Source: a phage
Sequence record: NC_042307.1
DNA: 64,000 nt
Strand: one strand, 5' to 3'
Shown here: piece by piece, positions 1 through 64,000 of the stretch
Layout: each line of letters opens with the position of its first letter
Numbering within the stretch: the first letter of the stretch is position 1
Program-made: the position numbers and the translations under genes
The notes under the pieces: generated by a model
What the model saw: only the letters and a program-made list of their open reading frames with translations
What the model was told of the DNA's origin: nothing
Databases searched by the model: none

Positions 1-466
1 GTCGCAAGGTATTTGCTTTTAATACGGCGTTCTCTAAATCTAGATATTCGAATATTCCACCATAAATATTCTTACCCTCACTATTTATTATCTGTACTTG
101 CCACTTTTGTAGCTGCTTATTCCAATGTACTCCTAAGTACCCTGATTTGCTAGAGGCAGTGCAGTTTCTATTATTAATTTGACTAGTAGATTCTCTTAAA
201 TTTTTCCATCTATTATCTGACCGTATACGATTTATATGATCTACTAAGTCAGGAATACTTCCTGTCATATACAGAAATGCCAGTCTATGGGCTAGATAAT
301 CTACCTTATCTATTTTTATAGTTATATAACCATCTTTTCTTAAATAGCCAGCAACTGCTCCGGCTTTACCTCCCCTACCTCTACTTATTTTATTAGTAAA
401 TATTCCAGTATCGGGATCATAATTTAGAAGTTCTTTTAATCTCTCTAGTGTCGGTTGTTTACTCAT
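1..466 (-). CDS. HNH homing endonuclease (MITQ/HNH_3-type), partial: C-terminus lies beyond window start
   Basis: ATG at 466..464; frame checked codon by codon and open to position 2; N-terminus MSKQPTLERLKELLNYDPDTGIF..GYIIIGID..AHRLAFLYM matches the other HNH copies in the window. Confidence 0.7.
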   Translation of the reverse strand, partial: MSKQPTLERLKELLNYDPDTGIFTNKISRGRGGKAGAVAGYLRKDGYITIKIDKVDYLAHRLAFLYMTGSIPDLVDHINRIRSDNRWKNLRESTSQINNRNCTASSKSGYLGVHWNKQLQKWQVQIINSEGKNIYGGIFEYLDLENAVLKANTLR

Positions 467-842
467 CCAACCACCCTAAATCCATACTAAGAAGCGCTTT
501 TAATCCAGTTATTCCACTTCCATAAGTATCATAACGAATAGCTGTTCTACTTTTCACTTCTAGAATATCTTCATGTTCTGTGTTTTCTAGGATTTCGGTA
601 GAAATCCCCAAGTACCCTACTTGGTCCTCCTCATCCCACCCCATATCCTCTAGAAGATTTAGAGATAGTTCTACTCTTTCATCTCCATTACCTACGGAGT
701 AGTATTCCTCTAGTTTTTTAAACTTTAAAACTAGAGAATCTAGAATTAGTAGGATTTGTTCCTTAGTAATAGTTTCTTTATCACCCTGCAAGTAATTGGA
801 GTAATTCAGAAGGGCTTGTTCTAATTCAATTTCTTTACTCAT
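459..842 (-). CDS. hypothetical acidic protein (127 aa)
   Basis: ORF track; ATG at 842 preceded by AAGGA; own promoter upstream. Confidence 0.5.
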   Translation of the reverse strand: MSKEIELEQALLNYSNYLQGDKETITKEQILLILDSLVLKFKKLEEYYSVGNGDERVELSLNLLEDMGWDEEDQVGYLGISTEILENTEHEDILEVKSRTAIRYDTYGSGITGLKALLSMDLGWLDE

Positions 843-871
843 TTTATTATCCTTTTGTACTTATTGAGTAT

Positions 872-901
872 ATTATATTTAAAATTATACCTAATAAGCA
901 A
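872..901 (-). promoter_or_regulatory. sigma70-like promoter on minus strand (TTGCTT -35 at 896-901, 18-nt spacer, TATAAT -10 at 872-877)
   Basis: read from reverse complement of 843-901. Confidence 0.4.
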
Positions 902-917
902 GTACAATTTCAAATAT

Positions 918-939
918 AATAGCCCCCGAAAGGGCTATT
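918..939 (-). terminator. hairpin (8-bp stem AATAGCCC/GGGCTATT) downstream of thyA, followed on minus strand by a modest U-rich run
   Basis: inverted repeat seen in sequence. Confidence 0.35.
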
Positions 940-943
940 TAAG

Positions 944-1783
944 TTAAGAGGACATTTTAGCTTTAAGAGCTGGATGAGGATCGTACCCCTCTAAATGGAA
1001 TGACCAAGCTGCTGTATTATTTTCTAATAAATCGTAAAGATCTATAAACTCTGGCATTACTAGAGTTGGCAGAGGGCGTGGCTTGCGTTTTACCTGTTCT
1101 TCTACCTGTTCCATGTGGTCATTATAGATATGAGTATCACCGCCACTAAAGATAAGGTAACGAGGTTTTAATCCTGTCAGTTTTGCTAATATATGCGTTA
1201 ATAAAGCATAACTAGCAATATTGAAAGGTAAACCGAGGAAACAATCCACAGAGCGTTGTGCCCATTTAAGATCTAGGTATCCATCGTTACTTACATAGCA
1301 CTGGAAGCCGTAGTGACAAGGTGGTAATGCCATTTTATCAAGTTCAGCTACGTTCCACGCAGAAACTAGATGTCTGCGGCCATGAGGATTATTCTTGAGT
1401 CCTTCAATAAGCTCTAGAATCTGATCTCGCCCACCAAAGTTACGCCACTGTTTACCATATACTGGTCCTAGATTACCCTTATCATACCCCATACTTATAG
1501 CTTGGTCTTCATAATTTGGAGTCCAGATGGTCCACTGTCCTTCGTCACGCCCAAATGTGAATACACGTAGATCATGAAGATTTGTGGAACCAGACAAGAA
1601 CCATAATAGTTCTCCTACTACGGATTTCCAAGCTAGACGTTTGGTAGTGACGGCAGGAAACCCATCACGTAGGTCGAACTTAGCATAGGAATCAAAAATT
1701 GAAACTGTGCCTGTTCCTGTACGGTCATTACGGGGTTCACCCAGTAAAATTACATCTGTCAAAATTTTTAAGTATTGTTGCAT
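944..1783 (-). CDS. thyA: thymidylate synthase
   Basis: 279 aa; ThyA motifs LPPCH, DCFLGLPFNIASYALL, GDTHIY. Confidence 0.9.
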   Translation of the reverse strand: MQQYLKILTDVILLGEPRNDRTGTGTVSIFDSYAKFDLRDGFPAVTTKRLAWKSVVGELLWFLSGSTNLHDLRVFTFGRDEGQWTIWTPNYEDQAISMGYDKGNLGPVYGKQWRNFGGRDQILELIEGLKNNPHGRRHLVSAWNVAELDKMALPPCHYGFQCYVSNDGYLDLKWAQRSVDCFLGLPFNIASYALLTHILAKLTGLKPRYLIFSGGDTHIYNDHMEQVEEQVKRKPRPLPTLVMPEFIDLYDLLENNTAAWSFHLEGYDPHPALKAKMSS

Positions 1784-2316
1784 TAATAAGTAACCAATTC
1801 CTGTACAAATCGCAGGCTGTTATCACTGTTTGCGCCAACTGCATAGACTAATCGAGTGGATTCATAGTTATAATCCAGTATCATACTATCTAGGTGTATA
1901 TCTGCCTCTAGCTTCTGTTCACTAAAGATTGTAGATACAAAAGCACTTTCAATATGCCCATGTTGATACATTTCTAGAAGAAGATTAGCTCCACCTAGAA
2001 CTACTGTTTGCTGATCTTTTAGAAAAGTAGGTAATGTATCACCTATCATTGATATGGGAGTGTAAATATCATGTGTAATATCGTCTGGCAGTGGACGATC
2101 AGCACGAATAAATAGGTCAGAAGCTCCAATCATACGTTCCCTAACGGCATATGGAAGAGCTAAATAAGTACCTGCCCCAATAATAATATTATCAGGATTT
2201 AGTACATCTAATTGTGAATAAAAAGCATCTAGTTCTTCTTTAAAAGAACCCCAGGGGAGCTTACCTCGGAGGCCGAACTCCCCATTCGGCCCAACTGCAT
2301 ACATTGCTGTAATCAT
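1783..2316 (-). CDS. dihydrofolate reductase
   Basis: 177 aa; position between thyA and nrdB; start/stop overlaps (ATGA) with both neighbours. Confidence 0.75.
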   Translation of the reverse strand: MITAMYAVGPNGEFGLRGKLPWGSFKEELDAFYSQLDVLNPDNIIIGAGTYLALPYAVRERMIGASDLFIRADRPLPDDITHDIYTPISMIGDTLPTFLKDQQTVVLGGANLLLEMYQHGHIESAFVSTIFSEQKLEADIHLDSMILDYNYESTRLVYAVGANSDNSLRFVQELVTY

Positions 2317-3459
2317 AGGAAGTCTCCAAATTCATTACCCAAATCTTTCAAGGTATCAGTAGAGGTCTCAGTTACCTGACCTACACGGTAGGCTGCACCA
2401 ATCTGGATTTCTTGTGGGGCAGGCTGTAGAGAAGTAGTATCCAACCAGTTCATGATCCACGGAATAGGGTTTTTAGTGATTACTGGTAAGTGACTAGGCC
2501 ATTCTACACCAATGTGCATAAATGCGTTACGCCCCACAAAGTACAAGTATTCTTCTAGAAGTTCTGCATTCAAACCAATCAGACTACGACCTTTGAAGAT
2601 GAAATGACCCCATTCAATTTCAGTTTTAAGAGTTTTCAGGAGTTGTGCTGGTGCTTTAGCCACTGCTTCATCTACCAGATCTTTGTCAAACTGCTGGAAC
2701 ATAATCTGGATGATTGTTTTAGACATCTGAGTATGTAGGGCTTCATCTTTAGCAATCAATTGCAGATTTTTAGCAATACCTTGCAGAATATCGTTCTCTG
2801 CTAACGCAAAGGTACATGCAAAGGATGCGTAGAACTGCATTGCTTCCAGACCGTAGATTGCAAAATAAGCATCTAACAGTTTAGCCTGAGTTTCACGCTT
2901 AACCTCAGGGAACTCAGTTTCTGGATATGTATTGTCACCACGATGATCACGTACTGCGATGAAATACTGACCTAACTGGTACAGTTCATCGAACAGCTCA
3001 ACAGAATCAGCGATACGTGCGAATGCTTCTTGGTTTTTGGTTACAGAATCAATAAATTCTGCCGGATCAGTCAGCACATTACGAATAATATTACTATAAG
3101 CACGACTATGCAGGTCTTCAAAGTAGCTCCACTGCTTGAGCATACCTTCTAGTTCTGGACGACTTACAAGCGGCATAATAGCTGCTTCAGGCGCTCGACT
3201 GATAAAGGAATCAGTTTGGGTCTGCCATGCTAAGTTCAGGAGTGTGATTTCCTGAATTTCACGTGGGAGATTGGGCCATTGTTTCTTATCTGCTTCCAGA
3301 CTGATTTCAGTTTCAGTCCAAAATTGAGAGCGTTGCAGAAGTGCCAGACGTTCTAGTTCTGGATGTGCTACACGTACATAATCTGCGATACCTAGAGAAT
3401 CGCCCCAGGAAAAGATCAGCGTTAGTATGATCCCAATTCAGGTTTAGTAAAGTAGTCAT
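2313..3459 (-). CDS. nrdB: ribonucleotide reductase small subunit NrdB; reading frame interrupted near the 5' end (see findings)
   Basis: frame 0 is open 3437..2313 and aligns with class Ia NrdB (FSWGDSLGIADY.., SQFW.., RAPEAAIMPLVSRPELE.., HSRAYSNIIRN); only plausible ATG (3459..3457) is in another frame. Confidence 0.85.
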
Positions 3460-3594
3460 TGATTTTCCTCTTTCTCACTATTTCAGGAATATTATAGCAA
3501 ATCAGGTAGCGATTAGCAGGTAAAATTATAAACTATCAAGCTCCAATAGTTTCATATCGCGCCACTCTATAGCATCCTCAAGTTCTTGGAATGT

Positions 3595-4017
3595 TTAAGT
3601 ATATTTTACACCTTTACGGGCTATCTGTACCTGGTAAGATCCGCTAGCTTTTGGATGAATATTTTTAATACCTAACTTATTATCTTTATGCGCCCCGACA
3701 TTCTTTCCGTTACTGAATCTATCAGAAGCTACTAGGTTAATAGCTCTATTATCATGTCGTATTCTATTGTCGTGGTCTACTTCAGGTGGCAGATACCCAT
3801 GAATTTTAGCAAAGATTACCCTATGTGCTAAGTAGGGGTATCCTTTAATATTTAATACTATATATCCTGTAGATTTATCTAAGGAGCCTGCTGGTTTTCC
3901 GGCATATTTGGTATTAAATGTTTTATTATCTCTAGGTCTATGAGTTAATATTCCAGTATATGGATCATAATCAAATAATTTAGCTACCTCTAGATGATCT
4001 TCTAATGTTTTTGACAT
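3595..4017 (-). CDS. HNH homing endonuclease inserted between nrdA and nrdB
   Basis: MSKTLEDHLEVAKLFDYDPYTGIL..GYPYLAHRVIFAKIHGYLPPEVDHDNRIRHDNR; start taken as internal ATG 4017. Confidence 0.7.
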   Translation of the reverse strand: MSKTLEDHLEVAKLFDYDPYTGILTHRPRDNKTFNTKYAGKPAGSLDKSTGYIVLNIKGYPYLAHRVIFAKIHGYLPPEVDHDNRIRHDNRAINLVASDRFSNGKNVGAHKDNKLGIKNIHPKASGSYQVQIARKGVKYT

Positions 4018-4082
4018 AATTATAATTTCCAACCAATTAGTATAAAAAATAAGAGGGTTATAATTAACCCTCTTTACTAGTT

Positions 4083-6410
4083 TTATAAGGTACAGCCACC
4101 TGAAGAACATCCTGTAGTTTCTCCAGCTCCTCCACCATTCGCAGTGTTAAAGTTAGCATAATACCAGGTTTTTATACCATACTTAACCGCAGTCATAAAG
4201 TCACGAACTACTACTGGGCCAGGGATGATTTCATTCTCGAATTTAGAGTAATCATAATACATCTGGAAACTTGATGACTGACTCAAGAATTTTTGGTAAA
4301 CGGCGTTCCATTTGATCCACTCAGTGCGATCAATATCATAAGCTAGTTTATAGCTCATTAACGTTTCCCAGTCGGTTGCACCTGGAGCAATTGCAATTAC
4401 TTTATTTACTGCACTACCTTTGATAGATACAATCTTACGAGGTGGTTCGATAGAGTTAGTAACACCTAACAGAACAGAAGAACTTTCTCCCGGCATCTGA
4501 GCAGTCAGAACAGAGTTACGCATACCATATTTCAGAATATCTGCACGCAGAGACTCCCAATCCATTTCTAGACCTACGGATACCAGTTCATCAACAGTTT
4601 TCTTGTACGTGTCGATTACCAGAGTTCCTTTAGATGGTTTAGTACGATCGAACCATTCACATGCACCTTGCTCTTTGGCTAGACGTACAGAGGCTTTATG
4701 CAGGAAGTAGGACAATTTTTCAGCTTCACGATGAATCCAGTTACGAGCCTCAATACCTTCATAAGCCAGACCTTCTGCTGCCATTGCACCTGCTGCGTTC
4801 ATCAGACCAATACCAACGTTACGACGTTTCTTAGCCGTATATTCCATAGTTGGGAACGGGTAATCCTGAATTTCAATGATGGTATCAACAAATTTCAGAA
4901 GAATATAGCAAGTCTTTTCCCACTCAGCCAGAGATTCCATGCGTCCTAATACAACACCACCTAAGTTACACAGAGATACTTCCCCAATATCCTCCGGCTT
5001 CATTTGATCGAGTTGTTCTTTTGTTTTATACAGTTCCGTGATATGATGGAACGGGCGTGTAGGCTGAGTAATTTCAACACAAAGGTTGGTCATACGAATC
5101 GGGTCAAGGAAGTTACCATGACGGTTAGATTCACCAATGTGATGAGCATACATACGCCCTGTTTCCATACGGATACGTAACCAAGTATCTAGGATTTCTT
5201 TTGCAGAGATTCTAGGAGCTGCTGGAATTGTTTTTCCTTCGTGGTCGGTCTTTGTAAGAGATGCCACACGTTTCTCCGCTGCCACGTAGATTTCTTCAAA
5301 CTTAGCCTCATCTTCACCATAAAACGCTTCATGAACTTCTGGTGCGTAGAAGTAGGACATTAGCGTAATATCTTCGTTTTTCAGGTAACGTTTTAACAGA
5401 AGGTTGTTAAAGCTCAGAGAATAATCCATCTTATCGATTTTATTCTCGTCTGTAGCACGTTGCTGCTTAACCTGCATCAACTGAATGATTTCAGGATCGA
5501 AGTATGGATAAGACACAGTAGCAGAACCGCCACGGGTTTGCTGAGTGTTAGCTTTTACTGAACGGTCAATGTGTCGATAATATGGCAGTTTTCCGGAATG
5601 CGGGAATGCCCCATTTCGCACCGGATCAGCAATTGATCGGCTTTCAAGATGATACCCGATTCCCGCTCTGGCTGCGACCATTTTGAAGACGATGTGCTCG
5701 GCTGTGTCGATTGAATCCAACGTGTCAGTGGAATCCACGAGGCAGCAACTAGCAAATCCACGGTCACTAGAACGCAAACCAACCAGTGGCGGCGTAGGAA
5801 CGTTGATTTTGTGGAGCGACATTGCATTGTAGAGATCGATTGCATCTAGAATTGTCCAGTTGGGTTGAGATAACATCGCCATTGCCATGCCCATATAGGC
5901 AAATTGCGGGGTTTCGTAAATTTCACCAGTGGCTATATTACGACGGGAATATTTATCAAAGAACTGTTTCAGTCCACCACTAGTAAAAAGACGGTCACGA
6001 TCGTGGTCTATAACCTGATTCAGAGCTTCAAATTGCTCATCGGTAATCCATGCACTCATGTCTTCCCATGCACCTACACTAACCATATGATCGTGGAAGA
6101 AGCGTAGAGAAGGTGGTTCGAAGGAATCATAAAGGCGTTTACGCATCTGCGCAAGACGTAATTCCTTTGCTGGCACGTCGTATGCTGGATTATCTTTAAT
6201 AAGACTTTCGGCAGCTTTAATTAACGCATCCATCAGAGTATCGGAATCTACAACCCCTTTAGGCAGAGTTTTTTGAGCAGCCATAGTAATGGCAGACCAA
6301 CTTACATCAACTGTTTTGCAACCATACTCTGCCCAACCATTGAGTTTTTCAGGAGCAAAGTCTTCTACAGTACCGTCACGTTTAATTACTTTTTCAATGC
6401 GATGGCTCAT
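4083..6410 (-). CDS. nrdA: ribonucleotide reductase large subunit NrdA
   Basis: ATP-cone start MSHRIEKVIKRDG aligns with E. coli NrdA; AAGGA upstream of ATG 6410; an in-frame upstream ATG at 6515 with AGGAGG is an alternative start. Confidence 0.9.
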   Translation of the reverse strand: MSHRIEKVIKRDGTVEDFAPEKLNGWAEYGCKTVDVSWSAITMAAQKTLPKGVVDSDTLMDALIKAAESLIKDNPAYDVPAKELRLAQMRKRLYDSFEPPSLRFFHDHMVSVGAWEDMSAWITDEQFEALNQVIDHDRDRLFTSGGLKQFFDKYSRRNIATGEIYETPQFAYMGMAMAMLSQPNWTILDAIDLYNAMSLHKINVPTPPLVGLRSSDRGFASCCLVDSTDTLDSIDTAEHIVFKMVAARAGIGYHLESRSIADPVRNGAFPHSGKLPYYRHIDRSVKANTQQTRGGSATVSYPYFDPEIIQLMQVKQQRATDENKIDKMDYSLSFNNLLLKRYLKNEDITLMSYFYAPEVHEAFYGEDEAKFEEIYVAAEKRVASLTKTDHEGKTIPAAPRISAKEILDTWLRIRMETGRMYAHHIGESNRHGNFLDPIRMTNLCVEITQPTRPFHHITELYKTKEQLDQMKPEDIGEVSLCNLGGVVLGRMESLAEWEKTCYILLKFVDTIIEIQDYPFPTMEYTAKKRRNVGIGLMNAAGAMAAEGLAYEGIEARNWIHREAEKLSYFLHKASVRLAKEQGACEWFDRTKPSKGTLVIDTYKKTVDELVSVGLEMDWESLRADILKYGMRNSVLTAQMPGESSSVLLGVTNSIEPPRKIVSIKGSAVNKVIAIAPGATDWETLMSYKLAYDIDRTEWIKWNAVYQKFLSQSSSFQMYYDYSKFENEIIPGPVVVRDFMTAVKYGIKTWYYANFNTANGGGAGETTGCSSGGCTL

Positions 6411-6554
6411 TTGGTTTTCCTTTTTATAGTTATCAGGATTTAGGAAATAGTTTACTTTATTCTCAGTCATTTGGCAAATAAAATTTTCTGATAGAAAAGG
6501 CCCGAGTATTTTCATACCCAGGCCTCCTGTGTTGTCAGTCTAGTTTTTGGCCAC

Positions 6555-6752
6555 TTAAGTTCTCAGCAGAATATCTATTGAGGTACTTAGTTCATTATAA
6601 TTGAAGGGCCGATTTGGATTTGAGGTTACAATTGTCCACGCTAGGGTAGTCTTAGGACTTTCTTCCCCTTCCTTACGTGTAATCATATTAGCAGCACTCA
6701 GTGAAGTACGATGTATTTTAGTTTGTCGGTGTAAATGTACAACGTCTCCCAT
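6555..6752 (-). CDS. hypothetical small protein (65 aa) immediately downstream of phoH
   Basis: ATG 6752 with GGAAGGTG 5 nt upstream; no recognisable motif. Confidence 0.35.
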   Translation of the reverse strand: MGDVVHLHRQTKIHRTSLSAANMITRKEGEESPKTTLAWTIVTSNPNRPFNYNELSTSIDILLRT

Positions 6753-6753
6753 A

Positions 6754-7506
6754 TTACACCTTCCCCATGTCTTTAAAAATATCGTAGAATGCTTTAGACT
6801 CAGCAGAACGAACGTTATCAATCAATTCGATCATTGAGAATGGAGCATTTTCATATTTCTCATAAACTTCCATAAGAAGTGCTAGACCTGAGTCACCTTT
6901 AATGTCTTTCTGAGCTATATCTCCGCAGATAATTAAACGGCAGTCTTGTCCTACACGAGTTAGGAGACAAACCATTGCCTCAACGGAAATATTCTGAGCT
7001 TCATCGACAATTACATAGGAGTTGTTGAAAGTTCTGCCACGAGCATGTTCTATAGCCAAAAATTTAATTTTCTGACGTTCGACATATCCCTTATAGGCAT
7101 GATCACCGATGGCCCATTTCATACCATCAGCTATTGGCTCCAACCAAGGCTCTAGCTTTTCTGCTAGATCACCAGGAAGCATACCAAGAGACTTACCTAG
7201 AGGTTCATTAGGACGTACGAGGATCACTTGCTCAATATCTGAGTGAATGTCTACGAGTTCCTGAGCTGCAAGAACAGACGGGATAAAGGTTTTACCTGTA
7301 CCTGGCTCACCGATACCCACAGTCACTGTGTTGTTCTTGATCATATTAATATATGATTTTTGCTCTCGGTTTTTACCTACTAGGGATTTAGCAACTGGGT
7401 TAGCGTAATCATTAGAAAAATCAGCCTGAATTACGTTATTCTCATATTTGTTGCCACGCTTTCTTGAACCATTGCGGTTCTCTCTTTTTTGACGTGCTTT
7501 TCCCAT
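6754..7506 (-). CDS. phoH: PhoH-like ATPase
   Basis: Walker A GIGEPGTGKTF, Walker B VIVDEAQN; start taken at ATG 7506 with AGGAG upstream (track start 7515 is GTG). Confidence 0.8.
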   Translation of the reverse strand: MGKARQKRENRNGSRKRGNKYENNVIQADFSNDYANPVAKSLVGKNREQKSYINMIKNNTVTVGIGEPGTGKTFIPSVLAAQELVDIHSDIEQVILVRPNEPLGKSLGMLPGDLAEKLEPWLEPIADGMKWAIGDHAYKGYVERQKIKFLAIEHARGRTFNNSYVIVDEAQNISVEAMVCLLTRVGQDCRLIICGDIAQKDIKGDSGLALLMEVYEKYENAPFSMIELIDNVRSAESKAFYDIFKDMGKV

Positions 7507-7748
7507 AAATAACACTCCTATAGTGTACTTCGCTTCTAACAGAGGATCAACAAAGAGATCTTGTTTATCAACTTACAAATATATTATAACAAGGTTTACA
7601 GCAAAAAGCAAGTATAATTTTAAATAAACCTATGATATTGCTTTTAAATAAAAAATTTACTTGCTTATAAAGGTAGAAATATGATACTAGATAATCATTT
7701 ATTTATATGCGAAATATTACAGTATTAGATGGCGAAAGAAAATTTTAA

Positions 7749-7777
7749 TTGACATAGTGGATAATGTTTAGTATAAT
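7749..7777 (+). promoter_or_regulatory. consensus sigma70 promoter TTGACA-17-TATAAT
   Basis: exact consensus hexamers at 7749-7754 and 7772-7777. Confidence 0.7.
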
Positions 7778-7800
7778 AGGTGTAAAAATTCTGTGGAGAA

Positions 7801-8670
7801 GTGGAATGCCCGAAAAAATTAACTCAAGAAGAAGTAGATAAATGCCTAGCCGAGCGTGGTTTTACTATGGTGGATAAGCCATATCAAAATTCTAGGTATA
7901 GGCATACGTATCAGTGTGAATACGGTCACCAATGGACAGCTAAATTTGACGCTATTAGGAATGGAAAGACCAATTGTCCTACTTGCTCTATTAGTAGCCG
8001 TAAACTAGATATTGATAAAATTAATACTATATTACAGGACAGAGGTATTACATTGTTGAACGGCTATAAAAATAGTGCCGATATAAATACTAAATTTAGG
8101 TGTGTTTGTGGTCATGAGTGGGCTACTACACTTAATAGTATAATTAATAGAGGTAGTGGCTGCCCATCTTGTGCTGCTAATAAACAGAAACTTAGTGTTA
8201 ATACTATAAATGATCGTCTTGCTGCCAGAAATATCAGAATAGTGGGTGAGTATAGTAATGCGAATACTAAGACCGCCTTTCTTTGTGGTGCAGGGCATAG
8301 GTGGGAAGCTACTCCAGGGTCTGTATTAAGGGGGAACGGTTGTCCTTACTGTAGTTATAGAGATTTAGAAAGTACTAGGATATATGTTATGTATAGCCCC
8401 TCACATGGGGTTAAAATAGGTAGGTCTAACAATCCAGAGCGTAGACTTCTACATATTAGATCTAGTAGCCACCTTATTGATTTGGAAATAATTAAAGTAT
8501 TTGAAATTGGGGAATATAGTAGTGCAGTTCGAATAGAAAAATTAGCCCATAACTACTTTAAAGAGCAGAATTGCCAGTACAAAGATTTTGACGGCGCTAC
8601 GGAATTCTTCAATATTGAACCAAAAGTAGCTATAAAGTTTATCGAGGAAATAATCAATGACAGAGAATGA
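7801..8670 (+). CDS. putative homing endonuclease: three tandem zinc-ribbon repeats plus C-terminal GIY-YIG-like/T5orf172-like domain
   Basis: repeats ..GEYSNANTKTAFLCGAGHRWEATPGSVLRGNGCPYCS; C-terminal IYVMYSPSHGVKIGRSNNPERRL; GTG start; paralogous to 60056..60730. Confidence 0.5.
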   Translation: MECPKKLTQEEVDKCLAERGFTMVDKPYQNSRYRHTYQCEYGHQWTAKFDAIRNGKTNCPTCSISSRKLDIDKINTILQDRGITLLNGYKNSADINTKFRCVCGHEWATTLNSIINRGSGCPSCAANKQKLSVNTINDRLAARNIRIVGEYSNANTKTAFLCGAGHRWEATPGSVLRGNGCPYCSYRDLESTRIYVMYSPSHGVKIGRSNNPERRLLHIRSSSHLIDLEIIKVFEIGEYSSAVRIEKLAHNYFKEQNCQYKDFDGATEFFNIEPKVAIKFIEEIINDRE

Positions 8671-10483
8671 ATTAATTGAGAATTGCAAAGGTCTGCTCAC
8701 TCTAACTGCGGATAAGGACTTACAGCATAATAATGCTAATAAGCCTAGTGAGATGTTCCATACTCAAAGAGACTTATTGGCCGGAGAAATCAACAAATAT
8801 TTAGTATCGCAGGAATTACCCAAACATCTATTAGACGCCCATAATCTAGGTAAGATACACATTCATGATATGGATTACAGGGCGCAGGGGTACACTAACT
8901 GTTGCTTAGTAGACCTTGGTGGCATGCTGAAGAATGGTACTAAAATTGGTAATGCAAATATTGAAACTCCTAAATCCATAACTACTGCATGTGCAATCAC
9001 TGCTCAGATTATTGCCCAAGTATCTGGTGCTCAGTATGGTGGCACCTCTATTGATCGTATCGACGAGGTTCTAGCCCCGTATGTCAGAAAGTCTTACAAT
9101 AAACATCTGGGTCGTGGGCTACGTTGGCTCAAGGATGAAAGAAAAGCTGCTGTGTATGCTACTGAGCTTACTGAAAAAGAGTGTTATGATGCATTCCAAG
9201 CTCTAGAGTATGAAACTAATTCATTATTTAACTCTAATGGGCAGACCCCTTTTGTTACGCTTGGCTTTGGATTAGGTCAGGAGTGGGAGGAAAGGATGAT
9301 TCAGAAAGCCATCCTCCAAAATCGTATTAAAGGTTTAGGTGCTGCTGAGTCAACCCCTATCTTCCCTAAACTAGTATTCTCAGTTAAAGAAGGGTTAAAT
9401 AAAAATCCAGGCGATCCTAACTACGATATAAAACAGCTAGCACTTGAGTGTTCTGCTACCCGTATGTACCCAGACTATTTAAGCTATGAGAAAGTTGTAG
9501 CTGTTACTGGTGATTTTAAAGCCCCTATGGGTTGTCGTAGCTTTTTATCTGCTATCCCCTCCGGAGAAATTGCAGGGCGCAATAATTTAGGTGTAGTGTC
9601 TATTAATCTACCTATGGTTGCTGCTGAGGCAGATGGGGTTTTTGAAGATTTCTGGGATATTCTGGACAAATATGTGGATGAGGCTTTTGAAGCTCATGAT
9701 TTTTTCTTGGATAGACTTAAGAAAGTGAAGGCTAAACAAGCCCCTATTCTTTATATGCACGGTGGTTTTGGTGTGCGTTTAGATGGGGAAGAGTATGTAT
9801 GGCCTATTTTTGAGGGTAGATCTTCTGTATCTCTTGGATACATTGGGGTCTATGAGATGTGCCAAATAATGTTTAGTCTACCACAAACCCATAGGGATTG
9901 TATTGAATTTACAGAAGAAGTTCTTACTCACCTAAAAAATCGTTGCGAAGTTAAAGCTAATGAGACTAATCTTGGATTTAGCTTATACGCTACCCCTAGT
10001 GAGTCTCTATGTAATCGTTTTAATAAATTACTAGAACGTAGATTCCCAGAGTATTCTTGGTTAACAGACAAAGGCTATCTTACTAATAGTCACCATTTGG
10101 ACGTAAGAGAGAAGGTAGCCCCAGATACTAAATTTGAGTACGAAGCTCATTTTACCAAAATAGCTAATGGTGGTAATATATCGTTTGTGGAATTACCACA
10201 AATGAAAAAATTCCATAAAGCTCTTGAATACGTAGTAGATAAGGGACTAGAGTGTAGCCATTATATCGGTGTTAATATACCGATTGACGAGTGTTTCAAC
10301 TGTGGATATATGGGTGAATCTATTGCCTCTGAGCGTGGGTTTGTATGTCCAAGTTGTGGGTCTGAAGAAATAGAGGTTACACGTAGGGTTTGCGGGTACC
10401 TGGGATCCCCGGGCAGTAGGCCTTTCAATTCTGGGAAACAAAAAGAAGTGCTTGGTAGAGTAAAACACTTAAATCTTAAGTAA
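8657..10483 (+). CDS. nrdD: anaerobic ribonucleoside-triphosphate reductase
   Basis: 608 aa; C-terminal glycyl-radical motif RRVCGYLG and zinc site CPSCGS. Confidence 0.9.
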   Translation: MTENELIENCKGLLTLTADKDLQHNNANKPSEMFHTQRDLLAGEINKYLVSQELPKHLLDAHNLGKIHIHDMDYRAQGYTNCCLVDLGGMLKNGTKIGNANIETPKSITTACAITAQIIAQVSGAQYGGTSIDRIDEVLAPYVRKSYNKHLGRGLRWLKDERKAAVYATELTEKECYDAFQALEYETNSLFNSNGQTPFVTLGFGLGQEWEERMIQKAILQNRIKGLGAAESTPIFPKLVFSVKEGLNKNPGDPNYDIKQLALECSATRMYPDYLSYEKVVAVTGDFKAPMGCRSFLSAIPSGEIAGRNNLGVVSINLPMVAAEADGVFEDFWDILDKYVDEAFEAHDFFLDRLKKVKAKQAPILYMHGGFGVRLDGEEYVWPIFEGRSSVSLGYIGVYEMCQIMFSLPQTHRDCIEFTEEVLTHLKNRCEVKANETNLGFSLYATPSESLCNRFNKLLERRFPEYSWLTDKGYLTNSHHLDVREKVAPDTKFEYEAHFTKIANGGNISFVELPQMKKFHKALEYVVDKGLECSHYIGVNIPIDECFNCGYMGESIASERGFVCPSCGSEEIEVTRRVCGYLGSPGSRPFNSGKQKEVLGRVKHLNLK

Positions 10484-10490
10484 GCTAATC

Positions 10491-10529
10491 AGCCAGGTTG
10501 CTAGTCGACCTGGCTTTTATTTTATTTGC
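10491..10529 (+). terminator. rho-independent terminator after nrdD
   Basis: stem AGCCAGGT/ACCTGGCT then TTTTATTTTATTT. Confidence 0.7.
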
Positions 10530-10554
10530 TTTCAGCTAAAAATTTATGTATAAT
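10526..10554 (+). promoter_or_regulatory. T5-type early promoter TTGCTT-17-TATAAT
   Basis: followed by conserved ATAAATTTGAGAGG leader and ATG at 10583. Confidence 0.65.
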
Positions 10555-10582
10555 AGATTTATAAATTTGAGAGGAAAAGACT

Positions 10583-10960
10583 ATGAAAGTAAAACCCTAT
10601 ATCATTGTTTCAACCTGTGGGAGCTACCAATTAGCGGTAGAAACCATAGAAGAAGCTATTTTTGCTGCTACTGGTGATTATTCTCATCTTGAGGGGGTTG
10701 GTTATCCTACCATTATTGGTAATTGGGTGGAAACTAATTTAGATGTTAATCCATATAATTCTGATTATGAAGATGAAGAAGAGGTACAGGATAACATTGA
10801 ATTTGTATATAAAAGAATCTTAAGTATCTATGAGCATCAGGGCAGCCCTATTGAGTATGTGGATATTACTGAAGTAGCTAAGAAGCGCCTTAAATACGTT
10901 TATGCCAATTTTTCAAATGAAGACCTGGAAACAGTTGCAGTGGAGTTTAATAATGACTAA
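10583..10960 (+). CDS. hypothetical acidic protein (125 aa)
   Basis: ORF track; first gene after promoter. Confidence 0.5.
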   Translation: MKVKPYIIVSTCGSYQLAVETIEEAIFAATGDYSHLEGVGYPTIIGNWVETNLDVNPYNSDYEDEEEVQDNIEFVYKRILSIYEHQGSPIEYVDITEVAKKRLKYVYANFSNEDLETVAVEFNND

Positions 10961-11159
10961 GAATGTAAAACACCTTAAATATCGCTTAATTTACAACGGA
11001 CGTATGGAAACAGAAGACCTAGCTCAATTAGCTATTAATTCTAATGAGGTCACGGTACGTGCGTTAGCTATTGAAAAGTTGCGGGCTTCTTATGAAAGTC
11101 GTATTATGGAACTAGAGGAGAAACTTTATGGCATTCTCGAAGCCGATGCTACCCGATAA
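10953..11159 (+). CDS. hypothetical protein (68 aa)
   Basis: internal ATG of track ORF 10902..11159 chosen so that it overlaps the upstream stop (ATGACTAA). Confidence 0.4.
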   Translation: MTKNVKHLKYRLIYNGRMETEDLAQLAINSNEVTVRALAIEKLRASYESRIMELEEKLYGILEADATR

Positions 11160-11349
11160 TGGCTTAAATGCTGCGCTGGAAAATGCATTGATGCAGCAGT
11201 GGGAGGCTGGATATAAGGATGGGGTTGAATCTTGTGCAAAAATAATGGATATTATGGCTAATTCTGTAGTTGGGAAAGCCCATCCAGAAGTATCTGATAT
11301 ACTCCATAACCTTAGTAAAAACTTCAGAGAGCAGGTGAAAAATGCGTAG
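11128..11349 (+). CDS. hypothetical protein (73 aa)
   Basis: GAGGAG 7 nt upstream of ATG. Confidence 0.5.
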   Translation: MAFSKPMLPDNGLNAALENALMQQWEAGYKDGVESCAKIMDIMANSVVGKAHPEVSDILHNLSKNFREQVKNA

Positions 11350-12166
11350 ATTAATTATTATTAGTGGTGCAGGTTTGAGCGTTGAAAGTGGTGTACGAGC
11401 CTTCCGTACTGATACTGCTAGTGGTAAAGCATTGTGGGATGATTATGACTTAGAAGAGGTATGTAATATTCATGCCTTTCGTGGTAGCTTTTACCACAAA
11501 ACTCACGAGTTCTACAACAAACGTCGTGAAGAGTTAGAAACTGTTGAACCCAATCTTGCACACTTGCGTATTGGTGAGTGGTATAAACAATACCCAGGTC
11601 AAGTAGTAAACTTGACTACCAACGTTGATGACCTTATTGAGCGTGCTGGTGTTCCGCATAGTGACATTCTACATATTCATGGGTATTTAAAAGAGGTTGT
11701 TGTAGCTGACAGCTACAATAGCAGTAATAAACGAGTTATTGATGTTGGGTATAGCTCTATTGACCCGGATGATTATAAATGGGTTAAACCTAATGTAATC
11801 TTCTTTGGGGAGCATGCTCCAGCGTACGCAGAAATGTACAATATTTTTGATGGTATTACTAGTCAAGATATGATAGTTGTAGTTGGTTGCTCTAACCAAG
11901 TAATTAATTTCTACTGGGAATTATTTCCTATTCTTAACCGTACTGCTGCGAAACTTATGGTAGTTAACTACTATGATAGTGCCCTAGCGGCAGAACCAGG
12001 CTATCAAGGTATGACTCGTAGTGATATGTACCAACTGGAAGATCGTGGTATTCCTTACTGGAGTAAAGGTGCGGTAGATGCTTTCAGTGACCCTGGTTTT
12101 ATCGCTCGTGTAGAAGCTCATCTAGAGGGTAGACCTTATATGCCGGGGAAACAGACATGTCCATAG
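11342..12166 (+). CDS. SIR2-family (sirtuin-like) protein
   Basis: sirtuin motifs ISGAGLSVESGV..FR, LTTNVDDLIERAG, HIHGYL, KPNVIFFGE, VVVGCS; no Zn-ribbon cysteines. Confidence 0.6.
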   Translation: MRRLIIISGAGLSVESGVRAFRTDTASGKALWDDYDLEEVCNIHAFRGSFYHKTHEFYNKRREELETVEPNLAHLRIGEWYKQYPGQVVNLTTNVDDLIERAGVPHSDILHIHGYLKEVVVADSYNSSNKRVIDVGYSSIDPDDYKWVKPNVIFFGEHAPAYAEMYNIFDGITSQDMIVVVGCSNQVINFYWELFPILNRTAAKLMVVNYYDSALAAEPGYQGMTRSDMYQLEDRGIPYWSKGAVDAFSDPGFIARVEAHLEGRPYMPGKQTCP

Positions 12167-12339
12167 TTAAATCTGTGTATACACATCCTGATGATATATT
12201 TGTATGGGCGGATGGTAGTTGGTGTTATCGATGTGAGCTATGGGAAATGGACTATAAATCTGATGACTATGGTGTCATATATGTTGATACGGTTGAGTAT
12301 GATACGTTCTTAGCAAGGGACAAAAATGGAAATAAGTAA
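12157..12339 (+). CDS. hypothetical small protein (60 aa)
   Basis: ORF track. Confidence 0.4.
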   Translation: MSIVKSVYTHPDDIFVWADGSWCYRCELWEMDYKSDDYGVIYVDTVEYDTFLARDKNGNK

Positions 12340-12832
12340 TACTCCAATTATTTTTCTAGATATTGATGGGGTGCTCAACTCGAGCATCTCTCATCACCAT
12401 GCACCTAATGATGAAAAGATTTTCTTTGGAAGTGACTGGGTTTTTAAACCGCTTCTCAAGGCTTTTCAGGACTTTATTCGTCCTTCTCCAATAATGATTG
12501 TTGGGGTATCTTCATGGTTCTCTGTCAGGAATGAGATGGAGAACGTTCAGATTATGACCGGATTAGATCTTATCGATCGTTTTCTTGGTACAACGGATTT
12601 TACTGGTGGTGGGCTATCTAGGGGTAATTCTGTTCTTCGCTTCGTTGAAAAGTATAAGCTCAAACATTGGTGTGTGCTGGATGACGCTGGTGCTATGATG
12701 TATCAGTATCCAACGGTTATAGTCAATGGTAGAACTGGAATAAATCTTCAAGATTTAAGAGCTGTTAGCTATATGTTAGAATTTAGTCCAGATCTTGAAA
12801 TGTGTAAAGCCCTACAACAATTTAAGGTGTAA
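12326..12832 (+). CDS. HAD-superfamily phosphatase-like protein (possible nucleotidase)
   Basis: N-terminal HAD motif I IIFLDIDGVLN; AAGGGA upstream. Confidence 0.45.
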   Translation: MEISNTPIIFLDIDGVLNSSISHHHAPNDEKIFFGSDWVFKPLLKAFQDFIRPSPIMIVGVSSWFSVRNEMENVQIMTGLDLIDRFLGTTDFTGGGLSRGNSVLRFVEKYKLKHWCVLDDAGAMMYQYPTVIVNGRTGINLQDLRAVSYMLEFSPDLEMCKALQQFKV

Positions 12833-12834
12833 AT

Positions 12835-13263
12835 ATGTTTAATAATGTATTCTCTAAAGAAGCTAACCCAATATTGGTTAATTTTTGGCGTACTCTTCCA
12901 GACAACCTGTACAATGAGGCTATTAATGCCCTGAAAATATGGTGTGATAATAATGAAATCTCCTTTGCTTTTAGAGGTGAGGTTGAAGAATCTCCCTGTA
13001 TTGGTTTAATTGTGCAGGTAGAGGATGGTTTTGAAGAGATTGTCGGCTGGAAAGAGTTAGATGAAATGGGCTTGGTTTTTGCATTAAACTATAAGCTATT
13101 TATGCCCAATAAACACCGTATTGTTGTTAACTATAAAACCGGTGAATCTCCTGGTTTTCAAGTTAACGAACATTACGGTTGGTCTTACTCACCGGAAGAG
13201 GTAAATGATGGTATCCAGAAACTTCGTCGTTTTGGTTATCAAATTCCGGGTTTAACTGCCTAA
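12835..13263 (+). CDS. hypothetical protein, paralog A of a tandem pair
   Basis: 142 aa; shares a colinear motif series with 13273..13665, both ending ..PGL. Confidence 0.55.
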   Translation: MFNNVFSKEANPILVNFWRTLPDNLYNEAINALKIWCDNNEISFAFRGEVEESPCIGLIVQVEDGFEEIVGWKELDEMGLVFALNYKLFMPNKHRIVVNYKTGESPGFQVNEHYGWSYSPEEVNDGIQKLRRFGYQIPGLTA

Positions 13264-13272
13264 GGAGGCACA

Positions 13273-13665
13273 ATGGAACAAGTATACTGGCGTCAGATAG
13301 ACCCTAGTTTGGTGAAGCGTGCGGAGAAGCTGCTACAACGTTGGTTGGGGGTAAGACAAGCCTCCTTCACTTTTCCGGAGCAGCAAATAGACGATCCCTG
13401 TGTTGGTGTTTTTCTATCAGGCTACGCTGGGGAATGGGAATTGGATTGGAATGAATTGTCTGCTATAGGTCTAATTGTTGCCCTAAATTTCTCTTTGTTC
13501 CATCCACGTGGTTTGGCCATATGTCGTGTGCCTGAGGACGGTTGTTCGCCCCATCTTTTACAGGTGGAAGATGATATTTGGGAGTACACTCCAGATATTC
13601 TCAAAGAAGCCAAAGAACAATTAAACCGTGTTGGGATTTATGTTCCAGGCCTGAATGATGAATGA
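13273..13665 (+). CDS. hypothetical protein, paralog B of a tandem pair
   Basis: 130 aa; AAGGAGG upstream. Confidence 0.55.
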   Translation: MEQVYWRQIDPSLVKRAEKLLQRWLGVRQASFTFPEQQIDDPCVGVFLSGYAGEWELDWNELSAIGLIVALNFSLFHPRGLAICRVPEDGCSPHLLQVEDDIWEYTPDILKEAKEQLNRVGIYVPGLNDE

Positions 13666-13756
13666 TTTTTATTAGCTGAACTTTGTAATCCGGGCTATTA
13701 GTGCTCGGATTATTACATAATCTTTTCAGTCGATTGATAGTCAAAATAAATTGTCG

Positions 13757-13787
13757 TTGACAATTTGGATGGATTATGTAATAATAT
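13757..13787 (+). promoter_or_regulatory. sigma70-like promoter (TTGACA -35; -10 TAATAT-like) for the HNH gene
   Basis: TTGACA at 13757-13762; exact -10 placement ambiguous. Confidence 0.4.
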
Positions 13788-13804
13788 ATGTATTGGAGGT
13801 GAGG

Positions 13805-14257
13805 ATGTCATTCACACAGCAAGAACTTTTAGATAACTTCCGGTATGAAGAGGGTAAGTTATTTAGAACTACAGGAAGAAATGCAGGGAAAGAATGTTGT
13901 GTTTCTACGGGTAACGGATATTATCGTATATCTCTAGGGAATAGGACTATGCTTCGGCATAGAGCAATATTTTTAATGCATCATGGATACTTACCTGATT
14001 TAGTAGACCATGTGAATACTATAAAAGGTGATGATCGTATTGAAAATCTTAGAGAGCAGACAGTATCCGGTAATCTAAGAAATATCAAATATAAGAAAGG
14101 AATGCATGTTTACCCTTCTGGTAGTAAGAACTGGCAAGTGGTATTTACTATTAACCGTAAACGTATAGTTAAAGGAACATATGACAACTATGAGGTTGCA
14201 TGTTCTATGGCCAAGATGTTTAGAGGTCAATTATACGGTAGGGAATCAATCCAGTAA
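13805..14257 (+). CDS. HNH homing endonuclease
   Basis: MSFTQQELLDNFRYEEGKLF..GYYRISLGNRTMLRHRAIFLMHHGYLPDLVDHVN; GGAGGTGAGG upstream of ATG 13805. Confidence 0.7.
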   Translation: MSFTQQELLDNFRYEEGKLFRTTGRNAGKECCVSTGNGYYRISLGNRTMLRHRAIFLMHHGYLPDLVDHVNTIKGDDRIENLREQTVSGNLRNIKYKKGMHVYPSGSKNWQVVFTINRKRIVKGTYDNYEVACSMAKMFRGQLYGRESIQ

Positions 14258-14265
14258 AATTTCAT

Positions 14266-14295
14266 TTGCAAGGGAGTATTATTTTATAGTATAAT
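14266..14295 (+). promoter_or_regulatory. T5-type promoter (TTGCAA-18-TATAAT) with conserved CATAAATGAGAGA leader but no downstream ORF
   Basis: see findings. Confidence 0.45.
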
Positions 14296-14790
14296 ATTCC
14301 CATAAATGAGAGACATTAGTAAAAATTGATTTTGCTAATTTTTCTTGTTTACAATCCGCGATACGGAACAGTTAGGCTGCCCCATTAAGGGTTGTTTTAA
14401 CTATTACTAGTGTTTATATTGCATTAGTTAATCTTCAATTAAGTGATCTGTGTACCCTGAATTCGGAAAGGTAAATCCAAACCGTGCATATTTAGCTCGT
14501 TATATAGGCAGAGTTTTATATGGGGGTGCGAACGAAAAGAGCAGCGAATGGCGGCACGTACAGTAGTCACCTACCAATAGGATAGTGAGGACAAATAGAA
14601 TCGGCTTAGCGGCCAATGACCTAGGTTCTATTCTGTATATGAGCGAAGAGAGCACAGCACTGAGATATGATAACTTATTCATATTGTTTGATGATAATTG
14701 ATGTTTACGTAAATAGTAGTAATAGTTGTTCTATTCTTTCTGAATAGTCCTAAAGAAAAGATTTCGATTAACCAACACAGGAGTATTGTT

Positions 14791-17580
14791 GTGTTTTCTA
14801 TCCTCCAAGGTCACGCCGGATTTTCTCGTGATTTAGCAACAGGTATTTGGCGAGAAATCAAAGCGGAAGATTATACCTTTGCCAAGCGATTCTCGAAAGA
14901 GCATCCAGAAGGTAAACCAGCTTCTATGCCCTTCAAATTTGATGTAATAGAAGAGCACGACCCACAAAGCCTTGCCGAAATGTTACCCCTTATGAGACGT
15001 TTAACGTCTGATCCTCATATCGTTGCGGTACGAGGTCGATGTCTTGCACCAAAAAATAATGTGCGACGTAAGAAAGGTAACTTTAATGTATCTAATCCTA
15101 GTAATATTATTGCTATGGACGTGGATGGTATCCTAGATACCGGTGGGTACGACAAATTTAATCTTGTTGGTATGGCCCGCCACATTATTAAGATGTTGAA
15201 TAGTATTAGTGAGGATATGTTTCCTCTTGATGCAGGCTTTATAGCTCATGCATCGTCTTCGGCTGGGCTAAAACCAGGTATCCGAATGCACTTAATGCTA
15301 GAATCTAACGTCAAGGTAACTCAGGGTCAGCTAAAGTTCTTATTTACATCTATCAACGATAGCAGTAAGCAAAAATTTGGTTTTGATATTGCCGACCTAG
15401 CTTATTATTCATCTGTCCAGCTCCACTATTTTGCCGACCCCTTATTTAGCGATGGTATTGTTGATCCGTTTAAAGCGGAGAGTAAGCCACGTCTGGTGTA
15501 TGTTAAAGGTTCGAAAGTAAATTTGCCCAATAATCTGGTTGACTATGAAACAACTAGAGGGGAGTTTAAGGAAGAGTTTTATTCCTTACTTGATCAAATT
15601 AAAGGCAAAAAGATTGCTTCTGATAAAGTAGAAGAAACCATCAGCGAGTTAGAAGAGGCTGATGATGGAGTGTATTTGCGTATTATCCCCAAACTATATC
15701 ATAGAGCATTAGAGGATGGGGTTGATTTTGCATGGCTAGAACGTGAGATTAAACCAGCTTTATCTGAATATATTGCAACTAAAGATAACAGTCGTAATAT
15801 TCAAGATTACTTTAATAACGGTCGTAAGCAGGCTCTCAAAGCGTTTGTGAATAACTCCAAACGTGAGATTCCATTAAATCTGAAAGGTGTTCCACTTAAG
15901 AAATTAGAAGTGGATTCTCCACCAGAAGTTCCATACCTGAAGATTAACATTGTGCCCCCAAAAGGCCATATAACATTTGTTAAGGCAAGTCTTGGTACTG
16001 GTAAAACTACGGCAGTAACTAAATGGCTGGACGCAGGTGTTCTTCCTGGCAACTTTTTAGCAGTTACAAATACTAGAGCACTAGTGTCTTCAAATGCTAA
16101 GAAATTTAGTGCAGGACAATATGATAAGTCTGTAGATATGCTTAATTTCAAGCGTGGTGCTATTGACCGTATGTCCACAACTATTCACTCTTTGCACAAG
16201 TTTAAGAGTTTTATTGGTCAAATTGATGCAATCTTTATCGATGAATGTGATGCAGTAATGAATGACTTATTATTCGCCCCCGTTGTTAAACAACGTCGTG
16301 AATGTATTCAGGTTCTTCGGGATATTCTTGCAACTGCAAAAATAATTATATTATCTGATGGTGATATTAGTGCAGAAACAATTGAAGCCTATGGTTCTTT
16401 GATTGATTTTGATAAACCAGTAGCATTTTATAATCATCATCGTAAGATGCTGTCAAAAGCTCACGCTTATGAGTTTCCTGATGAATCCAGTATTTGGGTT
16501 GCACTTCAGACTTCTCTAGAAATGGGTGAGAAGTCCATTCTAGTATCTGATTGTGGGCCTGATGAGCTGAATGAGAAGGGTATGGCACTACGTCGTAATA
16601 CTGGTGCGTTAGTTAAGGAAATCCATTCAAACTCTACCTCAGATGTGGATATTCGACGTATTCTGGATTATACAACTAATGAGCTAATTGATCAACAAAT
16701 TGATTGCTTATTATGTAGTCCATCCGTAACGAGTGGCGTTGACTTCAACTATTTCGATAATGTATTTGTTATTACTAGAACCAGTAATCAGGCGCCGAAC
16801 ATGCGTTTCCAAGCAATCAGGCGCGACCGTGGTGCTCAGAACATCTATTATTTTATTGATAAATCCACTAGTGGGTTCTCCGCAGGTTCTGAACAATATA
16901 ATATTGATGAAGGTTGGCTGGAGTTAGCACAGCAATTATACGCACGTCGTAGAGAGCTGGAATCTAGAAACTATACTAGTACCTTACGTTATTATTTGCT
17001 TGATCAGGGCGCAACTATTGATATTTTCAGCGAAAGCTGGGGAACTATTGAAGGTGCTGGTAAAGAATATACAGAAGAGCGAATCAAAGCTATTCTGCAT
17101 TCAACTCCAGATTATTGTGCCCCACGTCATGCAGATGCATATGAAGCTAAACTACTTCTTGTTCGCTATTATCATCTTGAGTCTATTAAAGATGTAACAG
17201 TTGAGCATGTTGAACAATATATCAAAGATAAACCGAATGATCGAGCTGCATTCTTCCATAAGATGCACGAGATGTTCTGGGAAGATATTAAGAAGTGTTC
17301 AAATGTAACCATTAAACCATTCATAGAAGCTCTGAAAGGTAAGAAGAAAGACTTCTTCCTTAAAACAGGTCAGAGTGCTAACCCAAAATATGCTAGAATG
17401 TATCTTGGTATGATGGGTATTGGTAAGGATATGAACACTGAAAATATCGTAGACTGGTACAGAACCTATTGTAAAATCGAGTGTATGCCGATTCCTTTCA
17501 AATTCATGACTGACGAGGAAAAACATATGCATGATGAAGCAATGTCAGAGCTAGGTGCTAGAAATGACAGTGAAGAATAA
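14791..17580 (+). CDS. putative replication initiation / origin-binding protein with P-loop helicase-like domain (929 aa)
   Basis: Walker A SLGTGKTT, Walker B IFIDECD; GTG start with AGGAG upstream; size and position reminiscent of the T5 origin-binding protein gene. Confidence 0.5.
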   Translation: MFSILQGHAGFSRDLATGIWREIKAEDYTFAKRFSKEHPEGKPASMPFKFDVIEEHDPQSLAEMLPLMRRLTSDPHIVAVRGRCLAPKNNVRRKKGNFNVSNPSNIIAMDVDGILDTGGYDKFNLVGMARHIIKMLNSISEDMFPLDAGFIAHASSSAGLKPGIRMHLMLESNVKVTQGQLKFLFTSINDSSKQKFGFDIADLAYYSSVQLHYFADPLFSDGIVDPFKAESKPRLVYVKGSKVNLPNNLVDYETTRGEFKEEFYSLLDQIKGKKIASDKVEETISELEEADDGVYLRIIPKLYHRALEDGVDFAWLEREIKPALSEYIATKDNSRNIQDYFNNGRKQALKAFVNNSKREIPLNLKGVPLKKLEVDSPPEVPYLKINIVPPKGHITFVKASLGTGKTTAVTKWLDAGVLPGNFLAVTNTRALVSSNAKKFSAGQYDKSVDMLNFKRGAIDRMSTTIHSLHKFKSFIGQIDAIFIDECDAVMNDLLFAPVVKQRRECIQVLRDILATAKIIILSDGDISAETIEAYGSLIDFDKPVAFYNHHRKMLSKAHAYEFPDESSIWVALQTSLEMGEKSILVSDCGPDELNEKGMALRRNTGALVKEIHSNSTSDVDIRRILDYTTNELIDQQIDCLLCSPSVTSGVDFNYFDNVFVITRTSNQAPNMRFQAIRRDRGAQNIYYFIDKSTSGFSAGSEQYNIDEGWLELAQQLYARRRELESRNYTSTLRYYLLDQGATIDIFSESWGTIEGAGKEYTEERIKAILHSTPDYCAPRHADAYEAKLLLVRYYHLESIKDVTVEHVEQYIKDKPNDRAAFFHKMHEMFWEDIKKCSNVTIKPFIEALKGKKKDFFLKTGQSANPKYARMYLGMMGIGKDMNTENIVDWYRTYCKIECMPIPFKFMTDEEKHMHDEAMSELGARNDSEE

Positions 17581-17815
17581 AAAATGGGAAACAAGGAAGT
17601 TTCCAGTAAAAGAACGTAAAGTTCCTGTTTATGATACTTCGGAGAAGCTATGTAGGGTGGTTCCTGCTAGACTAGCATCCATAAATGGCATAGGCGCATG
17701 GTTGCTAAAGCAGAGAAAGCAAAGCATATCATTACGTATATCTTTTGAGTTAGACCAAATCTATAGAGAATTGGGAGAATTGATTAAAGAAAATGATAAC
17801 ACAGGAAGAGGTTAG
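17564..17815 (+). CDS. hypothetical small basic protein (83 aa)
   Basis: ATG overlaps the stop of the upstream gene. Confidence 0.35.
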   Translation: MTVKNKKWETRKFPVKERKVPVYDTSEKLCRVVPARLASINGIGAWLLKQRKQSISLRISFELDQIYRELGELIKENDNTGRG

Positions 17816-18251
17816 AGAGGCTTTTGAGTATGATCCTGAAACAGGCCATCTTAAATGGAAGAAAACAAGACAGAAGAGTCTAGTAGGTAAGTTTGCCGGT
17901 GGTAAACATAAAGGGTATATAAGAATAGGGTTTAAGCGTAGGCACTGGGGAGAACATCAGCTGGTATTCTTATATCATAAGGGGTACATACCAGAAGAGA
18001 TAGACCACAAAAACAGGATTAAAGATTGCAACTTTATAGAGAATTTAGAAGACTCCAATAGATCTAAGCAAATGCACAATATTAATGTACGTAAAGACAA
18101 TAAGTTGGGTGAGCCTAATATCTACATGAGGGGCGATAAATATTGTGTGCTAATGCAGAAAGGATCTATTCGTAAGTACCAGCAGTGCAATACTATAGAA
18201 GAGGCTAAAAAAGTTAGGGCTAATTTTAAGTCCGAACTCTATCCAAATTAA
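17793..18251 (+). CDS. HNH homing endonuclease
   Basis: MITQEEVREAFEYDPETGHL..GYIRIGFKRRHWGEHQLVFLYHKGYIPEEIDHKNRIKD. Confidence 0.7.
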   Translation: MITQEEVREAFEYDPETGHLKWKKTRQKSLVGKFAGGKHKGYIRIGFKRRHWGEHQLVFLYHKGYIPEEIDHKNRIKDCNFIENLEDSNRSKQMHNINVRKDNKLGEPNIYMRGDKYCVLMQKGSIRKYQQCNTIEEAKKVRANFKSELYPN

Positions 18252-18259
18252 AAATTTAT

Positions 18260-18288
18260 TTGCTTTCAGGAAAAATTTTCTGTATAAT
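18260..18288 (+). promoter_or_regulatory. T5 PN25-like early promoter (TTGCTT-17-TATAAT)
   Basis: AAAATTTATTTGCTTTCAGGAAAAATTTTCTGTATAATAGATTCATAAATTTGAGAGAGGAGTT matches the PN25 sequence as I recall it. Confidence 0.75.
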
Positions 18289-18319
18289 AGATTCATAAAT
18301 TTGAGAGAGGAGTTTAAAT

Positions 18320-19024
18320 ATGGCTGGTTCTCGCAGAAAGAAACATATCCATGAAATCCCGGATGAAGTCTTTAAAAAAGTTATAGAGCATCTGGAAAAC
18401 GGTGGTACTAAGAAAGCAGCATGCGAAATGCTCGGCGTATCATCCAACCCAACTATGGAAAGGATGATAGAAGAGTGGCAAGACCGTCAGATCCAAGTTG
18501 CCGAGATGAAGAAAAAGAAACGTGGTACACTCATTGAAGGTATTGAGTTGGCCAACGTTATTGAACAGTATCTATCTGGTGATTCTTTTGAAGAGATTGC
18601 CGATCGTAATTACCGCTCCGTAGCAATGGTTAAATCTGTTCTGGAACGCTATGGTGCTCTGCTTCGTTTGAATGATATTGTAGATCCATTGAATCCACCA
18701 ATTATTCCTGATGATGCTGTGGCAGAAGAATTTGAGGTTGGAGAACTAGTTTGGGTTCCTGGATACCAGTGTATCGGTGAAATCAAAAAAGCAATGGATA
18801 ATCCTGTTGGTTGTTACCGTGTCTGGCTTCTATCAGAAGGCAAACAACAGAACGTTCATTATATGAATTACGAGCTGGCTTCTGTTAAACATCTGGAAAA
18901 GTTAGGGGTTGACGTAAAATCCCTGGGGTACAAGTGGACTCGTGAAGAAGTTATTACGTTGATTAACGAAGCTGTTAAGGCTGCCTTGAAACTTGATAAA
19001 GAAAAAGGAAAACGCCGTGAGTAG
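18320..19024 (+). CDS. putative DNA-binding early protein with helix-turn-helix-like segments (234 aa)
   Basis: driven by the PN25-like promoter; HTH-like GGTKKAACEMLGVS. Confidence 0.45.
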   Translation: MAGSRRKKHIHEIPDEVFKKVIEHLENGGTKKAACEMLGVSSNPTMERMIEEWQDRQIQVAEMKKKKRGTLIEGIELANVIEQYLSGDSFEEIADRNYRSVAMVKSVLERYGALLRLNDIVDPLNPPIIPDDAVAEEFEVGELVWVPGYQCIGEIKKAMDNPVGCYRVWLLSEGKQQNVHYMNYELASVKHLEKLGVDVKSLGYKWTREEVITLINEAVKAALKLDKEKGKRRE

Positions 19025-19268
19025 ACTAACTGATTTACTTAAAGATGGGGAAGTAAAAACACTATATCGTAGAAGCTGGGATAACGATAATAACGGCTTA
19101 GTGTTACTAACTTTAGATGCTGACTCGGATGTAGCTACTCAGCATACCTGGGTAGCCGGTAACTATCCATATAGCGAGGTTGTTTCATTAACAGTATGCG
19201 AAGCTATTGCAGATGATTGGGAGGTTGCCAGCATCGAGGATATGCTCGCTGTTGGCCTGGTGGAGTAA
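19017..19268 (+). CDS. hypothetical protein
   Basis: GTG 19017 with AAAGGA upstream overlaps the upstream stop; track start is TTG 18993. Confidence 0.35.
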   Translation: MSRLTDLLKDGEVKTLYRRSWDNDNNGLVLLTLDADSDVATQHTWVAGNYPYSEVVSLTVCEAIADDWEVASIEDMLAVGLVE

Positions 19269-19285
19269 CTACTTAAAAATTTCAG

Positions 19286-19314
19286 TTGCTTAATCCTACA
19301 ATTCTTGATATAAT
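19286..19314 (+). promoter_or_regulatory. T5-type early promoter TTGCTT-17-TATAAT
   Basis: exact hexamers. Confidence 0.65.
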
Positions 19315-19371
19315 ATTCTCATAGTTTGAAAGAACTATTCTGTTTAATTCTTAATTAAGGAAATATAAAAT

Positions 19372-19782
19372 ATGACTACTCCAACTCAGTGGACTGATGA
19401 ACTGTTCGAAAAAATGTCTTCCGAATACGTTGCTCGTATGGAGCAATTCCCAGAGGATGAACGTCCGGGTGTTAGCATGGAAATTGTTAGCGAAATTGCC
19501 CAGGAAAATGGTGTAACTCCGAACGGTTTTCGTATGAAGCTGACTAAAGCAGGTTTGTATATTAAGAAAGCTGCTGGTTCTACTTCTAAATCTAGCGCAT
19601 CTACTGGAGAAAAAGCTTCCGGTGGTTCTCGTACCTCCAAAGCTCAAGCCCATGCCGACCTTCGCGCAGCATTCTCTGACGCTGGCTTAGCACCAGATTT
19701 TATGGATGATGCAATTATCGACAAACTGACTGGTAAAGCGGCCGCTCATCTGGCAGAAGCAATTCGAGCTATCACTAAGTAA
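19372..19782 (+). CDS. hypothetical early protein (136 aa), host-optimal codon usage
   Basis: TAAGGAAA upstream; CTG/CGT/GGT codon preference. Confidence 0.55.
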   Translation: MTTPTQWTDELFEKMSSEYVARMEQFPEDERPGVSMEIVSEIAQENGVTPNGFRMKLTKAGLYIKKAAGSTSKSSASTGEKASGGSRTSKAQAHADLRAAFSDAGLAPDFMDDAIIDKLTGKAAAHLAEAIRAITK

Positions 19783-19818
19783 TTTTAGATAAATCCACCA
19801 ACAAAAGGAACTACAGTT

Positions 19819-20116
19819 ATGACCAAAGCTGAAATTATCGCACAATGTGAAAAATTTGGTGAGTTTTATCTTCATTACGAGAAACTTCGTCAGAAAGGAA
19901 CCACGTACCTTCAGGGTACGATGGAATTTGATCCAGCTCAGGATAAATACCTGGCTGAGCGTATTAAACAGTGAACGTATTCGTAAAGCGAAAGATGATG
20001 AAATCCTTGTCTTCTCTCGTACTAATGATAGCTTCCGTTTTATTCCTGTCGAGAAAGTTCGTCGTGTGACTAGCCTCCAATCAGAGTTAGATCGTGCTTC
20101 TCCAGTAGGCCGATAA
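19819..20116 (+). CDS. hypothetical protein encoded in two frames: ORF-A 19819..19974 ends at TGA, coding signal continues in +1 frame to 20116 (see findings)
   Basis: AAAAGGAA upstream of ATG 19819; CGT-rich coding frame downstream of the TGA. Confidence 0.45.
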
Positions 20117-20126
20117 GAAAACAATT

Positions 20127-20150
20127 AGCCCCTATATGGGGCTTTTTGTG
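20127..20150 (+). terminator. rho-independent terminator
   Basis: AGCCCC-TATAT-GGGGCT then TTTTT. Confidence 0.7.
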
Positions 20151-20166
20151 TATTTGGGATGTGTAA

Positions 20167-20475
20167 ATGAGCGAACAGGTAAATCAAAACTATGAAGGAC
20201 ACGTTGATGACCAGTCCATCATACTTTGGGAGAAGGAGGGGGAACAAGTAAGATTAACAGTATCTGAATTTCGTGGGAATCTATACATGGGTATTCGTTA
20301 CTGGCTTCTTGATATTAATGATGAATGGTTTCCAACGAAATCTGGCTTCTCTTTTCCTTACACCCTAGAAACAACATCACAGCTTTTCTATGCGTTTACA
20401 CAGATTCTTAGCGAATCTGAGGTTTTACATGAAGTACAGAAACGAGCTGAAGAACTAAAAGCCAAGAATGCCTAG
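20167..20475 (+). CDS. hypothetical protein (102 aa)
   Basis: ORF track. Confidence 0.45.
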   Translation: MSEQVNQNYEGHVDDQSIILWEKEGEQVRLTVSEFRGNLYMGIRYWLLDINDEWFPTKSGFSFPYTLETTSQLFYAFTQILSESEVLHEVQKRAEELKAKNA

Positions 20476-20494
20476 TTCTTGGCTTTTTCTTTAT
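20461..20494 (+). terminator. rho-independent terminator overlapping the stop codon of the upstream gene
   Basis: GCCAAGAA-TGCCTAG-TTCTTGGC then TTTTTCTTTAT. Confidence 0.7.
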
Positions 20495-20502
20495 AAATGT
20501 AT

Positions 20503-20531
20503 TTGCTTTCAACTCAGTTTTGTTATATAAT
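20503..20531 (+). promoter_or_regulatory. T5-type early promoter TTGCTT-17-TATAAT
   Basis: exact hexamers; ATAAATTAATGAGAGA leader. Confidence 0.65.
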
Positions 20532-20562
20532 ATTTATATAAATTAATGAGAGATATAAATAA

Positions 20563-21534
20563 ATGACTAATGTAAAAGAATTTATTAAACGCTGTCAAGA
20601 AGCATATTATCAAGGCATGTCTTTAATCTCAGATGAAGAATATGATCGCCTGGTAAAACGCTTCCCGTTAGAGGAAGAGATCGGGCCTAAGGGTGATATT
20701 CCACATCTATATCGTATGTATTCTTTACAGAAAGTTTACTATAACCGCGGTGATAAACCACCATTCAATCCGTTAGGTCAAGTAGAAACTGATAAGTTAG
20801 ATGGTTGTGCAATTTCTCTGCTATATATTAATGGCGAATTTGTTCAAGCACTAACTCGTGGTAATGGTATTCTGGGGAATGATGTCACAAGCAACGTAAG
20901 ATTGCTGAACATTCCTAAAAAGATTTCCCAAAAAGTACCTACTCAAATCACTGGTGAAGTTCTAATTACAAAAGAAGTAGAAAATAAACGTAACTTTGCC
21001 TCTGGTGCTATTAACCTCAAAGATAGCGATGATTTCGTACAACGTATCGGGGAAGGTGGTTTAATCTTCGTTGCATATGGTATCCAGTGTTCTGCTGAAT
21101 CTGTAGGTATTACAGAAGCATATTTAAAAGATATGCTTTGGCTAGAGAATGAGAACTTCTTAACAGTTGTTAATGTGCGTTCCTTCTTTAAATGGATTCC
21201 GACGGACGGTAAAGTTGTTCGTATTAATGACAACAACAAATTCTTCCGCGAAGGCTGGACTAATAAATTTCCTCGTGGAGCATTCGCTGTTAAAGAGGAT
21301 GAAGAAGGCGAGATTACAACTCTTACTAAAGTTGAATGGCAGGTAGGGGCTTCTGGTAAAGTAACTCCAGTTGGTTATTTCGAACCGGTAATTATTGATG
21401 ATGCTACAATTGTTAAGGCGACTCTTAATAACGTTGATTATATTAACTCTCTCGATCTAGAGATCGGTTGCCAGATTCGAGTGATTCGTGCTGGTGGTGT
21501 AATCCCATGCATAGTAGAGCGAGTATACGATTAA
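20563..21534 (+). CDS. NAD-dependent DNA ligase, N-terminal polypeptide (adenylation and OB domains)
   Basis: catalytic lysine motif KLDGCAIS; ends ..GGVIPCIVERVYD where bacterial LigA continues into the zinc finger. Confidence 0.85.
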   Translation: MTNVKEFIKRCQEAYYQGMSLISDEEYDRLVKRFPLEEEIGPKGDIPHLYRMYSLQKVYYNRGDKPPFNPLGQVETDKLDGCAISLLYINGEFVQALTRGNGILGNDVTSNVRLLNIPKKISQKVPTQITGEVLITKEVENKRNFASGAINLKDSDDFVQRIGEGGLIFVAYGIQCSAESVGITEAYLKDMLWLENENFLTVVNVRSFFKWIPTDGKVVRINDNNKFFREGWTNKFPRGAFAVKEDEEGEITTLTKVEWQVGASGKVTPVGYFEPVIIDDATIVKATLNNVDYINSLDLEIGCQIRVIRAGGVIPCIVERVYD

Positions 21535-21584
21535 TACATAACCCTTTGCTACCCATCTACCATATCGGAATTATAAAGTGGTTA

Positions 21585-21613
21585 TTGACATTTTCGCCGC
21601 TTAGGTATATACT
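21585..21613 (+). promoter_or_regulatory. sigma70-like promoter TTGACA-17-TATACT inside the ligase gap
   Basis: hexamers at 21585-21590 and 21608-21613. Confidence 0.5.
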
Positions 21614-21677
21614 ATTATCATTCAGTTGAGGGATAGAAAGTTATGGCGAGGGTAAGCAAAGTTAGTTAAAATTGTAG

Positions 21678-21706
21678 TTGCTAAATGCTTAAATACTTGC
21701 TATAAT
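21678..21706 (+). promoter_or_regulatory. T5-type promoter TTGCTA-17-TATAAT inside the ligase gap
   Basis: hexamers at 21678-21683 and 21701-21706; ATAAATTGATAAGGAAG leader. Confidence 0.6.
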
Positions 21707-21736
21707 ATTTATATAAATTGATAAGGAAGAAATTTG

Positions 21737-22516
21737 ATGAAAATCGAAATTCCAACACAATGTCCCTCTTGTGGTTCTAAGCTAGATCTTGTCAACGGAC
21801 AATTATTCTGTCGTAATAAGTCCAACTGTCCAGCGCAATCAAGTAAGTTAATTGAGAACTTCTGTACAAAAATGAAGTTAAAGGGCTTTGGCCCAAAAAC
21901 TATTGAGAAGCTGGAGCTGACGAAGATTTCAGAACTATTTTACCTAACCGAAGAAGATTTGGTTAGAGCCGTGGGTAGCAAGGTTGCCGCTAAGTTAATT
22001 AGCGAATTAAATACTAAAGTTCGCGGAGACATTGACTTTGGTTCAGTTCTCGGTTCTTTAGGAATCACTCTAATTGGAGAGGTTGCAGCAAAGAAATTAT
22101 CCCAAAATTGCACTAGCTTCCATGATGTGAAGGCTGACGGCAAGGCTGGAGAAAATTACAAAGCCTGGCTAAATTCCCCACAAGGCAAGGATGTTATTGA
22201 ACTACCGTGGAAATTTTCAACTGGTATTAAGGGCACTAAAGCTGACGTCATCATTACAGATGAATTAGTTGCCCAGCCAAATGGAATCGCGGTATGTATT
22301 ACCGGATCTTTGCAAGATTTTGCAAATAGAACGGATGCAACAAACTATTTAGAAAGTCTAGGGTATACGGTTAAGAAATCCGTTACCAAAGACGTCAAAT
22401 ACCTAATCTGTGAGGATGAATCGAAGCGTTCCTCCTCATCTTATAAGAAAGCCGAAACGAATGGGATAGAAATCCTGTCGATTAAAGAACTATTGGAGAA
22501 AAATAATAATGTCTAA
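21737..22516 (+). CDS. NAD-dependent DNA ligase, C-terminal polypeptide (zinc finger, HhH, BRCT)
   Basis: CPSCGSKLDLVNGQLFCRNKSNCPAQ zinc finger; ATG 21737 (track start is TTG 21734). Confidence 0.85.
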   Translation: MKIEIPTQCPSCGSKLDLVNGQLFCRNKSNCPAQSSKLIENFCTKMKLKGFGPKTIEKLELTKISELFYLTEEDLVRAVGSKVAAKLISELNTKVRGDIDFGSVLGSLGITLIGEVAAKKLSQNCTSFHDVKADGKAGENYKAWLNSPQGKDVIELPWKFSTGIKGTKADVIITDELVAQPNGIAVCITGSLQDFANRTDATNYLESLGYTVKKSVTKDVKYLICEDESKRSSSSYKKAETNGIEILSIKELLEKNNNV

Positions 22517-23276
22517 ACTGAACTGGAACGTAGAAGGTGTAACCGAGTCTCTGAAAGCAAAAGCCACTGCTCTGGGTGTTGCTGTAATCTCTCAAGAACA
22601 AGTAGCTGCTATCGCTGCTGAACTGGCTGCTGAAACTGGCAAAGATGTTACTGCTCGCTCTGTTGGCTCTAAGCTGCGTAAAGAAGGTTTTGAAGTACAA
22701 AAAGCTAACGAAGTACAGAAATCCCCGTGGACTCCTGAGCAGGAAGCTGAACTGGTTGATTTCCTGAACGCTCATGCTGGTCAGTATACCTATGCTGAAA
22801 TCGCTGCTGCTGTAGCTGGTGGTCAGTTCGGTGCTAAACAGGTACAGGGTAAGATCCTGAGTCTGGAAATGACCGCTTCTGTTAAACCAACTGAAAAAGC
22901 TGCTGCTGTTCGTTCCTTCACTCCGGATGAAGAAACTGATTTTGTTAATCAGGTTGTTGCTGGAGCTACTATTGAAGCTATCGCTGCTCACTTCGGTCGC
23001 AATATTAAGCAGATCCGTGGTAAAGCTCTGAGCCTGCTTCGTGAAGGTCGTATCGCCGCTATGCCGGTACAGGAAACTTCAAGTGCTAAAACTCGTGAAG
23101 ATCTGTTAGAAGGTCTGGATCTGGCTAACATGACTGTTGCTGAGATCGCTGAGAAAACTGGTAAGTCTGAGCGCGGTGTTAAATCTATGCTGTCTCGTCG
23201 TGGTCTGGTTGCTAAGGACTATGATGGTGCCGCTAAGCGTGCTAAACTGGATGCAAAAGCTGCGGCTGCTGAATAA
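22509..23276 (+). CDS. hypothetical abundant protein with four internal HTH-like repeats, possibly a DNA-binding protein
   Basis: repeats EIAAAVAGGQFGAKQVQGKILSLE / AIAAHFGRNIKQIRGKALSLLREG / EIAEKTGKSERGVKSMLSRRGL; strongly host-optimal codons. Confidence 0.45.
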   Translation: MSKLNWNVEGVTESLKAKATALGVAVISQEQVAAIAAELAAETGKDVTARSVGSKLRKEGFEVQKANEVQKSPWTPEQEAELVDFLNAHAGQYTYAEIAAAVAGGQFGAKQVQGKILSLEMTASVKPTEKAAAVRSFTPDEETDFVNQVVAGATIEAIAAHFGRNIKQIRGKALSLLREGRIAAMPVQETSSAKTREDLLEGLDLANMTVAEIAEKTGKSERGVKSMLSRRGLVAKDYDGAAKRAKLDAKAAAAE

Positions 23277-23293
23277 TCTGGTAAATTAAACCT

Positions 23294-23325
23294 AAGGGGA
23301 GGGGGCTATGCTCCTTCCCCTTTTT
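23294..23325 (+). terminator. rho-independent terminator
   Basis: AAGGGGA..TCCCCTT then TTTTG. Confidence 0.65.
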
Positions 23326-23358
23326 GCATTTAGAAGGCACGAAAGCGTGCAAAGGAGA

Positions 23359-24831
23359 ATGACCTTGTTTAACGTGCAAGCTGTAGTGTTGAAGATGCTT
23401 CTAGCTTCCGAACAGAAGCAAATAGCATTGGAAACATTCTCAAAACTGCATAAAGATCATTTTAATGACGCTTTCTCCTCAATTTACCAAGCCGTCCAGA
23501 ATTATTATAAAAAATATAACACAATGCCGTCCATTGACGCACTGATGCTTGAGGCTAATAGGAACGCCCGCCTTTCTCAAGCTCTAGTCGTTTTAGCTAA
23601 CACTCAAATTCCAGAAGTTAGCATGGAACAGGCACTTGAAGTCCTAGAGGCCGAGTATACGCAGGATTTATTCCTGAAGCTTCTAGAAACAGACGTGCTT
23701 CAAGATTTAACAATGCTGGATCAGGGAGAAATTCTTAACCGAGTTGCCTCCCTTCACTTAAAATTAGAAGAGAAAGTAACGAATACTGGAAAAGTATTCA
23801 ACGCAGATAACATGCGTATTTTCCAGAGAGAAGAAGATACCAAACTGAACTTAATCGCTCTTGGTATTTGTAATGAGTTCGACGCTCAAATTGGTTTAGC
23901 TCGCACAGAAACGTTACTGCTTGGTGGTTGGCGTGGTACTGGTAAATCCATTATCTGTTCAAACATACAGGTTCAGCAATATTTGAATGGAGATATTGCT
24001 CCATACTTCTCAATTGAGATGAAAGAACATGAAGTATTTAGACGTAATCTAGCCATGTTAGCTGGTGTATCAGCACTAGCAATGCGTAATAATACTCTAG
24101 AAGGTGCAGCTCTGTTGAGATTAGCCAGAACTAGAGCTAGAATGTTTAACGGTGGTGAAGAGCTTTTCGATAACTTCGTTAAACAATACACAATGGCTAA
24201 GATGAGTGATTTCTACGATATGGAAAGTAAGCTAATAGAAGGATATGAGCTACATACTCCTATGATTATTGTTTATGATCCTGAGCTGTCTATTACAACA
24301 GTTGACGTAGAATTAAATAAATTAGTTGCTAGATATGGGGATAAAGTTACAGTAGCTTTACTTGACTATATTAACCAAACCCGACTTCCAGATTCTAAAA
24401 CCATTGATATGTATGACTGGAAAGAACAGATGGTTGTTAGCTCGTCTTTCAAATCCCTCTGCCAGAAACATAACGTGGCTGGTGTAGCTCCTTACCAGAT
24501 TGATCAAGATGGTAGAACACGTATGTCAAAAGGGATTCTTGATTCCGCAGACATGGCTGCTAATCTTAATGCTGCAAAAGCTGATAATGGTCAAGGTGCT
24601 ATTATGTTTGACTTCGTTAAGACCCGTTCTTCTGATAGCGTGAAGTTTATGCCTAAAATGAACTGGGAAACCCTGCGGATGGATAACACTACCAACCTAG
24701 CAATGGAAGATATATCTCAAATGGAAGCTGAGTTCGTTATCCCTATTGAGAAGGATAAGCCAGCTCAATCTAAACGTGCTAAGAAAGACAAAGCTGAAAA
24801 TTCAACAGGTGAACAGGCCAGCGATATATGA
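23359..24831 (+). CDS. replicative DNA helicase (DnaB-like)
   Basis: Walker A GGWRGTGKS, DnaB-like LDYINQ motif; AAAGGAGA upstream of ATG 23359. Confidence 0.6.
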   Translation: MTLFNVQAVVLKMLLASEQKQIALETFSKLHKDHFNDAFSSIYQAVQNYYKKYNTMPSIDALMLEANRNARLSQALVVLANTQIPEVSMEQALEVLEAEYTQDLFLKLLETDVLQDLTMLDQGEILNRVASLHLKLEEKVTNTGKVFNADNMRIFQREEDTKLNLIALGICNEFDAQIGLARTETLLLGGWRGTGKSIICSNIQVQQYLNGDIAPYFSIEMKEHEVFRRNLAMLAGVSALAMRNNTLEGAALLRLARTRARMFNGGEELFDNFVKQYTMAKMSDFYDMESKLIEGYELHTPMIIVYDPELSITTVDVELNKLVARYGDKVTVALLDYINQTRLPDSKTIDMYDWKEQMVVSSSFKSLCQKHNVAGVAPYQIDQDGRTRMSKGILDSADMAANLNAAKADNGQGAIMFDFVKTRSSDSVKFMPKMNWETLRMDNTTNLAMEDISQMEAEFVIPIEKDKPAQSKRAKKDKAENSTGEQASDI

Positions 24832-25361
24832 TAACACAGGAACGACTAAAAGAACTGTTTGACTACTCCCCAGAGACTGGGGAGTTTATTAGAAAAGTAT
24901 CTAGAGGCAACCAGAAAGCCGGGAGTATAGTAACTAGAAAGGATTCAAACGGTTATATAATTATCGGTATAGATGGTAGGGATTATAAAGCCCATCGTAT
25001 GGCCTTCCTATTTATGGAAAACACGTTACCTGAAAAAGTAGACCATATAAACCGTATACGAAGTGATAATCGATGGTGTAATCTAAGAGACGCCACAGCC
25101 CAGGAAAATAGTAGAAATAAAACCGCATGTAGTAAGTCTGGATATTTGGGAGTTGCTTGGGATATAGAAAAACAAAGATGGAGAGTTCAAGTAAGAGACT
25201 CTAATAGCACTCTTAAAAATGGTGGCAGATTTAAGTATGAAGAGCTAGAGCTAGCTGTAAATTCAGCAAATATATTAAGGACTAAGTTACATGGAGAACG
25301 TGCTGTTATAGAATTTTTTGATACATCTAATTATCCTTCACTGGAGGAGTTAAATTCATGA
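24828..25361 (+). CDS. HNH homing endonuclease
   Basis: MITQERLKELFDYSPETGEF..GYIIIGIDGRDYKAHRMAFLFMENTLPEKVDHINRIRSDNR; ATGA overlap with helicase stop. Confidence 0.75.
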   Translation: MITQERLKELFDYSPETGEFIRKVSRGNQKAGSIVTRKDSNGYIIIGIDGRDYKAHRMAFLFMENTLPEKVDHINRIRSDNRWCNLRDATAQENSRNKTACSKSGYLGVAWDIEKQRWRVQVRDSNSTLKNGGRFKYEELELAVNSANILRTKLHGERAVIEFFDTSNYPSLEELNS

Positions 25362-26248
25362 GTAGAATAACAGAGTTACTTGATCTAAAAGGAATTGAGT
25401 ACAAGGATACAGGCGGGGATATTCTTATATGCTGCCTGAATCCTGAACACGAGGATAAACACCCAAGTTTGCGTATTGATCCTGAAACCGGGATTATGCA
25501 CTGCTTGAGTTGCGGTTTTGGCAAAGGTATACCTAGTATTTATCATTATTTTAATGAGACTCAATATAGACAATCTCCAAGACTATCCCAAGTACGTAAA
25601 AAAATTTCTGAGATTAGAAATGGATCTACGAATCTTGCAATCCCAGAATCTGCTTTTCTTTTTGAAGGTGATTTCCGAGGTATCAGTTCTAAGACCTTAA
25701 AGAAATATTTTGCTTTCCAACACCAAGAGGACTGGGAAGGCAGAATTGTATTCCCAATCACAGATGCTGTTGGACGCAATATCCTATTTTTGGGTCGTTC
25801 TATAAACAGTTCTGCCCCTCCTAAATACTTAGTAAAACCAAAACAAGTTTCACCGCCAATTTTTCCTGTACGATATAATACTCCAGTTCTTATTCTAGTT
25901 GAAGGCATCTTTGATATGCTGAACCTAGAGGATAATGGTATAGACTATGCTTCTTGCTGCTTTGGTACACATCAGTTTACATCTGATAACATTGCTGATA
26001 AGTTCAGTCCTTACATTATTGCTGGAGTAAGAGTAGTTGTTATCTTGCTAGATAATGATGCCTCTGGTAATAAAGCTGCTCAAGCACTAGCGAAGCTAAT
26101 TCGTACAAAAACACGTTTAACACCTGTAGTTGGTAACTTCCTTCTTCCAGAAGGTAAAGACCCAGGTGATTTAAATAAAGAAGAGATCGATATGTTGGCT
26201 CAACGTATTGAAATTTTAGTTGCCGAATCGCTCAAAGATTTGGTATAA
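25358..26248 (+). CDS. DNA primase (DnaG-like)
   Basis: CHC2 zinc finger CCLNPEHEDKHPSLRIDPETGIMHCLSCGFGKG; TOPRIM motifs LVEGIFDMLNL and LDNDASG. Confidence 0.75.
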   Translation: MSRITELLDLKGIEYKDTGGDILICCLNPEHEDKHPSLRIDPETGIMHCLSCGFGKGIPSIYHYFNETQYRQSPRLSQVRKKISEIRNGSTNLAIPESAFLFEGDFRGISSKTLKKYFAFQHQEDWEGRIVFPITDAVGRNILFLGRSINSSAPPKYLVKPKQVSPPIFPVRYNTPVLILVEGIFDMLNLEDNGIDYASCCFGTHQFTSDNIADKFSPYIIAGVRVVVILLDNDASGNKAAQALAKLIRTKTRLTPVVGNFLLPEGKDPGDLNKEEIDMLAQRIEILVAESLKDLV

Positions 26249-26310
26249 TATATTGGTAAGTTAGAGAAGAAACACTGAAGTTATACTTACTTACCAAAAG
26301 GAGACTAAAT

Positions 26311-28878
26311 TTGAAAATTGCAGTAGTTGATAAAGCTCTAAATAACACTCGTTATGATAAACACTTCCAGCTTTATGGTGAGGAAGTTGATGTATTCCAT
26401 ATGTGTAACGAGAAGTTATCTGGTCGTTTGCTGAAAAAGCATATTACAATCGGAACTCCAGATAACCCGTTCGATCCGAACGATTACGATTTTGTTGTGC
26501 TAGTCGGTGCTGAACCTTTCCTGTATTTCGCAGGTAAGAAAGGTATCGGTGATTATACTGGTAAACGTGTAGAGCATGGTGGCTATGCCAACTGGATTGC
26601 AAGTATTAGTCCAGCTCAGCTACACTTTAAACCTGAAATGAAACCAGTTTTCGATGCTACTGTTGAAAGTATTCACGACATTATTAATGGTCGTGAGAAG
26701 ATTGCAAAAGCTGGTGATTATCGTCCTATTACTGATCCAGACGAAGCTGAAGAATACATCAAGATGGTGTATAACATGGTTATCGGACCTATCGCATTCG
26801 ACTCCGAAACCTCAGCTCTGTATGCTCGTGATGGTTATCTTCTTGGTGTTTCTATGTCTCACCAAGAGTATCAGGGTGTCTATATTGACTCTGACAGCAT
26901 CACCGAAGTAGCTGTACATTATCTCCAGAAAATTCTGGATAGTGAAAACCACACTATTGTTTTTCACAACTTGAAGTTTGATATGCACTTTTATAAGTAC
27001 CATCTGGGACTTTCCTTTGAGAAAGCGCATAAAGAGCGTAGACTTCACGATACCATGTTACAACACTATGTTCTCGATGAACGTCGTGGTACTCACGGCT
27101 TGAAATCTCTAGCAATGAAGTATACCGATATGGGTGACTATGACTTCGAACTAGATAAGTTCAAGGATGATTATTGCAAGGCACATAAGATCAAAAAAGA
27201 GGATTTCAGCTATGATCTGATTCCTTTTGATATTATGTGGCCATATGCTGCAAAAGATACCGATGCTACTCTGCGTCTGCATAACTTCTTCTTACCAAAA
27301 ATTGAGAAGAACGAAAAGCTTTGCAGTCTATACTACGAAGTTCTGATGCCTGGTTGTGTATTCCTGCAACGTGTTGAAGATCGTGGTGTACCGATTTCCG
27401 TTGATCGCTTGAAAGAAGCTCAGTATCAGTTGACTCATAATTTGAATAAAGCCCGGGAGAAACTGTACACTTATCCAGAAGTCGTTCAGCTGGAGAAGGA
27501 TCAGAACGAAGCGTTTAACCCGAACTCTGTTAAGCAACTCCGTGTTCTTCTGTTTGATTATGTTGGTTTGACTCCAACTGGTAAACTGACGGATACAGGT
27601 GCAGATTCTACAAATGCAGAAGCTCTGAATGAACTGGCTACTCAGCACCCGATTGCTAAAACTCTGCTAGAGATTCGTAAGCTGACTAAGCTGATTTCTA
27701 CTTATGTTGAGAAGATTCTTCTGAGCATCGATGCAGATGGTTGCATTCGTACAGGTTTCCACGAACACATGACTACTTCTGGTCGTCTGAGTTCTTCTGG
27801 TAAGCTGAACCTGCAACAGTTACCACGTGATGAATCTATTATCAAGGGTTGTGTAGTAGCTCCTCCTGGATATCGTGTAATCGCATGGGACTTAACAACT
27901 GCGGAAGTTTACTATGCTGCTGTTCTATCTGGTGACAGAAATATGCAACAAGTATTTATCAACATGAAGAATGAGCCTGATAAATACCCTGACTTCCACT
28001 CAAACATCGCACACATGGTATTTAAACTGACTTGTGAACCACGTGATGTTAAGAAGCTGTTCCCAGCTCTGCGTCAGGCTGCTAAGGCAATTACCTTCGG
28101 TATTCTGTATGGTTCTGGCCCAGCGAAAGTAGCTCATTCTGTTAACGAAGCTCTTCTGGAACAGGCTGCTAAGACAGGCGAACCGTTTGTTGAATGTACC
28201 GTTGCAGATGCGAAGGACTATATCGAAACTTACTTCGGTCAGTTCCCTCAGCTTAAGCGTTGGATTGATAAGTGCCACGATCAGATCAAGAATCATGGAT
28301 TTATCTATAGTCACTTTGGTCGTAAACGTCGTCTGCATAATATCCATTCCGAAGACCGTGGCGTTCAGGGTGAAGAAATTCGTTCTGGATTTAATGCAAT
28401 CATTCAGTCTGCTTCTTCTGATAGTCTCCTTTTAGGTGCTGTAGATGCAGATAATGAGATCATTTCTCTTGGCTTAGAACAAGAGATGAAGATTGTTATG
28501 TTGGTTCATGACTCCGTAGTTGCTATTGTTCGTGAAGACTTGATTGATCAATACAATGAAATTCTGATTCGTAATATTCAGAAAGACCGTGGTATCAGTA
28601 TTCCTGGCTGTCCGATTGGTATTGATTCAGATTCTGAAGCTGGAGGTTCTCGTGACTATTCTTGTGGTAAGATGAAGAAACAGCACCCATCAATCGCTTG
28701 TATTGATGATGATGAATATACTCGTTACGTTAAAGAAATGTTACTTGACGCAGATTTCGAGTATAAGAAATTAGCTGCAATGGATAAAGAGCATCCAGAC
28801 CACAGCAAGTACAAGGATGATAAGTTTATTGCTGTATGTAAAGATTTGGATAATGTAAGAAGGATTCTCGGTGCTTAA
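26311..28878 (+). CDS. DNA polymerase, family A
   Basis: 855 aa; TTG start with AAAGGAGA upstream; 3'-5' exo and Pol A motifs (RRxhKxxxFGxxYG-like KAITFGILYGSG, MLVHDS). Confidence 0.9.
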   Translation: MKIAVVDKALNNTRYDKHFQLYGEEVDVFHMCNEKLSGRLLKKHITIGTPDNPFDPNDYDFVVLVGAEPFLYFAGKKGIGDYTGKRVEHGGYANWIASISPAQLHFKPEMKPVFDATVESIHDIINGREKIAKAGDYRPITDPDEAEEYIKMVYNMVIGPIAFDSETSALYARDGYLLGVSMSHQEYQGVYIDSDSITEVAVHYLQKILDSENHTIVFHNLKFDMHFYKYHLGLSFEKAHKERRLHDTMLQHYVLDERRGTHGLKSLAMKYTDMGDYDFELDKFKDDYCKAHKIKKEDFSYDLIPFDIMWPYAAKDTDATLRLHNFFLPKIEKNEKLCSLYYEVLMPGCVFLQRVEDRGVPISVDRLKEAQYQLTHNLNKAREKLYTYPEVVQLEKDQNEAFNPNSVKQLRVLLFDYVGLTPTGKLTDTGADSTNAEALNELATQHPIAKTLLEIRKLTKLISTYVEKILLSIDADGCIRTGFHEHMTTSGRLSSSGKLNLQQLPRDESIIKGCVVAPPGYRVIAWDLTTAEVYYAAVLSGDRNMQQVFINMKNEPDKYPDFHSNIAHMVFKLTCEPRDVKKLFPALRQAAKAITFGILYGSGPAKVAHSVNEALLEQAAKTGEPFVECTVADAKDYIETYFGQFPQLKRWIDKCHDQIKNHGFIYSHFGRKRRLHNIHSEDRGVQGEEIRSGFNAIIQSASSDSLLLGAVDADNEIISLGLEQEMKIVMLVHDSVVAIVREDLIDQYNEILIRNIQKDRGISIPGCPIGIDSDSEAGGSRDYSCGKMKKQHPSIACIDDDEYTRYVKEMLLDADFEYKKLAAMDKEHPDHSKYKDDKFIAVCKDLDNVRRILGA

Positions 28879-29368
28879 TTTCAAATTGCCCGTCTATGCG
28901 TTACGGGCGTTTGTATCAATTGAGCAGGAAGGTGATTATTCCATAATTACAACAAGATATAATAAATATGTGTTAGATAACAGGGAGTTGCCTGGCACAT
29001 TCTCTCAACGTAGGTTAGCCTTATTTGAGAAGCGGAAAGAATTACCGTACAAGCTCTATCCTATTAGAGGTAGAATATCAATGTTGTCTCAATTAGTTGG
29101 GTCAAAGCGTAGCCAATTTATAGATTCTGATGGAAATCTTATTAACTGGAAGAAAACTACGTTCTATGATGTTGTCACCGCTAAAGTTTTGCATTCAGCT
29201 AGAATTTATAACGGAAAATACCAATGCTATGTAGCTAAAGTTCCATATCCATTTGTATTATCCTATGTTCCAGCTTATATAAGCTATATTCTGGTAAATA
29301 ATAGCCCTGTTATTTATCAAGTCCATCAAGAGGAGCCTGAAATTCCTAGACTTAGAATAAAATTATGA
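28871..29368 (+). CDS. hypothetical protein (165 aa)
   Basis: GTG start overlapping polymerase stop. Confidence 0.45.
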   Translation: MLNFKLPVYALRAFVSIEQEGDYSIITTRYNKYVLDNRELPGTFSQRRLALFEKRKELPYKLYPIRGRISMLSQLVGSKRSQFIDSDGNLINWKKTTFYDVVTAKVLHSARIYNGKYQCYVAKVPYPFVLSYVPAYISYILVNNSPVIYQVHQEEPEIPRLRIKL

Positions 29369-30711
29369 AGGTTGTTATATCTAATAAAGCCTATTTCAAG
29401 CCCGATGATGAACTTTGGGATTATTGTAGTAAGCAAACCACTTATCACATAGAGACAATGACTAGTAAATACCCTATTATGTATAAGAATAGTGGTGTTG
29501 TTGCCAAAGAGATTAAGTGGATTCCTATTACGCGTCTGGACTTATTAGATGCTAAAGGAATAAAATACGAATTAGTCGATAAACGCACATTAGCTCCGGT
29601 AGATATACCAGAACCGTCGTTTAAACTGCGTGAAGAAGATCAGCTTCCAATATACGAAGAATGCGATGATACCTGTATTATTAATGGTAAGCCTGGGTTT
29701 GGTAAAACTATCCTAGCACTTGCACTTGCGTATAAATTTGGCCAGAAAACTTTGGTAATCTGTACGAATACATCCATTCGTGAAATGTGGGCGGCAGAAG
29801 TTCGTAAATGGTTTGGGTTTGAACCAGGCATCATAGGTTCTGGAAAGTACAATATTGATCCACCCATTGTGGTCAGTAATATTCAAACAGTGAATAAACA
29901 TGCGAATAATCTTTCTAAAGTATTCGGTACTGTTATAGTTGATGAAGTTCACCATTGTGTGGCTACAACTTTCACTAACTTCCTAGAAATATCATGTGCT
30001 CGCTATAAAATTGGACTATCCGGTACACTAAAACGAAAAGATGGTCTACAAGTTATGTTCAAAGATTTCTTTGGATATAAGATATTTAGCCCACCGGTTA
30101 ATAATACTGTTGCACCTACAATCCATAGGTACTCCGTGCCTGTTGAGCTATCAGGAAACCAAAACGTACCGTGGGCATTACGTGCTAACGATGTGTATAA
30201 CCATCCTGAATACCGAGAGACTATTATAAACCTAGCACATCTATATGTGAATATGGGGCATAAAGTACTCATTCTAAGTGATAGAACAGAGTTAATCCAA
30301 ACAGTACTAGAAGCTCTTGCACAGCGTGGTGTTACAACCTATGAGATTATAGGTGCAACCCACTTAGATGACAGATTAAAAATTCAGGAAGATATAGCAA
30401 AAGGTGGGCCGTGTGTGCTTGCAGCAGCTCAAAGCATCTTCTCCGAAGGTATTTCACTTAACGAGCTGTCTTGTTTAATAATGGGGAGCCTCATTAATAA
30501 TGAATCTCTCATTGAACAGCTTGCAGGCCGTGTTCAACGTATTGTCGAGGGTAAACTCGACCCAATCGTTGTAGATCTAATTATGAAAGGTGGCACTGGG
30601 TTAAGGCAGGCTTCTGGACGTATGGCCGTGTATCGCAATAACGCGTGGAAAGTAATCACAATGACCCCTGAGAAAGCTGTGAGATTAGCACAAGAAATAT
30701 TTAAAACTTGA
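29365..30711 (+). CDS. SF2 DNA helicase (DEXH-box)
   Basis: Walker A GKPGFGKT, motif II DEVHH. Confidence 0.7.
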   Translation: MKVVISNKAYFKPDDELWDYCSKQTTYHIETMTSKYPIMYKNSGVVAKEIKWIPITRLDLLDAKGIKYELVDKRTLAPVDIPEPSFKLREEDQLPIYEECDDTCIINGKPGFGKTILALALAYKFGQKTLVICTNTSIREMWAAEVRKWFGFEPGIIGSGKYNIDPPIVVSNIQTVNKHANNLSKVFGTVIVDEVHHCVATTFTNFLEISCARYKIGLSGTLKRKDGLQVMFKDFFGYKIFSPPVNNTVAPTIHRYSVPVELSGNQNVPWALRANDVYNHPEYRETIINLAHLYVNMGHKVLILSDRTELIQTVLEALAQRGVTTYEIIGATHLDDRLKIQEDIAKGGPCVLAAAQSIFSEGISLNELSCLIMGSLINNESLIEQLAGRVQRIVEGKLDPIVVDLIMKGGTGLRQASGRMAVYRNNAWKVITMTPEKAVRLAQEIFKT

Positions 30712-30712
30712 C

Positions 30713-31246
30713 ATGATAACTCAACAAAGATTAAAAGAATTACTAATATATGATCCAGATTCTGGCCACTTTATTAACAAGGTGTCCAGGGGCAGAGGAG
30801 GTAAAATTGGGGCTATTGCTGGAAGTCCTGATAAAGATGGATATATAATCATAGGTATAGATAGGAAATCTTATAAAGCCCATCGCTTAGCCTTCTTGTA
30901 CATGGAAGGCTATATGCCTACTGAAGTAGACCACGATAATAGAATACCTTATGATAATAAATGGAGTAACTTAAAAGATTCTTCTCATTCGGAAAATATG
31001 AAAAACCGTAACCCTTATAGTAAATCTGGTTATAAAGGAGTTACGTGGAATAAGGTTAAGAAGAAATGGCAAGTACAAGTGTGTAGGTCAGATGGTTCTA
31101 CAGTTTATGGTGGGTTATTCCCTTATGAAGAATTAGAGTTAGCTATAAATAAAGCTAATGAACTTAGAGTACAGCATCTAGGTATGGATTCCAGGCAAGA
31201 ACTATTTAAAGGATATATTTGCCGACGTGAGGACTTAGATAAGTAA
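30713..31246 (+). CDS. HNH homing endonuclease
   Basis: MITQQRLKELLIYDPDSGHF..GYIIIGIDRKSYKAHRLAFLYMEGYMPTEVDHDNRIPYDNK. Confidence 0.75.
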   Translation: MITQQRLKELLIYDPDSGHFINKVSRGRGGKIGAIAGSPDKDGYIIIGIDRKSYKAHRLAFLYMEGYMPTEVDHDNRIPYDNKWSNLKDSSHSENMKNRNPYSKSGYKGVTWNKVKKKWQVQVCRSDGSTVYGGLFPYEELELAINKANELRVQHLGMDSRQELFKGYICRREDLDK

Positions 31247-31254
31247 AATTGCAT

Positions 31255-31283
31255 TTGGCAACTGCTCATAATTATTGTATAAT
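31255..31283 (+). promoter_or_regulatory. T5-type promoter TTGGCA-17-TATAAT (first of a tandem pair)
   Basis: followed by ACATAAATTTGAGAGAGAA leader without an ORF. Confidence 0.55.
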
Positions 31284-31354
31284 ATACACATAAATTTGAG
31301 AGAGAAAGTTTCGGATTGATAAGAAAGTCCGAAGCAGAAAAATAAAAATTGTAC

Positions 31355-31384
31355 TTGTCAAATCCTCCCGATTTAATGTATAAT
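31355..31384 (+). promoter_or_regulatory. T5-type promoter TTGTCA-18-TATAAT (second of a tandem pair)
   Basis: followed by ACATAAATTGATGAGAGA leader and ATG 31412. Confidence 0.55.
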
Positions 31385-31411
31385 ATATACATAAATTGAT
31401 GAGAGACAAAA

Positions 31412-31774
31412 ATGAAATTCTTTGATTACGAGAGAATTTACCTCTTAGCTAGAGGAAACTCCGACCTGATTGTCAAGCTATTTAATAGAATGCTTGCAGA
31501 GCCTGATGCTCACCAACTACTGGTCGGTTATTCATTCATCTTGAATGAATCAACTATTGTTGATAACCCTTACAAATTGTCTAATAGACAACTGGCAGAA
31601 TATCTAGGAATTCTAAGTCTACGAAATTATGCCGAATATAAGTTTACAAACGATCCGAGTTTGGACATGCAATATGTTCCCATATGGATACCACGTTCTG
31701 TAATCGACACTAACCCACTAATTGCAATCAATAAATCGAAGATAATCTTTAAAGAGGAAATAAAATATGGCTAA
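31412..31774 (+). CDS. hypothetical protein (120 aa)
   Basis: ORF track. Confidence 0.5.
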   Translation: MKFFDYERIYLLARGNSDLIVKLFNRMLAEPDAHQLLVGYSFILNESTIVDNPYKLSNRQLAEYLGILSLRNYAEYKFTNDPSLDMQYVPIWIPRSVIDTNPLIAINKSKIIFKEEIKYG

Positions 31775-32540
31775 GTCTTGGGGCGAAACTACTGGCGGTT
31801 CTAACGATAAAATCGACTTCCTGAAATTCAACAACGGTGTAACTCGCGTTCGTATCGTTTCTGGTGTTCTTCCACGTTATGTCTACTGGCTGACTAACAA
31901 AGATGGTAATGCAGCTCCATTTGAGTGCCTGCGTTTCAACCGTACTAAAGAGAGCTTCGTTCGCGGTAAAGCTGACCCGATTCACGAAATGGGCTTCTTC
32001 GAAAAAGAGCTGGACAAAGATGGTAATCGTGTTCCGCTGAAACCGAAGAAAAACTACATTGCTTTCGTTATCGACCGTTCCGATAACAAACTGAAAGTTA
32101 TGGAAGTTAAAGCTACTATCCTGAAAGGCATCCAGTCTATCATGAAGCAGCTTGAACTGGCAGATCCATTCGATATCGATATTTCTATCGAGAAGAAAGG
32201 TAAAGGCTTCGATACTGAGTACGATGTACAGCAGATCGCAGCAATGCAGTTCCAGATGAAACTAAAAGATCCTACCAGTGCTGAGTCTAAACTGCACGCC
32301 GCTGATGTTGATATCCTCGGTGAAGCTATGTGTGATGATACTGGTGAGTTCATCAAGTTCGAAAAGGTTCCTTCTCTGGAAGAAACCTACCCGGTTCCGT
32401 CCTACGAAGAGCAGAAAGAAGCTATTCTCGCCTTCATGGAAGGTCGTGAGAAGCAAGACGGCGGTGACGCTAAGTCTGGTGGAGATGCTGGTTCTCAGAA
32501 AGGCATCGACGCTGAAGCTGCTAGCGATCTGGACGACTAA
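31767..32540 (+). CDS. putative single-stranded DNA-binding protein with acidic C-terminal tail
   Basis: acidic tail ..DAEAASDLDD; host-optimal codons; AGAGGAAA upstream; position within replication block. Confidence 0.4.
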   Translation: MAKSWGETTGGSNDKIDFLKFNNGVTRVRIVSGVLPRYVYWLTNKDGNAAPFECLRFNRTKESFVRGKADPIHEMGFFEKELDKDGNRVPLKPKKNYIAFVIDRSDNKLKVMEVKATILKGIQSIMKQLELADPFDIDISIEKKGKGFDTEYDVQQIAAMQFQMKLKDPTSAESKLHAADVDILGEAMCDDTGEFIKFEKVPSLEETYPVPSYEEQKEAILAFMEGREKQDGGDAKSGGDAGSQKGIDAEAASDLDD

Positions 32541-32546
32541 TAAACC

Positions 32547-32574
32547 AAGGGGAGCTACGGCTCCCTTTCTTTTT
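32547..32574 (+). terminator. rho-independent terminator
   Basis: GGGAGC-TACG-GCTCCC then TTTCTTTTT. Confidence 0.7.
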
Positions 32575-32579
32575 AACTT

Positions 32580-33110
32580 ATGAGAAATAAGCTATATTCC
32601 TTATTTTTGGAAGACCCTAAAAAATTCATTTTATTAGTAAATAAATTCAGAGAAAGATTTTCCTATGATCCTGAGTCCGGGCTACTCTCTAGGAAAATAG
32701 GAACGGGTGGTCAGTTACCAGGATCTATAGTAGGCACGGATAATGGAAAAGGATATTTAAGAACCTCATTTAATAAGGAGCAGTATCTTGTACATTTAAT
32801 TATTTATGCCATGCAGACTAATGAAATGGCAGAAGTAGTAGATCACAAAGACTTAGATAAGAAGAATAATAGATGGAGTAATCTAAGACCAACTAATAAA
32901 TCAGGTAATGAAAGAAACACAAGCGTAAGATCTAATAGTACCACAGGTGTTAAAAATGTATATTGGATACCTGGGAGACATAAGTATAGGGTTCAGTTTA
33001 AAATCCACGGAGAAACAAAATACTTTGGATATTATGATACTATTCAAGAAGCAGAAGTAGTAGCTGATAGGGAACGTAGGCGACTACACGGAGAATTTGC
33101 CAGATCATGA
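32580..33110 (+). CDS. HNH homing endonuclease
   Basis: ..FRERFSYDPESGLLSRK..GYLRTSFNKEQYLVHLIIYAM..VDHKDLDKKNNRWSNLR. Confidence 0.7.
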   Translation: MRNKLYSLFLEDPKKFILLVNKFRERFSYDPESGLLSRKIGTGGQLPGSIVGTDNGKGYLRTSFNKEQYLVHLIIYAMQTNEMAEVVDHKDLDKKNNRWSNLRPTNKSGNERNTSVRSNSTTGVKNVYWIPGRHKYRVQFKIHGETKYFGYYDTIQEAEVVADRERRRLHGEFARS

Positions 33111-34084
33111 AAATACTATTTAGTGCTGATCACCATATAAAACTTGGGCAAGATAAAATTCCCAAAGAATGGCAGAAGAAAAGATTCTTAATGCTGGGAG
33201 ACCGTCTAAATGATATATTCCATAATCATAACTGTGATTTGCATATTATTGGTGGTGATTTATTTGATCATTCCGACCCGTCGTCGGAAGAAGTAGAACT
33301 TCTAGAAAAATTTATGTCTAGGCTAGATCATATAGGAATGGTATTTACAGGTAATCATGAATTAATAACTAAAACCATTTCATGTCTATACCATTATGCG
33401 GGAGTTATTAATAAAGTAACTAGTGGGAAGTGGGAAGTAATTACCAAACCATATCGTTCCCCTGAATTTGATATTGTTCCGTATGATGAGATTCATAAAC
33501 CCAAGTGGAAACCTGCTGAATCAAAACTATGTTTCACGCATGTTCGTGGTGAAATCCCTCCACATGTAAAACCAGAAATTGATCTAACTAAGTACAACTG
33601 TTATGATACTGTAATTGCTGGCGATTTACATTCTTATACTAATAGCCAGACTATCGGATCTACTAGACTCCTCTATCCAGGGTCTCCATTAACTACATCG
33701 TTCCATAGAGAACGCACAAAAGGTACAAATGGTTGCTTTATCATTGATACCGACACATTAAAAGTAGAATGGATTGAACTAGGTGATTTACCACAACTGA
33801 TTCGTAAAACAATCGGAGCAGGTGAAGAGATGGAACCTAGTGATTATGATCGTGTAGTCTACGAAGTTACTGGTGACGTTGTTCAATTAAAGTCTATCAA
33901 AGACTCTGATTTATTAGATAAGAAGATTAACCATCGAGTTACTAAAGACGCTAAGTTAAATCTTGTTGATCTTGATATGTTAGGTGAACTTGAACTTTAC
34001 TTCCGTGAAGTCGAGAAGTTATCTCAAGGCGACATTGATAGAATCTTGGCTAGAGCTGCGAAATATGTCAAAGATTACAATTAA
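33107..34084 (+). CDS. SbcD/Mre11-like nuclease
   Basis: phosphoesterase motifs ILFSADHH, HIIGGDLFD, FTGNHE. Confidence 0.75.
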   Translation: MKILFSADHHIKLGQDKIPKEWQKKRFLMLGDRLNDIFHNHNCDLHIIGGDLFDHSDPSSEEVELLEKFMSRLDHIGMVFTGNHELITKTISCLYHYAGVINKVTSGKWEVITKPYRSPEFDIVPYDEIHKPKWKPAESKLCFTHVRGEIPPHVKPEIDLTKYNCYDTVIAGDLHSYTNSQTIGSTRLLYPGSPLTTSFHRERTKGTNGCFIIDTDTLKVEWIELGDLPQLIRKTIGAGEEMEPSDYDRVVYEVTGDVVQLKSIKDSDLLDKKINHRVTKDAKLNLVDLDMLGELELYFREVEKLSQGDIDRILARAAKYVKDYN

Positions 34085-35903
34085 GACACTAAAATTTAGT
34101 AACGTTATGTCTTACGGTAAGGACATCGTAATTCATTTCGATAAGAATCCAGTTACTCAACTAATTGGGGGCAATGGGCTAGGGAAGTCCACTATTGCTA
34201 CGGTTATCGAGGAGTTGTTTTATAACAAGAACTCTCGAGGTATCAAGAAGGATGCATTGTTCTCTTGGAATGCCCCTAAGAAAGAATACGATATGCACGC
34301 TTACTTCTCAAAAGATGAAGATGAGTATGAACTGCATAAAGTAGTTAAATCAACTGCTAAAGTTACACTCATTAAGAATGGAGAAGATATTAGTGGGCAT
34401 ACGGCAACCCAAACATATAAGATGATTGAAGAGATTATGGGTGGTGACTTTCAAACATTCACCAAACTAATTTATCAATCAGTGGGTTCCAACCTAGATT
34501 TTCTAAAAGCAACGGATGCAACACGTAAGGCTTTTCTTGTTAACTTGTTCAATCAAGAGCAATACAAAGAAATGTCGGAAACTATTAAGGCTGACCGTAA
34601 AGAAATAGCAAATACCCTAAATAATTTGCAGGGTCAGATGGCTGTAATTACGAAAATCCTTAATGGGAAAAATAATCTAGGAACTTTGCAGGAACCTGTA
34701 GAAGTACCGGAGTTTGATGAAGAGCCATTAGCACAAGAACTTACTGAATCGAAAATTAAGGCGGCATTAGCCAAGTCACAAGAGGCTAATATTACTAAAC
34801 TCCGTAATTTGGACAAAGCTGTACAAGTTGCCGAACAATCTTTCGAGCCTTTCAAAAATTTCCCTGCGCCCACTGACCAATCTGAAGAGATCTCAAGTGT
34901 TACGCGTGACTTAACGATTGTTACCTCACGTGCGGGAGAAGTCAAGAAACGTTATCAGAAGTTTAAGCAAGAGGCTTCAAATACTGAATGTCCTACTTGT
35001 GGTACGCATCTTGATACAACTGCTGCTCAAAAAGCAATGGATATGGCTAGAACAGAATATGATCCTCTGTTTAAAGAGAAACAATCTCTCGAAGCTACAT
35101 TGGAGCAGTTAAAGAAAGAACAACTCGAGTACGCTGCGTATACTAGAGCTAAGGATGCTTTAGATAAGGCAGTAGCAGCTAGAGACGAGTTCAAAAATTC
35201 AATGAGTGATGCTTCTTTTGAAGAACTCAATGTGCAAATCCTACAGGTGCAAATACGACAATTAGAACAGGAAATCGCTGATGGACGTTCTAAAGTTGCA
35301 ATTGCCAAAGAGCATAATGCAAATGTCGAATTAGCCAATGCAAAATATAAAGCAAAGCTAGAACAGATTGAGAAAGCAGAAGCAGAAATGACTGAGATTA
35401 CTTCCAAACTTGATGGAGTAGCCGAAGCTGTAGCTGATCTTGATATTCTGATCGCTGCATTGAAAAATCTGGTAGGATATAAACTAGAGCATAGTGTGAA
35501 AGTATTTGAGGAATTGATTAATAAATATCTTTCTATTATGACTGGTGGTAAGTTCGCACTTGGATTTGAACTTGATGAAACTAAATTACAAGTAGTAATC
35601 TTCAATGATGGAAACCGTACCAGTATGGAGAACTGCTCTACTGGTCAGCAAAGTAGAATTAACCTAGCAACTCTGTTAGCAATTCGAATGCTGTTAACAT
35701 CTATTAGTAAAGTTAATATTAATCTTCTGTTCCTTGACGAAGTTATTAGCTTTATTGATACGAAAGGACTTGATACTCTCGTTGAATTATTAAATGAGGA
35801 AGATAGTCTGAATTCTATCATTGTTTCTCATGGGCACTCCCATCCGCTGGCACATAAGATTACTGTCAAAAAAGATGCAGAAGGATTTTCCTATTTAGAA
35901 TAA
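34065..35903 (+). CDS. SbcC/Rad50-like ATPase
   Basis: Walker A GGNGLGKST, CxxC zinc hook CPTCG, long coiled-coil region, C-terminal LLFLDEV; start taken at ATG 34065. Confidence 0.75.
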   Translation: MSKITIKTLKFSNVMSYGKDIVIHFDKNPVTQLIGGNGLGKSTIATVIEELFYNKNSRGIKKDALFSWNAPKKEYDMHAYFSKDEDEYELHKVVKSTAKVTLIKNGEDISGHTATQTYKMIEEIMGGDFQTFTKLIYQSVGSNLDFLKATDATRKAFLVNLFNQEQYKEMSETIKADRKEIANTLNNLQGQMAVITKILNGKNNLGTLQEPVEVPEFDEEPLAQELTESKIKAALAKSQEANITKLRNLDKAVQVAEQSFEPFKNFPAPTDQSEEISSVTRDLTIVTSRAGEVKKRYQKFKQEASNTECPTCGTHLDTTAAQKAMDMARTEYDPLFKEKQSLEATLEQLKKEQLEYAAYTRAKDALDKAVAARDEFKNSMSDASFEELNVQILQVQIRQLEQEIADGRSKVAIAKEHNANVELANAKYKAKLEQIEKAEAEMTEITSKLDGVAEAVADLDILIAALKNLVGYKLEHSVKVFEELINKYLSIMTGGKFALGFELDETKLQVVIFNDGNRTSMENCSTGQQSRINLATLLAIRMLLTSISKVNINLLFLDEVISFIDTKGLDTLVELLNEEDSLNSIIVSHGHSHPLAHKITVKKDAEGFSYLE

Positions 35904-35906
35904 AAC

Positions 35907-36389
35907 ATGGCCGTAGATAGTAGAGAGAAAGGTAAACGTGGTGAATATCAGGTAAGAGATATACTACGTGAACGTACAGGTCTTGAGTGGGAACGTGTTC
36001 CAGGTTCTGGTGCTTTTGGCCAGAGCCATGGACTGAAGGGTGACATCTACCTTCCACCACAAAGCGGACACATTAGTAAATACTGCTTCGAAGTTAAGTG
36101 GTATAAAGATGATAACATATCAAGTAATTTATTTAACGTTGGTGAATCCACTCTAGAGAAGTGGTGGCAGCAGTGTTCCCGTGAAGGTGAACAGATGAAC
36201 TCCAAACCAGCCTTAATATTCAAGAAAGACAGAGGACAGTGGTTAATTGCTTTGGATAGCTCAGACCCTATGGTCGACAACTTAATGAGTCGTACCCATA
36301 TGGTGTTAAATAAGAAAGACATGGAAATCGTAATCGGGTTATTCGAACCGTGGTTACATCACGCATCTGTTGAGGACTTAATTAAATAA
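35907..36389 (+). CDS. putative PD-(D/E)xK nuclease (possible junction-resolving enzyme)
   Basis: D..EVK arrangement GDIYLPP...CFEVKWYK. Confidence 0.4.
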   Translation: MAVDSREKGKRGEYQVRDILRERTGLEWERVPGSGAFGQSHGLKGDIYLPPQSGHISKYCFEVKWYKDDNISSNLFNVGESTLEKWWQQCSREGEQMNSKPALIFKKDRGQWLIALDSSDPMVDNLMSRTHMVLNKKDMEIVIGLFEPWLHHASVEDLIK

Positions 36390-37264
36390 TGAGTAAATCC
36401 TGGGGAAAATTTATTGAAGAGGAAGAAGCTGAGCTGGCTTCTCGTCGCAACCTAATGATTGTTGATGGAACTAACTTAGGCTTCCGCTTCAAACATAATA
36501 ATAGTAAGAAACCCTTCGCTTCAAGTTATGTTTCTACAATTCAATCTCTCGCAAAATCCTACTCAGCTAGAACTACAATCGTTCTTGGTGATAAAGGAAA
36601 GTCTGTATTCCGTTTAGAGCACCTTCCTGATTATAAGGGCAACCGTGATGAAAAGTATGCTCAACGTACAGAAGAAGAGAAAGCACTAGATGAACAGTTC
36701 TTTGAGTATCTTCGTGATGCTTTCGAGTTGTGTGAAACCACATTCCCAACTTTCACTATTCGTGGTGTAGAAGCAGACGATATGGCAGCTTATATTGTTA
36801 AGCTCATAGGGCATTTATATGATCATGTTTGGTTGATTTCTACCGATGGTGACTGGGATACTCTATTAACTGATCGAGTTTCTCGCTTCTCCTTCACCAC
36901 ACGTCGTGAGTACCATCTTCGTGATATGTATGAACATCATAACGTTGACGATGTAGATCAGTTTATCTCTCTGAAAGCAATTATGGGAGATCTTGGTGAT
37001 AACATCCGTGGTGTTGAAGGCATCGGTGCAAAACGTGGTTATAATATTATCCGTGAATTTGGTAATGTTCTGGATATTATTGATCAGCTCCCTCTGCCTG
37101 GGAAACAGAAATATATGCAGAATCTAAATGCATCGGAGGAGTTGCTTTTCCGAAATCTGATTCTGGTTGATTTACCGACCTATTGTGTAGATGCTATTGC
37201 TGCTGTGGGTCAAGACGTATTAAATAAGTTTACGAAAGATATTTTGGAGATCGCGGGACAATGA
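36389..37264 (+). CDS. 5'-3' exonuclease / flap endonuclease
   Basis: 291 aa; FEN-like acidic clusters MIVDGTNLGFR, GVEADDMAAY, ISTDGDWDTL. Confidence 0.85.
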   Translation: MSKSWGKFIEEEEAELASRRNLMIVDGTNLGFRFKHNNSKKPFASSYVSTIQSLAKSYSARTTIVLGDKGKSVFRLEHLPDYKGNRDEKYAQRTEEEKALDEQFFEYLRDAFELCETTFPTFTIRGVEADDMAAYIVKLIGHLYDHVWLISTDGDWDTLLTDRVSRFSFTTRREYHLRDMYEHHNVDDVDQFISLKAIMGDLGDNIRGVEGIGAKRGYNIIREFGNVLDIIDQLPLPGKQKYMQNLNASEELLFRNLILVDLPTYCVDAIAAVGQDVLNKFTKDILEIAGQ

Positions 37265-37707
37265 TTAAAATTAAACTAACTCATCCAGATTGCATGCCAA
37301 AGATTGGTTCTAATGATGCCGCAGGTATGGATCTGCGTGCATTCTTTGGTACTAACCTTGCAGCAGATTTACGTGCTATTGCACCAGGCAAATCCCTTAT
37401 GATTGACACCGGTGTCGCGGTGGAAATTCCGCGAGGTTGGTTTGGTTTGGTAGTTCCTCGCAGCTCTTTAGGTAAGCGTAAACTGATGATCGCAAATACC
37501 GCAGGAGTGATCGACTCAGACTACCGTGGTACTATTAAGATGAACCTGTTTAACTACGGTTCTGAAATGCAAACTCTGGAGAATTTCGAGAGACTTTGTC
37601 AGCTAGTGATACTACCATACTACTCAACACATCATTTTGAAATCGTTGACGAACTAGAGGAGACTGATCGTGGAGAAGGCGGCTTTGGAAGCTCAGGAAG
37701 TAAGTAA
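37261..37707 (+). CDS. dut: dUTPase
   Basis: 148 aa; dUTPase motifs AAGMDLRA, RSSLGKRKL, GVIDSDYRG, RGEGGFGSSG. Confidence 0.85.
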   Translation: MIKIKLTHPDCMPKIGSNDAAGMDLRAFFGTNLAADLRAIAPGKSLMIDTGVAVEIPRGWFGLVVPRSSLGKRKLMIANTAGVIDSDYRGTIKMNLFNYGSEMQTLENFERLCQLVILPYYSTHHFEIVDELEETDRGEGGFGSSGSK

Positions 37708-37957
37708 TTTTGTTGATCCTAATCAAATAGAGATTGATGCTAATCAACACCCTAATTTCTATGGTGTGATTGTAGCACCCCCCTACCCTTGATAAGGTAG
37801 TACTAAAAGTGGATATGTTTGGCAATATGGAGCAATGGAAAGAAGAAGGGTTTATTAAACTGTGTTCTTAGTCTCAAGATCCTACCCTTAGGGCTATGCT
37901 TGCCGTGTATAACTTAGGTATTATCGCAGGTAGTAAAGAGTAATAAAACCCCCCCCC

Positions 37958-37993
37958 CTCCAGTGGACAATCCACTGGGGTTTTCTCTTATTT
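37958..37993. terminator. terminator hairpin between the convergent early (plus) and late (minus) regions
   Basis: CCAGTGGA-CAA-TCCACTGG then TTTTCTCTTATTT on plus; preceded by a C10 tract at 37949-37958. Confidence 0.65.
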
Positions 37994-38155
37994 AGTAAGG
38001 AGTTGTTTTACTAATTCCTTTAGTTTAGTAATCTTTTGTACTGAGAGGGTGCAAAACGAACCTCTTGCATTTTGTGTTTTCATATGTACATAAGAACAGC
38101 CTAAGAATCAGCGAACTGTTAATACAGTAGAACATGCATTGCGTTGCTAGGATAA

Positions 38156-38665
38156 TCAAAATTCAGGCTTGTTTCGCAGCAATATTTTTTCAGTGGCAAG
38201 TTGCTCCTGGAATGCTGTACGCTGTTGATCAAACGACTGAGCAGAGATCGCGCCAGCGATGGTACTAGTGCTAGAGGTGATCGCAGTGTTCAGCTCTGCA
38301 AAACCCTGGACAGACGCCAATAGGTTTTGAGTATTCTATTGGGTAATAGCGTTCAGGTTCATTGCGCCTGTGTTAGCGATTGCCAGATTGGTTGCACCCT
38401 GACCCTGTACAACAGTTAGGCCCAGATTGTTCAGTCCGCTCTGAATGGATTCGATATCGCTTACCAGTGAAGTAGTCAGCATGTTTGCAGCAGTACCAGC
38501 AACGGAAACCGCGCCATCCACACCACCAACGCCAACACCACGACCACCCACACCATTACCTAACCAGGAATCAATCAGCGCACCACTAAAAGCAGCGATA
38601 CCAGGCATAGCACCGTCACCACCGAGACCGCCCATGTTGGTCGGTAAAAGAGTCCTGTCAGACAT
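38156..38665 (-). CDS. glycine/alanine-rich small protein; 109-codon ORF ends at in-frame TAG 38336-38338, frame stays open for 59 more codons to TGA 38156-38158
   Basis: ATG 38665 with AGGAG 8 nt upstream; downstream frame verified codon by codon. Confidence 0.5.
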
Positions 38666-38788
38666 AGTAAACACTCCTGAGAGTTGATTGTTAAACACAT
38701 GTAACACGCACATTACGAGTTAAGCATAGTGCATAACAAAAAGTTTACCTGGCATCTGATGTAAAGTTTTGTAAAGTTAAAAGTGATA

Positions 38789-38816
38789 AAAATACGCAGC
38801 CGAAGCCGCGTATTTT
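38789..38816 (-). terminator. hairpin terminator downstream of the tail-fibre gene
   Basis: 9-bp stem AAAATACGC/GCGTATTTT with GC-rich inner stem; U-rich 3' arm on minus strand. Confidence 0.5.
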
Positions 38817-38820
38817 AGGA

Positions 38821-41088
38821 TTAAGGAAGGTCTTGATTTGGAGCGGGGTCTTCAGGTAGAGTGGTTGGTTTATCTTCTAACAAAGACTCTAACTTACTGA
38901 CACGGGCGCTTAGCACCTGGATAGCAGCAAGCGCATCCAGTAACAGCACGTTAGTATCAAGCGAAAGAATTGTATTTCCCTCCTTGTCCTCGCTTGAGTG
39001 TGTGTATTCAGGGTCTATGGTTGCCGCTTGCTGTGCAATGATTCCACGACGTACCCGACGCTTTATATCATCTTTGAAGATAAACGTCACGAGCTCTAAC
39101 TGATTGATGTTGTTTAACGCACTCTTACCGTCCCATGGCTCAACCTGTTCTTTATAATCAATGTCGCTTGTAGGATCCAGCGTTACTCGCCCAATACGAG
39201 TACTATCAATCCATACATCGACTCCCGGATTTTCCCACGAGAAAGAATAGCTATTTGCTTGGAAATTACCACCAATACCTCTACGGCAAATGACACCTGC
39301 CGAGGGTAAGAGAGTTGTTAAGCGAGTAGCATCGTAGGTATCTAAAACAGATCGTGCAGTTCCATCGTAAAAATCTACACGAGCGGCGTACTGTGTCACC
39401 TGCCCCGCCCCATAACTCAACTCCATGTTACCGGACGCCTCTCCTGGCGCACCTGTGTTACGACTAATAATCAGGCTTCTAATATTAGACATTTCGCCAA
39501 AGTCGCTAAAAAGATACTCCCAGCTTTCACCGGACACTCGAGTAGGCTTAATGCAGGCATATGTGACGCTTCCTACTGTGTGGTTTACGTAAAAATCAGC
39601 AGTCGCCGTTCCGATACCATAGCCTTCTACAATTGATCGCCACGACCAACCCAAAATTTGACCTGTTGAGCCAGCAGGATAATAATGTTTAGTAGCAATC
39701 ATGGCGGTCGCAGTGTCACCACCTTTGGACAGCGCCCCGATGTTGTTGCGAGCACCCTCTGCGTCCCAAGCTCCAGTGCCGCCCTGTCCTACTCCTAAAG
39801 GTTTAAATACATTACTAGTATCGTCATAGACACCCCAAGACCCTGTATCCATTACAACTAAGTTGTAGCGGTTTGTCGGGTCATAAATGCGGGAACTATC
39901 AGCGCTCTGTTTAAGACGATCCACACTTAGGTTTATACGAGCCTGTACCTTGTCACTTAAGTCTGCAAGGTTCTGATCCTTTAACAAAGATATGCTCAAA
40001 GTTTGTTCAGCTTTGTTTGCTGCGGTCTCAGCTCGAGTTGCGGAACTGGATGCTGCTACGGCTTGTTCTCCTGCGGTTGTAGCGCTTCCAGCCGCGGCTG
40101 TAGCCTGTTCTGTAGCCGTTACTGCCTTTTGTCCAGCTAAGGTGGCAGCGTCTTCCGCAGCTTGTTTTAACGGGGTGATTTCAGCAATTGCGTTTGCCTT
40201 AGCTGTGTCAATTGCTCCTACTGCGTCCGTCTTAGCTGCTCCAATCTCTGTCGCCGCACCTTCTTTAATGGTCTGAGTGTCCGCTTTAAGCTGTTCAACA
40301 TCGGACTTAAGACCCTGTATTGTGGTCATAGCTTGCGTAGCTATGTTCGCGCTATCTGATGCACCTTGCTGAGCTAGCTTAGCAGCGTCTTCACTAGCTT
40401 TTGAGTTAATTTCGCTAGTCTTTGTATTAGTTTCTGAGTTTTTTGCTGCTAATGCTGATGTGGAGGCTTGTGCAGCGAATGCTTCTGCTTCATCCCTGAA
40501 TCCTTTGGAGTCAGAAGCAGAGGCAGCGGAATCAGCAGCATTAGTCTCGCTAGTTTTTGCTGCTGCTGCATATGCTGCTGCATTAGTCTCGCTAGTTTTT
40601 GCGTTAGTCTCACTAGTTTTTGCATTAGTCTCACTAGTTTTTGCTGCAGCTGATGATTCTAGAGCGTTAGTTTCACTAGTTTTTGCTGCAGCTGATGATT
40701 CTGCAGCTTTAGTAGCGGACGCAGCAGATTGAGAAGCAGAAATAGCAGAGGCATCGGCACTATCTTTAGATAAACCAGCTTGTCTCTCCGCTTCAGTAGC
40801 AGAAGTAGCAGATTGAGTTGCAGAAGCTTCTGAAGAGTTAGCATAATTTGCAGATAGGTTCTCAGAGTCCTTAGCATTTATTTCAGATTCTTTTGCTGCA
40901 ATTTCAGAATCTTTTGCAGCCGCAGCAGACTTAGCTGCTGCCTCAATAGAAGATACTAACTCACTTGCAGTAATAGAGCTAATAGAATTACCTAGAGTTA
41001 CTGTATATCTAGGAAACTTACTAGCAGTAGCTTTAGTATCGTCAATATTTAATATCTGTTGTACAATAATTTTAGTAGTTACTGACAT
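38821..41088 (-). CDS. ltf: L-shaped/side tail fibre protein with C-terminal intramolecular chaperone (S74-like) domain
   Basis: 755 aa; AKTSETN heptad repeats; C-terminal ..SDIDYKEQVEPWDGKSALNNINQLELV.. resembles autoproteolytic chaperone domains. Confidence 0.65.
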   Translation of the reverse strand: MSVTTKIIVQQILNIDDTKATASKFPRYTVTLGNSISSITASELVSSIEAAAKSAAAAKDSEIAAKESEINAKDSENLSANYANSSEASATQSATSATEAERQAGLSKDSADASAISASQSAASATKAAESSAAAKTSETNALESSAAAKTSETNAKTSETNAKTSETNAAAYAAAAKTSETNAADSAASASDSKGFRDEAEAFAAQASTSALAAKNSETNTKTSEINSKASEDAAKLAQQGASDSANIATQAMTTIQGLKSDVEQLKADTQTIKEGAATEIGAAKTDAVGAIDTAKANAIAEITPLKQAAEDAATLAGQKAVTATEQATAAAGSATTAGEQAVAASSSATRAETAANKAEQTLSISLLKDQNLADLSDKVQARINLSVDRLKQSADSSRIYDPTNRYNLVVMDTGSWGVYDDTSNVFKPLGVGQGGTGAWDAEGARNNIGALSKGGDTATAMIATKHYYPAGSTGQILGWSWRSIVEGYGIGTATADFYVNHTVGSVTYACIKPTRVSGESWEYLFSDFGEMSNIRSLIISRNTGAPGEASGNMELSYGAGQVTQYAARVDFYDGTARSVLDTYDATRLTTLLPSAGVICRRGIGGNFQANSYSFSWENPGVDVWIDSTRIGRVTLDPTSDIDYKEQVEPWDGKSALNNINQLELVTFIFKDDIKRRVRRGIIAQQAATIDPEYTHSSEDKEGNTILSLDTNVLLLDALAAIQVLSARVSKLESLLEDKPTTLPEDPAPNQDLP
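40538..40702. repeat. tandem 21-bp repeats (~5 copies, unit TTAGTCTC[G/A]CTAGTTTTTGC) plus a duplicated 40-bp unit inside the tail-fibre gene
   Basis: repeats read directly; encode AKTSETN repeats. Confidence 0.8.
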
Positions 41089-41510
41089 TATTTAGTTACC
41101 CCATCACTGATAAATACTTTACCCTCCATTATACGAAAAGAGCTAATTGCAGATCCTATAACATCTCGTGTCATAATTATATCATAGTATCCTGCAAAAC
41201 GTTGGCGAGGATTATATTTATCTCTTTCTTTGGTGGCTTTTTCACCAATATTCTCTACCGCCTCTACGGGTAAACTTATAGCTATAGCACCTTGAGCAGC
41301 ATCAATAATTTTAGTAGTAAAAGATGCCAAAGTTTCCGCATTCTCGTCAAGCCCGGCCTTTATAGTACCCCTTAGGGAATACCCTGTTAAGTTAACAGGG
41401 GTATTTGTAGGTGGATAAGTACTATCATCAACATCTAAGAATTGCATCATTAGACCATAAGGTACTTTCTCAGCTATTACTAAGTCTATAACTCTATTTT
41501 CAGTACTCAT
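41088..41510 (-). CDS. putative tail collar protein (140 aa)
   Basis: size and position between tail fibre and baseplate genes, as in T5. Confidence 0.4.
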
Positions 41511-41516
41511 TATTTA

Positions 41517-43589
41517 TTACCTTATATGGATATACCCACTATTTAGGTCTATCTTCATCTTGTAGTATGCCTCAGGGTTTCCTGATAATGCAGCATTCCT
41601 ATCATAAATGATGTTAACACCGATCTGAGATAAGAAAGCATTTCCTGCTACAATTTTATCTGCCGTCACCGTTCCATTAACAATCATGTTTCCGTGGAGA
41701 ACCATTGCTGGACTAACCCAACCGGAACCATTCCACTGACGAGTAAATGCGGATTGCGGAGCATTACTATTAAACTCAGTCAATACATCATATCTAACAG
41801 GAGGACTACCAAAGTTATTCTGGAAGAAGGCGTTAGCTTGTCCATCATCCCAGCCTCCAAGACCAGGAATACCTAAGGAGTACATTCCAGGACCACGTTG
41901 TCCATCATGTCCTATAGTACCTTCAGTACCACTCCACTGAACTACATCTGACCAGCTAGTACCCTCTAATAATCTATTAGTAACTGGATCAAGTGTACCA
42001 GTAGTCGCATAGATATTTTGAGTCATATCTGTACGATTAGGTGGAGTTTTTGACCAACCAGGAGGTGGATAATCTTGTTCTAGTGGTTTAGCTGGTAGAG
42101 ATGTTGCTAACTTATAAACAAATACTGTCTGTTTACCTTGTAATCCAGTTCCAATATCTACGTCACCATTTGGTGTTCCAATGACTACACCACTAGAGAT
42201 ACGCAAAGTAGTACCATCATAACGTATCCATTGTGTAGCATTACCAATGTCTAATTTAGCTTTGGCAGAGGTATTATCCATACCCATCCAAATACCAGAG
42301 TTATTATCCCCCCAAGATTTACCTTGAGTGTAGATTGCTGGATTATCCTTACCAGATAAATTAGTCATGATAAAATTCGCAGCATTAATATCTCTAGTAA
42401 TTACTTTACCATCAACGTTAACAACACGGTTTATAGGGTCAAAAGAAATAGGTGCTTTTCCTTCTTCATCTAGCAGACCAATGTTAATAGCACCAGTAGC
42501 TGCGTCGATTAAGAATGTCTGTCTCCAGATTTCTCCATCTTTCATGCTGCCCTTAATAAAGGCATAATTAACATCAATACCCGTCTCATTGACAAAGCTG
42601 TTGTCTAGAGGAGTATCTTCATTCAATATAAATGTTACAGGAGCTGATTCTGTTATATCTTGCTTATTTGGTCCCCAGGCAATTGATGATACCTTAAAAG
42701 TATGCTCAACTTTCCATGGGAATGATATAATCGTTGCAGCTCTAGCAGCACCAACGTTTATCTTTTGAGCTTTAGCCCAGCCAGTCTTAGCGTATTCTTC
42801 AGAGTTTATATAAGTAACCAGAAATTCACGGACATTAGCACCAGCACCACGTTCCCAGTCCCACTCTATTCTAACATCATATCGTTCCTTACCATCTGCG
42901 ATTCGTGCAGCTTTAAAGGCAATGTTAGTAGGTGCAGTAGGTGGTACGAAATTATAAGCTACAGTGAAAACGCTAGGATATTCATAATAGCCAGATGAGT
43001 CAACTGTAACACCATCTGGCATCGTAACTTGACCAGATATTCTGATCTTATAGTCGCCAACAGGAACACCACCAAATTTGATAGTAGGTCCCAGCGCGCC
43101 TATATAATACTTAACCCATTCACTATCTTCTGATGCAGTACTTTTTAATTCAATAGTGCAGTAACTAGCTTCACCAGTAGTATCTACAACAACTATTGGA
43201 GCACCAACACCTACGTCGACGGGCTCTGATTCAGATCTTGCTGCAACAATTGTTGGCTTTTCTTTTGTCTTAAAGTTAGTTTCATTAGAGAGGTTGATAC
43301 CAATTTTTGCATTTAAAAGCTCTGAGTCAATAATTGAGTCATAGAAAGCCCCCTGAATCTCATAGGAAGTAGAGGGGGTTAGATTATTAATCATTACGAA
43401 GAAAGTATCTATACCGGTGTAATCACGTCTATCTATACTTTCTCCTATTTTTAACCAAAAAGATCTACCAATAACATCATAATCAGTATAAATGGAGTGC
43501 TGGACATAAGCCAAAGTATATCCAGTCATTATACTATTTAAGACCATTTTGGCTGGTGCATTATTTGAAATCATTAAATGGATGCCCAC
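41517..43589 (-). CDS. baseplate/tail tip protein (pb4-like)
   Basis: 690 aa; position and size as in T5 late module. Confidence 0.5.
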   Translation of the reverse strand: MGIHLMISNNAPAKMVLNSIMTGYTLAYVQHSIYTDYDVIGRSFWLKIGESIDRRDYTGIDTFFVMINNLTPSTSYEIQGAFYDSIIDSELLNAKIGINLSNETNFKTKEKPTIVAARSESEPVDVGVGAPIVVVDTTGEASYCTIELKSTASEDSEWVKYYIGALGPTIKFGGVPVGDYKIRISGQVTMPDGVTVDSSGYYEYPSVFTVAYNFVPPTAPTNIAFKAARIADGKERYDVRIEWDWERGAGANVREFLVTYINSEEYAKTGWAKAQKINVGAARAATIISFPWKVEHTFKVSSIAWGPNKQDITESAPVTFILNEDTPLDNSFVNETGIDVNYAFIKGSMKDGEIWRQTFLIDAATGAINIGLLDEEGKAPISFDPINRVVNVDGKVITRDINAANFIMTNLSGKDNPAIYTQGKSWGDNNSGIWMGMDNTSAKAKLDIGNATQWIRYDGTTLRISSGVVIGTPNGDVDIGTGLQGKQTVFVYKLATSLPAKPLEQDYPPPGWSKTPPNRTDMTQNIYATTGTLDPVTNRLLEGTSWSDVVQWSGTEGTIGHDGQRGPGMYSLGIPGLGGWDDGQANAFFQNNFGSPPVRYDVLTEFNSNAPQSAFTRQWNGSGWVSPAMVLHGNMIVNGTVTADKIVAGNAFLSQIGVNIIYDRNAALSGNPEAYYKMKIDLNSGYIHIR

Positions 43590-46423
43590 TCCACAGACTG
43601 TTCTCCATCATCCCCTTCAGCTCTAATACGAAAATACAATTTTCTATTTATACCTAGAGCACCGCTGTTCTGGAGAGCAAAATCTGCCTTATTATATGTT
43701 AATAAATAGTCATAAGTATACTGATTTTCAATACGTACACTTCTTAACATCCTATTTTGCGAATCGTGTATTTCAAGGGTATAAAATATACTCTCTATTA
43801 TATCTTCTTCAGGTATTCTATCCCAGGCTAGTTTCACATCTGGGCCAACAAACTCAGTTACATCTCCAGAGGCAGTATTAGTTACTCTAAAATTAGATAC
43901 TACGCTTAGGTTTTTAGCAGAGTTAAGTTCTATAGATAATGTTACTGGAGAACTTCTTCTACCATTAATATCTACTGCCCTTATTTCAAATATTGCTAAA
44001 CCTGCAGGCTCTCCAATTATCTCTTGGATCATGCGTTCATTGGGATTTGTTTCTAGTTGCTGCACAATATAAGGTTCAGCATGACCGGAATGCACGATAG
44101 AGTAATAAACTACGTTATTAGTTAAGCTTGGAAGCCAAGATAACTCACCATTTTTTCCTATAGAACCTACTAAACCGCCAGGAGTAGGGGTATACTTAAA
44201 GTCTCTAGGAGGAAGGACATTGTTACTAATATCAGGAATATCATTACCGCTATTATCAACCTGCTCAGAGTTGATGAACACATCCTCTCCATACTCTTGT
44301 AGGGTAACATTTATCTTTCCTTCCCTAGAGTTTTCCACTTCGTCTACTAGGAAGTACTTCTTATCCCATCCGTAACGGTCGTATGTAAATGCAATAGCAT
44401 CATTAGGCTCAATACCGATGAATTGATATGGCAATGAGAAAGAAAGTGTTCTTGAGTATCTAGATTTCTTAAGTTCCCTATCAGCAAAACTTCTTGCAGT
44501 ATAATAATTAGTAATATTAGCAAAAGATAGTTGTAGTTTTTTATCCAGGTTCTTGTCTTGTTCCTTATACTTGGAGTTATAGAATGTAATGGCATTAGTT
44601 TTCCAACTAAGGGCAGGATCCACAATAGATGCTTGAACTGAGTTGAATTTATTTCTACCAGTAGTATCAGATAGCTCCAAATCACCGTAAGTATCTAGAA
44701 AATTAATCTCTAATGGAGTATTAGAGTATTTTTCTACAGTAACCCTATACTGGCCAGATAAATTGTTAATAGCCCCACCATAGGACTCTAACAAACCTTG
44801 CACATTTTTAAATACTGATTCAGATGTATCCAGAATAGTATTCATTTGTACTATTTGTCTATTTTCTGCTAGTGGATCAGTCCACCCAACGTATCTCCAA
44901 TATGGCTGCCAAGATACCTGATAGGATTCATCTATAATATCTAAAATAGCTGCTTCCTGTATTAGTTGCTGAAGGGGGAACTGATCAATGGTAATATTAG
45001 CGCCGTATCTATCAGAGGTTAAGTAATCAAGTGTTTGCCAAATACCATTTAAACTAGTACTATTAGCAGTTACTCTACCATCAGAATGATAGACTTTTAC
45101 TTTTTTACCTTGAATTTCAGCACTAACTTCAGGAATCTCAGTCCTATTTTCATTAATAGTGAAGCGCACCACTGCGTATGCAGTATCTAGTAGTTTATAC
45201 CTAGCATCCCAGTACTCCGGTCCATTGCCATTCATATTCTGGAGGTAGAACCCACGTTCTTTAGCTATATCTACTAGTACTTCAGAAGCCGTTTGATCAG
45301 ATTTTCCATGATACGTCCAAATTCTTATGTCCCCGTTACCATCATTATACTTATATTCCTGACCGTGCATGGAAGGGCTACTAGAGGGTGTCCCTGATGC
45401 TATTCTTTGCATGGTGTCCCCAGCCACTTTTTTAACACCAAAGCAGGTTCTGGAAGAACTATCATTATCATTCATACAAATCATAGGGTTATCGCCAAAG
45501 GAAAAATCAAGAAAACCGTCTATCTCCCCTTCAGCAAAAGCATATACTACATAAACTATATTAGGATTATGTAGTTCTGTATCCGCAAAAATAGGTATTC
45601 CTGGTATTTTCTGCACGCCATAAACTACTGGTATATATTTAGCAGCAAGATTAAAATCTATATCTACTTCCTTAGTAACAGTTTCATAGTACTTTTTAAG
45701 GCTGTAGCTTCTAGATAAGCCAAATAGTTTTTTCTTTGATTTTAGCTTATACCTTTCTTCCTGTACTTGGTACTTTGCTAGTATAGATATACTTTTATTA
45801 GCATGAAAGAACCCATAATCTTCTTGGTACTCAGGTCTTTTAGCCCCATTAGATGGAACTAATTGTCCTGCTACAACTTCAAGTCCCCTATGGGAAGCGT
45901 CATCAGTATATCTACCATTAACTCTATCAAAGTCATAGAATTGGTTAGAACAATTCCAGGTAATTGTAGAGGTTCCTACTCCAGAGGTACTAATGTTATC
46001 TTTAATACCACCACCAGTAATCCTCCCCCTAAAATATAGTAAAGGACCATTTGTATCTGGGTCTACTGGTAGAATAGAACCATCTTCAGTAATAATAGCT
46101 TGATGGATTGATACTGTCCTGTCTAAAAAGGATACACCATTTTGTACTAGTTTTAGTACTTCATCCTGTGCTGTACCAGTAATAGTAAAAGATAGACTAC
46201 CAATAGATAAATCTCTATTTTGTTTGTGTGAGCTAATAGACTTAACTTTACCTGCCTGGTATAGGATGCCATTATATAGTACATCCCTAAAATAATCAGT
46301 TAAATAAATAAAAGCAGTACTAGTACCAGTAGAGCCAGGTAACTCTAGGGAAATTAGACTAGCAGTTTTTATTCTGCTATTATTTTTTAAGTAGTTTCTA
46401 GCACTATCTAGTATTTTTTTCAT
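43574..46423 (-). CDS. baseplate hub protein (pb3-like)
   Basis: 949 aa; position and size. Confidence 0.5.
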   Translation of the reverse strand: MKKILDSARNYLKNNSRIKTASLISLELPGSTGTSTAFIYLTDYFRDVLYNGILYQAGKVKSISSHKQNRDLSIGSLSFTITGTAQDEVLKLVQNGVSFLDRTVSIHQAIITEDGSILPVDPDTNGPLLYFRGRITGGGIKDNISTSGVGTSTITWNCSNQFYDFDRVNGRYTDDASHRGLEVVAGQLVPSNGAKRPEYQEDYGFFHANKSISILAKYQVQEERYKLKSKKKLFGLSRSYSLKKYYETVTKEVDIDFNLAAKYIPVVYGVQKIPGIPIFADTELHNPNIVYVVYAFAEGEIDGFLDFSFGDNPMICMNDNDSSSRTCFGVKKVAGDTMQRIASGTPSSSPSMHGQEYKYNDGNGDIRIWTYHGKSDQTASEVLVDIAKERGFYLQNMNGNGPEYWDARYKLLDTAYAVVRFTINENRTEIPEVSAEIQGKKVKVYHSDGRVTANSTSLNGIWQTLDYLTSDRYGANITIDQFPLQQLIQEAAILDIIDESYQVSWQPYWRYVGWTDPLAENRQIVQMNTILDTSESVFKNVQGLLESYGGAINNLSGQYRVTVEKYSNTPLEINFLDTYGDLELSDTTGRNKFNSVQASIVDPALSWKTNAITFYNSKYKEQDKNLDKKLQLSFANITNYYTARSFADRELKKSRYSRTLSFSLPYQFIGIEPNDAIAFTYDRYGWDKKYFLVDEVENSREGKINVTLQEYGEDVFINSEQVDNSGNDIPDISNNVLPPRDFKYTPTPGGLVGSIGKNGELSWLPSLTNNVVYYSIVHSGHAEPYIVQQLETNPNERMIQEIIGEPAGLAIFEIRAVDINGRRSSPVTLSIELNSAKNLSVVSNFRVTNTASGDVTEFVGPDVKLAWDRIPEEDIIESIFYTLEIHDSQNRMLRSVRIENQYTYDYLLTYNKADFALQNSGALGINRKLYFRIRAEGDDGEQSVEWASI

Positions 46424-47034
46424 AAACTTTCCCGTAAATTTAATGAGATGCCGGAATATGTTCCGTTATTATTTAATGTAGATCCGAAAGCATCACCATT
46501 CATGAGTTTTGTTCTAAATAGTATCCCATTAAATACTGGTTTTTCAGCTCCAGTAGTAGTTACAAATAAATCAGGGTATAAATTTATAGACCATATATTG
46601 CCTGATTTGTTAAATGATGTTATTTTATATACTTTTGGGTGGTTAGACAGCTTAAATAGATCCCCCGGTTTTGGAGTACCCGTTAGGAGCCCTTTTGTAT
46701 CCATAGTAATATTGGAACCTTTTTGTCCTGCTGGTATATTTACTGAGTTAGTATTACCCCTAACCCTAAAAGCCTCATACTGAGGTAATATAACATCAAT
46801 GTAGCCTCCTGTCCTCTTATACTCTAGAATAAAGGAATCTAGAACACTATATTCATCTGGAAACAATTCTGGGTAAGAAATGTTTATACCCCAGTACTGA
46901 GCAGATACCTTAACTTCGTTAACTTTACCATTAGGTAACTCATCACGAATTACTGGGTCATTATCAATCAGGTTAACACTTTCGAATCCTAATCCTGAAA
47001 GTTCTGGATTCGTGTATGGGTCTGGTAATCTCAT
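46420..47034 (-). CDS. distal tail protein (Dit, pb9-like)
   Basis: 204 aa; immediately downstream of tape measure gene; GAGGAG upstream. Confidence 0.5.
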   Translation of the reverse strand: MRLPDPYTNPELSGLGFESVNLIDNDPVIRDELPNGKVNEVKVSAQYWGINISYPELFPDEYSVLDSFILEYKRTGGYIDVILPQYEAFRVRGNTNSVNIPAGQKGSNITMDTKGLLTGTPKPGDLFKLSNHPKVYKITSFNKSGNIWSINLYPDLFVTTTGAEKPVFNGILFRTKLMNGDAFGSTLNNNGTYSGISLNLRESL

Positions 47035-47061
47035 AGTTAATTTCTCCTCTTAGATACAATT

Positions 47062-47090
47062 ATTATAATAGTATTAGAAAATTTTATCAA
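47062..47090 (-). promoter_or_regulatory. sigma70-like promoter on minus strand (TTGATA -35 at 47085-47090, 17-nt spacer, TATAAT -10 at 47062-47067) upstream of dit
   Basis: read from reverse complement. Confidence 0.45.
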
Positions 47091-47116
47091 GAAATTTTTA
47101 TTTTTCCATAAAGAAA

Positions 47117-47137
47117 AGGAGGACTCAAAGTCCTCCT
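47117..47137 (-). terminator. terminator hairpin just downstream of the tape measure gene
   Basis: AGGAGGAC-TCAAA-GTCCTCCT; U-rich tract follows on minus strand. Confidence 0.6.
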
Positions 47138-47143
47138 CCAGTT

Positions 47144-50100
47144 TTAAGAATTTCCTAGTGTTTTTAGGCTAGCACCATTCTCATTCAGAGCTAATTCTAC
47201 TGCATCCCTCAGAGCACCGCTATTACTAGAGGCGAACTCTCTAAAACTAGCGGCATCCATAGCACTAATATTCAGGATGATAGGTCTTCCTGAGGTTGAA
47301 TTAGAGGAATTTTTTAACTCATCATTAGGCGTAGCTTTCATAGGAATCATAGGTGTAATTACTTCTGTACCATGTTCTCCCATCTGGTAGCTAACCCCTG
47401 GGTACATATTACCACCTTCGGCACGCGGCACAAATGAATTAGCATTACCAATACCTTGATCACCACGTACATAAGATAGTTCTCCAGCATTAGCAGACAT
47501 AGATACATCAATGTTCTTCTGACGCTCTCCAAGAGTTAAATAACTAGTAGTATCCGCTCCAGAATCTGCAATACTTGACATACTAGAGGCAGAGGATGCC
47601 TGCGCTAATGCCAGAGCACCTGCTAATCCTGCCGCTACCATCAGAGGGATAGAGAACGGGTATGGTACAGCTGTTGCTGCCTGCATAACTGCTACTGCAG
47701 TTTGGATGATAATCTGCTTCTTAGCTGCATCTTGTTGAATCTTCAGCTTTTCAGCTTCTAGCTTCTTCAATTTAGCTTTAGATGCTTCTGATTTACCATC
47801 ACGTTTCTGCTCCGCTGCGATAGCTGCATCAATAGCACTAACCTGTTGACTAGTACTATACTGAATCATAGAAGATACAGTTTGCATGCCAGAAGCAATC
47901 AAGGAGGTAGTATCTAGGGATCCCTGAGAGAACTGAATCATAGCGTTAGTTAAGTTACCCATACTTTGAGCCACAGCGGTTGCTTCAGAATTTAATTCAG
48001 ATAGCTTAGAGATTGCCTGATCATAAGAAGCCATTCTATTTTGCATATCTGCAAAATCTTTGTCTTCCCCAGATAGTCCAGTTGTAGGAGTGTACACAGC
48101 ACCCACAGAAGATCCTACCTGTTGCTGCATTTGGCCTTCTCTTTGCTTTCTAAGTTGCTCTAGAGCAGCAGCAGTTTTATAGATCTCATTACGATACTTG
48201 ATCTCTTCTTCGGTATTGCCCTTAGATAGTTCTAGCTGTTCTTGCAAAACAGATAATCTTTCCGTAAGAATCTGAGCTTGGCCAGTAACATTTCTTTGTG
48301 TTTGGCTGACTTCTAGTGCATCCATGAGAGCTGATACATGTGAGGCAGTTGCCTGCTTCTCCGCCTCCCATAACTCCCGGCTTATTTGTGCTTGCGCACG
48401 TCTAGACTGTTCCGCCTCTTTCTGTTTGTCCGCTTGTTTTGTATACCATTCGTACTTCTCTTTCTCTACAGTTAGTTCTAGTTTTAGCTGAGCTAATCTA
48501 TATTGAGTAGTAGTCATAGTACGGTCATTCAGAAGAGCTATCTCACGATCTACACCAAGAATTTTATCTGTGTAATCCTTGACCTTCTTCTGGGCTTCCA
48601 TACCCTGATTGGTAAGTTTAAGTTTCTCCAGCTGAATTTTTTCAATTTCTTTCTCAACAGCTTTATTTCCCTGGTTTGTTTGAAGAACACGGCGTAAAGC
48701 AGCTTCTTGCTCTTCTAACTGTTGCAACTCTAAACGTCTACCAGCTTCCTGAGCCTTTTCCTTATCCTTAGTTTGATTATACACATCTGCTATCTTCTGA
48801 TGAACAGCCAACTGATTCTTAGTCTCATTACCAGTTAGCTTAACGTATTCAGACAAGGCTTGAGAAGCAGTTTTCATCTCAGATAGTGTGTTATAACCTA
48901 GGTTAAGGTTTTTAACATACTCATCTGCGCTTTTACCGGTACCTTGAGATAGAGATTCTATGTTTTTTATAGCATCTGCTAAAGTAGCACTAGTTTTAGC
49001 TGCAGTATCTGTATTCTGAGCAACGTTTTGTATATCATTAGCTAAGTCACTAGCAGTTTTCTTAGTTTGATTATATGCTTTCTGTTGTTCAGTTAGTCCT
49101 TTTAATACTGTGGAGTTAAAGTCATATACAGCACCAGGATCAGTAGTATCCCTCTGTAGATTAATCTGTTTTTGGAATTCTGGATTAGCTTTTGCAGCAG
49201 CAGCACCCGCAGCTTGATAGGCTGACTTCCAAGCATTAAGGTTTTCAGTAGAATCTTCTACCTCCTTACCTAGTCTGGTTACTTGTAGACCCATAGCCGC
49301 AGTTTCTTCTACGAATTTTTTATTAGCTTCGGAAGCACCGGCAGCAGCAAGACCAACAGGAATACCTTCACCAACTTGACGTATGGCTAATCTTGTATAG
49401 AAATCCGCTTGCTCCATTCGTTTATCGAATTCGGATTTTAGCTTATTACGCTTATCAAGAGATTCCTTATACATATCTAGAGCTTTATTATAGCCTTCTT
49501 CAGAAGCGGCCAAACTTAAAGCAACAGCACCAACGTTGGTAGGATCTATCTGTCTATTAGTTTTTTCTTGAGCTCTAGCTGCTTCAGCAGATACAGAAGC
49601 CTGAGAAGTATAAAATACTGTGTTGATAGCATCAATTACTGGCCCTAAGTACTTAGCAGCAGCCTGCTGAATCTTTCTCAGTGCGGCATCAGCATTAGCG
49701 GCAAACTGCTCCCACGGGGTAGCACGTAAAACTTCATCTAAGTAACCAAAACGTTTAGTAGACTCTGCTATAACAGCATTAGCATACGCTTGCTGTTTCT
49801 GGAAGGTAGTAAGGCTATTAATATTATATGTTATACCTGTGTTTGCAGCATTTAACTGTTTAACGTAATCAGCATAAGCATCGTTAAGACGAATAGTAAC
49901 ACCAAGCTCATCCAGAAGTTCGATTTCCTGTTTAGATACACCCTTAATTACACGGTTAAGTGCATCAGTCATATCAACGCCAAGAACAGCAGCAGCACGA
50001 CGAGCTACTAGACCAAATTTATTAAGTTGTTCAGCATCAAAACCGTATGCAGAAGCAGAGGATGCTTGTCTCATAGCTTCTTCAAAGGAAATAGCGTACC

Positions 50101-50824
50101 CGGCTGCTTCTTGTAGGGATCTAGCAAGGGACTGAACAGGAGTACCTGTCTGAGTACCCACTATAACACCAAATTTTTCTAGACGATTTAGCTGATCACC
50201 TAGTTTAAGTTGTTCGAATGCAGATTGCAAAACGAAGATGTTGGAAGCAAGAGCTGCATACATAATAGGTAAACTACCACCGATCTTAGCCATTGCTGCA
50301 AAGTCACGGGTAGCCCCACGTGCCGAACCAGAAGTATTACCAATAGCTCTAGAAGCTCTACCAGCAGCACCAGTAGTATCATTAAAGCCTTTAGCCGTAC
50401 CTCCTAAAGCCCTATTAGTGTCGTATAACCTATCTTGAACTTTCTCTGTTGCAGCTGCAACATCATTGCCCATTGTTTTAACAGATCTAGAAACTCCATC
50501 GAATCCAACTTCTAGCTTATCAGCTACCTCGATCATTGTAATAGCAAGGTCGTCCAGCTTAGCTCCTATATCATTAATAGATTTAGTAACACTAAGCATA
50601 CCCCTACTAGCCTGCATTTTAGTAAGACTTTTTGCTGCTCTATCTGCTGCCCTCTCAATGGAGTATAGAGTTTTGGGCATTTTACCTAACTGTTCATTCG
50701 TTAGCTCAGAAGCCGCAGCAGCATTCTCTAATGCATCAGATACGTTTTCAATAGACTTTGCAGTACGAGTTGCCCCCTTCTGTTTAACGTCTATTAGTAA
50801 TTCTCGTATTAGCTTATCAGTCAT
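47144..50824 (-). CDS. tail tape measure protein (pb2-like)
   Basis: 1226 aa; long alpha-helical/coiled-coil character; position. Confidence 0.75.
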   Translation of the reverse strand: MTDKLIRELLIDVKQKGATRTAKSIENVSDALENAAAASELTNEQLGKMPKTLYSIERAADRAAKSLTKMQASRGMLSVTKSINDIGAKLDDLAITMIEVADKLEVGFDGVSRSVKTMGNDVAAATEKVQDRLYDTNRALGGTAKGFNDTTGAAGRASRAIGNTSGSARGATRDFAAMAKIGGSLPIMYAALASNIFVLQSAFEQLKLGDQLNRLEKFGVIVGTQTGTPVQSLARSLQEAAGYAISFEEAMRQASSASAYGFDAEQLNKFGLVARRAAAVLGVDMTDALNRVIKGVSKQEIELLDELGVTIRLNDAYADYVKQLNAANTGITYNINSLTTFQKQQAYANAVIAESTKRFGYLDEVLRATPWEQFAANADAALRKIQQAAAKYLGPVIDAINTVFYTSQASVSAEAARAQEKTNRQIDPTNVGAVALSLAASEEGYNKALDMYKESLDKRNKLKSEFDKRMEQADFYTRLAIRQVGEGIPVGLAAAGASEANKKFVEETAAMGLQVTRLGKEVEDSTENLNAWKSAYQAAGAAAAKANPEFQKQINLQRDTTDPGAVYDFNSTVLKGLTEQQKAYNQTKKTASDLANDIQNVAQNTDTAAKTSATLADAIKNIESLSQGTGKSADEYVKNLNLGYNTLSEMKTASQALSEYVKLTGNETKNQLAVHQKIADVYNQTKDKEKAQEAGRRLELQQLEEQEAALRRVLQTNQGNKAVEKEIEKIQLEKLKLTNQGMEAQKKVKDYTDKILGVDREIALLNDRTMTTTQYRLAQLKLELTVEKEKYEWYTKQADKQKEAEQSRRAQAQISRELWEAEKQATASHVSALMDALEVSQTQRNVTGQAQILTERLSVLQEQLELSKGNTEEEIKYRNEIYKTAAALEQLRKQREGQMQQQVGSSVGAVYTPTTGLSGEDKDFADMQNRMASYDQAISKLSELNSEATAVAQSMGNLTNAMIQFSQGSLDTTSLIASGMQTVSSMIQYSTSQQVSAIDAAIAAEQKRDGKSEASKAKLKKLEAEKLKIQQDAAKKQIIIQTAVAVMQAATAVPYPFSIPLMVAAGLAGALALAQASSASSMSSIADSGADTTSYLTLGERQKNIDVSMSANAGELSYVRGDQGIGNANSFVPRAEGGNMYPGVSYQMGEHGTEVITPMIPMKATPNDELKNSSNSTSGRPIILNISAMDAASFREFASSNSGALRDAVELALNENGASLKTLGNS

Positions 50825-50846
50825 ATTTTATTTTTCCCAATAAAAA

Positions 50847-50871
50847 GGCTCTGGGCATATCACCCAGAGCC
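50847..50871 (-). terminator. hairpin upstream of tape measure start, followed on minus strand by UUUUUAUUGGGAAAAAUAAAAU-AUG
   Basis: 9-bp stem GGCTCTGGG/CCCAGAGCC. Confidence 0.55.
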
Positions 50872-50907
50872 AAGCCTCATCGTGGAACGCCCCATTGGAG
50901 GAAACTT

Positions 50908-51363
50908 TTACCGTGCACGAGATCTAGCATGTGGCTTAACGTTAGGTATTCTACCGTTTTGCGGCTTATGCTTCTCAGCACGTTTACGTGCAGCGTCTAC
51001 AGCTTTAGCATCAAATATATTGATGATGTGTAGAACAAATTCTTTTTCTATAGGATCGGTAATCCCATAAATATCGAATAAAACACCTAGGGCAGCCTTG
51101 TCTTTACCTATAAAGATAGGGAAGTCACCAGGTATGAAACAGTCAACTAGACTATTATAAATATTCATACTAATAGCTACAATAGGTGGAAAATCTTCAA
51201 GTTCAACAGGCATAGCCTTAGGATCAGGTTCTATACCCATTGACTCACAAAGTATTAAATATTGTTGTTTAGTCATTTTAGATGCTGAGCTTTTAATACA
51301 CTTATCTGCAAAATCAGCAACAGCATCTAGTAGTTCTTTACGCTTTTGAGCTACGAAAAGTGT
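50908..51363 (-). CDS. tail assembly chaperone, T-frame ORF; frame open upstream of its ATG (51276) back to 51363 and no SD, probably a frameshift extension of 51338..51757
   Basis: frame verified codon by codon; overlaps upstream gene by 24 nt. Confidence 0.45.
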   Translation of the reverse strand, partial: TLFVAQKRKELLDAVADFADKCIKSSASKMTKQQYLILCESMGIEPDPKAMPVELEDFPPIVAISMNIYNSLVDCFIPGDFPIFIGKDKAALGVLFDIYGITDPIEKEFVLHIINIFDAKAVDAARKRAEKHKPQNGRIPNVKPHARSRAR

Positions 51364-51757
51364 CTAAGTGGAACACTGTCTGGTTGATCCAAGAATCAAA
51401 CGCAGCAGAGTTCTGCATAAGCATTACAGCATTATCACGACTAAATGAAACTTCAGTAGCAGGATCAGCATCTGTTTCAATCAGCATCAGTTTTTCAACA
51501 TCGCCTACAGTCAAACCAGTCCAACCTTTAATCGCAGCATCAACGAAAGCCTCAATAAACTTATCGTCATCCTGTACTTGAATTAGAGTACCATTAACCC
51601 ATTCATCGCGTTTGGCAGAAGAGACAACACGCTTAGAAGTAGCACGAGACATGTAGTTAAGCTCTAGCTTAAAGTTTGGCATACCTGGGTATGAAAGAGT
51701 AATAGTACGGGTATCAAGAGTAATATCTTTTAAGTTAATCATTTTTAATTTCTCCAA
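51338..51757 (-). CDS. tail assembly chaperone (G-like)
   Basis: 139 aa; position upstream of tape measure. Confidence 0.45.
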   Translation of the reverse strand: MEKLKMINLKDITLDTRTITLSYPGMPNFKLELNYMSRATSKRVVSSAKRDEWVNGTLIQVQDDDKFIEAFVDAAIKGWTGLTVGDVEKLMLIETDADPATEVSFSRDNAVMLMQNSAAFDSWINQTVFHLDTFRSSKA

Positions 51758-52637
51758 AGAAATCTATTCTCACAGGGTCTGAAGAAGCAGTAGGTATAAT
51801 ATCCCACTCAACTTTATACACATCTGAGAAATTTAGGCGTTTTGTAATACGTGCTAAAGGAAAATCTATAGAAATATTATTATTTCTTATATTTAAAGGT
51901 ACATCGGTTTCTGGTTCAATATTGTAAACCATATCTCCAGCAAAACGTTTTAAGTAATATAGAGAAATGGTTGCTGAAGCATTCATTTCATTTACATAGG
52001 CTCTTTTATTATTATAGACTTTATTTATATCAAAAACACTCTTATCTTCTCTCCAAGAGCATTGCTGTTGAAAAGATAAAGAAGCGGAAATAAGACCAGG
52101 TAAGATGCTACCGTTAGTAGAAACTATTACCGGGCTATAAGACATTGCTTCACCCTGTATAATAGAAGCTGCTTCTCTATATGTAGATACTTCGGAGAAT
52201 TTCCCTGATTCGATACCAACGTTAAGAATTGGTATATTCTTATCCAAAGAAAAATCTACAGTAGATACATAGCAGTTCTCAAAATATACACAGTTATTAT
52301 CTTTATTTACTATATAGATATTAAACATAATAGGTTCAATATTGTTACTATATAGTGGTAGTAAGAAAGTATTACCTTTTCTATCAAAACCTAGCCATTC
52401 AAAAAAGTTAGCTTCAGTAAGTGTATTACTAAAATTTATTGCTAATGATATGGAAGAAGGAGTTTGAGCATTTATAATAGAGTCTGCATAGTTAGTTCTA
52501 CGATGAATAGTCCTACGAAGAGTCTTAAATTCTTCGTAGGAGGTTTGTACATCATAGTTTGTTAGGGCATCAAAATGAAATGCCCTACCATCATACTCAA
52601 CTAAAACTTTTGACTCTCGCATTAGAGAGTAGTACAT
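51735..52637 (-). CDS. putative tail protein (300 aa)
   Basis: ORF track; position in tail module. Confidence 0.4.
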   Translation of the reverse strand: MYYSLMRESKVLVEYDGRAFHFDALTNYDVQTSYEEFKTLRRTIHRRTNYADSIINAQTPSSISLAINFSNTLTEANFFEWLGFDRKGNTFLLPLYSNNIEPIMFNIYIVNKDNNCVYFENCYVSTVDFSLDKNIPILNVGIESGKFSEVSTYREAASIIQGEAMSYSPVIVSTNGSILPGLISASLSFQQQCSWREDKSVFDINKVYNNKRAYVNEMNASATISLYYLKRFAGDMVYNIEPETDVPLNIRNNNISIDFPLARITKRLNFSDVYKVEWDIIPTASSDPVRIDFFGEIKND

Positions 52638-52641
52638 TTAT

Positions 52642-54048
52642 TTAACCACCAGCACTAACTGTGATAGTTTTAGTACCTTCTACACCAGAACCGTCTTTAG
52701 CTACAGCCTTCACAGTAACTTCACCAGTTCTAGAAGCATCGGCTGTTAATAGTCCAGATTCGGCATCAATCGTAGCGGCGTCACCACTAGAGATAGACCA
52801 AGTCACAGCCTTATTAGTAGCTTCTGGAGGTGTTACCTCAACAGACATCTGTAAAGTATTACTATTTGTTACAGAAGTAGCATCAGCAGCAGATTTAACT
52901 GTGATTGATTCGACTAGTTTTGGTGGAGTTTTAGCACCATCCCCCGTAGCAATCAGATTAGCCACAGTAGTTTTTGTATACTTGTTAGAAAATCCAAGAT
53001 AACCTTCGTCACCAGTATCCAAATCTGTAGGAATAGCCTTAAACTCTACTGAAGTACCAAGTACATCATCAGTCTCAATAGTAGGAATGTTAACGTGTGC
53101 CTGTTTAGCAACTAACACAGCTGCCGGACGTTCATCATCATATTCACCACCGAGGATAAGTGCGATTTCAAAACGGTTAACTACCTTAAGGGTTTTAATT
53201 AGATCTTTATATAATTCCATAGATCCTAGAGCTTTATCGTTAAGGTATGCCGTTAGAGAACCCGTTAACTCAAATGCACCTGTAAATGAGCCAATTGAAA
53301 TATTTACACGTGACATAATATCCGGGGTTAGGTACGTGATGTTGTTATTAATGGTAAAAGTACCACCAGTAATAGGAATATCATATGCCTTATCAGAATC
53401 CATATCCTTAATTTTCAGGATAGTTAACTTGTTCTTAATGTAAGAACTCTGAATAGTCATATAGGTTTCATCATCAATACCTAATGCATCCGGATCAAAT
53501 GGTTGCGCATCCAGAGGAATAAGCTGATTACCATTACCAGACCAAGTTACACGACCAATATCCTCAATATCAACGTTAACTTCTGCCTGATTAATCTGAC
53601 AGGAATCGATATAACTCCATGCTTTATCAGTCAGAATATAAATATGTAACATTGCTAACTCATGATAAGAGTTATCTTTAAAGTTAACCATGAAGTTAGC
53701 TTCATTATTATGCGCACCTGTGTCTCCCTCAAGGTTTAATGCTTTACCACTAGAAAGAGCGTGCCATAACATATAGTCAGGAACAATCTGTTTGTTAGTA
53801 GTTTTATCTTTATATGGCAGGATATAAGTAGAGAAACTCCACTCAGCCGCGTTTAAAGAGTCATTAAAACGTTTAGAACCACGAGTTGGACGCGGACCAG
53901 CTTCATTAACAGTAATATCTGTTGAGTTACTGTCCTGACCCCAAGAAATATCATCCTGAACTAGAATCTCTTGCGTGTTGGTCTTATCATGACCAGTCTT
54001 AACCGTAGACACGAAGATTCGAGTATTACGTAATAGTTGTAAAGACAT
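52642..54048 (-). CDS. tail tube protein (pb6-like) with C-terminal Ig-like domain
   Basis: 468 aa; C-terminal ..VTWSISSGDAATID..GEVTVKAVAKDGSGVEGTKTITVSAGG is Ig-like. Confidence 0.6.
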   Translation of the reverse strand: MSLQLLRNTRIFVSTVKTGHDKTNTQEILVQDDISWGQDSNSTDITVNEAGPRPTRGSKRFNDSLNAAEWSFSTYILPYKDKTTNKQIVPDYMLWHALSSGKALNLEGDTGAHNNEANFMVNFKDNSYHELAMLHIYILTDKAWSYIDSCQINQAEVNVDIEDIGRVTWSGNGNQLIPLDAQPFDPDALGIDDETYMTIQSSYIKNKLTILKIKDMDSDKAYDIPITGGTFTINNNITYLTPDIMSRVNISIGSFTGAFELTGSLTAYLNDKALGSMELYKDLIKTLKVVNRFEIALILGGEYDDERPAAVLVAKQAHVNIPTIETDDVLGTSVEFKAIPTDLDTGDEGYLGFSNKYTKTTVANLIATGDGAKTPPKLVESITVKSAADATSVTNSNTLQMSVEVTPPEATNKAVTWSISSGDAATIDAESGLLTADASRTGEVTVKAVAKDGSGVEGTKTITVSAGG

Positions 54049-54074
54049 TTAATTATTTTCTCCTAATCTGTAAC

Positions 54075-54560
54075 TTATCTGCGAAGTGACCTACGTGGAG
54101 GCTGATACCTCACTGTTACATTTATTTCTGCTAAACCATATGGGGCCAGTAGACCCTCATCTGTACTAACTGATGTAATGCTCATATCAGTCGCCTCACA
54201 TGGGAAGGTCGATCCATTAGGTTTACTAACAGTATATTCTAAATTTCCACCTGTGTCAATAACGGTTTTTATATCCGCTACGAGTTTTTCAAGTTGCTCT
54301 TGAATGTCTGTTTTCTCTTTATCGTACACCAGGATTGGAAGTTCTAAAAACATCCACTGTTGACCTGAAGGAAGATACTGCCCAGTTTCAGTTCCGATAT
54401 GAACTGCAACATAAGGAAACTCTCGTATCTCCTCAAACTTATAAGTTTGACGTGAGACGTTTCCATACAAGTTATTAAAATATTCATCTGGTCGGGAGCC
54501 ATCCATTTGTTTGGCTATTCGATCAACCAGAGCTTGTGCTATACTTGTTCTGTGATCCAT
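54075..54560 (-). CDS. putative tail completion / head-tail joining protein
   Basis: 161 aa; position. Confidence 0.35.
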   Translation of the reverse strand: MDHRTSIAQALVDRIAKQMDGSRPDEYFNNLYGNVSRQTYKFEEIREFPYVAVHIGTETGQYLPSGQQWMFLELPILVYDKEKTDIQEQLEKLVADIKTVIDTGGNLEYTVSKPNGSTFPCEATDMSITSVSTDEGLLAPYGLAEINVTVRYQPPRRSLRR

Positions 54561-54563
54561 TTA

Positions 54564-55331
54564 TTAGGTTCCTTGATTAACCTTAATTTTGTATCTGGAG
54601 TGAATTAAGTCTCTTGCAGCTTTAGCTATAGCCTCTCCAATTAGTCTTTGAGGGTTTCTAGCACCTGGGTAGGGTCGTAATGACAATCTTCGATATGTAG
54701 ATACTGCAGGATTAAATACTGAATATGGACGTACCATATAATTATATGTAACATTTAATTCAGGAGCACCTTTGCTAGTTCCAGCATCTCTAAGCATAAC
54801 ATCTTTAACTTTTAGAGAATTTGCAAAACGACCTGTTCTAAATTTAAGTGGAGCTCCTGCTTTTTTCATATCCTTTATTAAGTATTCTTTAGCAACCAAC
54901 TCCAGAATAACCTTCATATTACTGTTTGATACAAAACGACCAGAAGCACCTGTTACTGCGCCGGAATACCCACCCTCAACATCACTAGGATCACCAAAGT
55001 TTACCTGTACCCTACCAGTAGAACGTTTTTTACCTACAGAGGATTTTTTACCAGCGGTTGCTTGAATAAGGCTTTCTAAAGCCCCTAAGTCTCCTGTTAG
55101 ATCTAAGCTAGAAGATACAGCTTTTAGAATAGAAGCGGTCCTAACATTAAGGAGATCTTGGGATACAGGTTTTGAGAACTTAAAAGATACCTGAGCAACA
55201 GTACCATCCCTAGTAGGATCTTTTAGTCCTGTTTCAATAGAATATACAACAGTATTCTTATTGTTCTCGGAACGCCCAACATTATCTAGCTGCTCCTTAA
55301 TAATTTGTGTAGCTAAGTCAGAAAGAGACAT
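54564..55331 (-). CDS. putative head-tail joining protein
   Basis: 255 aa; position. Confidence 0.35.
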   Translation of the reverse strand: MSLSDLATQIIKEQLDNVGRSENNKNTVVYSIETGLKDPTRDGTVAQVSFKFSKPVSQDLLNVRTASILKAVSSSLDLTGDLGALESLIQATAGKKSSVGKKRSTGRVQVNFGDPSDVEGGYSGAVTGASGRFVSNSNMKVILELVAKEYLIKDMKKAGAPLKFRTGRFANSLKVKDVMLRDAGTSKGAPELNVTYNYMVRPYSVFNPAVSTYRRLSLRPYPGARNPQRLIGEAIAKAARDLIHSRYKIKVNQGT

Positions 55332-55843
55332 TATACTCTCCTGTAAACTTCAATAATAGTACGAATATGCTCTGGAATACCAGACTTAGTATTATTAAAA
55401 GTAACTGTTTCTCCGCCAATTGTTTTAGCTTGACGGTAATCCTGTTTATGCCAATGATCTACTAGCATACATGCTGCAAGTTTGAGATCCTCAGGTATTG
55501 GATTAAATCCACCTTGTGTGTATTCTACATCCATATAACCTTCCGGAGGATTAAATTTAAGAAGTATAACCCCATCAGAGTACAACTTATACTGTTCGGG
55601 ATCTATCTCCTTATCATTAATAGTCATTTTGGTTACTGAAGTAGCTGAGGGAGAACTTAAAAAGTATTTTTTACGAGTAGGTTTTGTATTGATTAACTGG
55701 TCTACCGCATCAGCATCATCCATACCTAAAAGGCTAGTAATCAGCGCATTGGCAGCAGTAATCATCATCTCTATTCCAGATTCTAGTTCAGGTCGTTTTA
55801 AACCACCGTATAATCTATAGTCTTCAGCTGTGATTATTTGCAT
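55331..55843 (-). CDS. putative head completion protein
   Basis: 170 aa; first gene after capsid-gene terminator. Confidence 0.35.
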   Translation of the reverse strand: MQIITAEDYRLYGGLKRPELESGIEMMITAANALITSLLGMDDADAVDQLINTKPTRKKYFLSSPSATSVTKMTINDKEIDPEQYKLYSDGVILLKFNPPEGYMDVEYTQGGFNPIPEDLKLAACMLVDHWHKQDYRQAKTIGGETVTFNNTKSGIPEHIRTIIEVYRRV

Positions 55844-55861
55844 TTATTTTTCCCAATAAAA

Positions 55862-55883
55862 AAGGAGAGCCGAAGCTCTCCTT
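55862..55883 (-). terminator. strong terminator after the major capsid gene
   Basis: 9-bp stem AAGGAGAGC/GCTCTCCTT with UUCG tetraloop on mRNA, then UUUUUAUUGGG. Confidence 0.7.
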
Positions 55884-55902
55884 ATCGGCTGAAAAGCCTG
55901 TA

Positions 55903-57279
55903 TTAAGCGGTAGCGTAAGCACCGGATACAACACCATTACTAAAGTAACGTTGCAGGTTAACACGCTGAGTAACGTAGTATGCATCACGCTGTTTACCAG
56001 CTTGGCGCTCACGTTCAACAGTAACAGCACGCTGACGTGGCATTACGAAGTTATCTTTATAAACAATAACTGCGAACTCTTTCTCAGCTGCTTTAGCTGG
56101 GAAGTACTCAGAAACCACAACCGGCAGACCATAAATACGACCAACCTGACCTTGCAGTTTAACAGCATCGTTACCAACCTGTGCAACATCCTGCCATTCT
56201 TCATCTTCCAGAAGATCATAGTAAGCATCCATAGATACGATAAGTACCAGTTTGCTCAGTTTCAGACCATGACGGCCCAGTTTACGACGCAGTTTAGAGA
56301 TAGTTTTAGCAGTTACCAGAACAGAACCATCAGCTTTAGCTTCAGTAGTAACTTTAGCACCATCATCTTCAGCCAGTTTCAACAGACCTTTCGGCTTACC
56401 AGTACCATCACCAGTCATAAAAGCTTCTTCGATAGAAACAGCGTGTGCTTCAATCAGACGCTTACGCAGCAGCGGCAGCAGGGAGAAGATTGCATCTTCT
56501 TCAGTTTCATCAGTAATGAAGGACTTAGCAGCCAGTTTGTAAGTACTGAAGTGAATTTCTTTAAGAGCACCTTTAACTTCATCACCGGTAGTAGTATCAG
56601 TACCATAAGTAGAAGCAGCAACCCAAGTAGCTTTACCAGCATCCGGTTCAACCAGCATAGTAAGAATCTTACTGGACATCGGCAGTTCTTCAAACAGTGC
56701 GCCAACTACCAGCTCTTTCTGCAGGTCACGGATAATACGCTGAGAGAAAATAGTTTCATAGCTTTCACTAGAAACTTCTACAGAAGAAGACTGATTCACT
56801 GCTTTCAGGTGTTTTTGACCGTGTTCGGTTTCGAATACACCTTTTTCCATTACGTAAGACAACAGAACCAGTTTTTCTACTTCGTCTTCAAAGTTTTCCT
56901 GAGTACCATACAGTGCTTTAGCAACACTATCACCAACGAAGGAACGACCTTCACGAGCTGTTAGCAGAGATTTAATTTCGTCCTGAAGACCAACAATAGT
57001 TTCCTGTTGTTTTTCTACAGTTTGTGCAAACAGTTCTGCGCTCTTCTTAGATTTCTCATCCAGAGACTTAACCAAATCCAGAGCCTCTTCCAGACGCTTA
57101 CGGTCTTCACCAACAGCTTTAGAAACTAGGTCATTCATACGAGCCAGTTCTTTTTCTTCCTGCTCTTTACGCATACGTTCAGCTTCCTGAGCTTTCTGAG
57201 CAGCGGTCAGACCTTCCAGAGATTTAGCCAGATCACCCAGACCAAGTTCTTCTTTCAGCTTATTAATATCAATAGTCAT
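55903..57279 (-). CDS. major capsid protein precursor with N-terminal scaffold-like domain (pb8-like)
   Basis: 458 aa; charged coiled-coil N-terminal third then HK97-like fold region; strong terminator downstream. Confidence 0.7.
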   Translation of the reverse strand: MTIDINKLKEELGLGDLAKSLEGLTAAQKAQEAERMRKEQEEKELARMNDLVSKAVGEDRKRLEEALDLVKSLDEKSKKSAELFAQTVEKQQETIVGLQDEIKSLLTAREGRSFVGDSVAKALYGTQENFEDEVEKLVLLSYVMEKGVFETEHGQKHLKAVNQSSSVEVSSESYETIFSQRIIRDLQKELVVGALFEELPMSSKILTMLVEPDAGKATWVAASTYGTDTTTGDEVKGALKEIHFSTYKLAAKSFITDETEEDAIFSLLPLLRKRLIEAHAVSIEEAFMTGDGTGKPKGLLKLAEDDGAKVTTEAKADGSVLVTAKTISKLRRKLGRHGLKLSKLVLIVSMDAYYDLLEDEEWQDVAQVGNDAVKLQGQVGRIYGLPVVVSEYFPAKAAEKEFAVIVYKDNFVMPRQRAVTVERERQAGKQRDAYYVTQRVNLQRYFSNGVVSGAYATA

Positions 57280-57296
57280 TTTTAAATAATTCTCCG

Positions 57297-57929
57297 TTAT
57301 TCTTTAACGTAGCCTAAAGCTATCGCAAGTTTTTCTAGTTCAGAAAGATTACGTTCTTGAGCTGGGACAGCTTTAGAACTTATTGCAGTAAAAGATTTAC
57401 GCCATTCAGTATAATCATGACCATTCATGCTCTTAGCGAGATTGAATGTTGAGTCCTGATTACAAGGTACAGAAACTACCGAGACTTCGTATAGTTCTAA
57501 ATCTTTAATAATAAATATATCAGTAGCTTCATCCCACTCTGCATCTAGGCAGCGGAATCCGATACTAAAAGTTTTCAGTACACCGTTTTTAATTAGTGAA
57601 AAGATAGCCGGATCAGAACTTTCATAGATCTCGCATTCGATTTCGAGACCCATTTCAGTAGGGTTAAGATCAATACACTTACCGATTGGACGACGATGAT
57701 CGTGTCCGAAAAGAATAATCGGGTTTTTCATGTAGTTAGTAAGTGCATTAGACGTTTTCCACGCAGAAGCAGGAATTACATCACCAGCGCGATCTTTACT
57801 AATTGTATTAGCGAATCCACGGATTTTTACAACACCTTCTTTGGATTCGCTATCAATAGATTTAATATAAGCATCTAAATGAACGGGTGCTGATTTTAAC
57901 TTGTTATAGTCAATAGCAGCTTGTGTCAT
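57297..57929 (-). CDS. prohead protease
   Basis: 210 aa; position between capsid and decoration/portal genes. Confidence 0.55.
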   Translation of the reverse strand: MTQAAIDYNKLKSAPVHLDAYIKSIDSESKEGVVKIRGFANTISKDRAGDVIPASAWKTSNALTNYMKNPIILFGHDHRRPIGKCIDLNPTEMGLEIECEIYESSDPAIFSLIKNGVLKTFSIGFRCLDAEWDEATDIFIIKDLELYEVSVVSVPCNQDSTFNLAKSMNGHDYTEWRKSFTAISSKAVPAQERNLSELEKLAIALGYVKE

Positions 57930-57932
57930 TTA

Positions 57933-58415
57933 TTAGCCTCCAACACCAAGGTTAACTGTCACAGTACACGCAGTAGAATCCTTACTTACTCGCTTACTAT
58001 CTGTTACAGTTACTTTATAAGAGCCTGCATCCTCAGCTGCTGCTGTAGGCTTAGTATAGGTAGCTCCTGAAGCACCAGGAATAGGAGAACCATTTTTAGT
58101 CCATGCATAGGTATATGGACCAGTACCACCAGTTGCAGTAACAGAAAGTGTTAAAGCTGCTCCAGTATCAACGGACATGCTAGCAGTTAAATCTTTAGAA
58201 AGAGTTAATGGTGGAGCTGGAGGAATTGCTTTACCATAAGCCTCTACAAATTTCTTCCATACTTTACGGTTAGTATGCGCAGATGAAAGTCCTAGTTCTC
58301 TACGCAGAAAAGCATAGCTAGGAACATATTTATGCGCAGCAACCGTAGCAAAGAAGATATGAGATTCTGGTAGTTTTTCACCAAAAATGGTCCTTAGACC
58401 ACTATAATCAATCAT
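57933..58415 (-). CDS. capsid decoration protein with Ig-like domain
   Basis: 160 aa; C-terminal ..TATGGTGPYTYAWTKNGSPIPGASGATYT.. is Ig-like. Confidence 0.5.
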   Translation of the reverse strand: MIDYSGLRTIFGEKLPESHIFFATVAAHKYVPSYAFLRRELGLSSAHTNRKVWKKFVEAYGKAIPPAPPLTLSKDLTASMSVDTGAALTLSVTATGGTGPYTYAWTKNGSPIPGASGATYTKPTAAAEDAGSYKVTVTDSKRVSKDSTACTVTVNLGVGG

Positions 58416-58417
58416 TC

Positions 58418-59629
58418 TTAATCTCCCTCGGTGGAACCTTTAGGTCTACCACCTTCTTGACCAGATACACCTGTTGCAGAACCAGCGACGTTAGCAGGAA
58501 TACGGATCTTATTCATCTGCTCATCATCTAAAGGCTCAAGGTTCAGCTCTGAACGAGCTTCGTTACCGGTTATAATACCATTATTAACCAATGAGGTTAA
58601 ATGTTTAGCCTCTGCTTCTTTATCTGGTGTTAATGCTGCGACTTCCTTAGTATTAGGAGTGATCTTATAACCAAAAAAGAAAGTAAGAGAACTAGTCAGT
58701 TTGTTCAGCATAGGAATGATAGTCATATAATAGAACAATTCGATGTTTGGTCGAATGTTCGCATTATTACCACCATCAAGCAGTACTTGCGGAACTCCAA
58801 AGGCTAGACAAATAGATTTATTAAATCCTTCGATGTCTTCCTTAAAGTCTAGATCTTTAAAAGAGGATATTTGGGAGTACGGTTTAGCTTTCATACCACC
58901 ATCTAGAATCAGGACAGAAGACTGACCCGTACTAGGATTATAATCGAGTTGTAATTCTTCTTGTTTACGCTCACGCAATTTCTTGTTCAGGATTTCATCC
59001 GTCTCAAGAATAAGACCAATCACGGTTCCGTTATCGAGGAATTTCTCTTTAAAGTTAAGCATCTTAGAACGCTTCTCAAGAGAATCAATAACAGTAGCAA
59101 CACGAGATTGTCCAGAAATTTGAGAGTTTGTGCCACACACGTAACTGTTATCCTTTATAAAGATAATCTCATCTACGCGATAGTCTATCTGATTATTAAA
59201 TGTAAATTTTTTGATAAACTTATTGGCATCTGCCTCGACCTGCATAAGAGCAGCCGGGACGTGGTAAAGCGATGTGCCATCCCAATAGATGTATGCACAA
59301 CCTTCAAAAAGTAGGTCAGTGACTACAAGTCTACGGAATGTGCTTATATCCATGAATGGATTAGGTCGTACATTTAAGAGAGTGTCTAGAGTCTTTGTTT
59401 TGACGCCATTAGCGTACGTAACAATATTATATTTATCTCCGACAGTATAAGAACACTCCGCCGCACTATCTATAACCATATTAGCAGTTCGATTGAGAAT
59501 CTCAATCTTGCTATAGGCTTGTCCAGTGGTAAAAGGCTTACGGTTAGTGCGATGACTAACTGGTTCCATGTCTCTTATAATACGTTGACCCGGATTTAGC
59601 TTTTCAGTAATCCAGCTTTTAAAACCCAT
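58418..59629 (-). CDS. portal protein
   Basis: 403 aa; position next to terminase. Confidence 0.65.
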   Translation of the reverse strand: MGFKSWITEKLNPGQRIIRDMEPVSHRTNRKPFTTGQAYSKIEILNRTANMVIDSAAECSYTVGDKYNIVTYANGVKTKTLDTLLNVRPNPFMDISTFRRLVVTDLLFEGCAYIYWDGTSLYHVPAALMQVEADANKFIKKFTFNNQIDYRVDEIIFIKDNSYVCGTNSQISGQSRVATVIDSLEKRSKMLNFKEKFLDNGTVIGLILETDEILNKKLRERKQEELQLDYNPSTGQSSVLILDGGMKAKPYSQISSFKDLDFKEDIEGFNKSICLAFGVPQVLLDGGNNANIRPNIELFYYMTIIPMLNKLTSSLTFFFGYKITPNTKEVAALTPDKEAEAKHLTSLVNNGIITGNEARSELNLEPLDDEQMNKIRIPANVAGSATGVSGQEGGRPKGSTEGD

Positions 59630-60066
59630 TATAAGAACCTTGCGAATCCTGATTTTGTTTCAGTCTTGACTTGTGTCTTTTCTTGAGGATTCTGTATTTT
59701 GTCTTTCTGCTTTTGAACCCACACTTTTTGCTTATTAGCAGAAAATAAAGGAGGTTCTTTTGTGTAAACCTTATGTAATAGTTGGTGATGGTGCTGGCAC
59801 AATGTTACCACGTCCCTAACTAACTCATGCTCATATTTCTTGTAGAATGCTTCCCTATTTGAAAGGACGATATTCTCATCAGTGAAATCCAGCTGGAGTT
59901 CTTTAGCAAATTTTTTTATTAGCTGAGATATAGTATGATAGTGATGAAGTTCTAGGTCTTCACTACTACCACATATAGCACAGCAACCATCCTTACTATA
60001 CCTAGATTTTATACCATCCCTCATTATGGAAATGGCATCACGTTTGTACTTAGTATTAGTGGCCAT
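59629..60066 (-). CDS. HNH endonuclease (classical HNH with Zn-binding cysteines), terminase-associated
   Basis: CCAICGSSEDLELHHYHTIS...LCQHHHQLLH; ATG 60066 with GGAGGA upstream. Confidence 0.7.
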   Translation of the reverse strand: MATNTKYKRDAISIMRDGIKSRYSKDGCCAICGSSEDLELHHYHTISQLIKKFAKELQLDFTDENIVLSNREAFYKKYEHELVRDVVTLCQHHHQLLHKVYTKEPPLFSANKQKVWVQKQKDKIQNPQEKTQVKTETKSGFARFL

Positions 60067-60730
60067 ACTCCTCCAATCCAAAGCTATTTAGAAAGATTAC
60101 TATATCCTCAGGAGCAACATTAAAAAATTCCGTGCTTCCTGTAAAATTAGAAAACCCACAGTTTTTATTATAATATTCTCTGTGAACTTCCTTTTCTAAA
60201 TCTAAAGCAGTCTCTCTATCTGGCAGATGATACATGGTGAACAAGTACAGGTCAGAAAATCCAGATTCTCTTTTAACTTCATTCAACCGTTTCTCGGGAT
60301 ATAAGCTTATGCCTACTTTAGTACCGCTAGAGAAGGACATGATATAGAGGAATCCACCATTCTCCCACTTAAGAGAACAATAAGGACATCTCTTACCTTG
60401 AGTCAATCCATCTAAGGTAATGAAACAGTCATGCCCATTATTGCAGCGTAGATGTAGTTTTGTTTTAGCATTAGTATAGCTGCTTAACAGAGTATACCCT
60501 ATATTAGATATTCTGTTACTAACTTCATCTAACGATATTGTATTATTGGAGCAGTGTGGACAACCTCTCCTCATATGGAGTATAGAATGTGGTGTTGCTT
60601 CCCAAACGTGTGCTCTCTGGCATTTAAATACTGTTTTTGTACGTTGGTTTACATATTCACCGACAATTTGGATTCCACGATCAGCTAATCTAATATTTAT
60701 ATCTTTTATTGTTAGCTTTTGTCGACCCAT
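60056..60730 (-). CDS. putative homing endonuclease: zinc-ribbon repeats plus GIY-YIG-like/T5orf172-like domain; paralog of 7801..8670
   Basis: ..GEYVNQRTKTVFKCQRAHVWEATPHSILHMRRGCPHCS.., FLYIMSFSSGTKVGIS; ATG 60730 with AGGAGA upstream. Confidence 0.5.
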   Translation of the reverse strand: MGRQKLTIKDINIRLADRGIQIVGEYVNQRTKTVFKCQRAHVWEATPHSILHMRRGCPHCSNNTISLDEVSNRISNIGYTLLSSYTNAKTKLHLRCNNGHDCFITLDGLTQGKRCPYCSLKWENGGFLYIMSFSSGTKVGISLYPEKRLNEVKRESGFSDLYLFTMYHLPDRETALDLEKEVHREYYNKNCGFSNFTGSTEFFNVAPEDIVIFLNSFGLEEYGH

Positions 60731-60900
60731 AGAATCTCCTACACCCATGTAGAGCATTAATTTTTCTTGTTTACGTTCTATTATGGGAGAAGTTCTCCCG
60801 ATCAATGAATATAGTATACATAATCGTATCGAATTTGTAAAGGGGATTTTAAAATACAGGAATGGGATACCAACTGAGTAGTATCCCATCCTATACTTAT

Positions 60901-62217
60901 TTATTTACCACGGGAAATAGAGTAAATTCCATAGCGGAGCGCGTCACAAAGGTGAGAGTTTGCATCATGACGTGGTTTTTCACGTGATAATTTCTCTTCG
61001 CCTTCCTGGAAGTCCCACTTATAGTTCTGCAATGCATGAATTAAGGAGGAACATGAGGCATCCACAATAATTTTCCCTTGCTGGAATAACGCTTGCAAAC
61101 ATGCTAGGCCATCTAGAACAGATTTTTTAGCTGGAGCTGATGCAATTTCGTGCTCGTAAGCTAAGTCCTGGCGGAATTGGGCTGCTGCGGAGTCCACAAA
61201 GATACGATCAACGTTGTAACGATCTATACAGTGCTGAATATATGCTGCATGTTGAGCCGTGGTCTTCTCAGCTTGCTGGTATTCCTCCAATACATAGTAG
61301 ATATCGGTATCGTAATGATATTTAATAGTAAGAACTGCGGTAGGATCTCGATAACCAACGTCAATACCAAGTAAGGTTTCGAATGCTTCATCATCTTTAA
61401 AGAAGTGACGCATACCTTTAAGGTCTTTAACATGCTCAATGGCGTTGAAGGTATCAAAGATCTGTCCTTCGAACACAGAGAAGTCAGCCTCATATTCTTG
61501 TCGGAAGTAGTTTTTACTAACAGTACGACGAGCTTCCTCGATATCGTTAAGGTCAGCACGTGGGTTGTCACGATACGTCCCATGGATAGATACCCAGTTA
61601 GGTAGTGTCTCGTTAAATCCTTTCTCATAAAACTCTTTGAACCAGTTACCACCACGAGGGGTAGAAATGAAAAGAGCCTTAGAGTTTGGTTTATCTAGGG
61701 TTGGACGAAGCTGAATATCGAATGCAGCACCACCAACGTCAGAGATTGCGGCTTCATCAAAGATGATGAAATCATAGGAACGACCAACTGCGGAGTCAGC
61801 CTGAGCAGCAGAAGCTAATTTGAACAGAGAACCGTTGGCCAGCTCAATTTCTTTATCTTTGGCATTCTCACGCTCAGTCTGCAATCCATATTTTTTAATT
61901 AGACCACGAATCTGTGACCAACCGATGTTTGCTAGTGAGTAGTTAGGTGCAACTACCAGCACTTTTACATTAGGTTCTAGCAGTTTTAGGAACCCAAGTG
62001 TATATGCGATAAATGACTTACCTACACGACGTGATACACAAGCAGTTACGAAACGATGTCTAGGATCTTCCAGTGCGTTAATAATAGCTACCTGAGGGGC
62101 ATTAGGCGTAATCCCCTCTTGAGCTAGAATACTGGAAACTGGTAAACGAAAGAAACGTTTATCAATCCCAAAGTCTATGACGTCTGTTGTGTTAATATAG
62201 GGTCTTGAGACCTCCAT
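60901..62217 (-). CDS. terminase large subunit
   Basis: Walker A SRRVGKSF, Walker B DFIIFDEAA, C-terminal nuclease acidic residues. Confidence 0.85.
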   Translation of the reverse strand: MEVSRPYINTTDVIDFGIDKRFFRLPVSSILAQEGITPNAPQVAIINALEDPRHRFVTACVSRRVGKSFIAYTLGFLKLLEPNVKVLVVAPNYSLANIGWSQIRGLIKKYGLQTERENAKDKEIELANGSLFKLASAAQADSAVGRSYDFIIFDEAAISDVGGAAFDIQLRPTLDKPNSKALFISTPRGGNWFKEFYEKGFNETLPNWVSIHGTYRDNPRADLNDIEEARRTVSKNYFRQEYEADFSVFEGQIFDTFNAIEHVKDLKGMRHFFKDDEAFETLLGIDVGYRDPTAVLTIKYHYDTDIYYVLEEYQQAEKTTAQHAAYIQHCIDRYNVDRIFVDSAAAQFRQDLAYEHEIASAPAKKSVLDGLACLQALFQQGKIIVDASCSSLIHALQNYKWDFQEGEEKLSREKPRHDANSHLCDALRYGIYSISRGK

Positions 62218-62699
62218 TACCTTTTACCTCCCGTTGCTAGCGAGGTAATTAAGTCCATGTAGTTCTGATCACCGGAGCCAGCAATAATATTGTTCTGAAT
62301 ATTAGTCTGATTAGTAGGAGCACGAGTGGCAGCTCTTGCCTTCTCCAGCTCTACCATCATCTTCATTTCTTCCATCTTCATTTTATGGGCTTTCCACAGA
62401 ATATCCATGATATCCTGGTCAGATCCCATACCCGTTTCTTCAAGTTCTTCCAGCTTACGCTTGATAACCTCATCAAGAACTCCAAACAACTTGTCACGGT
62501 TGCGGAACCCACTTTCCATAAAGATATCATTGAGGTAGTTCTTAACTTCCCCACGATTCATAATATCCCTGAATGCAATTTCCGACATACCAAGACTACG
62601 GGCAGCCATGCGTACATCGCTACCGCACTGTAAATAAGCCTCGATTACATCCATGCCTTCAGGGGACATAAGATCCGGTACTAAAACATCATTTGCCAT
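62217..62699 (-). CDS. putative terminase small subunit
   Basis: 160 aa; ATGA overlap with terminase large subunit. Confidence 0.45.
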
Positions 62700-63994
62700 T
62701 ATGTTAACCTCTGAATATTAAGTCTTAGTTTGTGGTATTGAACCCACGGAGTATATGAAACAGGCAGACCGCTCATTGGCAATGCCCTAGAAGTTACCCA
62801 GAATTCTAGGATATTGGAGGCGTTCTTTCTGATATAGTATTGGAATTTGTTTCGAGGAGCACCAGCAGCACCTCCAGCATACGAGATAGTATTAGTAGTT
62901 AGAATAGGTACAAAAGTATTTGTATGTAATACTACAATTTGGTGAGAAACACCATCACCAGCGTCATAGTCATACTTAGTCAAACGTCTGGCAGCCCCCA
63001 CATATGGACCACTACCTGCACCGCTACCAGCATTGTTACCAATACGCTGCATGTTTACGTCACCATCAGTATCACATAGAGAGTTACCCATCCATTCAAT
63101 ACTTAGGAGAATCGTGGAAGGTTCTGGACTACCACCTAAACCAACATCAACTGTGTTTATTAATCTGGTTTCACCATATGCCATAGGATACAGCCTACCA
63201 TTATCTCCAAGAATAATATTGTTGGCTTTATTCTGCGTAAATAAATGTAGAGGTCTTACATTGGGACTCCAGATATCCACACCGTTAATAGCTATCTTAT
63301 TCTGTGGGGAGTTAATCTCGATATTACTATTTTGTGGAAGTCTGTACAATCCGATATTCCATGGTGTTGAGTTACCCACTGTACTACCTGTGTTACTTCC
63401 AGTAAATCCTTTCAAACCGCCCCAGGCATTAGCACCAAAGAATCTGAAAGCACCACCATCATCCATCTCTGTAGAGGACCAAGCAAACACGTTACTAGAG
63501 AAGTAAGTATTACTAATGCTAGGAGTACCGGTACTCACAGCTGCTAACATTTCGTAGTTGGTATTTCTTAGATCAACTCCTTTAATTATGAAGGAATCTT
63601 TTGCAATCTTAATGTCATTACCAGTAAACAGGTTTTCAGCTGAGTAACCCCAGTAGTTATCAAACGTAACGTTTAACCATAGGTACTCCATACGAACTGG
63701 GGTGAATGGGTAGTAAACCTCACTGAATCCAGACATACGCGCATTAGCCACATGACGTTCAGCACCAGCAGTTAGATAAGCGGAACTAGAGTTAGCCATT
63801 GGAATCTGATAGGGGAAATCCAGGTTACGAACCTTAGTATAAGCTGTATTACCATAGGCATTAGGATCACCCATACCAGTAGCACATCTAGCACCACCTG
63901 CTCTAACATACACAGCATCGTAAACACTGCTAGAAGGTCCAAGTGGATGCATGTAATCAGGATTTACCAGGTTCTGACTGTCTTCATAGTTCAT
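62699..63994 (-). CDS. putative tail/receptor-binding structural protein; N-terminus may extend beyond the window
   Basis: Gly/Asn/Ser/Thr/Tyr-rich beta-type composition; frame still open at the window edge upstream of ATG 63994. Confidence 0.35.
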
Positions 63995-64000
63995 GATAGG

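Follow-up and report, generated by a model that had tools for sequence, protein, structure and literature searches.

A glycine-rich open reading frame behind the lateral tail-fibre gene of a T5-like Salmonella phage is very probably the 5′ fragment of a pseudogene, and a likely scar of a fibre-module swap

The window, by which we mean the whole 64,000 nt stretch of DNA that was analysed, comes from a T5-like Salmonella phage (Epseptimavirus, Demerecviridae). The region of 1 kb around the glycine-rich ORF studied here shares 98.9% identity with Salmonella phage S126, and 95 to 99% with about 40 further Epseptimavirus records. On the minus strand, one encounters successively a collar gene, the tail-fibre gene, a hairpin, a leader of 123 nt, the glycine-rich ORF, 343 nt that look non-coding, and a terminator. 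The latter (37993-37945) is common to this strand and to an early operon converging on the plus strand, which encodes the flap endonuclease D15 and a dUTPase. The fibre gene (38821..41088, minus strand) specifies a lateral, L-shaped tail fibre of 755 aa (the S126 and S113 records also have it as a tail fibre), and its product ends with a Peptidase_S74 intramolecular chaperone domain (Pfam PF13884, E 6e-10). A preliminary description of this DNA had placed the end of the fibre gene at 38821, in agreement with the 755-aa frame of the ORF list.

Directly after the fibre stop codon, scanning and folding detected an intrinsic-terminator-like hairpin on the minus strand (38789..38816), made of a core stem ACGCGGC/GCUGCGU, a UUCG loop and a U-rich tail. 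Its 12 pairs give a dG of −16.3 kcal/mol, with a z score of −5.8 relative to shuffled sequences, and not a single change was found in its sequence in 12 out of 12 relatives. At the other end of the unit, a bidirectional intrinsic terminator, active in prediction on both strands (37945..37993, stem 37980-37961), was recognised by scan, by folding and by homology to T5: the site 37958-37993 is the homologue of one that the T5 annotation describes as an ‘efficient bidirectional rho-independent transcription terminator’. Between the stem and the T-run of the late strand lie 10 consecutive G (37958-37949), a run whose length differs among relatives. Both the hairpin 38816-38789 and the site 37958-37993 exceeded the threshold of the intrinsic-terminator scan, and count as predicted terminators. 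The preliminary description had proposed a hairpin behind the fibre gene, and a terminator at 37958-37993 closing both the late and the early regions; the two proposals are upheld. The two structures flank a unit that can be separated from the neighbouring operons.

The glycine-rich ORF lies on the minus strand at 38336..38665, and consists of 109 codons followed by TAG. Its true start, as indicated by homologues and by GenBank annotations, is the ATG at 38665 (MSDRTLL...), 124 nt past the hairpin, and not the ATG at 38713 retained in the mechanical ORF list. An AGGAG ribosome-binding site is present in the leader (38678-38674), so that the gene does have its own Shine-Dalgarno sequence, as had been suggested. 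The predicted product would include the peptide MSDRTLLPTNMGGLGGDGAMPGIAAF.... Searches of Pfam and NCBIfam with this ORF gave no significant match. The N-terminus looks glycine-zipper-like; a profile search of solved structures returned only a non-significant match to SlyB (E 0.74). A clear assignment was obtained with the PHROG 9288 family, whose proteins are about 235 aa long, and of which the ORF represents residues 1-109, that is, the first 45% of the gene. The phrog_9288 profile aligned with the 109-aa ORF alone over positions 1-101 of 234 (E 6e-18). When the pieces on either side of the stop were joined, the alignment ran unbroken across it, over positions 1-152 of 234 (E 1e-39).

The TAG (38336..38338) is a premature amber codon. 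A nucleotide alignment with five intact genes showed that the intact homologues have CAG at this place, which encodes an invariant Gln (...ITQQNTQNLL..., Q112 in the protein alignment). The frame remains open for 59 codons past the TAG. The homology carries on in this frame over 38205..38335 (minus strand), named ‘orf22b’ in S113 and equivalent to residues ∼111-153 of the intact proteins. A run of A (38185..38190, minus strand) contains one extra base compared to the intact genes, which shifts the frame immediately ahead of the invariant CCCETNLNIERQ motif. The stretch 37990..38204 (minus strand) is an older, heavily decayed 3′ remnant of the same gene, in the +1 frame and with stops at 38121-38119, 38103-38101 and 38082-38080. 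Alignments by tblastn with an intact protein gave the same picture: residues 1-153 matched 38665-38186 in one frame, with 57% identity (E 1e-58) and with the TAG opposite the invariant Gln, residues 147-201 matched 38205-38041, with a shift to the +1 frame and three stops (E 1e-10), and no recognisable counterpart of the last ∼35 residues was found in the window. The ∼80 nt at the 3′ end of the gene, which contain the PTPPTPPTGCC codons, are missing from this copy. An uninterrupted ORF of 205 to 260 aa bearing CCCETNLNIERQ, LICDLK and FKxPTPPTPP is therefore absent from the window, where a TAG at codon 110, a +1 frameshift, three stops and the loss of the tail are found in its place. It had been stated earlier that the glycine-rich gene ends before the terminator. 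The terminator is real, but the 343 nt gap that follows 38336 holds the broken rest of the gene. An ORF of 31 aa at 37988-38083 was dismissed, since it is part of the decayed remnant and indels break it in relatives.

Intact members of PHROG 9288 are 205 to 260 aa long. As gene A, they open a cassette of four genes, A-B-C-D; B (phrog_9157), C (phrog_8329) and D (phrog_7239) trail A in every intact locus examined. Such loci occur in Drexlerviridae (the T1-like PaulSarasin and the P0004 contig), in Queuovirinae (yong3, JenP1, Skure), in Edwardsiella phage eiAU and in a group of Yersinia phages, with PaulSarasin bas09_0032, the KurtStettler copy, JenP1 gp26, yong3 UPT52981 and eiAU gp08 as examples of gene A. 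The closest intact copy is P0004 (71% identity), which lies in a T1-like contig and is likewise trailed by B, C and D. Depositors have labelled gene A ‘putative sugar-binding protein’ (PaulSarasin bas09_0032) or ‘putative lateral tail fiber chaperone’ (KurtStettler copy); both labels are guesses. The cassette usually sits just downstream of the lateral tail-fibre gene, and a terminator hairpin precedes it in the four intact loci checked. PaulSarasin, JenP1, yong3 and Skure each have a hairpin and T-rich sequence at the equivalent place. The cassette of Yersinia phage vB_YenM_22 lies by itself, far from any fibre gene, between gene blocks of opposite orientation, and must therefore be an autonomous unit rather than a strict accessory of the fibre. 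Within the whole window, genes B, C and D were not found by tblastn with the proteins of three phages (best E 0.14).

In an alignment of 31 intact A proteins, conservation was highest over the C-terminal half and lowest in the glycine-rich N-terminus. The family motifs CCCETNLNIERQ, LICDLK and FKxPTPPTPP are exactly in the part that is destroyed in the window. Intact A has three parts, a glycine-rich and disordered N-terminus, a single long helix (as predicted) and a Cys-rich tail (PTPPTPPTGCC). The AlphaFold model, of low confidence (pLDDT 57), has a helix over residues 84-231 and disorder over residues 1-63 (pLDDT below 50), which suggests that intact A may be an oligomeric coiled coil. A Foldseek comparison of this model with viral structures was uninformative. 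Sequence searches of Pfam, NCBIfam and PDB with intact A, B and C, and of Pfam and NCBIfam with D, yielded nothing significant, and none of the four proteins has a strong hydrophobic segment. A profile search among 1.84 billion representatives retrieved only 109 clusters, nearly all of them stand-alone proteins of 200 to 290 aa or fragments. Our literature searches found no discussion of gene A or of the A-D cassette.

The leader of gene A (38666..38788, minus strand) is conserved as well. Aligning the leaders of eight phages from three families revealed shared elements, namely two TTTACA motifs, a −10-like TATRCT (TATGCT in the window, 38728-38723), and a palindrome GTAAY-N6-GTTAC (GTAAT-N6-GTTAC in the window, 38716-38701), followed on its 3′ side, in most copies, by TTTAACAA (38695-38688). 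In PaulSarasin, the palindrome reads GTAGC...GCTAC, a compensatory change that keeps the pairing. A weak promoter had been proposed in this leader, with TTGTTA at 38739-38734 and TAATGT at 38715-38710, 18 nt apart. These letters are present, but they match the consensus at 4/6 and 3/6 positions and fall below the threshold of the scan; the proposal is not confirmed. Over the region, the promoter scan detected 7 promoter-like sites, compared to 7.5 +/− 3.0 in shuffled sequences, which is no excess. The leader did not fold better than its shuffles (z +0.9), and no Rfam family matched 37800-38900.

Variation within the clade was then considered. Scans of IMG/VR with the 109-aa protein and with a pattern of 32 nt around the TAG found nothing, and relatives were drawn from the GenBank phage collection. 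The start codon and the Shine-Dalgarno sequence were intact in all relatives examined, and the TAG was kept in all 12 close relatives. The A-run counted 6, 7, 8 or 24 A among them, and KKP_3831 has an additional insertion of 1 nt just after the TAG, in the second segment. Only 1 site out of 123 nt varied in the leader among the 12 relatives; for hairpin and leader together, the ratio was 1/151, versus 50/676 (7.4%) in the body of the pseudogene (p = 5×10−4). Two explanations may equally be proposed for this conservation from the sequences compared: selection to preserve the fibre terminator and whatever regulatory signals are still relevant, or a recent sweep with the fibre allele.

The ORF itself showed no trace of constraint within the clade. 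The test drew on 12 genomes and a total of 19 changes, of which 15 were nonsynonymous and 4 synonymous (pN/pS 1.36), distributed 6/8/6 by codon position. These counts fit omega = 1, and omega = 0.2 was rejected (p = 10−4). Codons 58-110 varied little, at three of 159 sites, which speaks against a pseudogene, though the changes were nonsynonymous in all three cases. For comparison, the final 157 fibre codons of these genomes gave a pN/pS of 0.16, with 10 of the 14 variable sites at third positions. Two indels were found in the ORF, each a multiple of three; they fall in a GGT-rich stretch resembling triplet repeats, and are for this reason weak evidence against a pseudogene. We conclude, from these sequence comparisons, that the glycine-rich ORF is evolving neutrally within the clade. 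When codons 55-158 of the window were compared with intact genes, dN/dS was 0.05 to 0.21, with dS saturated. The gene was therefore under constraint during nearly all of its history, and lost it recently, shortly before its arrival or upon it.

The remains of gene A appear to be of two different ages. The GC content is 52% in the ORF, 50 to 52% in the young parts and 35% in the old remnant, for a window average of 39%. The young part (5′ and middle segments) is 67 to 74% identical at the nucleotide level to the intact genes L021 and L022, which are 70% identical to each other. For the old 3′ part, identity to the intact genes is 52 to 61%, compared to 61 to 77% among the intact genes themselves. 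About 80 Epseptimaviruses have a different fibre, of 983 aa; they match this region only from 38204 to the terminator, and lack 38205-38665. In three of them, 1-23, Seafire and BD13, the remnant begins right after the fibre stop, in DNA left mostly unannotated, and blastn comparison with the window shows one differing block, from ∼40320 to 38205, which takes in the distal part of the fibre gene with the hairpin behind it, the leader, and two thirds of gene A from its 5′ end. In Tequintavirus, all that HK6 possesses is the leader together with codons 1-45 of A, close to those of the Seuratvirus Skure, and T5 has no piece of the gene. The ORF is thus present in some T5-like phages and absent from other related ones, and its base composition is atypical. 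Such a comparison of the boundary across T5-like phages had been suggested beforehand: it did reveal a pattern of presence and absence. The gene is intact in other phage families.

Given that the old 3′ remnant is found in ∼80 Epseptimaviruses with another fibre, the ORF looks like the scar of a fibre-module swap. We conclude that it is very probably the still-open 5′ fragment of a pseudogene, a remnant of gene A presumably left by such an exchange; its 109-aa product, should there be one, would be without function. The following order of events would account for the locus. The old, AT-rich and stop-riddled 3′ remnant (38204-37990) would be the resident element, common to most Epseptimaviruses. 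The younger, GC-rich 5′ piece (38665-38205) would have arrived with the present fibre allele, its terminator and its leader, by a recombination swapping the fibre module, whose right-hand crossover probably fell inside gene A. This crossover would have joined a fresh 5′ part to the dead resident 3′ part, so that gene A was probably non-functional on arrival; the CAG to TAG mutation would then have been fixed, or was inherited. A donor was searched for: no relative of the distal half of the fibre above 60% identity was found outside the clade, identity dropping from at least 95% straight to below 60%, and the fibres adjoining intact A genes show no more than a distant relationship to that of the window. 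As no donor having both this exact fibre and an intact A was found, the swap is proposed here as the likely scenario.

Other readings of the same locus were weighed. A 109-aa protein might still be made from its own leader and have kept or gained a function, for instance a membrane-active or exclusion-type one. The intact start codon and Shine-Dalgarno sequence, the near-invariant leader, a frame that is open in 12/12 relatives with both indels in phase, the foreign GC content, the terminators on both sides and the glycine-zipper-like N-terminus (the SlyB match, E 0.74, being non-significant) all go in this direction. Yet the part that is kept is the least conserved region of the family, with residues 1-63 predicted to be disordered, all invariant family motifs are gone, changes are spread evenly over codon positions with a pN/pS of 1.36, the candidate promoter is below the scan threshold, and other T5-like phages manage without the piece. 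We consider a functional fragment improbable. Production of the full-length protein by recoding, through amber read-through or suppression at 38338-38336 and a programmed frameshift at the A-run, is hardly credible at all. The 59 codons open past the TAG with clear homology, the slippery-looking run of 6 A at the frameshift, and the in-frame TAG also present in the Skure copy could have evoked such a mechanism. They are countered by three more stops in the homologous frame after the A-run and by the missing conserved C-terminus, as well as by the free variation of the A-run from 6 to 24 and by the extra frameshift of one relative in the second segment. Moreover, there is no amber-suppressor tRNA in S126 or in the window: ARAGORN detected no tRNA in the window, and no CTA anticodon among the 28 tRNAs that it found elsewhere in the S126 genome. 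The suppressor-tRNA idea was rejected on the latter ground, and recoding as a whole because of the multiple downstream stops.

Alternatively, the protein may be dead and the non-coding parts at work, the hairpin terminating or attenuating late transcription, the leader binding a regulator or starting a transcript, and the remnant serving as a homology arm for fibre exchange. This is unlikely. In its favour, variable sites are rare in hairpin and leader (1/151, against 7.4% in the pseudogene body), the leader elements and the palindrome, with its compensatory change, are kept across three families, the variable fibre block has its right-hand limit within the remnant, at 38204, and the equivalent spacer of T5 has an annotated promoter. 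On the other hand, Rfam gave no match, the fold of the leader is no better than that of shuffled sequences, no promoter exceeded the scan threshold, the low diversity could result from a recent sweep with the fibre allele, and Epseptimaviruses with the 983-aa fibre have the remnant right after the stop, with no match to leader or hairpin. It is mainly because leader and hairpin are so conserved that we leave a slim chance to a fragment still expressed, and a small one to a non-coding role. A bolder proposal, which we regard as very doubtful, is that the leader and the 109-codon frame persist for a new purpose of the fragment or of its transcript, A-D being a self-regulated mobile module repeatedly imported with fibres. 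Compared to these possibilities, the pseudogene fragment remains our preferred reading, a decayed copy belonging to a known family and an ordinary outcome of mosaic phage evolution.

This bears on the idea, put forward in the preliminary description, of a self-contained unit of the moron type. Morons of temperate lambdoid phages are promoter-gene-terminator insertions between conserved genes. The present unit resembles them by its foreign base composition, its presence or absence among relatives, its flanking terminators and its position at a module boundary, and that part of the idea stands. It differs from them in lacking an intact gene, purifying selection and a verified promoter, and in that its host genome is that of a strictly lytic T5-like phage. 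An intact coding sequence under purifying selection, as expected of a moron, was not found, given the lesions and the within-clade pN/pS of 1.36. As to a promoter of its own, the hexamers at 4/6 and 3/6 are below threshold, and TATRCT and TTTACA are conserved across families. What finds no support is the working gene. The same description saw in this gene the best candidate for a function not yet described; a 5′ fragment ended by a nonsense codon, followed by a frameshift and stops, deprived of the most conserved half of the protein and evolving with a pN/pS above 1 does not support this view. Nor was the opposite case found, in which the gene would be the last cistron of the fibre operon and encode a virion component.

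The intact PHROG 9288 loci offer a close parallel. Homology extends over residues 1-153, and in decayed form to ∼201, the position behind the lateral tail-fibre gene is the same, and hairpin, leader and ribosome-binding site are similarly arranged. By contrast, the window copy carries the nonsense codon, the frameshift and the stops, and has neither the PTPPTPPTGCC tail nor B, C and D behind it. The junction between ltf and the terminator in T5 (T5.132, T5.133) occupies the same place in the genome, and is also alike in having a hairpin after the ltf stop, a spacer, the homologous bidirectional terminator and the converging early operon, but its spacer, 185 nt long, bears no trace of gene A, and T5.132 is intact in T5 whereas it is broken in the window.

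These results remove a false lead, since the annotated Epseptimavirus records examined list the ORF as a ‘hypothetical protein’, and could easily lead one to see in it a small accessory gene; pseudogene fragment would be the better annotation. They also provide what is likely a concrete and datable scar of lateral-tail-fibre exchange between T5-like phages and small siphoviruses, with a crossover inside a shared gene remnant, which may be useful for engineering host-range cassettes or for tracing them. An undescribed function might rather be held by the intact A-D cassette, outside the window, with its conserved leader and palindrome in several families. Finally, S113 and S126 carry this locus too, with an identical TAG and both ORFs, annotated as orf22a/orf22b in S113 and as orf21/orf22 in S126. 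In both records the two ORFs are ‘hypothetical’, the decayed third part is left out, and no pseudogene is marked; the a/b labelling nevertheless suggests that the annotators of S113 had seen a split gene.

The gene that meets the pseudogene from the other side of the bidirectional terminator is also broken. This plus-strand homologue of T5.132 (37670-37940), the final gene of the converging early operon, is intact in T5, 1-23 and Seafire, where it encodes 85 to 88 amino acids. In the window it is frameshifted at a poly-C run of variable length, at about 37776-37781, and further interrupted at 37868-37870 by a TAG codon in place of the GAG or GGG of relatives. S126, ende, beppo and bastian share this TAG. 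As the T5.132 homologue and the pseudogene are both disrupted, we concluded that the genes on either side of the bidirectional terminator are decaying.

Two homopolymer runs on the minus strand were compared among relatives. Within the pseudogene, the A-run at 38185-38190 has 6, 7, 8 or 24 bases, depending on the relative. The alleles with 8 A bring the downstream homologous frame back in register, yet stops remain in frame. The other run, 10 G at 37949-37958, separates the terminator stem from its T-run in the late direction, and its length varies among the closest relatives. In more distant relatives the stem is canonical and the T's follow directly, with no G-run between them. The G-run may weaken termination on the late strand, or may instead be an artefact of sequencing through a homopolymer.

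Gene A is also disrupted elsewhere. In the Escherichia phage Skure (Seuratvirus), an otherwise intact gene A has undergone a CAG to TAG change at the invariant QGQ motif (L007:5247-5249, in the Skure locus), and intact B, C and D genes lie downstream. Since this change is independent, gene A has been knocked out repeatedly, which suggests that, on laboratory hosts, the gene is dispensable or selected against. The Escherichia phage HK6 (Tequintavirus) keeps a different fragment, made of the leader and the first 45 codons of gene A (L019:3474-3647, in the HK6 locus), within a 3-kb unannotated stretch at the place where the fibre gene is expected. The HK6 leader is nearly identical to that of Skure.

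The genome of the near-identical phage S126 encodes, outside the region matching the window, 28 tRNAs, one of which has a TCA anticodon and is called as tRNA-SeC (L020:3384-3457, in the S126 locus). Judging from its anticodon, it would read UGA and is a possible opal suppressor; it has no bearing on the TAG of the pseudogene.

The leader upstream of the pseudogene (38666-38788, minus strand) shows near-zero variation within the clade, and is conserved in copies from Demerecviridae, Drexlerviridae and Queuovirinae. Its elements are two copies of TTTACA, a TATGCT, the palindrome GTAAT-N6-GTTAC (38716-38701) and TTTAACAA. In the T1-like phage PaulSarasin, the palindrome is changed to the compensatory pair GTAGC/GCTAC. 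The leader could be an operator, or a 5′-UTR hairpin, of the A-D cassette; an Rfam search over 37800-38900 gave no match to it.

By our own reading of the sequence, the B products have a His-rich N-terminus and an ExxE...ExxD pattern, and profile searches returned no match backing this reading. As for the location of the A-D cassette, it is placed after the tail genes in Edwardsiella phage eiAU (L025:4363-6217), and forms in Yersinia phage vB_YenM_22 (L026:4345-6049) a stand-alone plus-strand island flanked by blocks of minus-strand genes.

What the first reader, a model, noticed from the sequence alone, without database searches (positions are those of the whole stretch)
38156..38665. In-frame amber codon inside a glycine-rich small late gene
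The ORF starting at ATG 38665 (AGGAG 8 nt upstream) encodes a Gly/Ala/Ser/Asn-rich product (MSDRTLLPTNMGGLGGDGAMPGIAAFSGALIDSWLGNGVGGRGVGVGG...AITQ) and stops at TAG 38336-38338. The same frame then continues for 59 sense codons (NTQNLLASVQGFAELNTAITSSTSTIAGAISAQSFDQQRTAFQEQLATEKILLRNKPEF) to TGA 38156-38158, with the same amino-acid style as the upstream part. Fifty-nine stop-free codons arise by chance only about 5 percent of the time. Possible explanations are an amber mutation in a stock grown on a suppressor host, programmed readthrough giving a short and a long isoform, or a base-call error. I do not recognise the protein. Its N-terminus ends in GG like a double-glycine leader, but the rest of the leader consensus is not met, so I do not assert a microcin-like identity.
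Basis: seen in the sequence. Interest (0 to 1): 0.7.

Follow-up and report, generated by a model that had tools for sequence, protein, structure and literature searches.

The report
Fossil gene with fixed amber stop
The in-frame TAG is real, but it is one of several disabling lesions in a decaying remnant of a ~235-aa gene that is intact in other phages, so it is an ordinary pseudogene and not a lab amber mutant, a sequencing error or programmed readthrough.

Summary
On the minus strand, ATG 38665 opens a 109-codon ORF that ends at TAG 38336-38338, and the same frame runs 59 more codons to TGA 38156-38158.

The two parts were once one gene. Intact ~235-aa homologues (PHROG 9288; 185 clusters, 225-265 aa) align straight across the TAG. 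The TAG sits on a Gln that is invariant in 60 diverse members (CAG/CAA in four intact loci), so it is a single C-to-T change.

The TAG is not the only lesion:
- After "...QLATEK", homology continues in the +1 frame, because of an A6 run whose length is 6, 7, 8, 14 or 15 in different isolates.
- That frame holds further stops. A TAA and a TAG are shared by all 15 aligned T5-like copies, and the window adds a TGA.
- The last ~32 ancestral residues are gone.
- 42 of 91 near-invariant family residues are lost.

All 43 GenBank Epseptimavirus records with this locus carry the T of TAG. Some add their own frameshifts, and SE19 has one inside the first ORF. The closest relative's genome has 28 tRNAs and none reads UAG. 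pN/pS does not differ from neutrality on either side of the TAG.

Verdict: a fixed, decaying pseudogene. Interest is low.

The parts
38339..38665 (-). Residual 5' ORF (109 codons), corresponding to ancestral residues 1-~103 of the PHROG 9288 family. The start codon and AGGAG (38674-38678) are retained.
   Evidence: Searches give the sequence and translation. One search aligns it to PHB07 gp23. In one search it keeps only 19 of 34 near-invariant family positions (intact members: minimum 20, median 33). The ORF is intact in 14 of 15 T5-like copies and frameshifted in SE19.
38336..38338 (-). TAG nonsense codon that replaces an invariant family Gln (CAG to TAG, a C-to-T transition). It is fixed in the clade.
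   Evidence: One search aligns the stop to Q104 of PHB07. One search shows Q103 invariant in 60 members. One search gives the codons in intact loci (CAG three times, CAA once). One search shows TAG in 15 of 15 aligned copies. Searches show T in 43 of 43 records.
38156..38335 (-). In-frame continuation: 59 codons plus TGA. Codons 111-158 are the fossil of ancestral residues ~105-154. The last ~10 codons (ILLRNKPEF) are out-of-frame junk after the A-run frameshift.
   Evidence: The region after the TAG is 65% identical to Tlsvirus homologues.
38185..38190 (-). A6 homopolymer. It puts the window copy 2 nt short of the ancestral frame (A8). Its length is polymorphic among isolates: 6, 7, 8, 14 or 15.
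   Evidence: With A8 or A14 (vaffelhjerte, gmork, SE24) the frame reads ...EKKYCCETSLNLDYPSNAMHVLLY*, which is the family motif CCCETNLNIE.
38032..38199 (-). Remnant of ancestral residues ~148-205, readable only in the +1 frame. It holds three more stops: TAA 38119-38121, TAG 38101-38103 and TGA 38080-38082. The conserved LICD cysteine motif is lost (LMYI).
   Evidence: tblastn frame +1: KKYCCETSLNFDYPSNAMHVLLY*QFADS*AVLMYI*KHKMQEVRFAPSQ; 38199-38032. The TAA and TAG are shared by 15 of 15 copies.
38789..38816 (-). Intrinsic-terminator-like hairpin (12-bp stem, then a T-run) just after the fibre gene stop and upstream of the remnant.
   Evidence: The intact PHB07 locus has the same layout, with terminators before and after the 237-aa gene.
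38821..41088 (-). Upstream neighbour: 755-aa lateral tail fibre with a C-terminal Peptidase_S74 intramolecular chaperone domain. This is the allele found together with the remnant.
   Evidence: ORF; PF13884, E 6e-10, residues 641-695. In one search the receptor-binding half is at least 95% identical in 43 records, the same number as carry the remnant. In every isolate I aligned the two lie side by side.
37958..37980 (.). Terminator hairpin between the convergent late (minus-strand) and early (dUTPase, plus-strand) units. It marks the 3' limit of the remnant region, and the flanking G-run varies in length between isolates.
   Evidence: (alignment columns ~720-745).

Best explanation
The region 38665-38032 (minus strand) is a pseudogene. 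It is the decaying remnant of the first gene of a four-gene cassette (PHROGs 9288, 9157, 8329, 7239) that is intact in many small siphophages.

An ancestor of this group of Salmonella T5-like phages (Epseptimavirus) carried the gene next to its 755-aa lateral tail fibre allele. A CAG-to-TAG transition at an invariant Gln truncated the protein at residue 109. With selection gone, the rest accumulated two further shared stop codons plus a TGA in the window lineage, slippage-prone homopolymer runs whose length now differs between isolates, and loss of conserved residues. The 3' end of the gene and the other three cassette genes were deleted.

The 59 stop-free codons after the TAG, and their 'same amino-acid style', are simply what is left of the old reading frame. 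Today the TAG acts as an ordinary terminator. At most a 109-aa N-terminal fragment is made, and nothing indicates that it is needed.

Shown directly: the homology across the TAG, the extra lesions, fixation of the TAG in the clade, the frame polymorphisms and the absence of an amber-suppressor tRNA. Inferred: the order of events, and the non-function of the 109-aa fragment.
For: 1. Intact homologues exist and are the norm: 185 protein clusters, 225-265 aa long. Uninterrupted genes are seen in PHB07, PJ16, BHUENT2, Yersinia P400 and Aeromonas SD04.
2. The window aligns to the PHB07 protein at residues 1-154 in the ORF's frame, with the TAG opposite Gln. Residues 148-202 align in the +1 frame with three more stops. 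Nothing aligns to residues 206-237.
3. The TAG column is an invariant Gln in 60 diverse members, encoded by CAG or CAA in intact loci.
4. All 15 aligned T5-like copies share TAG110 plus a TAA and a TAG in the ancestral frame. The A-run is 6, 7, 8, 14 or 15 long. SE19 has +1 G inside the first ORF, KKP_3831 has +1 A three codons after the TAG, and bux has a new TAA.
5. 43 of 43 GenBank records carry the T of TAG.
6. The copy has lost 42 of 91 near-invariant family positions, 15 of 34 of them upstream of the TAG.
7. Within-clade pN/pS is 0.57 upstream of the TAG and 0.40 downstream. Neither differs significantly from neutrality, and the two do not differ from each other (Fisher p = 1.0).
8. The window has no trace of the other three cassette genes.
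9. The S126 genome has 28 tRNAs and none with a CUA anticodon.
10. No Rfam family matches the region.
Against: The first 109 codons keep their start codon and Shine-Dalgarno sequence in 15 of 15 copies, and the ORF is open in 14 of 15. Two of the three indels inside it are in-frame (SP_Thor -6 nt, rokbiter +3 nt), although they lie in a Gly-codon repeat where in-frame slippage is expected anyway. pN/pS values of 0.4-0.6 are below 1, and the counts (23 and 16 substitutions) are too small to exclude weak constraint. No expression data were available. Some homopolymer length differences between records could be sequencing errors, but the shared stops cannot be.
Confidence: 0.88

Rival explanations
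1. Truncated but functional gene. The 109-aa N-terminal fragment (Gly-rich segment plus the start of the helix) has been kept as a working small protein, and only the part after the TAG is dead.
For: The start codon and AGGAG are conserved in 15 of 15 copies, and the ORF is open in 14 of 15. Two of the three indels in it are in-frame. pN/pS is 0.57.
Against: It has lost 15 of 34 near-invariant family positions, fewer retained than in any of the 60 intact members. pN/pS does not differ from neutrality (p = 0.13) or from the certainly dead downstream part (Fisher p = 1.0). SE19 carries a frameshift within it. A strong terminator hairpin lies directly upstream, and no sigma-70-like promoter was detected between it and the ORF.
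Confidence: 0.08
2. Programmed or leaky UAG readthrough that yields a short (109 aa) and a long (168 aa) isoform.
For: The post-TAG frame is open for 59 codons in 9 of 15 copies. The relative's genome encodes a tRNA-Gln(CUG). From general knowledge, not tested here, such a tRNA can misread UAG at a low level.
Against: The extension is not conserved as a coding unit: KKP_3831 frameshifts 3 codons after the TAG, SE19 is already out of frame, bux stops early, and three different C-terminal ends arise from A-run lengths 6, 7 and 8. The extension ends in frameshifted junk, and the true ancestral frame has further stops. No CUA tRNA is present. No Rfam element or recognised readthrough signal was found.
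Confidence: 0.02
3. An amber mutation picked up in a laboratory stock grown on a suppressor host, or a base-call error in this assembly.
For: None beyond the bare presence of a TAG.
Against: The same T is present in 43 of 43 independent GenBank records from many laboratories and countries. It is also annotated as a split gene (orf22a/orf22b) in S113.
Confidence: 0.01
4. Genome-wide stop-codon reassignment (TAG read as Gln), as in some crAss-like and Lak phages.
For: The TAG replaces a Gln codon.
Against: No suppressor tRNA(CUA) in the S126 genome. The flanking long genes (755-aa fibre, flap endonuclease, dUTPase) are intact under the standard code. The same remnant also holds TAA and TGA stops and frameshifts.
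Confidence: 0.01

Closest known systems
PHROG 9288 (unnamed family, function unknown), e.g. Salmonella phage vB_SenS_PHB07 gp23 (YP_009799777.1, 237 aa), Escherichia phage aaroes gp76 and Salmonella phage Sasha CPTSasha_07
   Same: Clear homology: E 1e-39 to the profile and 57% identity to PHB07 over residues 1-154. It shares the conserved N-terminus MSDxTLLPT, the Gly-rich segment, and the NTQNLLASVQGFAxLNTAI and CCETxLN motifs. Like the Drexlerviridae and SD04 copies, it lies just 3' of a lateral tail fibre gene, after a terminator.
   Different: The window copy is not an open gene. It has TAG at an invariant Gln, a frameshift, three further stops and a missing C-terminus (LPTPPTPPTGCC), with 42 of 91 near-invariant residues changed. 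The three downstream cassette partners are absent.
Escherichia phage JakobBernoulli (Bas07) bas07_0035 / bas07_0034
   Same: The same family gene is also broken by a single C-to-T nonsense change at a Gln codon and is annotated as two ORFs.
   Different: It is an independent event: TAA at codon 78 rather than TAG at 110. The rest of that gene is full-length and in frame, with the Cys motifs and cassette partners intact, so it is a recent single lesion rather than an old, multiply decayed remnant.
Programmed stop-codon readthrough genes (e.g. the Q-beta coat/A1 protein, from general knowledge)
   Same: A sense-like reading frame continues beyond an in-frame stop codon.
   Different: Here the extension is not conserved in frame among close relatives, shows no detectable purifying selection, and ends in frameshifted sequence.

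Membership tests
PHROG 9288 family (functional member) | Significant sequence match to the family profile | tested here: met
   E 1e-39, residues 1-160 against profile positions 1-152 of 234; tblastn E 2e-58 to PHB07 gp23.
PHROG 9288 family (functional member) | Uninterrupted ORF of about 225-265 aa | tested here: not met
   One search shows member lengths of 223-265 aa. The window has TAG at codon 110, a frameshift at the A6 run, three more stops, and no counterpart of residues 206-237.
PHROG 9288 family (functional member) | Retention of invariant or near-invariant residues (Q103, CCC154-156, LICD184-187, C-terminal PTPPTGCC) | tested here: not met
   49 of 91 near-invariant positions kept, against at least 70 of 91 in any intact member (summing per-segment minima of 20, 43 and 7). 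Q103 is a stop, the first Cys of CCC is Tyr, LICD is LMYI, and the C-terminus is absent.
PHROG 9288 family (functional member) | Followed by cassette partners PHROG 9157, 8329 and 7239 | tested here: not met
   the partners are present in L006-L009 (and by gene sizes in L022 and L023). tblastn finds none in the whole window.
Programmed stop-codon readthrough | The extension's reading frame is conserved among relatives | tested here: not met
   frameshifts and new stops in KKP_3831, SE19, bux and rokbiter, and three alternative C-terminal ends.
Programmed stop-codon readthrough | Purifying selection on the extension | tested here: inconclusive
   pN/pS 0.40, from 16 substitutions, p = 0.06 against neutrality, and no different from the upstream part. 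The counts are too small to decide.
Programmed stop-codon readthrough | Product that spans the stop codon | not testable with these tools
   This needs mass spectrometry or ribosome profiling.
Suppressor-dependent amber mutant / TAG-recoded phage | A UAG-decoding tRNA (anticodon CUA) available from the phage | tested here: not met
   no tRNAs in the window; 28 tRNAs in the rest of the closest relative's genome (S126) and none with CUA. The query phage's own tRNA region lies outside the window.
Suppressor-dependent amber mutant / TAG-recoded phage | Wild relatives carry a sense codon at the site | tested here: not met
   43 of 43 records of the clade carry T (TAG). Only distant, non-T5 homologues have CAG or CAA.
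Double-glycine-leader bacteriocin / microcin | Match to a bacteriocin family or leader, and a nearby C39-peptidase ABC exporter | tested here: not met
   no Pfam or NCBIfam match. The neighbours are a tail fibre gene and dUTPase. The N-terminal ...GG is the family-wide conserved start of a ~235-aa protein.

The most novel reading that the evidence does not exclude
The 109-aa N-terminal fragment (a Gly-rich, glycine-zipper-like segment plus a short helix) has been co-opted as a small functional protein in Salmonella T5-like phages. Low-level natural misreading of UAG by the phage's own tRNA-Gln(CUG) might add a minor extended form. That would explain why the start, the RBS and the first ORF stay open in 14 of 15 isolates while everything downstream falls apart.
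Probability: 0.07. Interest if true: 0.4.

Novelty: new member of a known kind. Interest (0 to 1): 0.12.

Why it matters
The main value is for annotation. The two 'hypothetical proteins' called here in dozens of Epseptimavirus records (e.g. orf22a/orf22b in S113) are better described as one pseudogene. The TAG should not be taken as evidence of recoding, suppression or a sequencing problem.

There are two minor points of wider interest:
- It shows that a compact lytic phage genome can carry a recognisable dead gene through at least 43 sampled isolates. The remnant occurs with one lateral tail fibre allele, which is consistent with, but does not prove, arrival by module exchange.
- It draws attention to an uncharacterised four-gene cassette that is widespread in enterobacterial siphophages. 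Its first gene has been knocked out independently at least twice.

Tried and rejected
- IMG/VR scan for close relatives. It found only one locus, a copy of Salmonella phage 36, so it did not help with the T5-like clade.
- Pfam, NCBIfam and PDB sequence searches of the intact family. Only sub-threshold noise came back (DUF4985, Psb31, ThrH, Psy3), which I rejected.
- AlphaFold2 of intact member P0001 with a 60-sequence alignment. Confidence was low (pLDDT 55, pTM 0.21): a disordered Gly-rich N-terminus plus one 160-residue helix. I did not run fold searches, because a single low-confidence helix gives meaningless matches. The 'coiled-coil rod' reading is only a guess.
- My idea that the family is a fibre-linked chaperone, as annotated in PJ16. 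I rejected it as unsupported. In PJ16 the upstream gene matches terminase, and in Yersinia P400 the cassette sits beside head genes.
- Search for a donor of the fibre-plus-remnant module. No non-T5 phage shares the fibre's receptor-binding part or the spacer, so no donor was identified.
- Literature. Nothing was found on this ORF or its family.
- Rfam. No RNA family matches.
- Promoter scan. No sigma-70-like site upstream of the ORF. This is weak negative evidence, because T5 late promoters may not fit the consensus.

Full report
**1. Observation.**
On the minus strand an ORF starts at ATG 38665, with AGGAG 8 nt upstream. It encodes 109 residues and stops at TAG 38336-38338. The same frame then continues for 59 sense codons to TGA 38156-38158. 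Base composition gives 2-4%, and empirically 6.6% of the long ORF segments in this window are followed by an equally long stop-free run. Chance alone would therefore not be excluded. Homology is what settles the matter.

**2. Setting.**
The window comes from a T5-like Salmonella phage (Demerecviridae, Epseptimavirus). The locus is 95-99% identical to 43 GenBank records, with S126 the best at 98.9%. Upstream on the same strand lies a 755-aa lateral tail fibre gene (38821-41088) with a C-terminal Peptidase_S74 intramolecular chaperone domain. A strong terminator hairpin follows it at 38816-38789. Downstream, a hairpin at 37958-37980 separates the locus from the convergent dUTPase and flap endonuclease genes.

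**3. The two halves were once one gene.**
- The conceptual read-through product matches PHROG 9288 (function unknown, profile length 234) over residues 1-160, E 1e-39.
- tblastn against phage genomes finds homologues in Drexlerviridae (Tlsvirus, Hanrivervirus), Nonagvirus, Seuratvirus, Sashavirus/Nonanavirus and others. They align without interruption across query residues 70-163, which spans the TAG at residue 110.
- The homologues are single genes of about 235 aa: PHB07 gp23 is 237 aa, PJ16_015 is 232 aa, and BHUENT2 has one of about 232 aa.
- A search of the 5.8-billion-protein collection finds 185 clusters, and the 120 listed are 223-265 aa long, none with a Pfam domain or an informative name.
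- In an alignment of 60 diverse members, the residue opposite the TAG (Q103 of P0001) is invariant.
- Its codon is CAG in PHB07, JakobBernoulli and BHUENT2, and CAA in PJ16. The TAG is therefore a single C-to-T transition at an invariant Gln.

**4. The TAG is only one of several lesions.**
tblastn of the intact PHB07 protein against the window gives two segments.
- Residues 1-154 align in the ORF's frame (57% identity).
- Residues 148-205 align in the +1 frame, from 38199 to 38032. The window reads KKYCCETSLNFDYPSNAMHVLLY*QFADS*AVLMYI*KHKMQEVRFAPSQ where PHB07 reads ERCCCETNLNIERQGNATRDLLRQQFADSQAVLICDMKAQLQEARFALSQ.

So there is a frameshift at the A6 run (38185-38190) and three more stops (TAA 38119-38121, TAG 38101-38103, TGA 38080-38082). 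The conserved LICD motif is lost, and nothing corresponds to the last ~32 residues, including the conserved LPTPPTPPTGCC end.

Threading the conceptually repaired translation onto the family alignment shows further decay:

| Segment | Near-invariant positions kept by the window | Intact members |
|---|---|---|
| Before the TAG | 19 of 34 | minimum 20, median 33 |
| TAG to end of remnant | 30 of 49 | minimum 43 |
| Beyond the remnant | 0 of 8 | minimum 7 |

The part upstream of the TAG is degenerate too.

**5. State across the clade.**
I aligned the window with 14 other T5-like copies.
- All 15 share TAG110 and, in the ancestral frame, the TAA and the TAG.
- SE19 has +1 G inside the first ORF, leaving 97 aa.
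- KKP_3831 has +1 A three codons after the TAG.
- bux has a T plus an expanded A-run that creates a TAA.
- The A-run is 6, 7, 8, 14 or 15 long. Only A8 and A14 restore the ancestral frame (vaffelhjerte, gmork, SE24: ...EKKYCCETSLNLDYPSNAMHVLLY*).
- Two further homopolymer sites also vary in length.
- SP_Thor (-6 nt) and rokbiter (+3 nt) have in-frame indels in the Gly-codon repeat.

To extend the TAG count to every record, I searched a 101-nt query centred on the TAG and then the same query with CAG. All 43 records matched at 97-99% with TAG, and each lost exactly one further match with CAG. So T is fixed in 43 of 43 records.

Within-clade substitutions are 14 non-synonymous to 9 synonymous upstream of the TAG (pN/pS 0.57, p = 0.13 against neutrality). 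Downstream they are 9 to 7 (pN/pS 0.40, p = 0.06). The two parts do not differ (Fisher p = 1.0).

**6. Rivals.**
- Lab amber mutant or base-call error. This is excluded by fixation of the TAG in 43 independently isolated and sequenced phages.
- Phage-encoded suppression or TAG recoding. The window has no tRNA genes. The rest of the genome of the closest relative, S126, has 28 tRNAs and none with anticodon CUA. The flanking long genes are intact under the standard code.
- Programmed readthrough. The extension is not maintained in frame among isolates, ends in frameshifted sequence, and shows no selection signal distinct from the rest. No Rfam element is present.
- The only rival with some life is that the 109-aa N-terminal fragment is still used. 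Its start and RBS are kept, and it is open in 14 of 15 copies. Against this stand its loss of conserved residues, a substitution pattern compatible with neutrality, the SE19 frameshift, and the terminator directly upstream with no recognisable promoter.

**7. What the ancestral gene was.**
The family is the first gene of a conserved four-gene cassette of roughly 232, 105, 165 and 85 aa (PHROGs 9288, 9157, 8329, 7239), all of unknown function.
- In Drexlerviridae and Aeromonas phage SD04 the cassette follows the lateral tail fibre gene.
- In PJ16 it follows a terminase-like gene.
- In Yersinia phage P400 it lies beside head genes.

It is therefore a mobile cassette and not an obligatory fibre accessory, and the PJ16 label 'lateral tail fiber chaperone' is unsupported.

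AlphaFold2 of an intact member gives a disordered Gly-rich N-terminus (1-59) and one long helix (60-220) at low confidence (pLDDT 55). My guess is an oligomeric coiled-coil rod with Cys clusters, but this is inference only.

The window keeps only the remnant of gene 1. The fibre allele's receptor-binding half occurs at 95% identity or more in 43 records, the same number as carry the remnant, and the two lie side by side in every isolate I aligned. No donor lineage was found.

JakobBernoulli (Bas07) carries an independent nonsense mutation in the same gene (CAA to TAA at codon 78). The gene therefore appears to be dispensable and has been knocked out independently at least twice.

**8. Verdict.**
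The feature is an ordinary, clade-fixed pseudogene with multiple lesions. It is not recoding, suppression or error. Its value is mainly as an annotation correction. Interest is low.

Noticed in passing
L020:40384-40457 (+), i.e. Salmonella phage S126 MH370376.1 65384-65455. Not in the window.: The closest relative carries, as the first gene of its tRNA cluster, a ~73-nt tRNA with anticodon UCA (annotated tRNA-SeC-TCA; ARAGORN also calls it SeC). It would read the UGA stop codon. Whether it acts as an opal suppressor during infection is unknown.
   Followed up: no
L005:2809-4652, L006:2818-4642, L007:2821-4690, L008:3001-4816, L022:6001-7822, L023:6001-8055: A conserved four-gene cassette (~232, ~105, ~165 and ~85 aa; PHROGs 9288, 9157, 8329, 7239; all of unknown function) occurs in different genomic contexts in Drexlerviridae, Nonanavirus, Yersinia phage P400 and Aeromonas phage SD04. 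Gene 1 has a conserved MSDMTLLPT start, a Gly-rich segment, a predicted ~160-residue helix, and CCC, LICD and C-terminal GCC(GC) cysteine motifs.
   Followed up: partly
L006:2818-3522 (Escherichia phage JakobBernoulli, Bas07, MZ501079.1): The same family gene has an independent in-frame TAA at codon 78 (CAA in PHB07). It is annotated as two ORFs, one of them labelled 'putative sugar-binding protein'. The rest of the gene is intact and in frame.
   Followed up: partly
window 38185-38190, ~38040-38050 and the G-run at ~37945-37957; alignment columns 480-495, 641-650 and 728-740: Homopolymer runs in and just beyond the remnant (two A-runs, and a G-run next to the terminator hairpin) differ in length by up to 9 nt between otherwise 95-99% identical isolates. 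This is either real slippage in unconstrained DNA or, in part, homopolymer sequencing error in some records.
   Followed up: partly
window 38789-38816 (-) and L005:2663-2683, 3528-3547: A strong intrinsic-terminator-like hairpin lies between the fibre gene and the remnant. In the intact PHB07 locus the family gene is likewise bracketed by two terminators, so it is probably a separate transcription unit with an unrecognised promoter in the ~125-155-nt spacer.
   Followed up: no
L007:896-2659 and 2821-3519 (Escherichia phage vB_EcoS_PJ16): PJ16_015 is annotated 'lateral tail fiber chaperone', but the gene just upstream matches terminase large subunit profiles (PHROG 2, E 4e-17), not a fibre. The chaperone label looks like an unsupported transfer.
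   Followed up: partly
L009:3915-4404 (IMG/VR copy of Salmonella phage 36): The homologue of cassette gene 3 (164 aa) aligns in three pieces in different frames, at 96-100% identity to PHB07. That suggests two frameshifts, either sequencing errors or another broken cassette gene.
   Followed up: no
window ~40400-40750 (-), within the 755-aa fibre gene: The N-terminal third of the fibre protein contains tandem peptide repeats (AAKTSETNA / KTSETNA several times, within an Ala/Ser/Glu-rich stretch). These may form a length-variable shaft segment.
   Followed up: no

Follow-up and report, generated by a model that had tools for sequence, protein, structure and literature searches.

The closest described analogues of the elements considered here are T-phi of phage T7, the leaky terminators of phage phiX174 and the terminator behind the capsid gene of phage SPP1. 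T-phi is a partial intrinsic terminator located directly after gene 10, which encodes the major capsid protein, and the tail genes downstream of it are reached by read-through only. In phiX174, leaky terminators following genes J, F, G and H give rise to graded amounts of structural mRNA within a single unit. In SPP1, a terminator is predicted at nt 8775-8815, immediately behind the major capsid gene 13, and its U-tract enters the next Shine–Dalgarno (SD) sequence, TTTTTTTGAAAGGAG. Within the T5 group itself, the RefSeq record of phage T5 (NC_005859) lists a "putative rho-independent transcription terminator" at each of the three hairpin positions discussed below, and a further T5 record, AY587007, likewise annotates the three. 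Since they are annotated in T5, the terminators are already known and the feature is an ordinary one. Their NC_005859 counterparts are as follows.

92087-92113: counterpart of site 3
96553-96587: counterpart of site 1
101563-101586: counterpart of site 2

The stretch analysed, hereafter the window, comprises 64,000 nt of NC_042307.1 and, judged by its sequence, comes from a T5-like phage (Demerecviridae) whose late genes lie on the minus strand. A 301-nt query spanning site 1 matched 443 phage records, the best of them T5-like Salmonella and Escherichia phages at 96-98% identity, and the order of minus-strand open reading frames (ORFs) is that of the T5 late region: terminase and portal, protease, major capsid, head completion, tail completion and tail terminator, followed by tube, baseplate tube, two tail assembly chaperones, tape measure and distal tail. 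The genes that frame the hairpins are these.

55903-57279, minus strand: major capsid protein gene (458 aa), stop at 55903
55331-55843, minus strand: head completion protein gene (170 aa), ATG at 55843, with a full-length match to PF24163
ending at 50908, minus strand: tail assembly chaperone gene (122 aa)
47144-50824, minus strand: tape measure protein gene (1226 aa), ATG at 50824-50822

The PF24163 match covers all 170 residues of the head completion protein and starts at residue 2. At the chaperone pair, the second ORF (region 51276-51365, minus strand; start at 51276, devoid of an SD) is shifted by +1/-2 against the first, which stops at 51338, and stays open for about 25 nt across the end of the first ORF, near UCA AAA GCG UAA. 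This overlap might be a candidate non-standard frameshift site, reminiscent of the G/GT chaperones of other siphophages.

We propose, with a probability of roughly 0.8, that sites 1 and 2, which precede the tape measure and head completion genes, are Rho-independent terminators that probably act as partial stops (attenuators), packed against the weak initiation region of the next gene. The evidence comprises sequence anatomy, thermodynamics, conservation, covariation and the positional homology of SD elements. The individual parts of the three sites are as follows.

55887-55898, minus strand: small hairpin GGCT-TTTC-AGCC upstream of site 2, in the 3'UTR of the capsid gene; relatives keep the stem and vary the loop
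55862-55883, minus strand: site 2 terminator hairpin, GGAGAGC-UUCG-GCUCUCC plus two A-U pairs, -14.5 kcal/mol, T-tail 3.8
55844-55861, minus strand: remainder of the site 2 U-tract and leader, TTTTATTGGGAAAAATAA, abutting the ATG of the head completion gene
50847-50871, minus strand: site 1 terminator hairpin, GGCTCTGGGTGATATGCCCAGAGCC, 10-bp stem, 5-nt loop, -19.1 kcal/mol, T-tail 4.3
50839-50846, minus strand: site 1 U-tract, TTTTTATT, which is TTTTTTATT in most T5-likes
50825-50838, minus strand: site 1 leader, GGGAAAAATAAAAT, a weak SD-like GGGA and an A-rich spacer abutting the tape measure ATG
47115-47139, minus strand: site 3 terminator hairpin, GGAGGAGGACTTTGAGTCCTCC, -15.5 kcal/mol, T-tail 2.4, with a weaker U-tract, TTTTCTTTAT

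Read along the transcript, site 1 passes from the hairpin GGCTCTGGGTGATATGCCCAGAGCC through TTTTTATT, GGG and AAAAATAAAAT to the ATG at 50824 (or, written as one string, GGCTCTGGGTGATATGCCCAGAGCC-TTTTTATTGGGAAAAATAAAAT-ATG), with only 22 nt between hairpin and start codon. Site 2 passes from AAGGAGAGC-TTCG-GCTCTCCTT through TTTTATT, GGG and AAAAATAA to the ATG at 55843 (AAGGAGAGCTTCGGCTCTCCTT-TTTTATTGGGAAAAATAA-ATG). Site 3 consists of the hairpin GGAGGAGGACTTTGAGTCCTCC, located after the tape measure stop at 47144, and then TTTTCTTTATGGAAAAATAAAAA. The three stems comprise 9-11 pairs, begin 4-36 nt after a stop codon and are followed immediately on their 3' sides by the U-rich tracts UUUUUAUU, UUUUUUAUU and UUUUCUUUAU; their fold z-scores are about -3.2, and a consensus scan of the minus strand from 44 to 64 kb placed all three within the top four terminator-like sites. 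The hairpins of sites 1 and 2 are not alike and not homologous. Elsewhere on the minus strand, another terminator-like hairpin, with a UUCG loop, occupies 38789-38816, 3' of a 755-aa late ORF (38821-41088) that bears internal tandem repeats with a 42-nt period at 40424-40728.

An A-U interrupts the U run at both sites 1 and 2, as it does in most relatives, and this detail is reminiscent of the HUB motif, GC(U)7RU, found in strong intrinsic terminators, at which the transcript is released at the U following the purine (Battaglia et al., 2026, preprint). Downstream of the stem, the conserved UUUUUUAU likewise consists of a U run and then a purine-U at the expected release site (-2R/-1U), although the run is 5-6 nt here rather than 7, and a GC at -11/-10, counted from the presumed 3' end, fits only some of the sequences, namely site 1 in most T5-likes. 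The purine-U of the motif offers a reason why TTTTTTATT, rather than a plain run of T, is constant throughout the family.

Beyond the hairpins, sites 1 and 2 contain an identical 20-mer, TTTTTATTGGGAAAAATAAA, which runs up to the ATGs of the tape measure and head completion genes. Its 16-mer core occurs in exactly two perfect copies in the 64-kb window, the sole near copy (one mismatch) being at 34660 on the plus strand, within a coding region; a search for further copies of the whole cassette within the window returned none. In order-2 Markov simulations of the window a repeated 20-mer appeared in 0 of 40, and chance is not expected to yield an exact repeat of this length. The first-pass annotation of this DNA had proposed that the same sequence stands before the tape measure gene (50824) and the gene starting at 55843, which is borne out by the 20-mer and by the hairpins at 50871-50847 and 55883-55862. 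Its further proposal, that terminators are fused here to the initiation region of the next gene, agrees with the hairpin energies, the U-tracts, the T5 annotation, the covariation of the stem and the positional homology of the SD elements. It had also placed the terminators after highly expressed genes, which is directly true only of site 2, behind the major capsid gene; site 1 follows a chaperone gene and closes the tube and chaperone unit, and site 3 follows the low-copy tape measure gene. The 20-mer is most likely a composite of a U-tract with a purine-U interruption, UUUUU(U)AUU, a weak SD, GGGA, and an unstructured A-rich spacer, AAAAUAA(A). In T5-likes the exact identity of the two leaders nevertheless exceeds the strict needs of a U-tract, an SD and a spacer, and the identical leaders could conceivably be read by a common factor.

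The third, diverged copy of the cassette that the first-pass annotation had placed after the tape measure stop holds up in part: the hairpin exists (47139-47115), but what follows it is a promoter and not a start codon. Two annotated T5 promoters, P-G25 and P-J5, are both present in the window, and the elements concerned are these.

54231-54259, minus strand: P-J5 homologue, TTGACA-17-TATACT, inside the tail terminator protein gene and upstream of the tube gene
47062-47110, minus strand: P-G25 homologue, TTGATA-17-TATAAT (47090-47062)
ATG at 47034, minus strand: start of the distal tail protein gene, preceded, downstream of P-G25, by a strong SD, AAGAGGAG

The A-rich stretch ATGGAAAAATAAAAATTTC, on which the notion of a third copy rested, occupies the upstream-element position of P-G25, and the annotated span of that promoter begins with TATGGAAAAATAAAAATTTCTTGATA; the "third copy" thus lies in the AT-rich upstream part of P-G25. 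In the early region, a hairpin plus U-tract (AAGGGGAGCTACGGCTCCCTTTCTTTTTAACTT; 32547-32582, plus strand), a further case of a terminator set against a start codon, has the ATG of the next ORF immediately 3' of it and no SD-like element. Early promoters of the window recur as six repeats of about 53 nt (TTTATTTGCTTTCAGG…TGTATAATAGATTCATAAATTTGAGAG) resembling the classic strong T5 promoters, at 10491-10573 (this first copy on the plus strand), 18255, 20498, 21673, 26216 and 31250, the first of which directly follows a terminator hairpin at 10491-10515.

The initiation element at the end of the cassette is weak. The duplex between GGGA and the anti-SD amounts to -4.2 kcal/mol, and its distance to the ATG is 7 nt at site 2 and 10 nt at site 1. 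Several other late genes pair with the anti-SD more strongly, at -7 to -11.6 kcal/mol, yet still others in the window have SDs as weak as this one, and the argument from a weak SD is therefore a relative one. Homologous positions in relatives are more telling. After TTTTTTATT, at the same position, GGAGG, GAGG, AGGAG or GGGG is found in Vibrio phage JSF10, Pectobacterium phage DU_PP_V and the genomes labelled L087, L091, L093, L095, L099 and L260, and the site 1 position in relatives holds GGAG or GAGG; examples of such canonical SDs are TTATTGGAGGTAATAAAATG in JSF10, TTATTAGAGGTATATAATG in DU_PP_V, TTATTGAGGAAAATATATG in L091 and TTATTTGAGGTAATAAAATG at site 1 of L260. Because relatives have canonical SDs there, GGGAA may be understood as a weakened SD in the standard place, and the earlier suggestion that it is the SD-like element gains from its sharing both the position of GGAGG, GAGG or AGGAG and the spacing of an SD.

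How far does this arrangement extend? Both spacers are nearly invariant among the 27-28 T5-like genomes of an IMG/VR sample. Mean divergence from the window, computed over 27 genomes, is 0.025 in the intergenic sequence of site 2 and 0.037 in that of site 1, as compared to 0.16-0.25 at the third codon positions of the flanking genes, so that the spacers diverge 5-8 times less than the neighbouring third codon positions. Sites 1 and 2 have 20-25 identical nt in common in Tequintavirus and Epseptimavirus, the 25 nt of Epseptimavirus-like genomes including the ATG. Variants at one site (ATTAGG or GG in place of GGG, a run of 13 T) are unmirrored at the other site of the same genome; the run of 13 T is an outgrown site 2 U-tract in one T5-like genome (L004, ~1470-1500). 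As the variants do not co-vary within genomes, each site appears to be maintained independently, and their being site-specific speaks against concerted evolution or gene conversion of the two. A dispersed repeat or mobile cassette can also be set aside, given two copies per genome at fixed homologous positions, unlike hairpins and, outside the T5-likes, exact 16-mer matches in IMG/VR that are scattered single chance matches in unrelated viral contigs.

Outside these genera the letters change and the plan stays. The order stop, hairpin, TTTTTTATT, SD and ATG is found at both sites in Klebsiella phage KPN4, DU_PP_V and JSF10. Capsid stop, hairpin, U-tract, SD and ATG follow one another in Sugarlandvirus, Hongcheonvirus, Jesfedecavirus and metagenomic relatives down to ~44% capsid identity, and the site 1 architecture is present in Proteus phage Stubb and several Vibrio phages. 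In these other genera the leaders of sites 1 and 2 are unlike one another and unlike those of T5. Four of nine pairs of the site 1 stem show double compensatory changes (KPN4, JSF10, Stubb). At site 2, relatives present at least nine different hairpin sequences, with energies of -12 to -21 kcal/mol, while the hairpin-to-ATG distance (the leader) keeps to 15-26 nt in 13 of 14 relatives. By these comparisons of sequence, the hairpin and leader arrangement is not special to the phage of NC_042307.1.

The same spacers have received genes in some members. T5 itself has a 250-aa gene inserted right after the site 1 U-tract, replacing GGGAAAAATAAAAT, and its tape measure gene therefore has another leader than that of the window, which represents the uninterrupted form. 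The inserted gene (L001 7736-8548 / L113 5778-6530), annotated as an endonuclease and bearing a CapR homology domain and a treble-clef zinc finger, extends from the site 1 U-tract (…TTTTTTATT) to the tape measure gene, overlapping the ATG of the latter with its own stop codon (ATGA). In Vibrio members, an extra gene of ~250 aa that matches no Pfam family separates the tape measure gene from the site 1 terminator; its positions are as follows.

L059, 15048-15803: extra gene of a Vibrio member
L274, 1631-2389: extra gene of a Vibrio member
L277, 1579-2316: extra gene of a Vibrio member

In three T5-like genomes (L017, L019 and L024, ~1400-1500) an extra ORF separates the site 2 hairpin from the capsid gene. 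Taken together, these extra ORFs suggest that the spacers beside the terminators are landing sites for inserted genes.

Could the hairpins serve an end other than termination? They might chiefly be elements of RNA stability or processing, the polymerase reading through and the stem-loops blocking 3'-to-5' exonucleases after cleavage, in which case upstream segments such as the capsid mRNA would accumulate relative to downstream ones. The stability of the hairpins fits this, as do the conserved 3'UTRs upstream of both, which are possible processing or binding sites, and such protection is compatible with termination and may add to it. For blocking an exonuclease, however, a long U-tract with a conserved A-U interruption would be superfluous, as these are termination-specific traits, and the U-tract is conserved family-wide; we consider protection unlikely to be the main function. 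A promoter is the least probable of the functions proposed. In AY587007, the feature "putative late promoter T5P40" covers the hairpin of site 2 along with its leader and 40 nt at the start of the gene, and the A-rich run of site 2 could be imagined as an upstream element, as at P-G25, since a similar run lies just upstream of the P-G25 -35 at site 3 and sites 1 and 3 have a 33-nt similarity of 73%. The -35/-10 pairs at sites 1 and 2, on the other hand, all score below 9/12; sigma-70 hexamers spaced 16-18 nt apart and placed upstream of the gene they serve occur only at site 3, where they are those of P-G25. Moreover, the start and hexamers of T5P40 would fall inside the head completion ORF, the N-terminus of which is conserved, with PF24163 matching from residue 2, and the T5P40 call in AY587007 rests on a shortened version of that ORF.

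The identity of the two leaders invites readings of its own. It may be a leftover of a duplicated terminator cassette, or an effect of composition, with no function beyond AT-richness; the region is indeed AT-rich, chance 16-mers turn up in many unrelated viral contigs, and the hairpins at the two sites are non-homologous. Against this stand the result of the 40 simulated windows, in none of which a 20-mer was repeated, and the divergence 5-8 times below that of third codon positions, and a function is indicated both by the placement just ahead of start codons and by the SD elements that relatives have at the homologous position; a mere remnant is very unlikely. Conversely, the leader UUAUUGGGAAAAAUAAA may be bound specifically by a factor of the phage or its host, for example a repressor or activator of translation, and head completion and tape measure would then be co-regulated. 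The AU inverted repeat of the leader, UUUUAUU-GGGAAA-AAUAAAA, with a GGGAAA loop predicted at site 2, would suit such a factor, and so would the 20-25 identical nt between the sites in Tequintavirus and Epseptimavirus and the strong purifying selection on the leader. Yet the AU stem is very weak and a generic role is already available for every part of the sequence; the leaders of other genera differ while the architecture persists, variants at one site are unmirrored at the other, and T5 retains viability with its site 1 leader replaced by the inserted gene. A dedicated factor site is accordingly a highly improbable reading, and we return to partial terminators joined to weak initiation regions as the preferred one.

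One part of site 1 goes beyond these elements, namely a block in the 3'UTR between the chaperone stop and the hairpin.

50881-50904, minus strand: conserved non-coding block, TTTCCTCCAATGGGGCGTTCCACG

The block occurs once in the window. Several genera preserve it almost unchanged and Vibrio phages recognisably, far better than the adjacent chaperone protein, which is 39-55% identical across those genera. A 1-nt G indel among close T5-like relatives indicates that the block and the site 1 spacer are not coding. Its TTTCCTCCAA.GGGCGTTCCACG resembles the 16S anti-SD (CCUCC). RNAalifold across relatives retained only the terminator helix and no conserved helix in the block, an Rfam search with the block and site 1 gave only sub-threshold chance matches, and a pattern scan for more copies was swamped by chance matches and added one new sequence. 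In the minimum free energy fold of site 1, GUUCC-A-CGAUGAGG pairs with UUUUAUUG-GGAA, and the prediction has the SD-like bases paired. Masking of the SD or U-tract by the block was considered on this ground and rejected: the duplex stands out against shuffles (z about -2.6) only in T5-likes and is not notable in JSF10, L260, PVo5, Stubb or valsw3, which argues against family-wide masking. It is conceivable that the block and hairpin together form a putative 3'UTR-derived regulatory RNA, which might pair with ribosome-binding sites. That the non-coding surroundings of site 1 constitute a functional RNA (block plus hairpin) or a site for a factor tuning read-through into the tape measure gene, beyond terminating and initiating, is quite unlikely in our estimate. 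The block is nonetheless the sole part of the locus with some potential for novelty.

If sites 1 and 2 are partial terminators, the late region would be expressed in steps. A polymerase halted at a hairpin would leave an abundant, 3'-protected mRNA of the upstream genes. Site 2 would end the upstream late genes, portal through major capsid, and read-through past it would provide the transcripts for head completion, tail completion and tail terminator. P-J5 would then supply transcripts for tube, baseplate tube and chaperones, with site 1 as their end; the tape measure gene would be transcribed by read-through of site 1 alone, in a unit ending at site 3, after which P-G25 would restart transcription for the distal tail and baseplate genes. 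Thus, expression would be stepped down after the capsid gene and again after the tube and chaperone genes, and the low-copy head completion and tape measure genes would possess only read-through mRNA, translated from a weak SD. The case is clearest for the tape measure gene. Its ATG is only 22 nt away from the site 1 hairpin, which leaves no room for a promoter, and this, together with two bracketing terminators, implies full dependence on read-through. The tape measure protein is a low-copy protein, present as a trimer per virion, and expression by read-through only would fit that need. Literature searches for T5-like transcript maps returned no experimental 3'-end, Northern or read-through data. 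The efficiency of termination, the extent of read-through and the resulting protein ratios are inferred from the arrangement, and the "fixed expression ratios" between structural genes that had been suggested for this coupling would likewise be a presumed consequence of it.

Such an arrangement would explain how hundreds of capsid and tube subunits and few head completion and tape measure proteins are made from one late region using host polymerase signals only. It is of use in annotating and engineering T5-like phages, which are often considered for therapy; an insert downstream of one of these hairpins, for example, should be expressed at a low level. Current understanding is unchanged, given that the terminators have been annotated before and that phages commonly use such a design. 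With respect to T5, the elements are the same three, at homologous positions and of near-identical sequence, and what differs is that the identity between the leaders of sites 1 and 2 is absent from the T5 annotation. T-phi of T7 differs in being encountered by the T7 RNA polymerase, whereas T5-likes use the host polymerase, and in not being fused to the next start. The terminators of phiX174 belong to a small single-stranded DNA phage and are weak ones, not repeated cassettes. SPP1, also a siphophage, likewise shows a hairpin and U-tract directly after the capsid stop and adjoining an SD, but in a phage of a Gram-positive host, with a strong downstream SD and no relation in sequence.

Follow-up and report, generated by a model that had tools for sequence, protein, structure and literature searches.

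The stretch of DNA analysed (the window) comprises 64,000 nucleotides of phage sequence record NC_042307.1. The region considered here lies on its minus strand, where the genes run in the order tail tube protein (pb6-like), 300-aa tail protein, G, T, terminator and tape measure protein (Table 1), an order shared by relatives and one that bears out the placement of the G and T open reading frames (ORFs) upstream of the tape measure gene in the initial annotation. The region shares 97.8% identity with Salmonella phage Shivani and 97.0% with Escherichia phage DT57C (Tequintavirus, Demerecviridae), and DNA-level matches to it were found in 513 phage records, with the arrangement conserved in more than 500. 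The homologue of the T ORF is T5.142 (YP_006970.1), and a terminator is annotated just after T5.142 in the T5 RefSeq record.

Table 1. Features of the G-T region, with coordinates in the window and the basis of each assignment.
Feature	Coordinates	Strand	Basis or description
Tail tube protein gene, pb6-like, 468 aa	52642..54048	-	ORF and annotation in relatives
Tail protein gene, 300 aa	51735..52637	-	ORF between the pb6-like gene and G
Shine-Dalgarno (SD) sequence GGAGA of G	51751..51755	-	Sequence read; ribosome-binding site annotated at the same place in Shivani
G-like tail assembly (tape measure) chaperone gene	51338..51742	-	ORF and translation, identical annotated proteins in relatives, PHROG 313
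Overlap open in both frames, 26 nt	51338..51363	-	Bounded by T-frame TAG 51366-51364 and G stop codon TAA 51340-51338
Candidate +1 shift site ACU_UUU_CGU	51353..51361	-	TTTCG invariance and documented +1 site type
'Linker' from G stop to ATG 51276, 61 nt	51277..51337	-	Coding in the T frame only; encodes KELLDAVADFADKCIKSSASK
T ORF as usually annotated	50908..51276	-	ATG 51276 to TAA 50908, 122 aa
Predicted G-T fusion CDS	50908..51742, join(51742..51356, 51354..50908)	-	Same interval as the two-piece joined CDS of Shivani
Intrinsic terminator-like hairpin, 11 bp (7 GC) and T-run	50847..50871	-	Between T and the tape measure gene
Tape measure protein gene, pb2-like, 1226 aa	47144..50824	-	ORF and annotation in relatives

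The G-like product has 134 aa (15.1 kDa) and a C-terminus that reads ...FHLDTFRSSKA. In the initial annotation the G-like gene had been given as 51338..51757 and the T ORF as 50908..51276, and a check of the sequence and its ORFs confirmed both sets of coordinates on the minus strand, the former being the longest form of the G ORF with TTG at 51757 as its first codon. The start of the gene, however, was not upheld: ATG 51742 is almost certainly the true start rather than TTG 51757, since the SD lies 8 nt upstream of it and the resulting length of 134 aa matches the annotation of relatives. The stop codon of the upstream 300-aa gene (TAA 51737-51735) overlaps this start.

The T frame lies at +1 (equivalently -2) relative to G and not at the usual -1, as had been stated initially, and the -1 frame is closed by a TAG at 51353-51351. 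No stop codon interrupts the T frame for 29 codons before ATG 51276, as far back as 51363, and it overlaps the end of G by 26 nt. No ATG, GTG or TTG occurs in this frame from 51363 down to ATG 51276, and there is no SD in the 18 nt (AAAAGCTCAGCATCTAAA) that precede that ATG, as the initial annotation had also noted, nor before the T-ORF ATG in any of the lineages examined that have it. Given the lack of an in-frame start codon, ribosomes could ordinarily reach the pre-ATG sequence only from G. In shuffled sequences a stop-free stretch of 29 codons arises by chance with P ~0.13 and is unremarkable alone, so that the openness of the T frame is not significant in itself and the case rests on comparison with relatives.

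In Shivani, DT57C and T5 (T5.143), identical 134-aa proteins carry the name 'tape measure chaperone' or 'tail assembly chaperone', and two separate CDS are annotated in T5 RefSeq (T5.143 and T5.142), DT57C, KookSpook, JLBYU43 and GEC_vB_N7. Shivani carries, alone among the records examined, a two-piece joined 'tape measure chaperone' CDS whose span of 832 nt is consistent with a +1 join; the joined CDS goes unmentioned in the genome announcement of this phage. The announcement of Sugarland describes the chaperone as having no predicted frameshift signal, 'similar to T5', citing Zivanovic et al. 2014 (PMC6256483). In profile searches, G and T match the two halves of PHROG 313 ('Tail assembly chaperone', a 258-position profile), with G at 12-141 (E=7e-33) and T at 170-258 (E=2e-17), and the profile therefore represents fused proteins; the T ORF also matches PHROG 3914 (E=1e-56). 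Pfam gave no match for the G or T protein of the window, and PF08890 (Phage_TAC_5) matched weakly in 10 of 29 family members (best E=0.0013). A PDB sequence profile search returned only the designed protein 6m6z (E=0.0016), which was judged spurious, a query with the predicted 277-aa fusion found no matches in a protein database, and the AlphaFold2 single-sequence model of G (mean pLDDT 33.8) was unusable. The pair is placed in the G/GT chaperone class, as a putative member, by its synteny, its architecture and the PHROG match and not by fold.

Coding signal upstream of the annotated T start codon

Variation upstream of ATG 51276 was examined in a set of 30 T5-like sequences, consisting of the window, Shivani, DT57C and 27 IMG/VR genomes. 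Within 51337..51277 there are 21 variable sites, distributed 15/5/1 over T-frame codon positions 3/1/2 (chi-square 14.9, p=6e-4); the corresponding counts in the same 30 sequences are 74/20/13 in T after the ATG and 87/26/4 in G in its own frame. As judged from this pattern of substitution, the 61-nt stretch before the ATG is evolving as T-frame protein-coding sequence.

Homology across more distant relatives follows the same boundary. In tblastn searches with the 151-residue translation of the T frame, alignments begin at residue 1-3 of the extension, right after the overlap, with identities of 52% in Klebsiella phages, 42% in Vibrio phage PG07 and 34% in Vibrio phage Thalassa (overall range 34-53%), and homology after the overlap spans Klebsiella, Vibrio, Proteus, Pectobacterium and Pantoea relatives. 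In the protein alignment, a conserved helical segment, KRKELLDAVADF or its equivalent, lies directly after the overlap, and the pattern is kept in distant relatives. All 30 T5-like sequences have the ATG at 51276, and My1 and PL1 have an ATG that aligns with it, but the position is occupied by a non-start codon in six other lineages, where the Met of 'SKMTK' is replaced by Ile (Klebsiella phages), Val (Pantoea phage AAS21), Leu (Vibrio phages PG07 and D260) or Phe (Thalassa and PVo5). The T starts annotated in the genomes of these lineages are arbitrary internal or overlapping picks. Together with the PHROG 313 profile that spans both ORFs, the T-frame coding of the pre-ATG stretch and the tblastn homology support the G/GT-type arrangement that the initial annotation had suggested for the predicted pair.

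Conservation of the candidate shift site

The junction between G and T was compared across 11 deep lineages in which T is in the +1 frame: the T5-like phages, Klebsiella phages IME260 and PWKp9S, Pectobacterium phage My1, Pantoea phage AAS21, Proteus phage PL1, and Vibrio phages PG07, D232, D260, Thalassa and PVo5. The G proteins of the lineages other than the T5-like phages are 28-60% identical to that of the window. T is in the +1 frame in 11 of 11, with TTT_CGT or TTT_CGA inside the overlap in every one, and TTTCG is the sole invariant block of the overlap in the junction alignment, a block held by the site ACU-UUU-CGU that had been put forward as a candidate from the window alone. The overlap arrangement itself is kept in the 30 T5-like sequences, in the 10 further deep lineages and in ~28 unique metagenomic relatives; conservation of the overlap, proposed initially as a check within T5-like genomes, thus extends to far more distant Demerecviridae. 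Aeromonas phages also fit the arrangement if TAG is read as a sense codon. Aeromonas phage Akh-2 was considered as a counter-example on account of two T-frame stops after its TTT_CGA, and was set aside: the stops are all TAG, which also occurs inside its G and tape measure genes, the genome encodes a tRNA-Sup-CTA, and TAG is probably read as sense in this phage.

Because C 51355 comes directly after the TTT at 51358-51356, tRNA-Phe (GAA) has a cognate codon in the +1 frame as well, and this feature is invariant across all lineages. In My1 and D232 the overlap is reduced to 14 nt, AC NNC TTT CGT TAA, within which re-pairing of tRNA-Phe from UUU to UUC is the sole cognate +1 re-pairing. The codon that would occupy the A site is CGT in the window and CGT or CGA in all 11 lineages, and it is never AGR, though local AGR usage is 37-83%. 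From local codon usage, the probability that Phe is encoded by TTT in ten lineages is ~0.0025, a rough figure as the lineages are related, and the probability that Arg is always CGN and not AGR is ~2e-4, likewise rough since the lineages are not fully independent. Elsewhere in the window, TTT is strongly avoided before pyrimidines, with 110 TTT vs 192 TTC codons before C or T and 371 vs 182 before A or G (odds ratio 0.28, p=8e-18).

Among the 30 T5-like sequences, ACTTTTCGTAGC is invariant and its flanks vary. At 51362 a C/T polymorphism is silent in G and changes Thr to Ile in T, and at 51349 a T/C polymorphism changes Ser to Pro in G and is silent in T. The constraint on the sequence therefore switches from one frame to the other between these two positions, which bracket TTT_CGT.

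Nearby stimulators of a shift were sought in the same region. The RNA from 51375 to 51270 folds no better than shuffled sequences (z=-1.55), the shift region has no Rfam match, and neither GGAG nor GAGG, as an SD-like stimulator, occurs within 20 nt upstream of the site in any lineage. A small CUUUU/AAAAG hairpin was considered as a stimulator and rejected, being absent from the other lineages; a conserved 9-bp stem ends 3 nt before ATG 51276. The CGU codon is the commonest Arg codon of the phage (210 CGT vs 156 AGA), and its abundance means that the A-site codon is not 'hungry'. Without a hungry codon, an SD-like stimulator or a convincing nearby structure, the efficiency of any shift may be very low.

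A further line of comparison came from ~45 IMG/VR contigs, some of them 100-105 kb in length and so as large as a T5-like genome, that encode G homologues with 28-39% identity to that of the window. The T frame is -1 in all of these metagenomic relatives, and an in-frame canonical X_XXY_YYZ heptamer (A_AAU_UUU or G_GGA_AAC) is present in 24 of the 28 unique -1 sequences, with U-runs in the other four. The heptamers sit on conserved Gly/Ala-Asn-Phe codons that are homologous to Asp-Thr-Phe of T5. The Phe codon of these sequences is TTC or TTT where it lies outside the heptamer, as in the G_GGA_AAC group, and is always TTT inside the proposed slip site. The -1 sequences group together as a single clade when G proteins are placed in a neighbour-joining tree. 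This sister clade is independent evidence that a G-T fusion arises in the family from slippage at this place and that the direction of the shift has changed once. A 1-nt deletion could convert the -1 arrangement to +1, from AAC TTC TCG AAG as in the -1 relatives to AAC TTT CGA AG; the Vibrio phages have AAC TTT CGA.

Predicted G-T fusion and comparable systems

These observations suggest that the G and T ORFs probably form one G/GT tail-assembly-chaperone unit, with a predicted fusion produced via a +1 slip at UUU_CGU. Most ribosomes would translate G and terminate at its TAA. A small fraction would slip by +1 when peptidyl-tRNA-Phe is on UUU (51358-51356) and CGU occupies the A site, the GAA anticodon re-pairing from UUU to the overlapping UUC (51357-51355) so that C 51355 would not be read as the first base of a codon, and decoding would resume in the T frame at GUA (51354-51352). 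The predicted product is a G-T fusion of 277 aa (31.0 kDa) with the junction ...FHLDTF-VAQKRKELLD.... The occurrence of the shift, its exact site, its low efficiency and the roles of G and T are all inferred. On the pattern of lambda gpG/gpGT, the presumed client of both G and G-T is the tape measure protein, which the G part would coat, and the rare T domain would bring in its presumed partner, the tail tube protein, as lambda gpV suggests by analogy (PMC5009743).

Tail assembly chaperones of this type have been reviewed (PMC5009743, covering Levin 1993 and Xu, Hendrix and Duda 2004, 2013 and 2014), and in lambda the ratio of G to GT is ~30:1. As lambda needs such a ratio, a weak, unstimulated site would suffice here. 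In both lambda and the window, two overlapping ORFs lie between the tube and tape measure genes, the second without a start of its own; a low-level shift near the end of G would give G-T, and the products are expected to be non-virion chaperones. In contrast, lambda uses a -1 shift on the tandem heptamer G_GGA_AAG, whereas a +1, single-tRNA UUU_C slip is predicted here, and the proteins of the window have no detectable sequence similarity to lambda G or T. Other directions of shift are known for G-T pairs, namely +1 in HSTV-2 and -2 in phage Mu (PMC5009743, PMC3498833). Both G/GT chaperone frameshifts and +1 variants of them are already known; the predicted pair described here would belong to that class, mostly unrecognised so far, and would not be a new kind of system.

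The closest match to the candidate site is that of influenza A PA-X, in which a +1 shift on UCC_UUU_CGU occurs at ~1%, has been verified by mass spectrometry and has no known stimulatory structure (PMC3498833). Similar UUU_CGN sites, with CGN preferred in the A site, are present in fijiviruses, chronic bee paralysis virus and amalgaviruses, and the E-site UCC of influenza is stimulatory, not essential (PMC3498833). The two cases share an identical UUU_CGU core, re-pairing of P-site tRNA-Phe to UUC, a CGN codon in the A site and the lack of an obvious stimulatory structure, and as a PA-X-like site without such a structure, the site in the window would be expected to shift at an efficiency near 1%. 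They differ in that translation here is bacterial, the CGU codon is abundant and not rare, and the function is unrelated. The E-site UCC is also not shared, the window having ACU and relatives having AAC, ACC, UCC or UUG, and the exact influenza 9-mer UCC_UUU_CGU is found only in Pectobacterium phage My1.

In bacteria, UUU_Ynn is described as especially prone to +1 shifts, with no stop codon needed (PMC5009743, citing Fu and Parker 1994 and Schwartz and Curran 1997). Shift-prone UUU_Ynn sequences have been described in E. coli argI and proposed for Yersinia YopN-TyeA (PMC5009743, PMC3789692), although mutation of the YopN site did not abolish the hybrid (PMC3789692). These cases share with the present one the host type and the tetranucleotide logic of UUU followed by a pyrimidine, but they are errors or of uncertain use, whereas the site here has been kept throughout a phage family and leads into a conserved ORF. 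The 1997 work of Schwartz and Curran is reported to have tested the UUU-CGU dicodon itself. The prfB (RF2) type of +1 shift is a poor parallel, the A-site codon here being CGT and not a stop, with no SD-like stimulator ~3 nt upstream. Among tail chaperones, a +1 shift at TTT-CGC has been predicted in those of the HF1 group of haloarchaeal myoviruses (PMC7230728). There too, pairs of tail chaperone ORFs need a +1 shift, but these viruses are archaeal, have contractile tails and unrelated sequences, and their case is likewise a prediction only; the present case goes beyond it in having a sister clade with -1 heptamers at the homologous codon.

T5 is a model siphophage. A conserved UUU_CGN +1 site would call for correction of the two-gene annotation that the T5 RefSeq record shares with almost all of the 500 or more relatives, and would give the T-domain proteins their true N-terminus. 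If true, it would also be a bacterial, family-wide example of a minimal PA-X-type +1 signal. Further, a switch from -1 to +1 at one homologous codon would show that selection maintains the G:GT pair and not a particular slip mechanism.

Alternative readings of the overlap

The predicted +1 slip at UUU_CGU has to be weighed against several other explanations. It is unlikely that G and T are two independent genes, with T translated from ATG 51276 alone, no fusion made and the open extension incidental. Such a reading would agree with the conservation of the ATG throughout the T5-like set and its alignment in My1 and PL1, with the two CDS annotated in nearly all records and with the published remark that T5 lacks a frameshift signal (PMC6256483). 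A free T is also viable, and could be what the T5-like phages, with their conserved ATG, naturally make, since a 2026 study, in which neither T5.143 nor frameshifting is mentioned, found that T5.142 expressed alone from its ATG is a soluble, stable and biologically active protein that triggers defence by RorSlfn5, a Schlafen tRNase whose Ig-like sensor domain it binds (PMC13056530). However, the ATG has no SD and is replaced by non-start codons in six lineages, the 61 nt before it evolve as T-frame coding sequence with homology that begins at the overlap, textbook slippery heptamers occur at the same place in the sister clade, and a single PHROG profile covers both ORFs. The same loss of the ATG bears on a milder version, limited to the T5-like phages and compatible with the fusion, in which G-T is made by the +1 shift and free T is made in addition from ATG 51276. 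Conservation of the ATG within this group, the functional free T5.142 as a defence trigger (PMC13056530) and the conserved stem just before the ATG, which could modulate access to it, would all fit two such products, but a start with no SD that is buried beside a stable stem is unfavourable and lineages without the ATG do not need free T, leaving this version doubtful, if a good deal more plausible than independent genes.

Fusion by a shift elsewhere in the 26-nt overlap, whether through +1 slippage of tRNA-Lys on AAA_G (51346-51343), a slip at the stop codon or a -2 shift, is improbable, slightly more so than the absence of any fusion. AAA_G is present in the T5-like sequences and tRNA-Lys reads both AAA and AAG, and a natural -2 shift is used for the G-T pair of phage Mu (PMC3498833). 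Against this, the Klebsiella relatives have AAA_T, AAA_G is absent from the other lineages, most of which end G before such a site, and the reduced overlap of My1 and D232 has no room for it. There is also no cognate codon for -2 re-pairing of tRNA-Phe or tRNA-Arg, and the T-frame protein is left unchanged by the Ser/Pro polymorphism at 51349. Slippage of RNA polymerase on the T-run, giving an mRNA one base short that is translated normally into the fusion, is the least credible explanation and very improbable. A four-T run (51359-51356) is present at the site in T5-like phages, but it is too short, and in 9 of 11 lineages the run is only 3 T. Known transcriptional slippage sites need much longer homopolymers. 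Cases of transcriptional slippage have been described elsewhere (PMC5009743). The AAA_G slip, the -2 shift, the stop-codon slip and transcriptional slippage were all rejected as lacking conservation across lineages.

With the +1 slip at UUU_CGU as the preferred reading, the observations could be joined in a broader, tentative interpretation, for which confidence falls just short of even. An ancestral -1 tandem slip on G_GGA_AAC or A_AAU_UUU would have flipped to a +1 single-tRNA slip on UUU_CGN at homologous Asn-Phe codons, the stimulator-free PA-X motif would be a bona fide +1 signal on bacterial ribosomes throughout Demerecviridae, and the trigger of RorSlfn5 in vivo would be the rare G-T fusion and not the free 122-aa T. 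Whether free T or low-abundance G-T is the sensed species bears on how T5.142 is sensed by the Schlafen tRNase (PMC13056530). The two sites of +1 slippage considered here predict different trans-frame peptides: a shift at the UUU site would give the diagnostic Asp-N peptide DTFVAQKRKELL (DTFVAQK...), and the alternative shift at AAA_G would give DTFRSSKRKELL.

Codon choice and the proposed shift cassette

Across all stop-free stretches of at least 150 codons on both strands of the window, a mechanical rather than curated set of ORFs, TTT was strongly avoided before pyrimidines (odds ratio 0.28, p=8e-18), with 110 TTT versus 192 TTC codons preceding C or T and 371 TTT versus 182 TTC codons preceding A or G. 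This avoidance fits selection against shift-prone UUU_Y. In Pectobacterium phage My1 (L090:1244-1257), the sequence TCC_TTT_CGT, which is the exact influenza PA-X cassette, is followed immediately by the G stop codon, and the overlap between G and T is only 14 nt.

Start regions of T and G

The first ATG of T, at 51276, lies 3 nt past the end of a 9-bp stem, for which pairing was 100% among 22 T5-like sequences while the loop was variable. Base changes within the stem comprised one compensatory replacement (U-A to C-G) and one U-A to U-G, and the shuffle control was weak (30/500). At 26 nt from the slip site, the stem is too distant for a classical stimulator of frameshifting, but it might limit internal initiation at this ATG. 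The 300-aa tail gene upstream of G ends in TAA (51737-51735), and this stop codon lies within the sequence around the start codon of G, ATGATTAA (51735..51742, minus strand), an arrangement suggesting that these two genes may be translationally coupled.

Features around the first ATG of T and in the gap separating T from the tape measure gene
Feature	Coordinates	Strand or phage	Description
9-bp stem	51279..51329	minus	UAGAUGCUG (51329-51321) pairs with CAGCAUCUA (51287-51279)
Terminator-like hairpin, strong	50847..50871	minus	11 bp, 7 GC, T-run; after the chaperone pair and ahead of the tape measure gene
HNH endonuclease T5.141	L032:7778-8530	T5	lies in the gap
Unannotated ORF, about 245-257 aa	L004:1655-2428, L006:1696-2457, L007:1612-2349	Vibrio relatives	same gap

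The gap ahead of the tape measure gene

The content of this gap differs between relatives, being empty in the window whereas in T5 it holds an endonuclease gene. A terminator is annotated at the position of the hairpin in T5, and the 'hypothetical protein' of 33-37 aa annotated across the hairpin in several relatives is probably spurious.

Annotation and host names in related records

In-frame TAG codons were numerous within the G, T and tape measure genes of Aeromonas T5-like phages (loci covered: L008, L098, L099 and L100 of Shenzhenvirus phages; L101:49061-49132). One TAG of phage TS3 aligned opposite Gln in Akh-2, whose own record lists tRNA-Sup-CTA. TAG is probably a sense codon in the late genes of these phages, likely read as Gln, and such reading would account for the fragmented or absent annotation in their records. 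The T5-like chaperone region was also present, at 86-100% identity, in records named Campylobacter phage C13, Corynebacterium phage CPphiVTCCBPA_418 and Listeria phage LM 4-14-1 (search hits H25/H61, H89/H151 and H90), for which contamination or mislabelled hosts seem likely.
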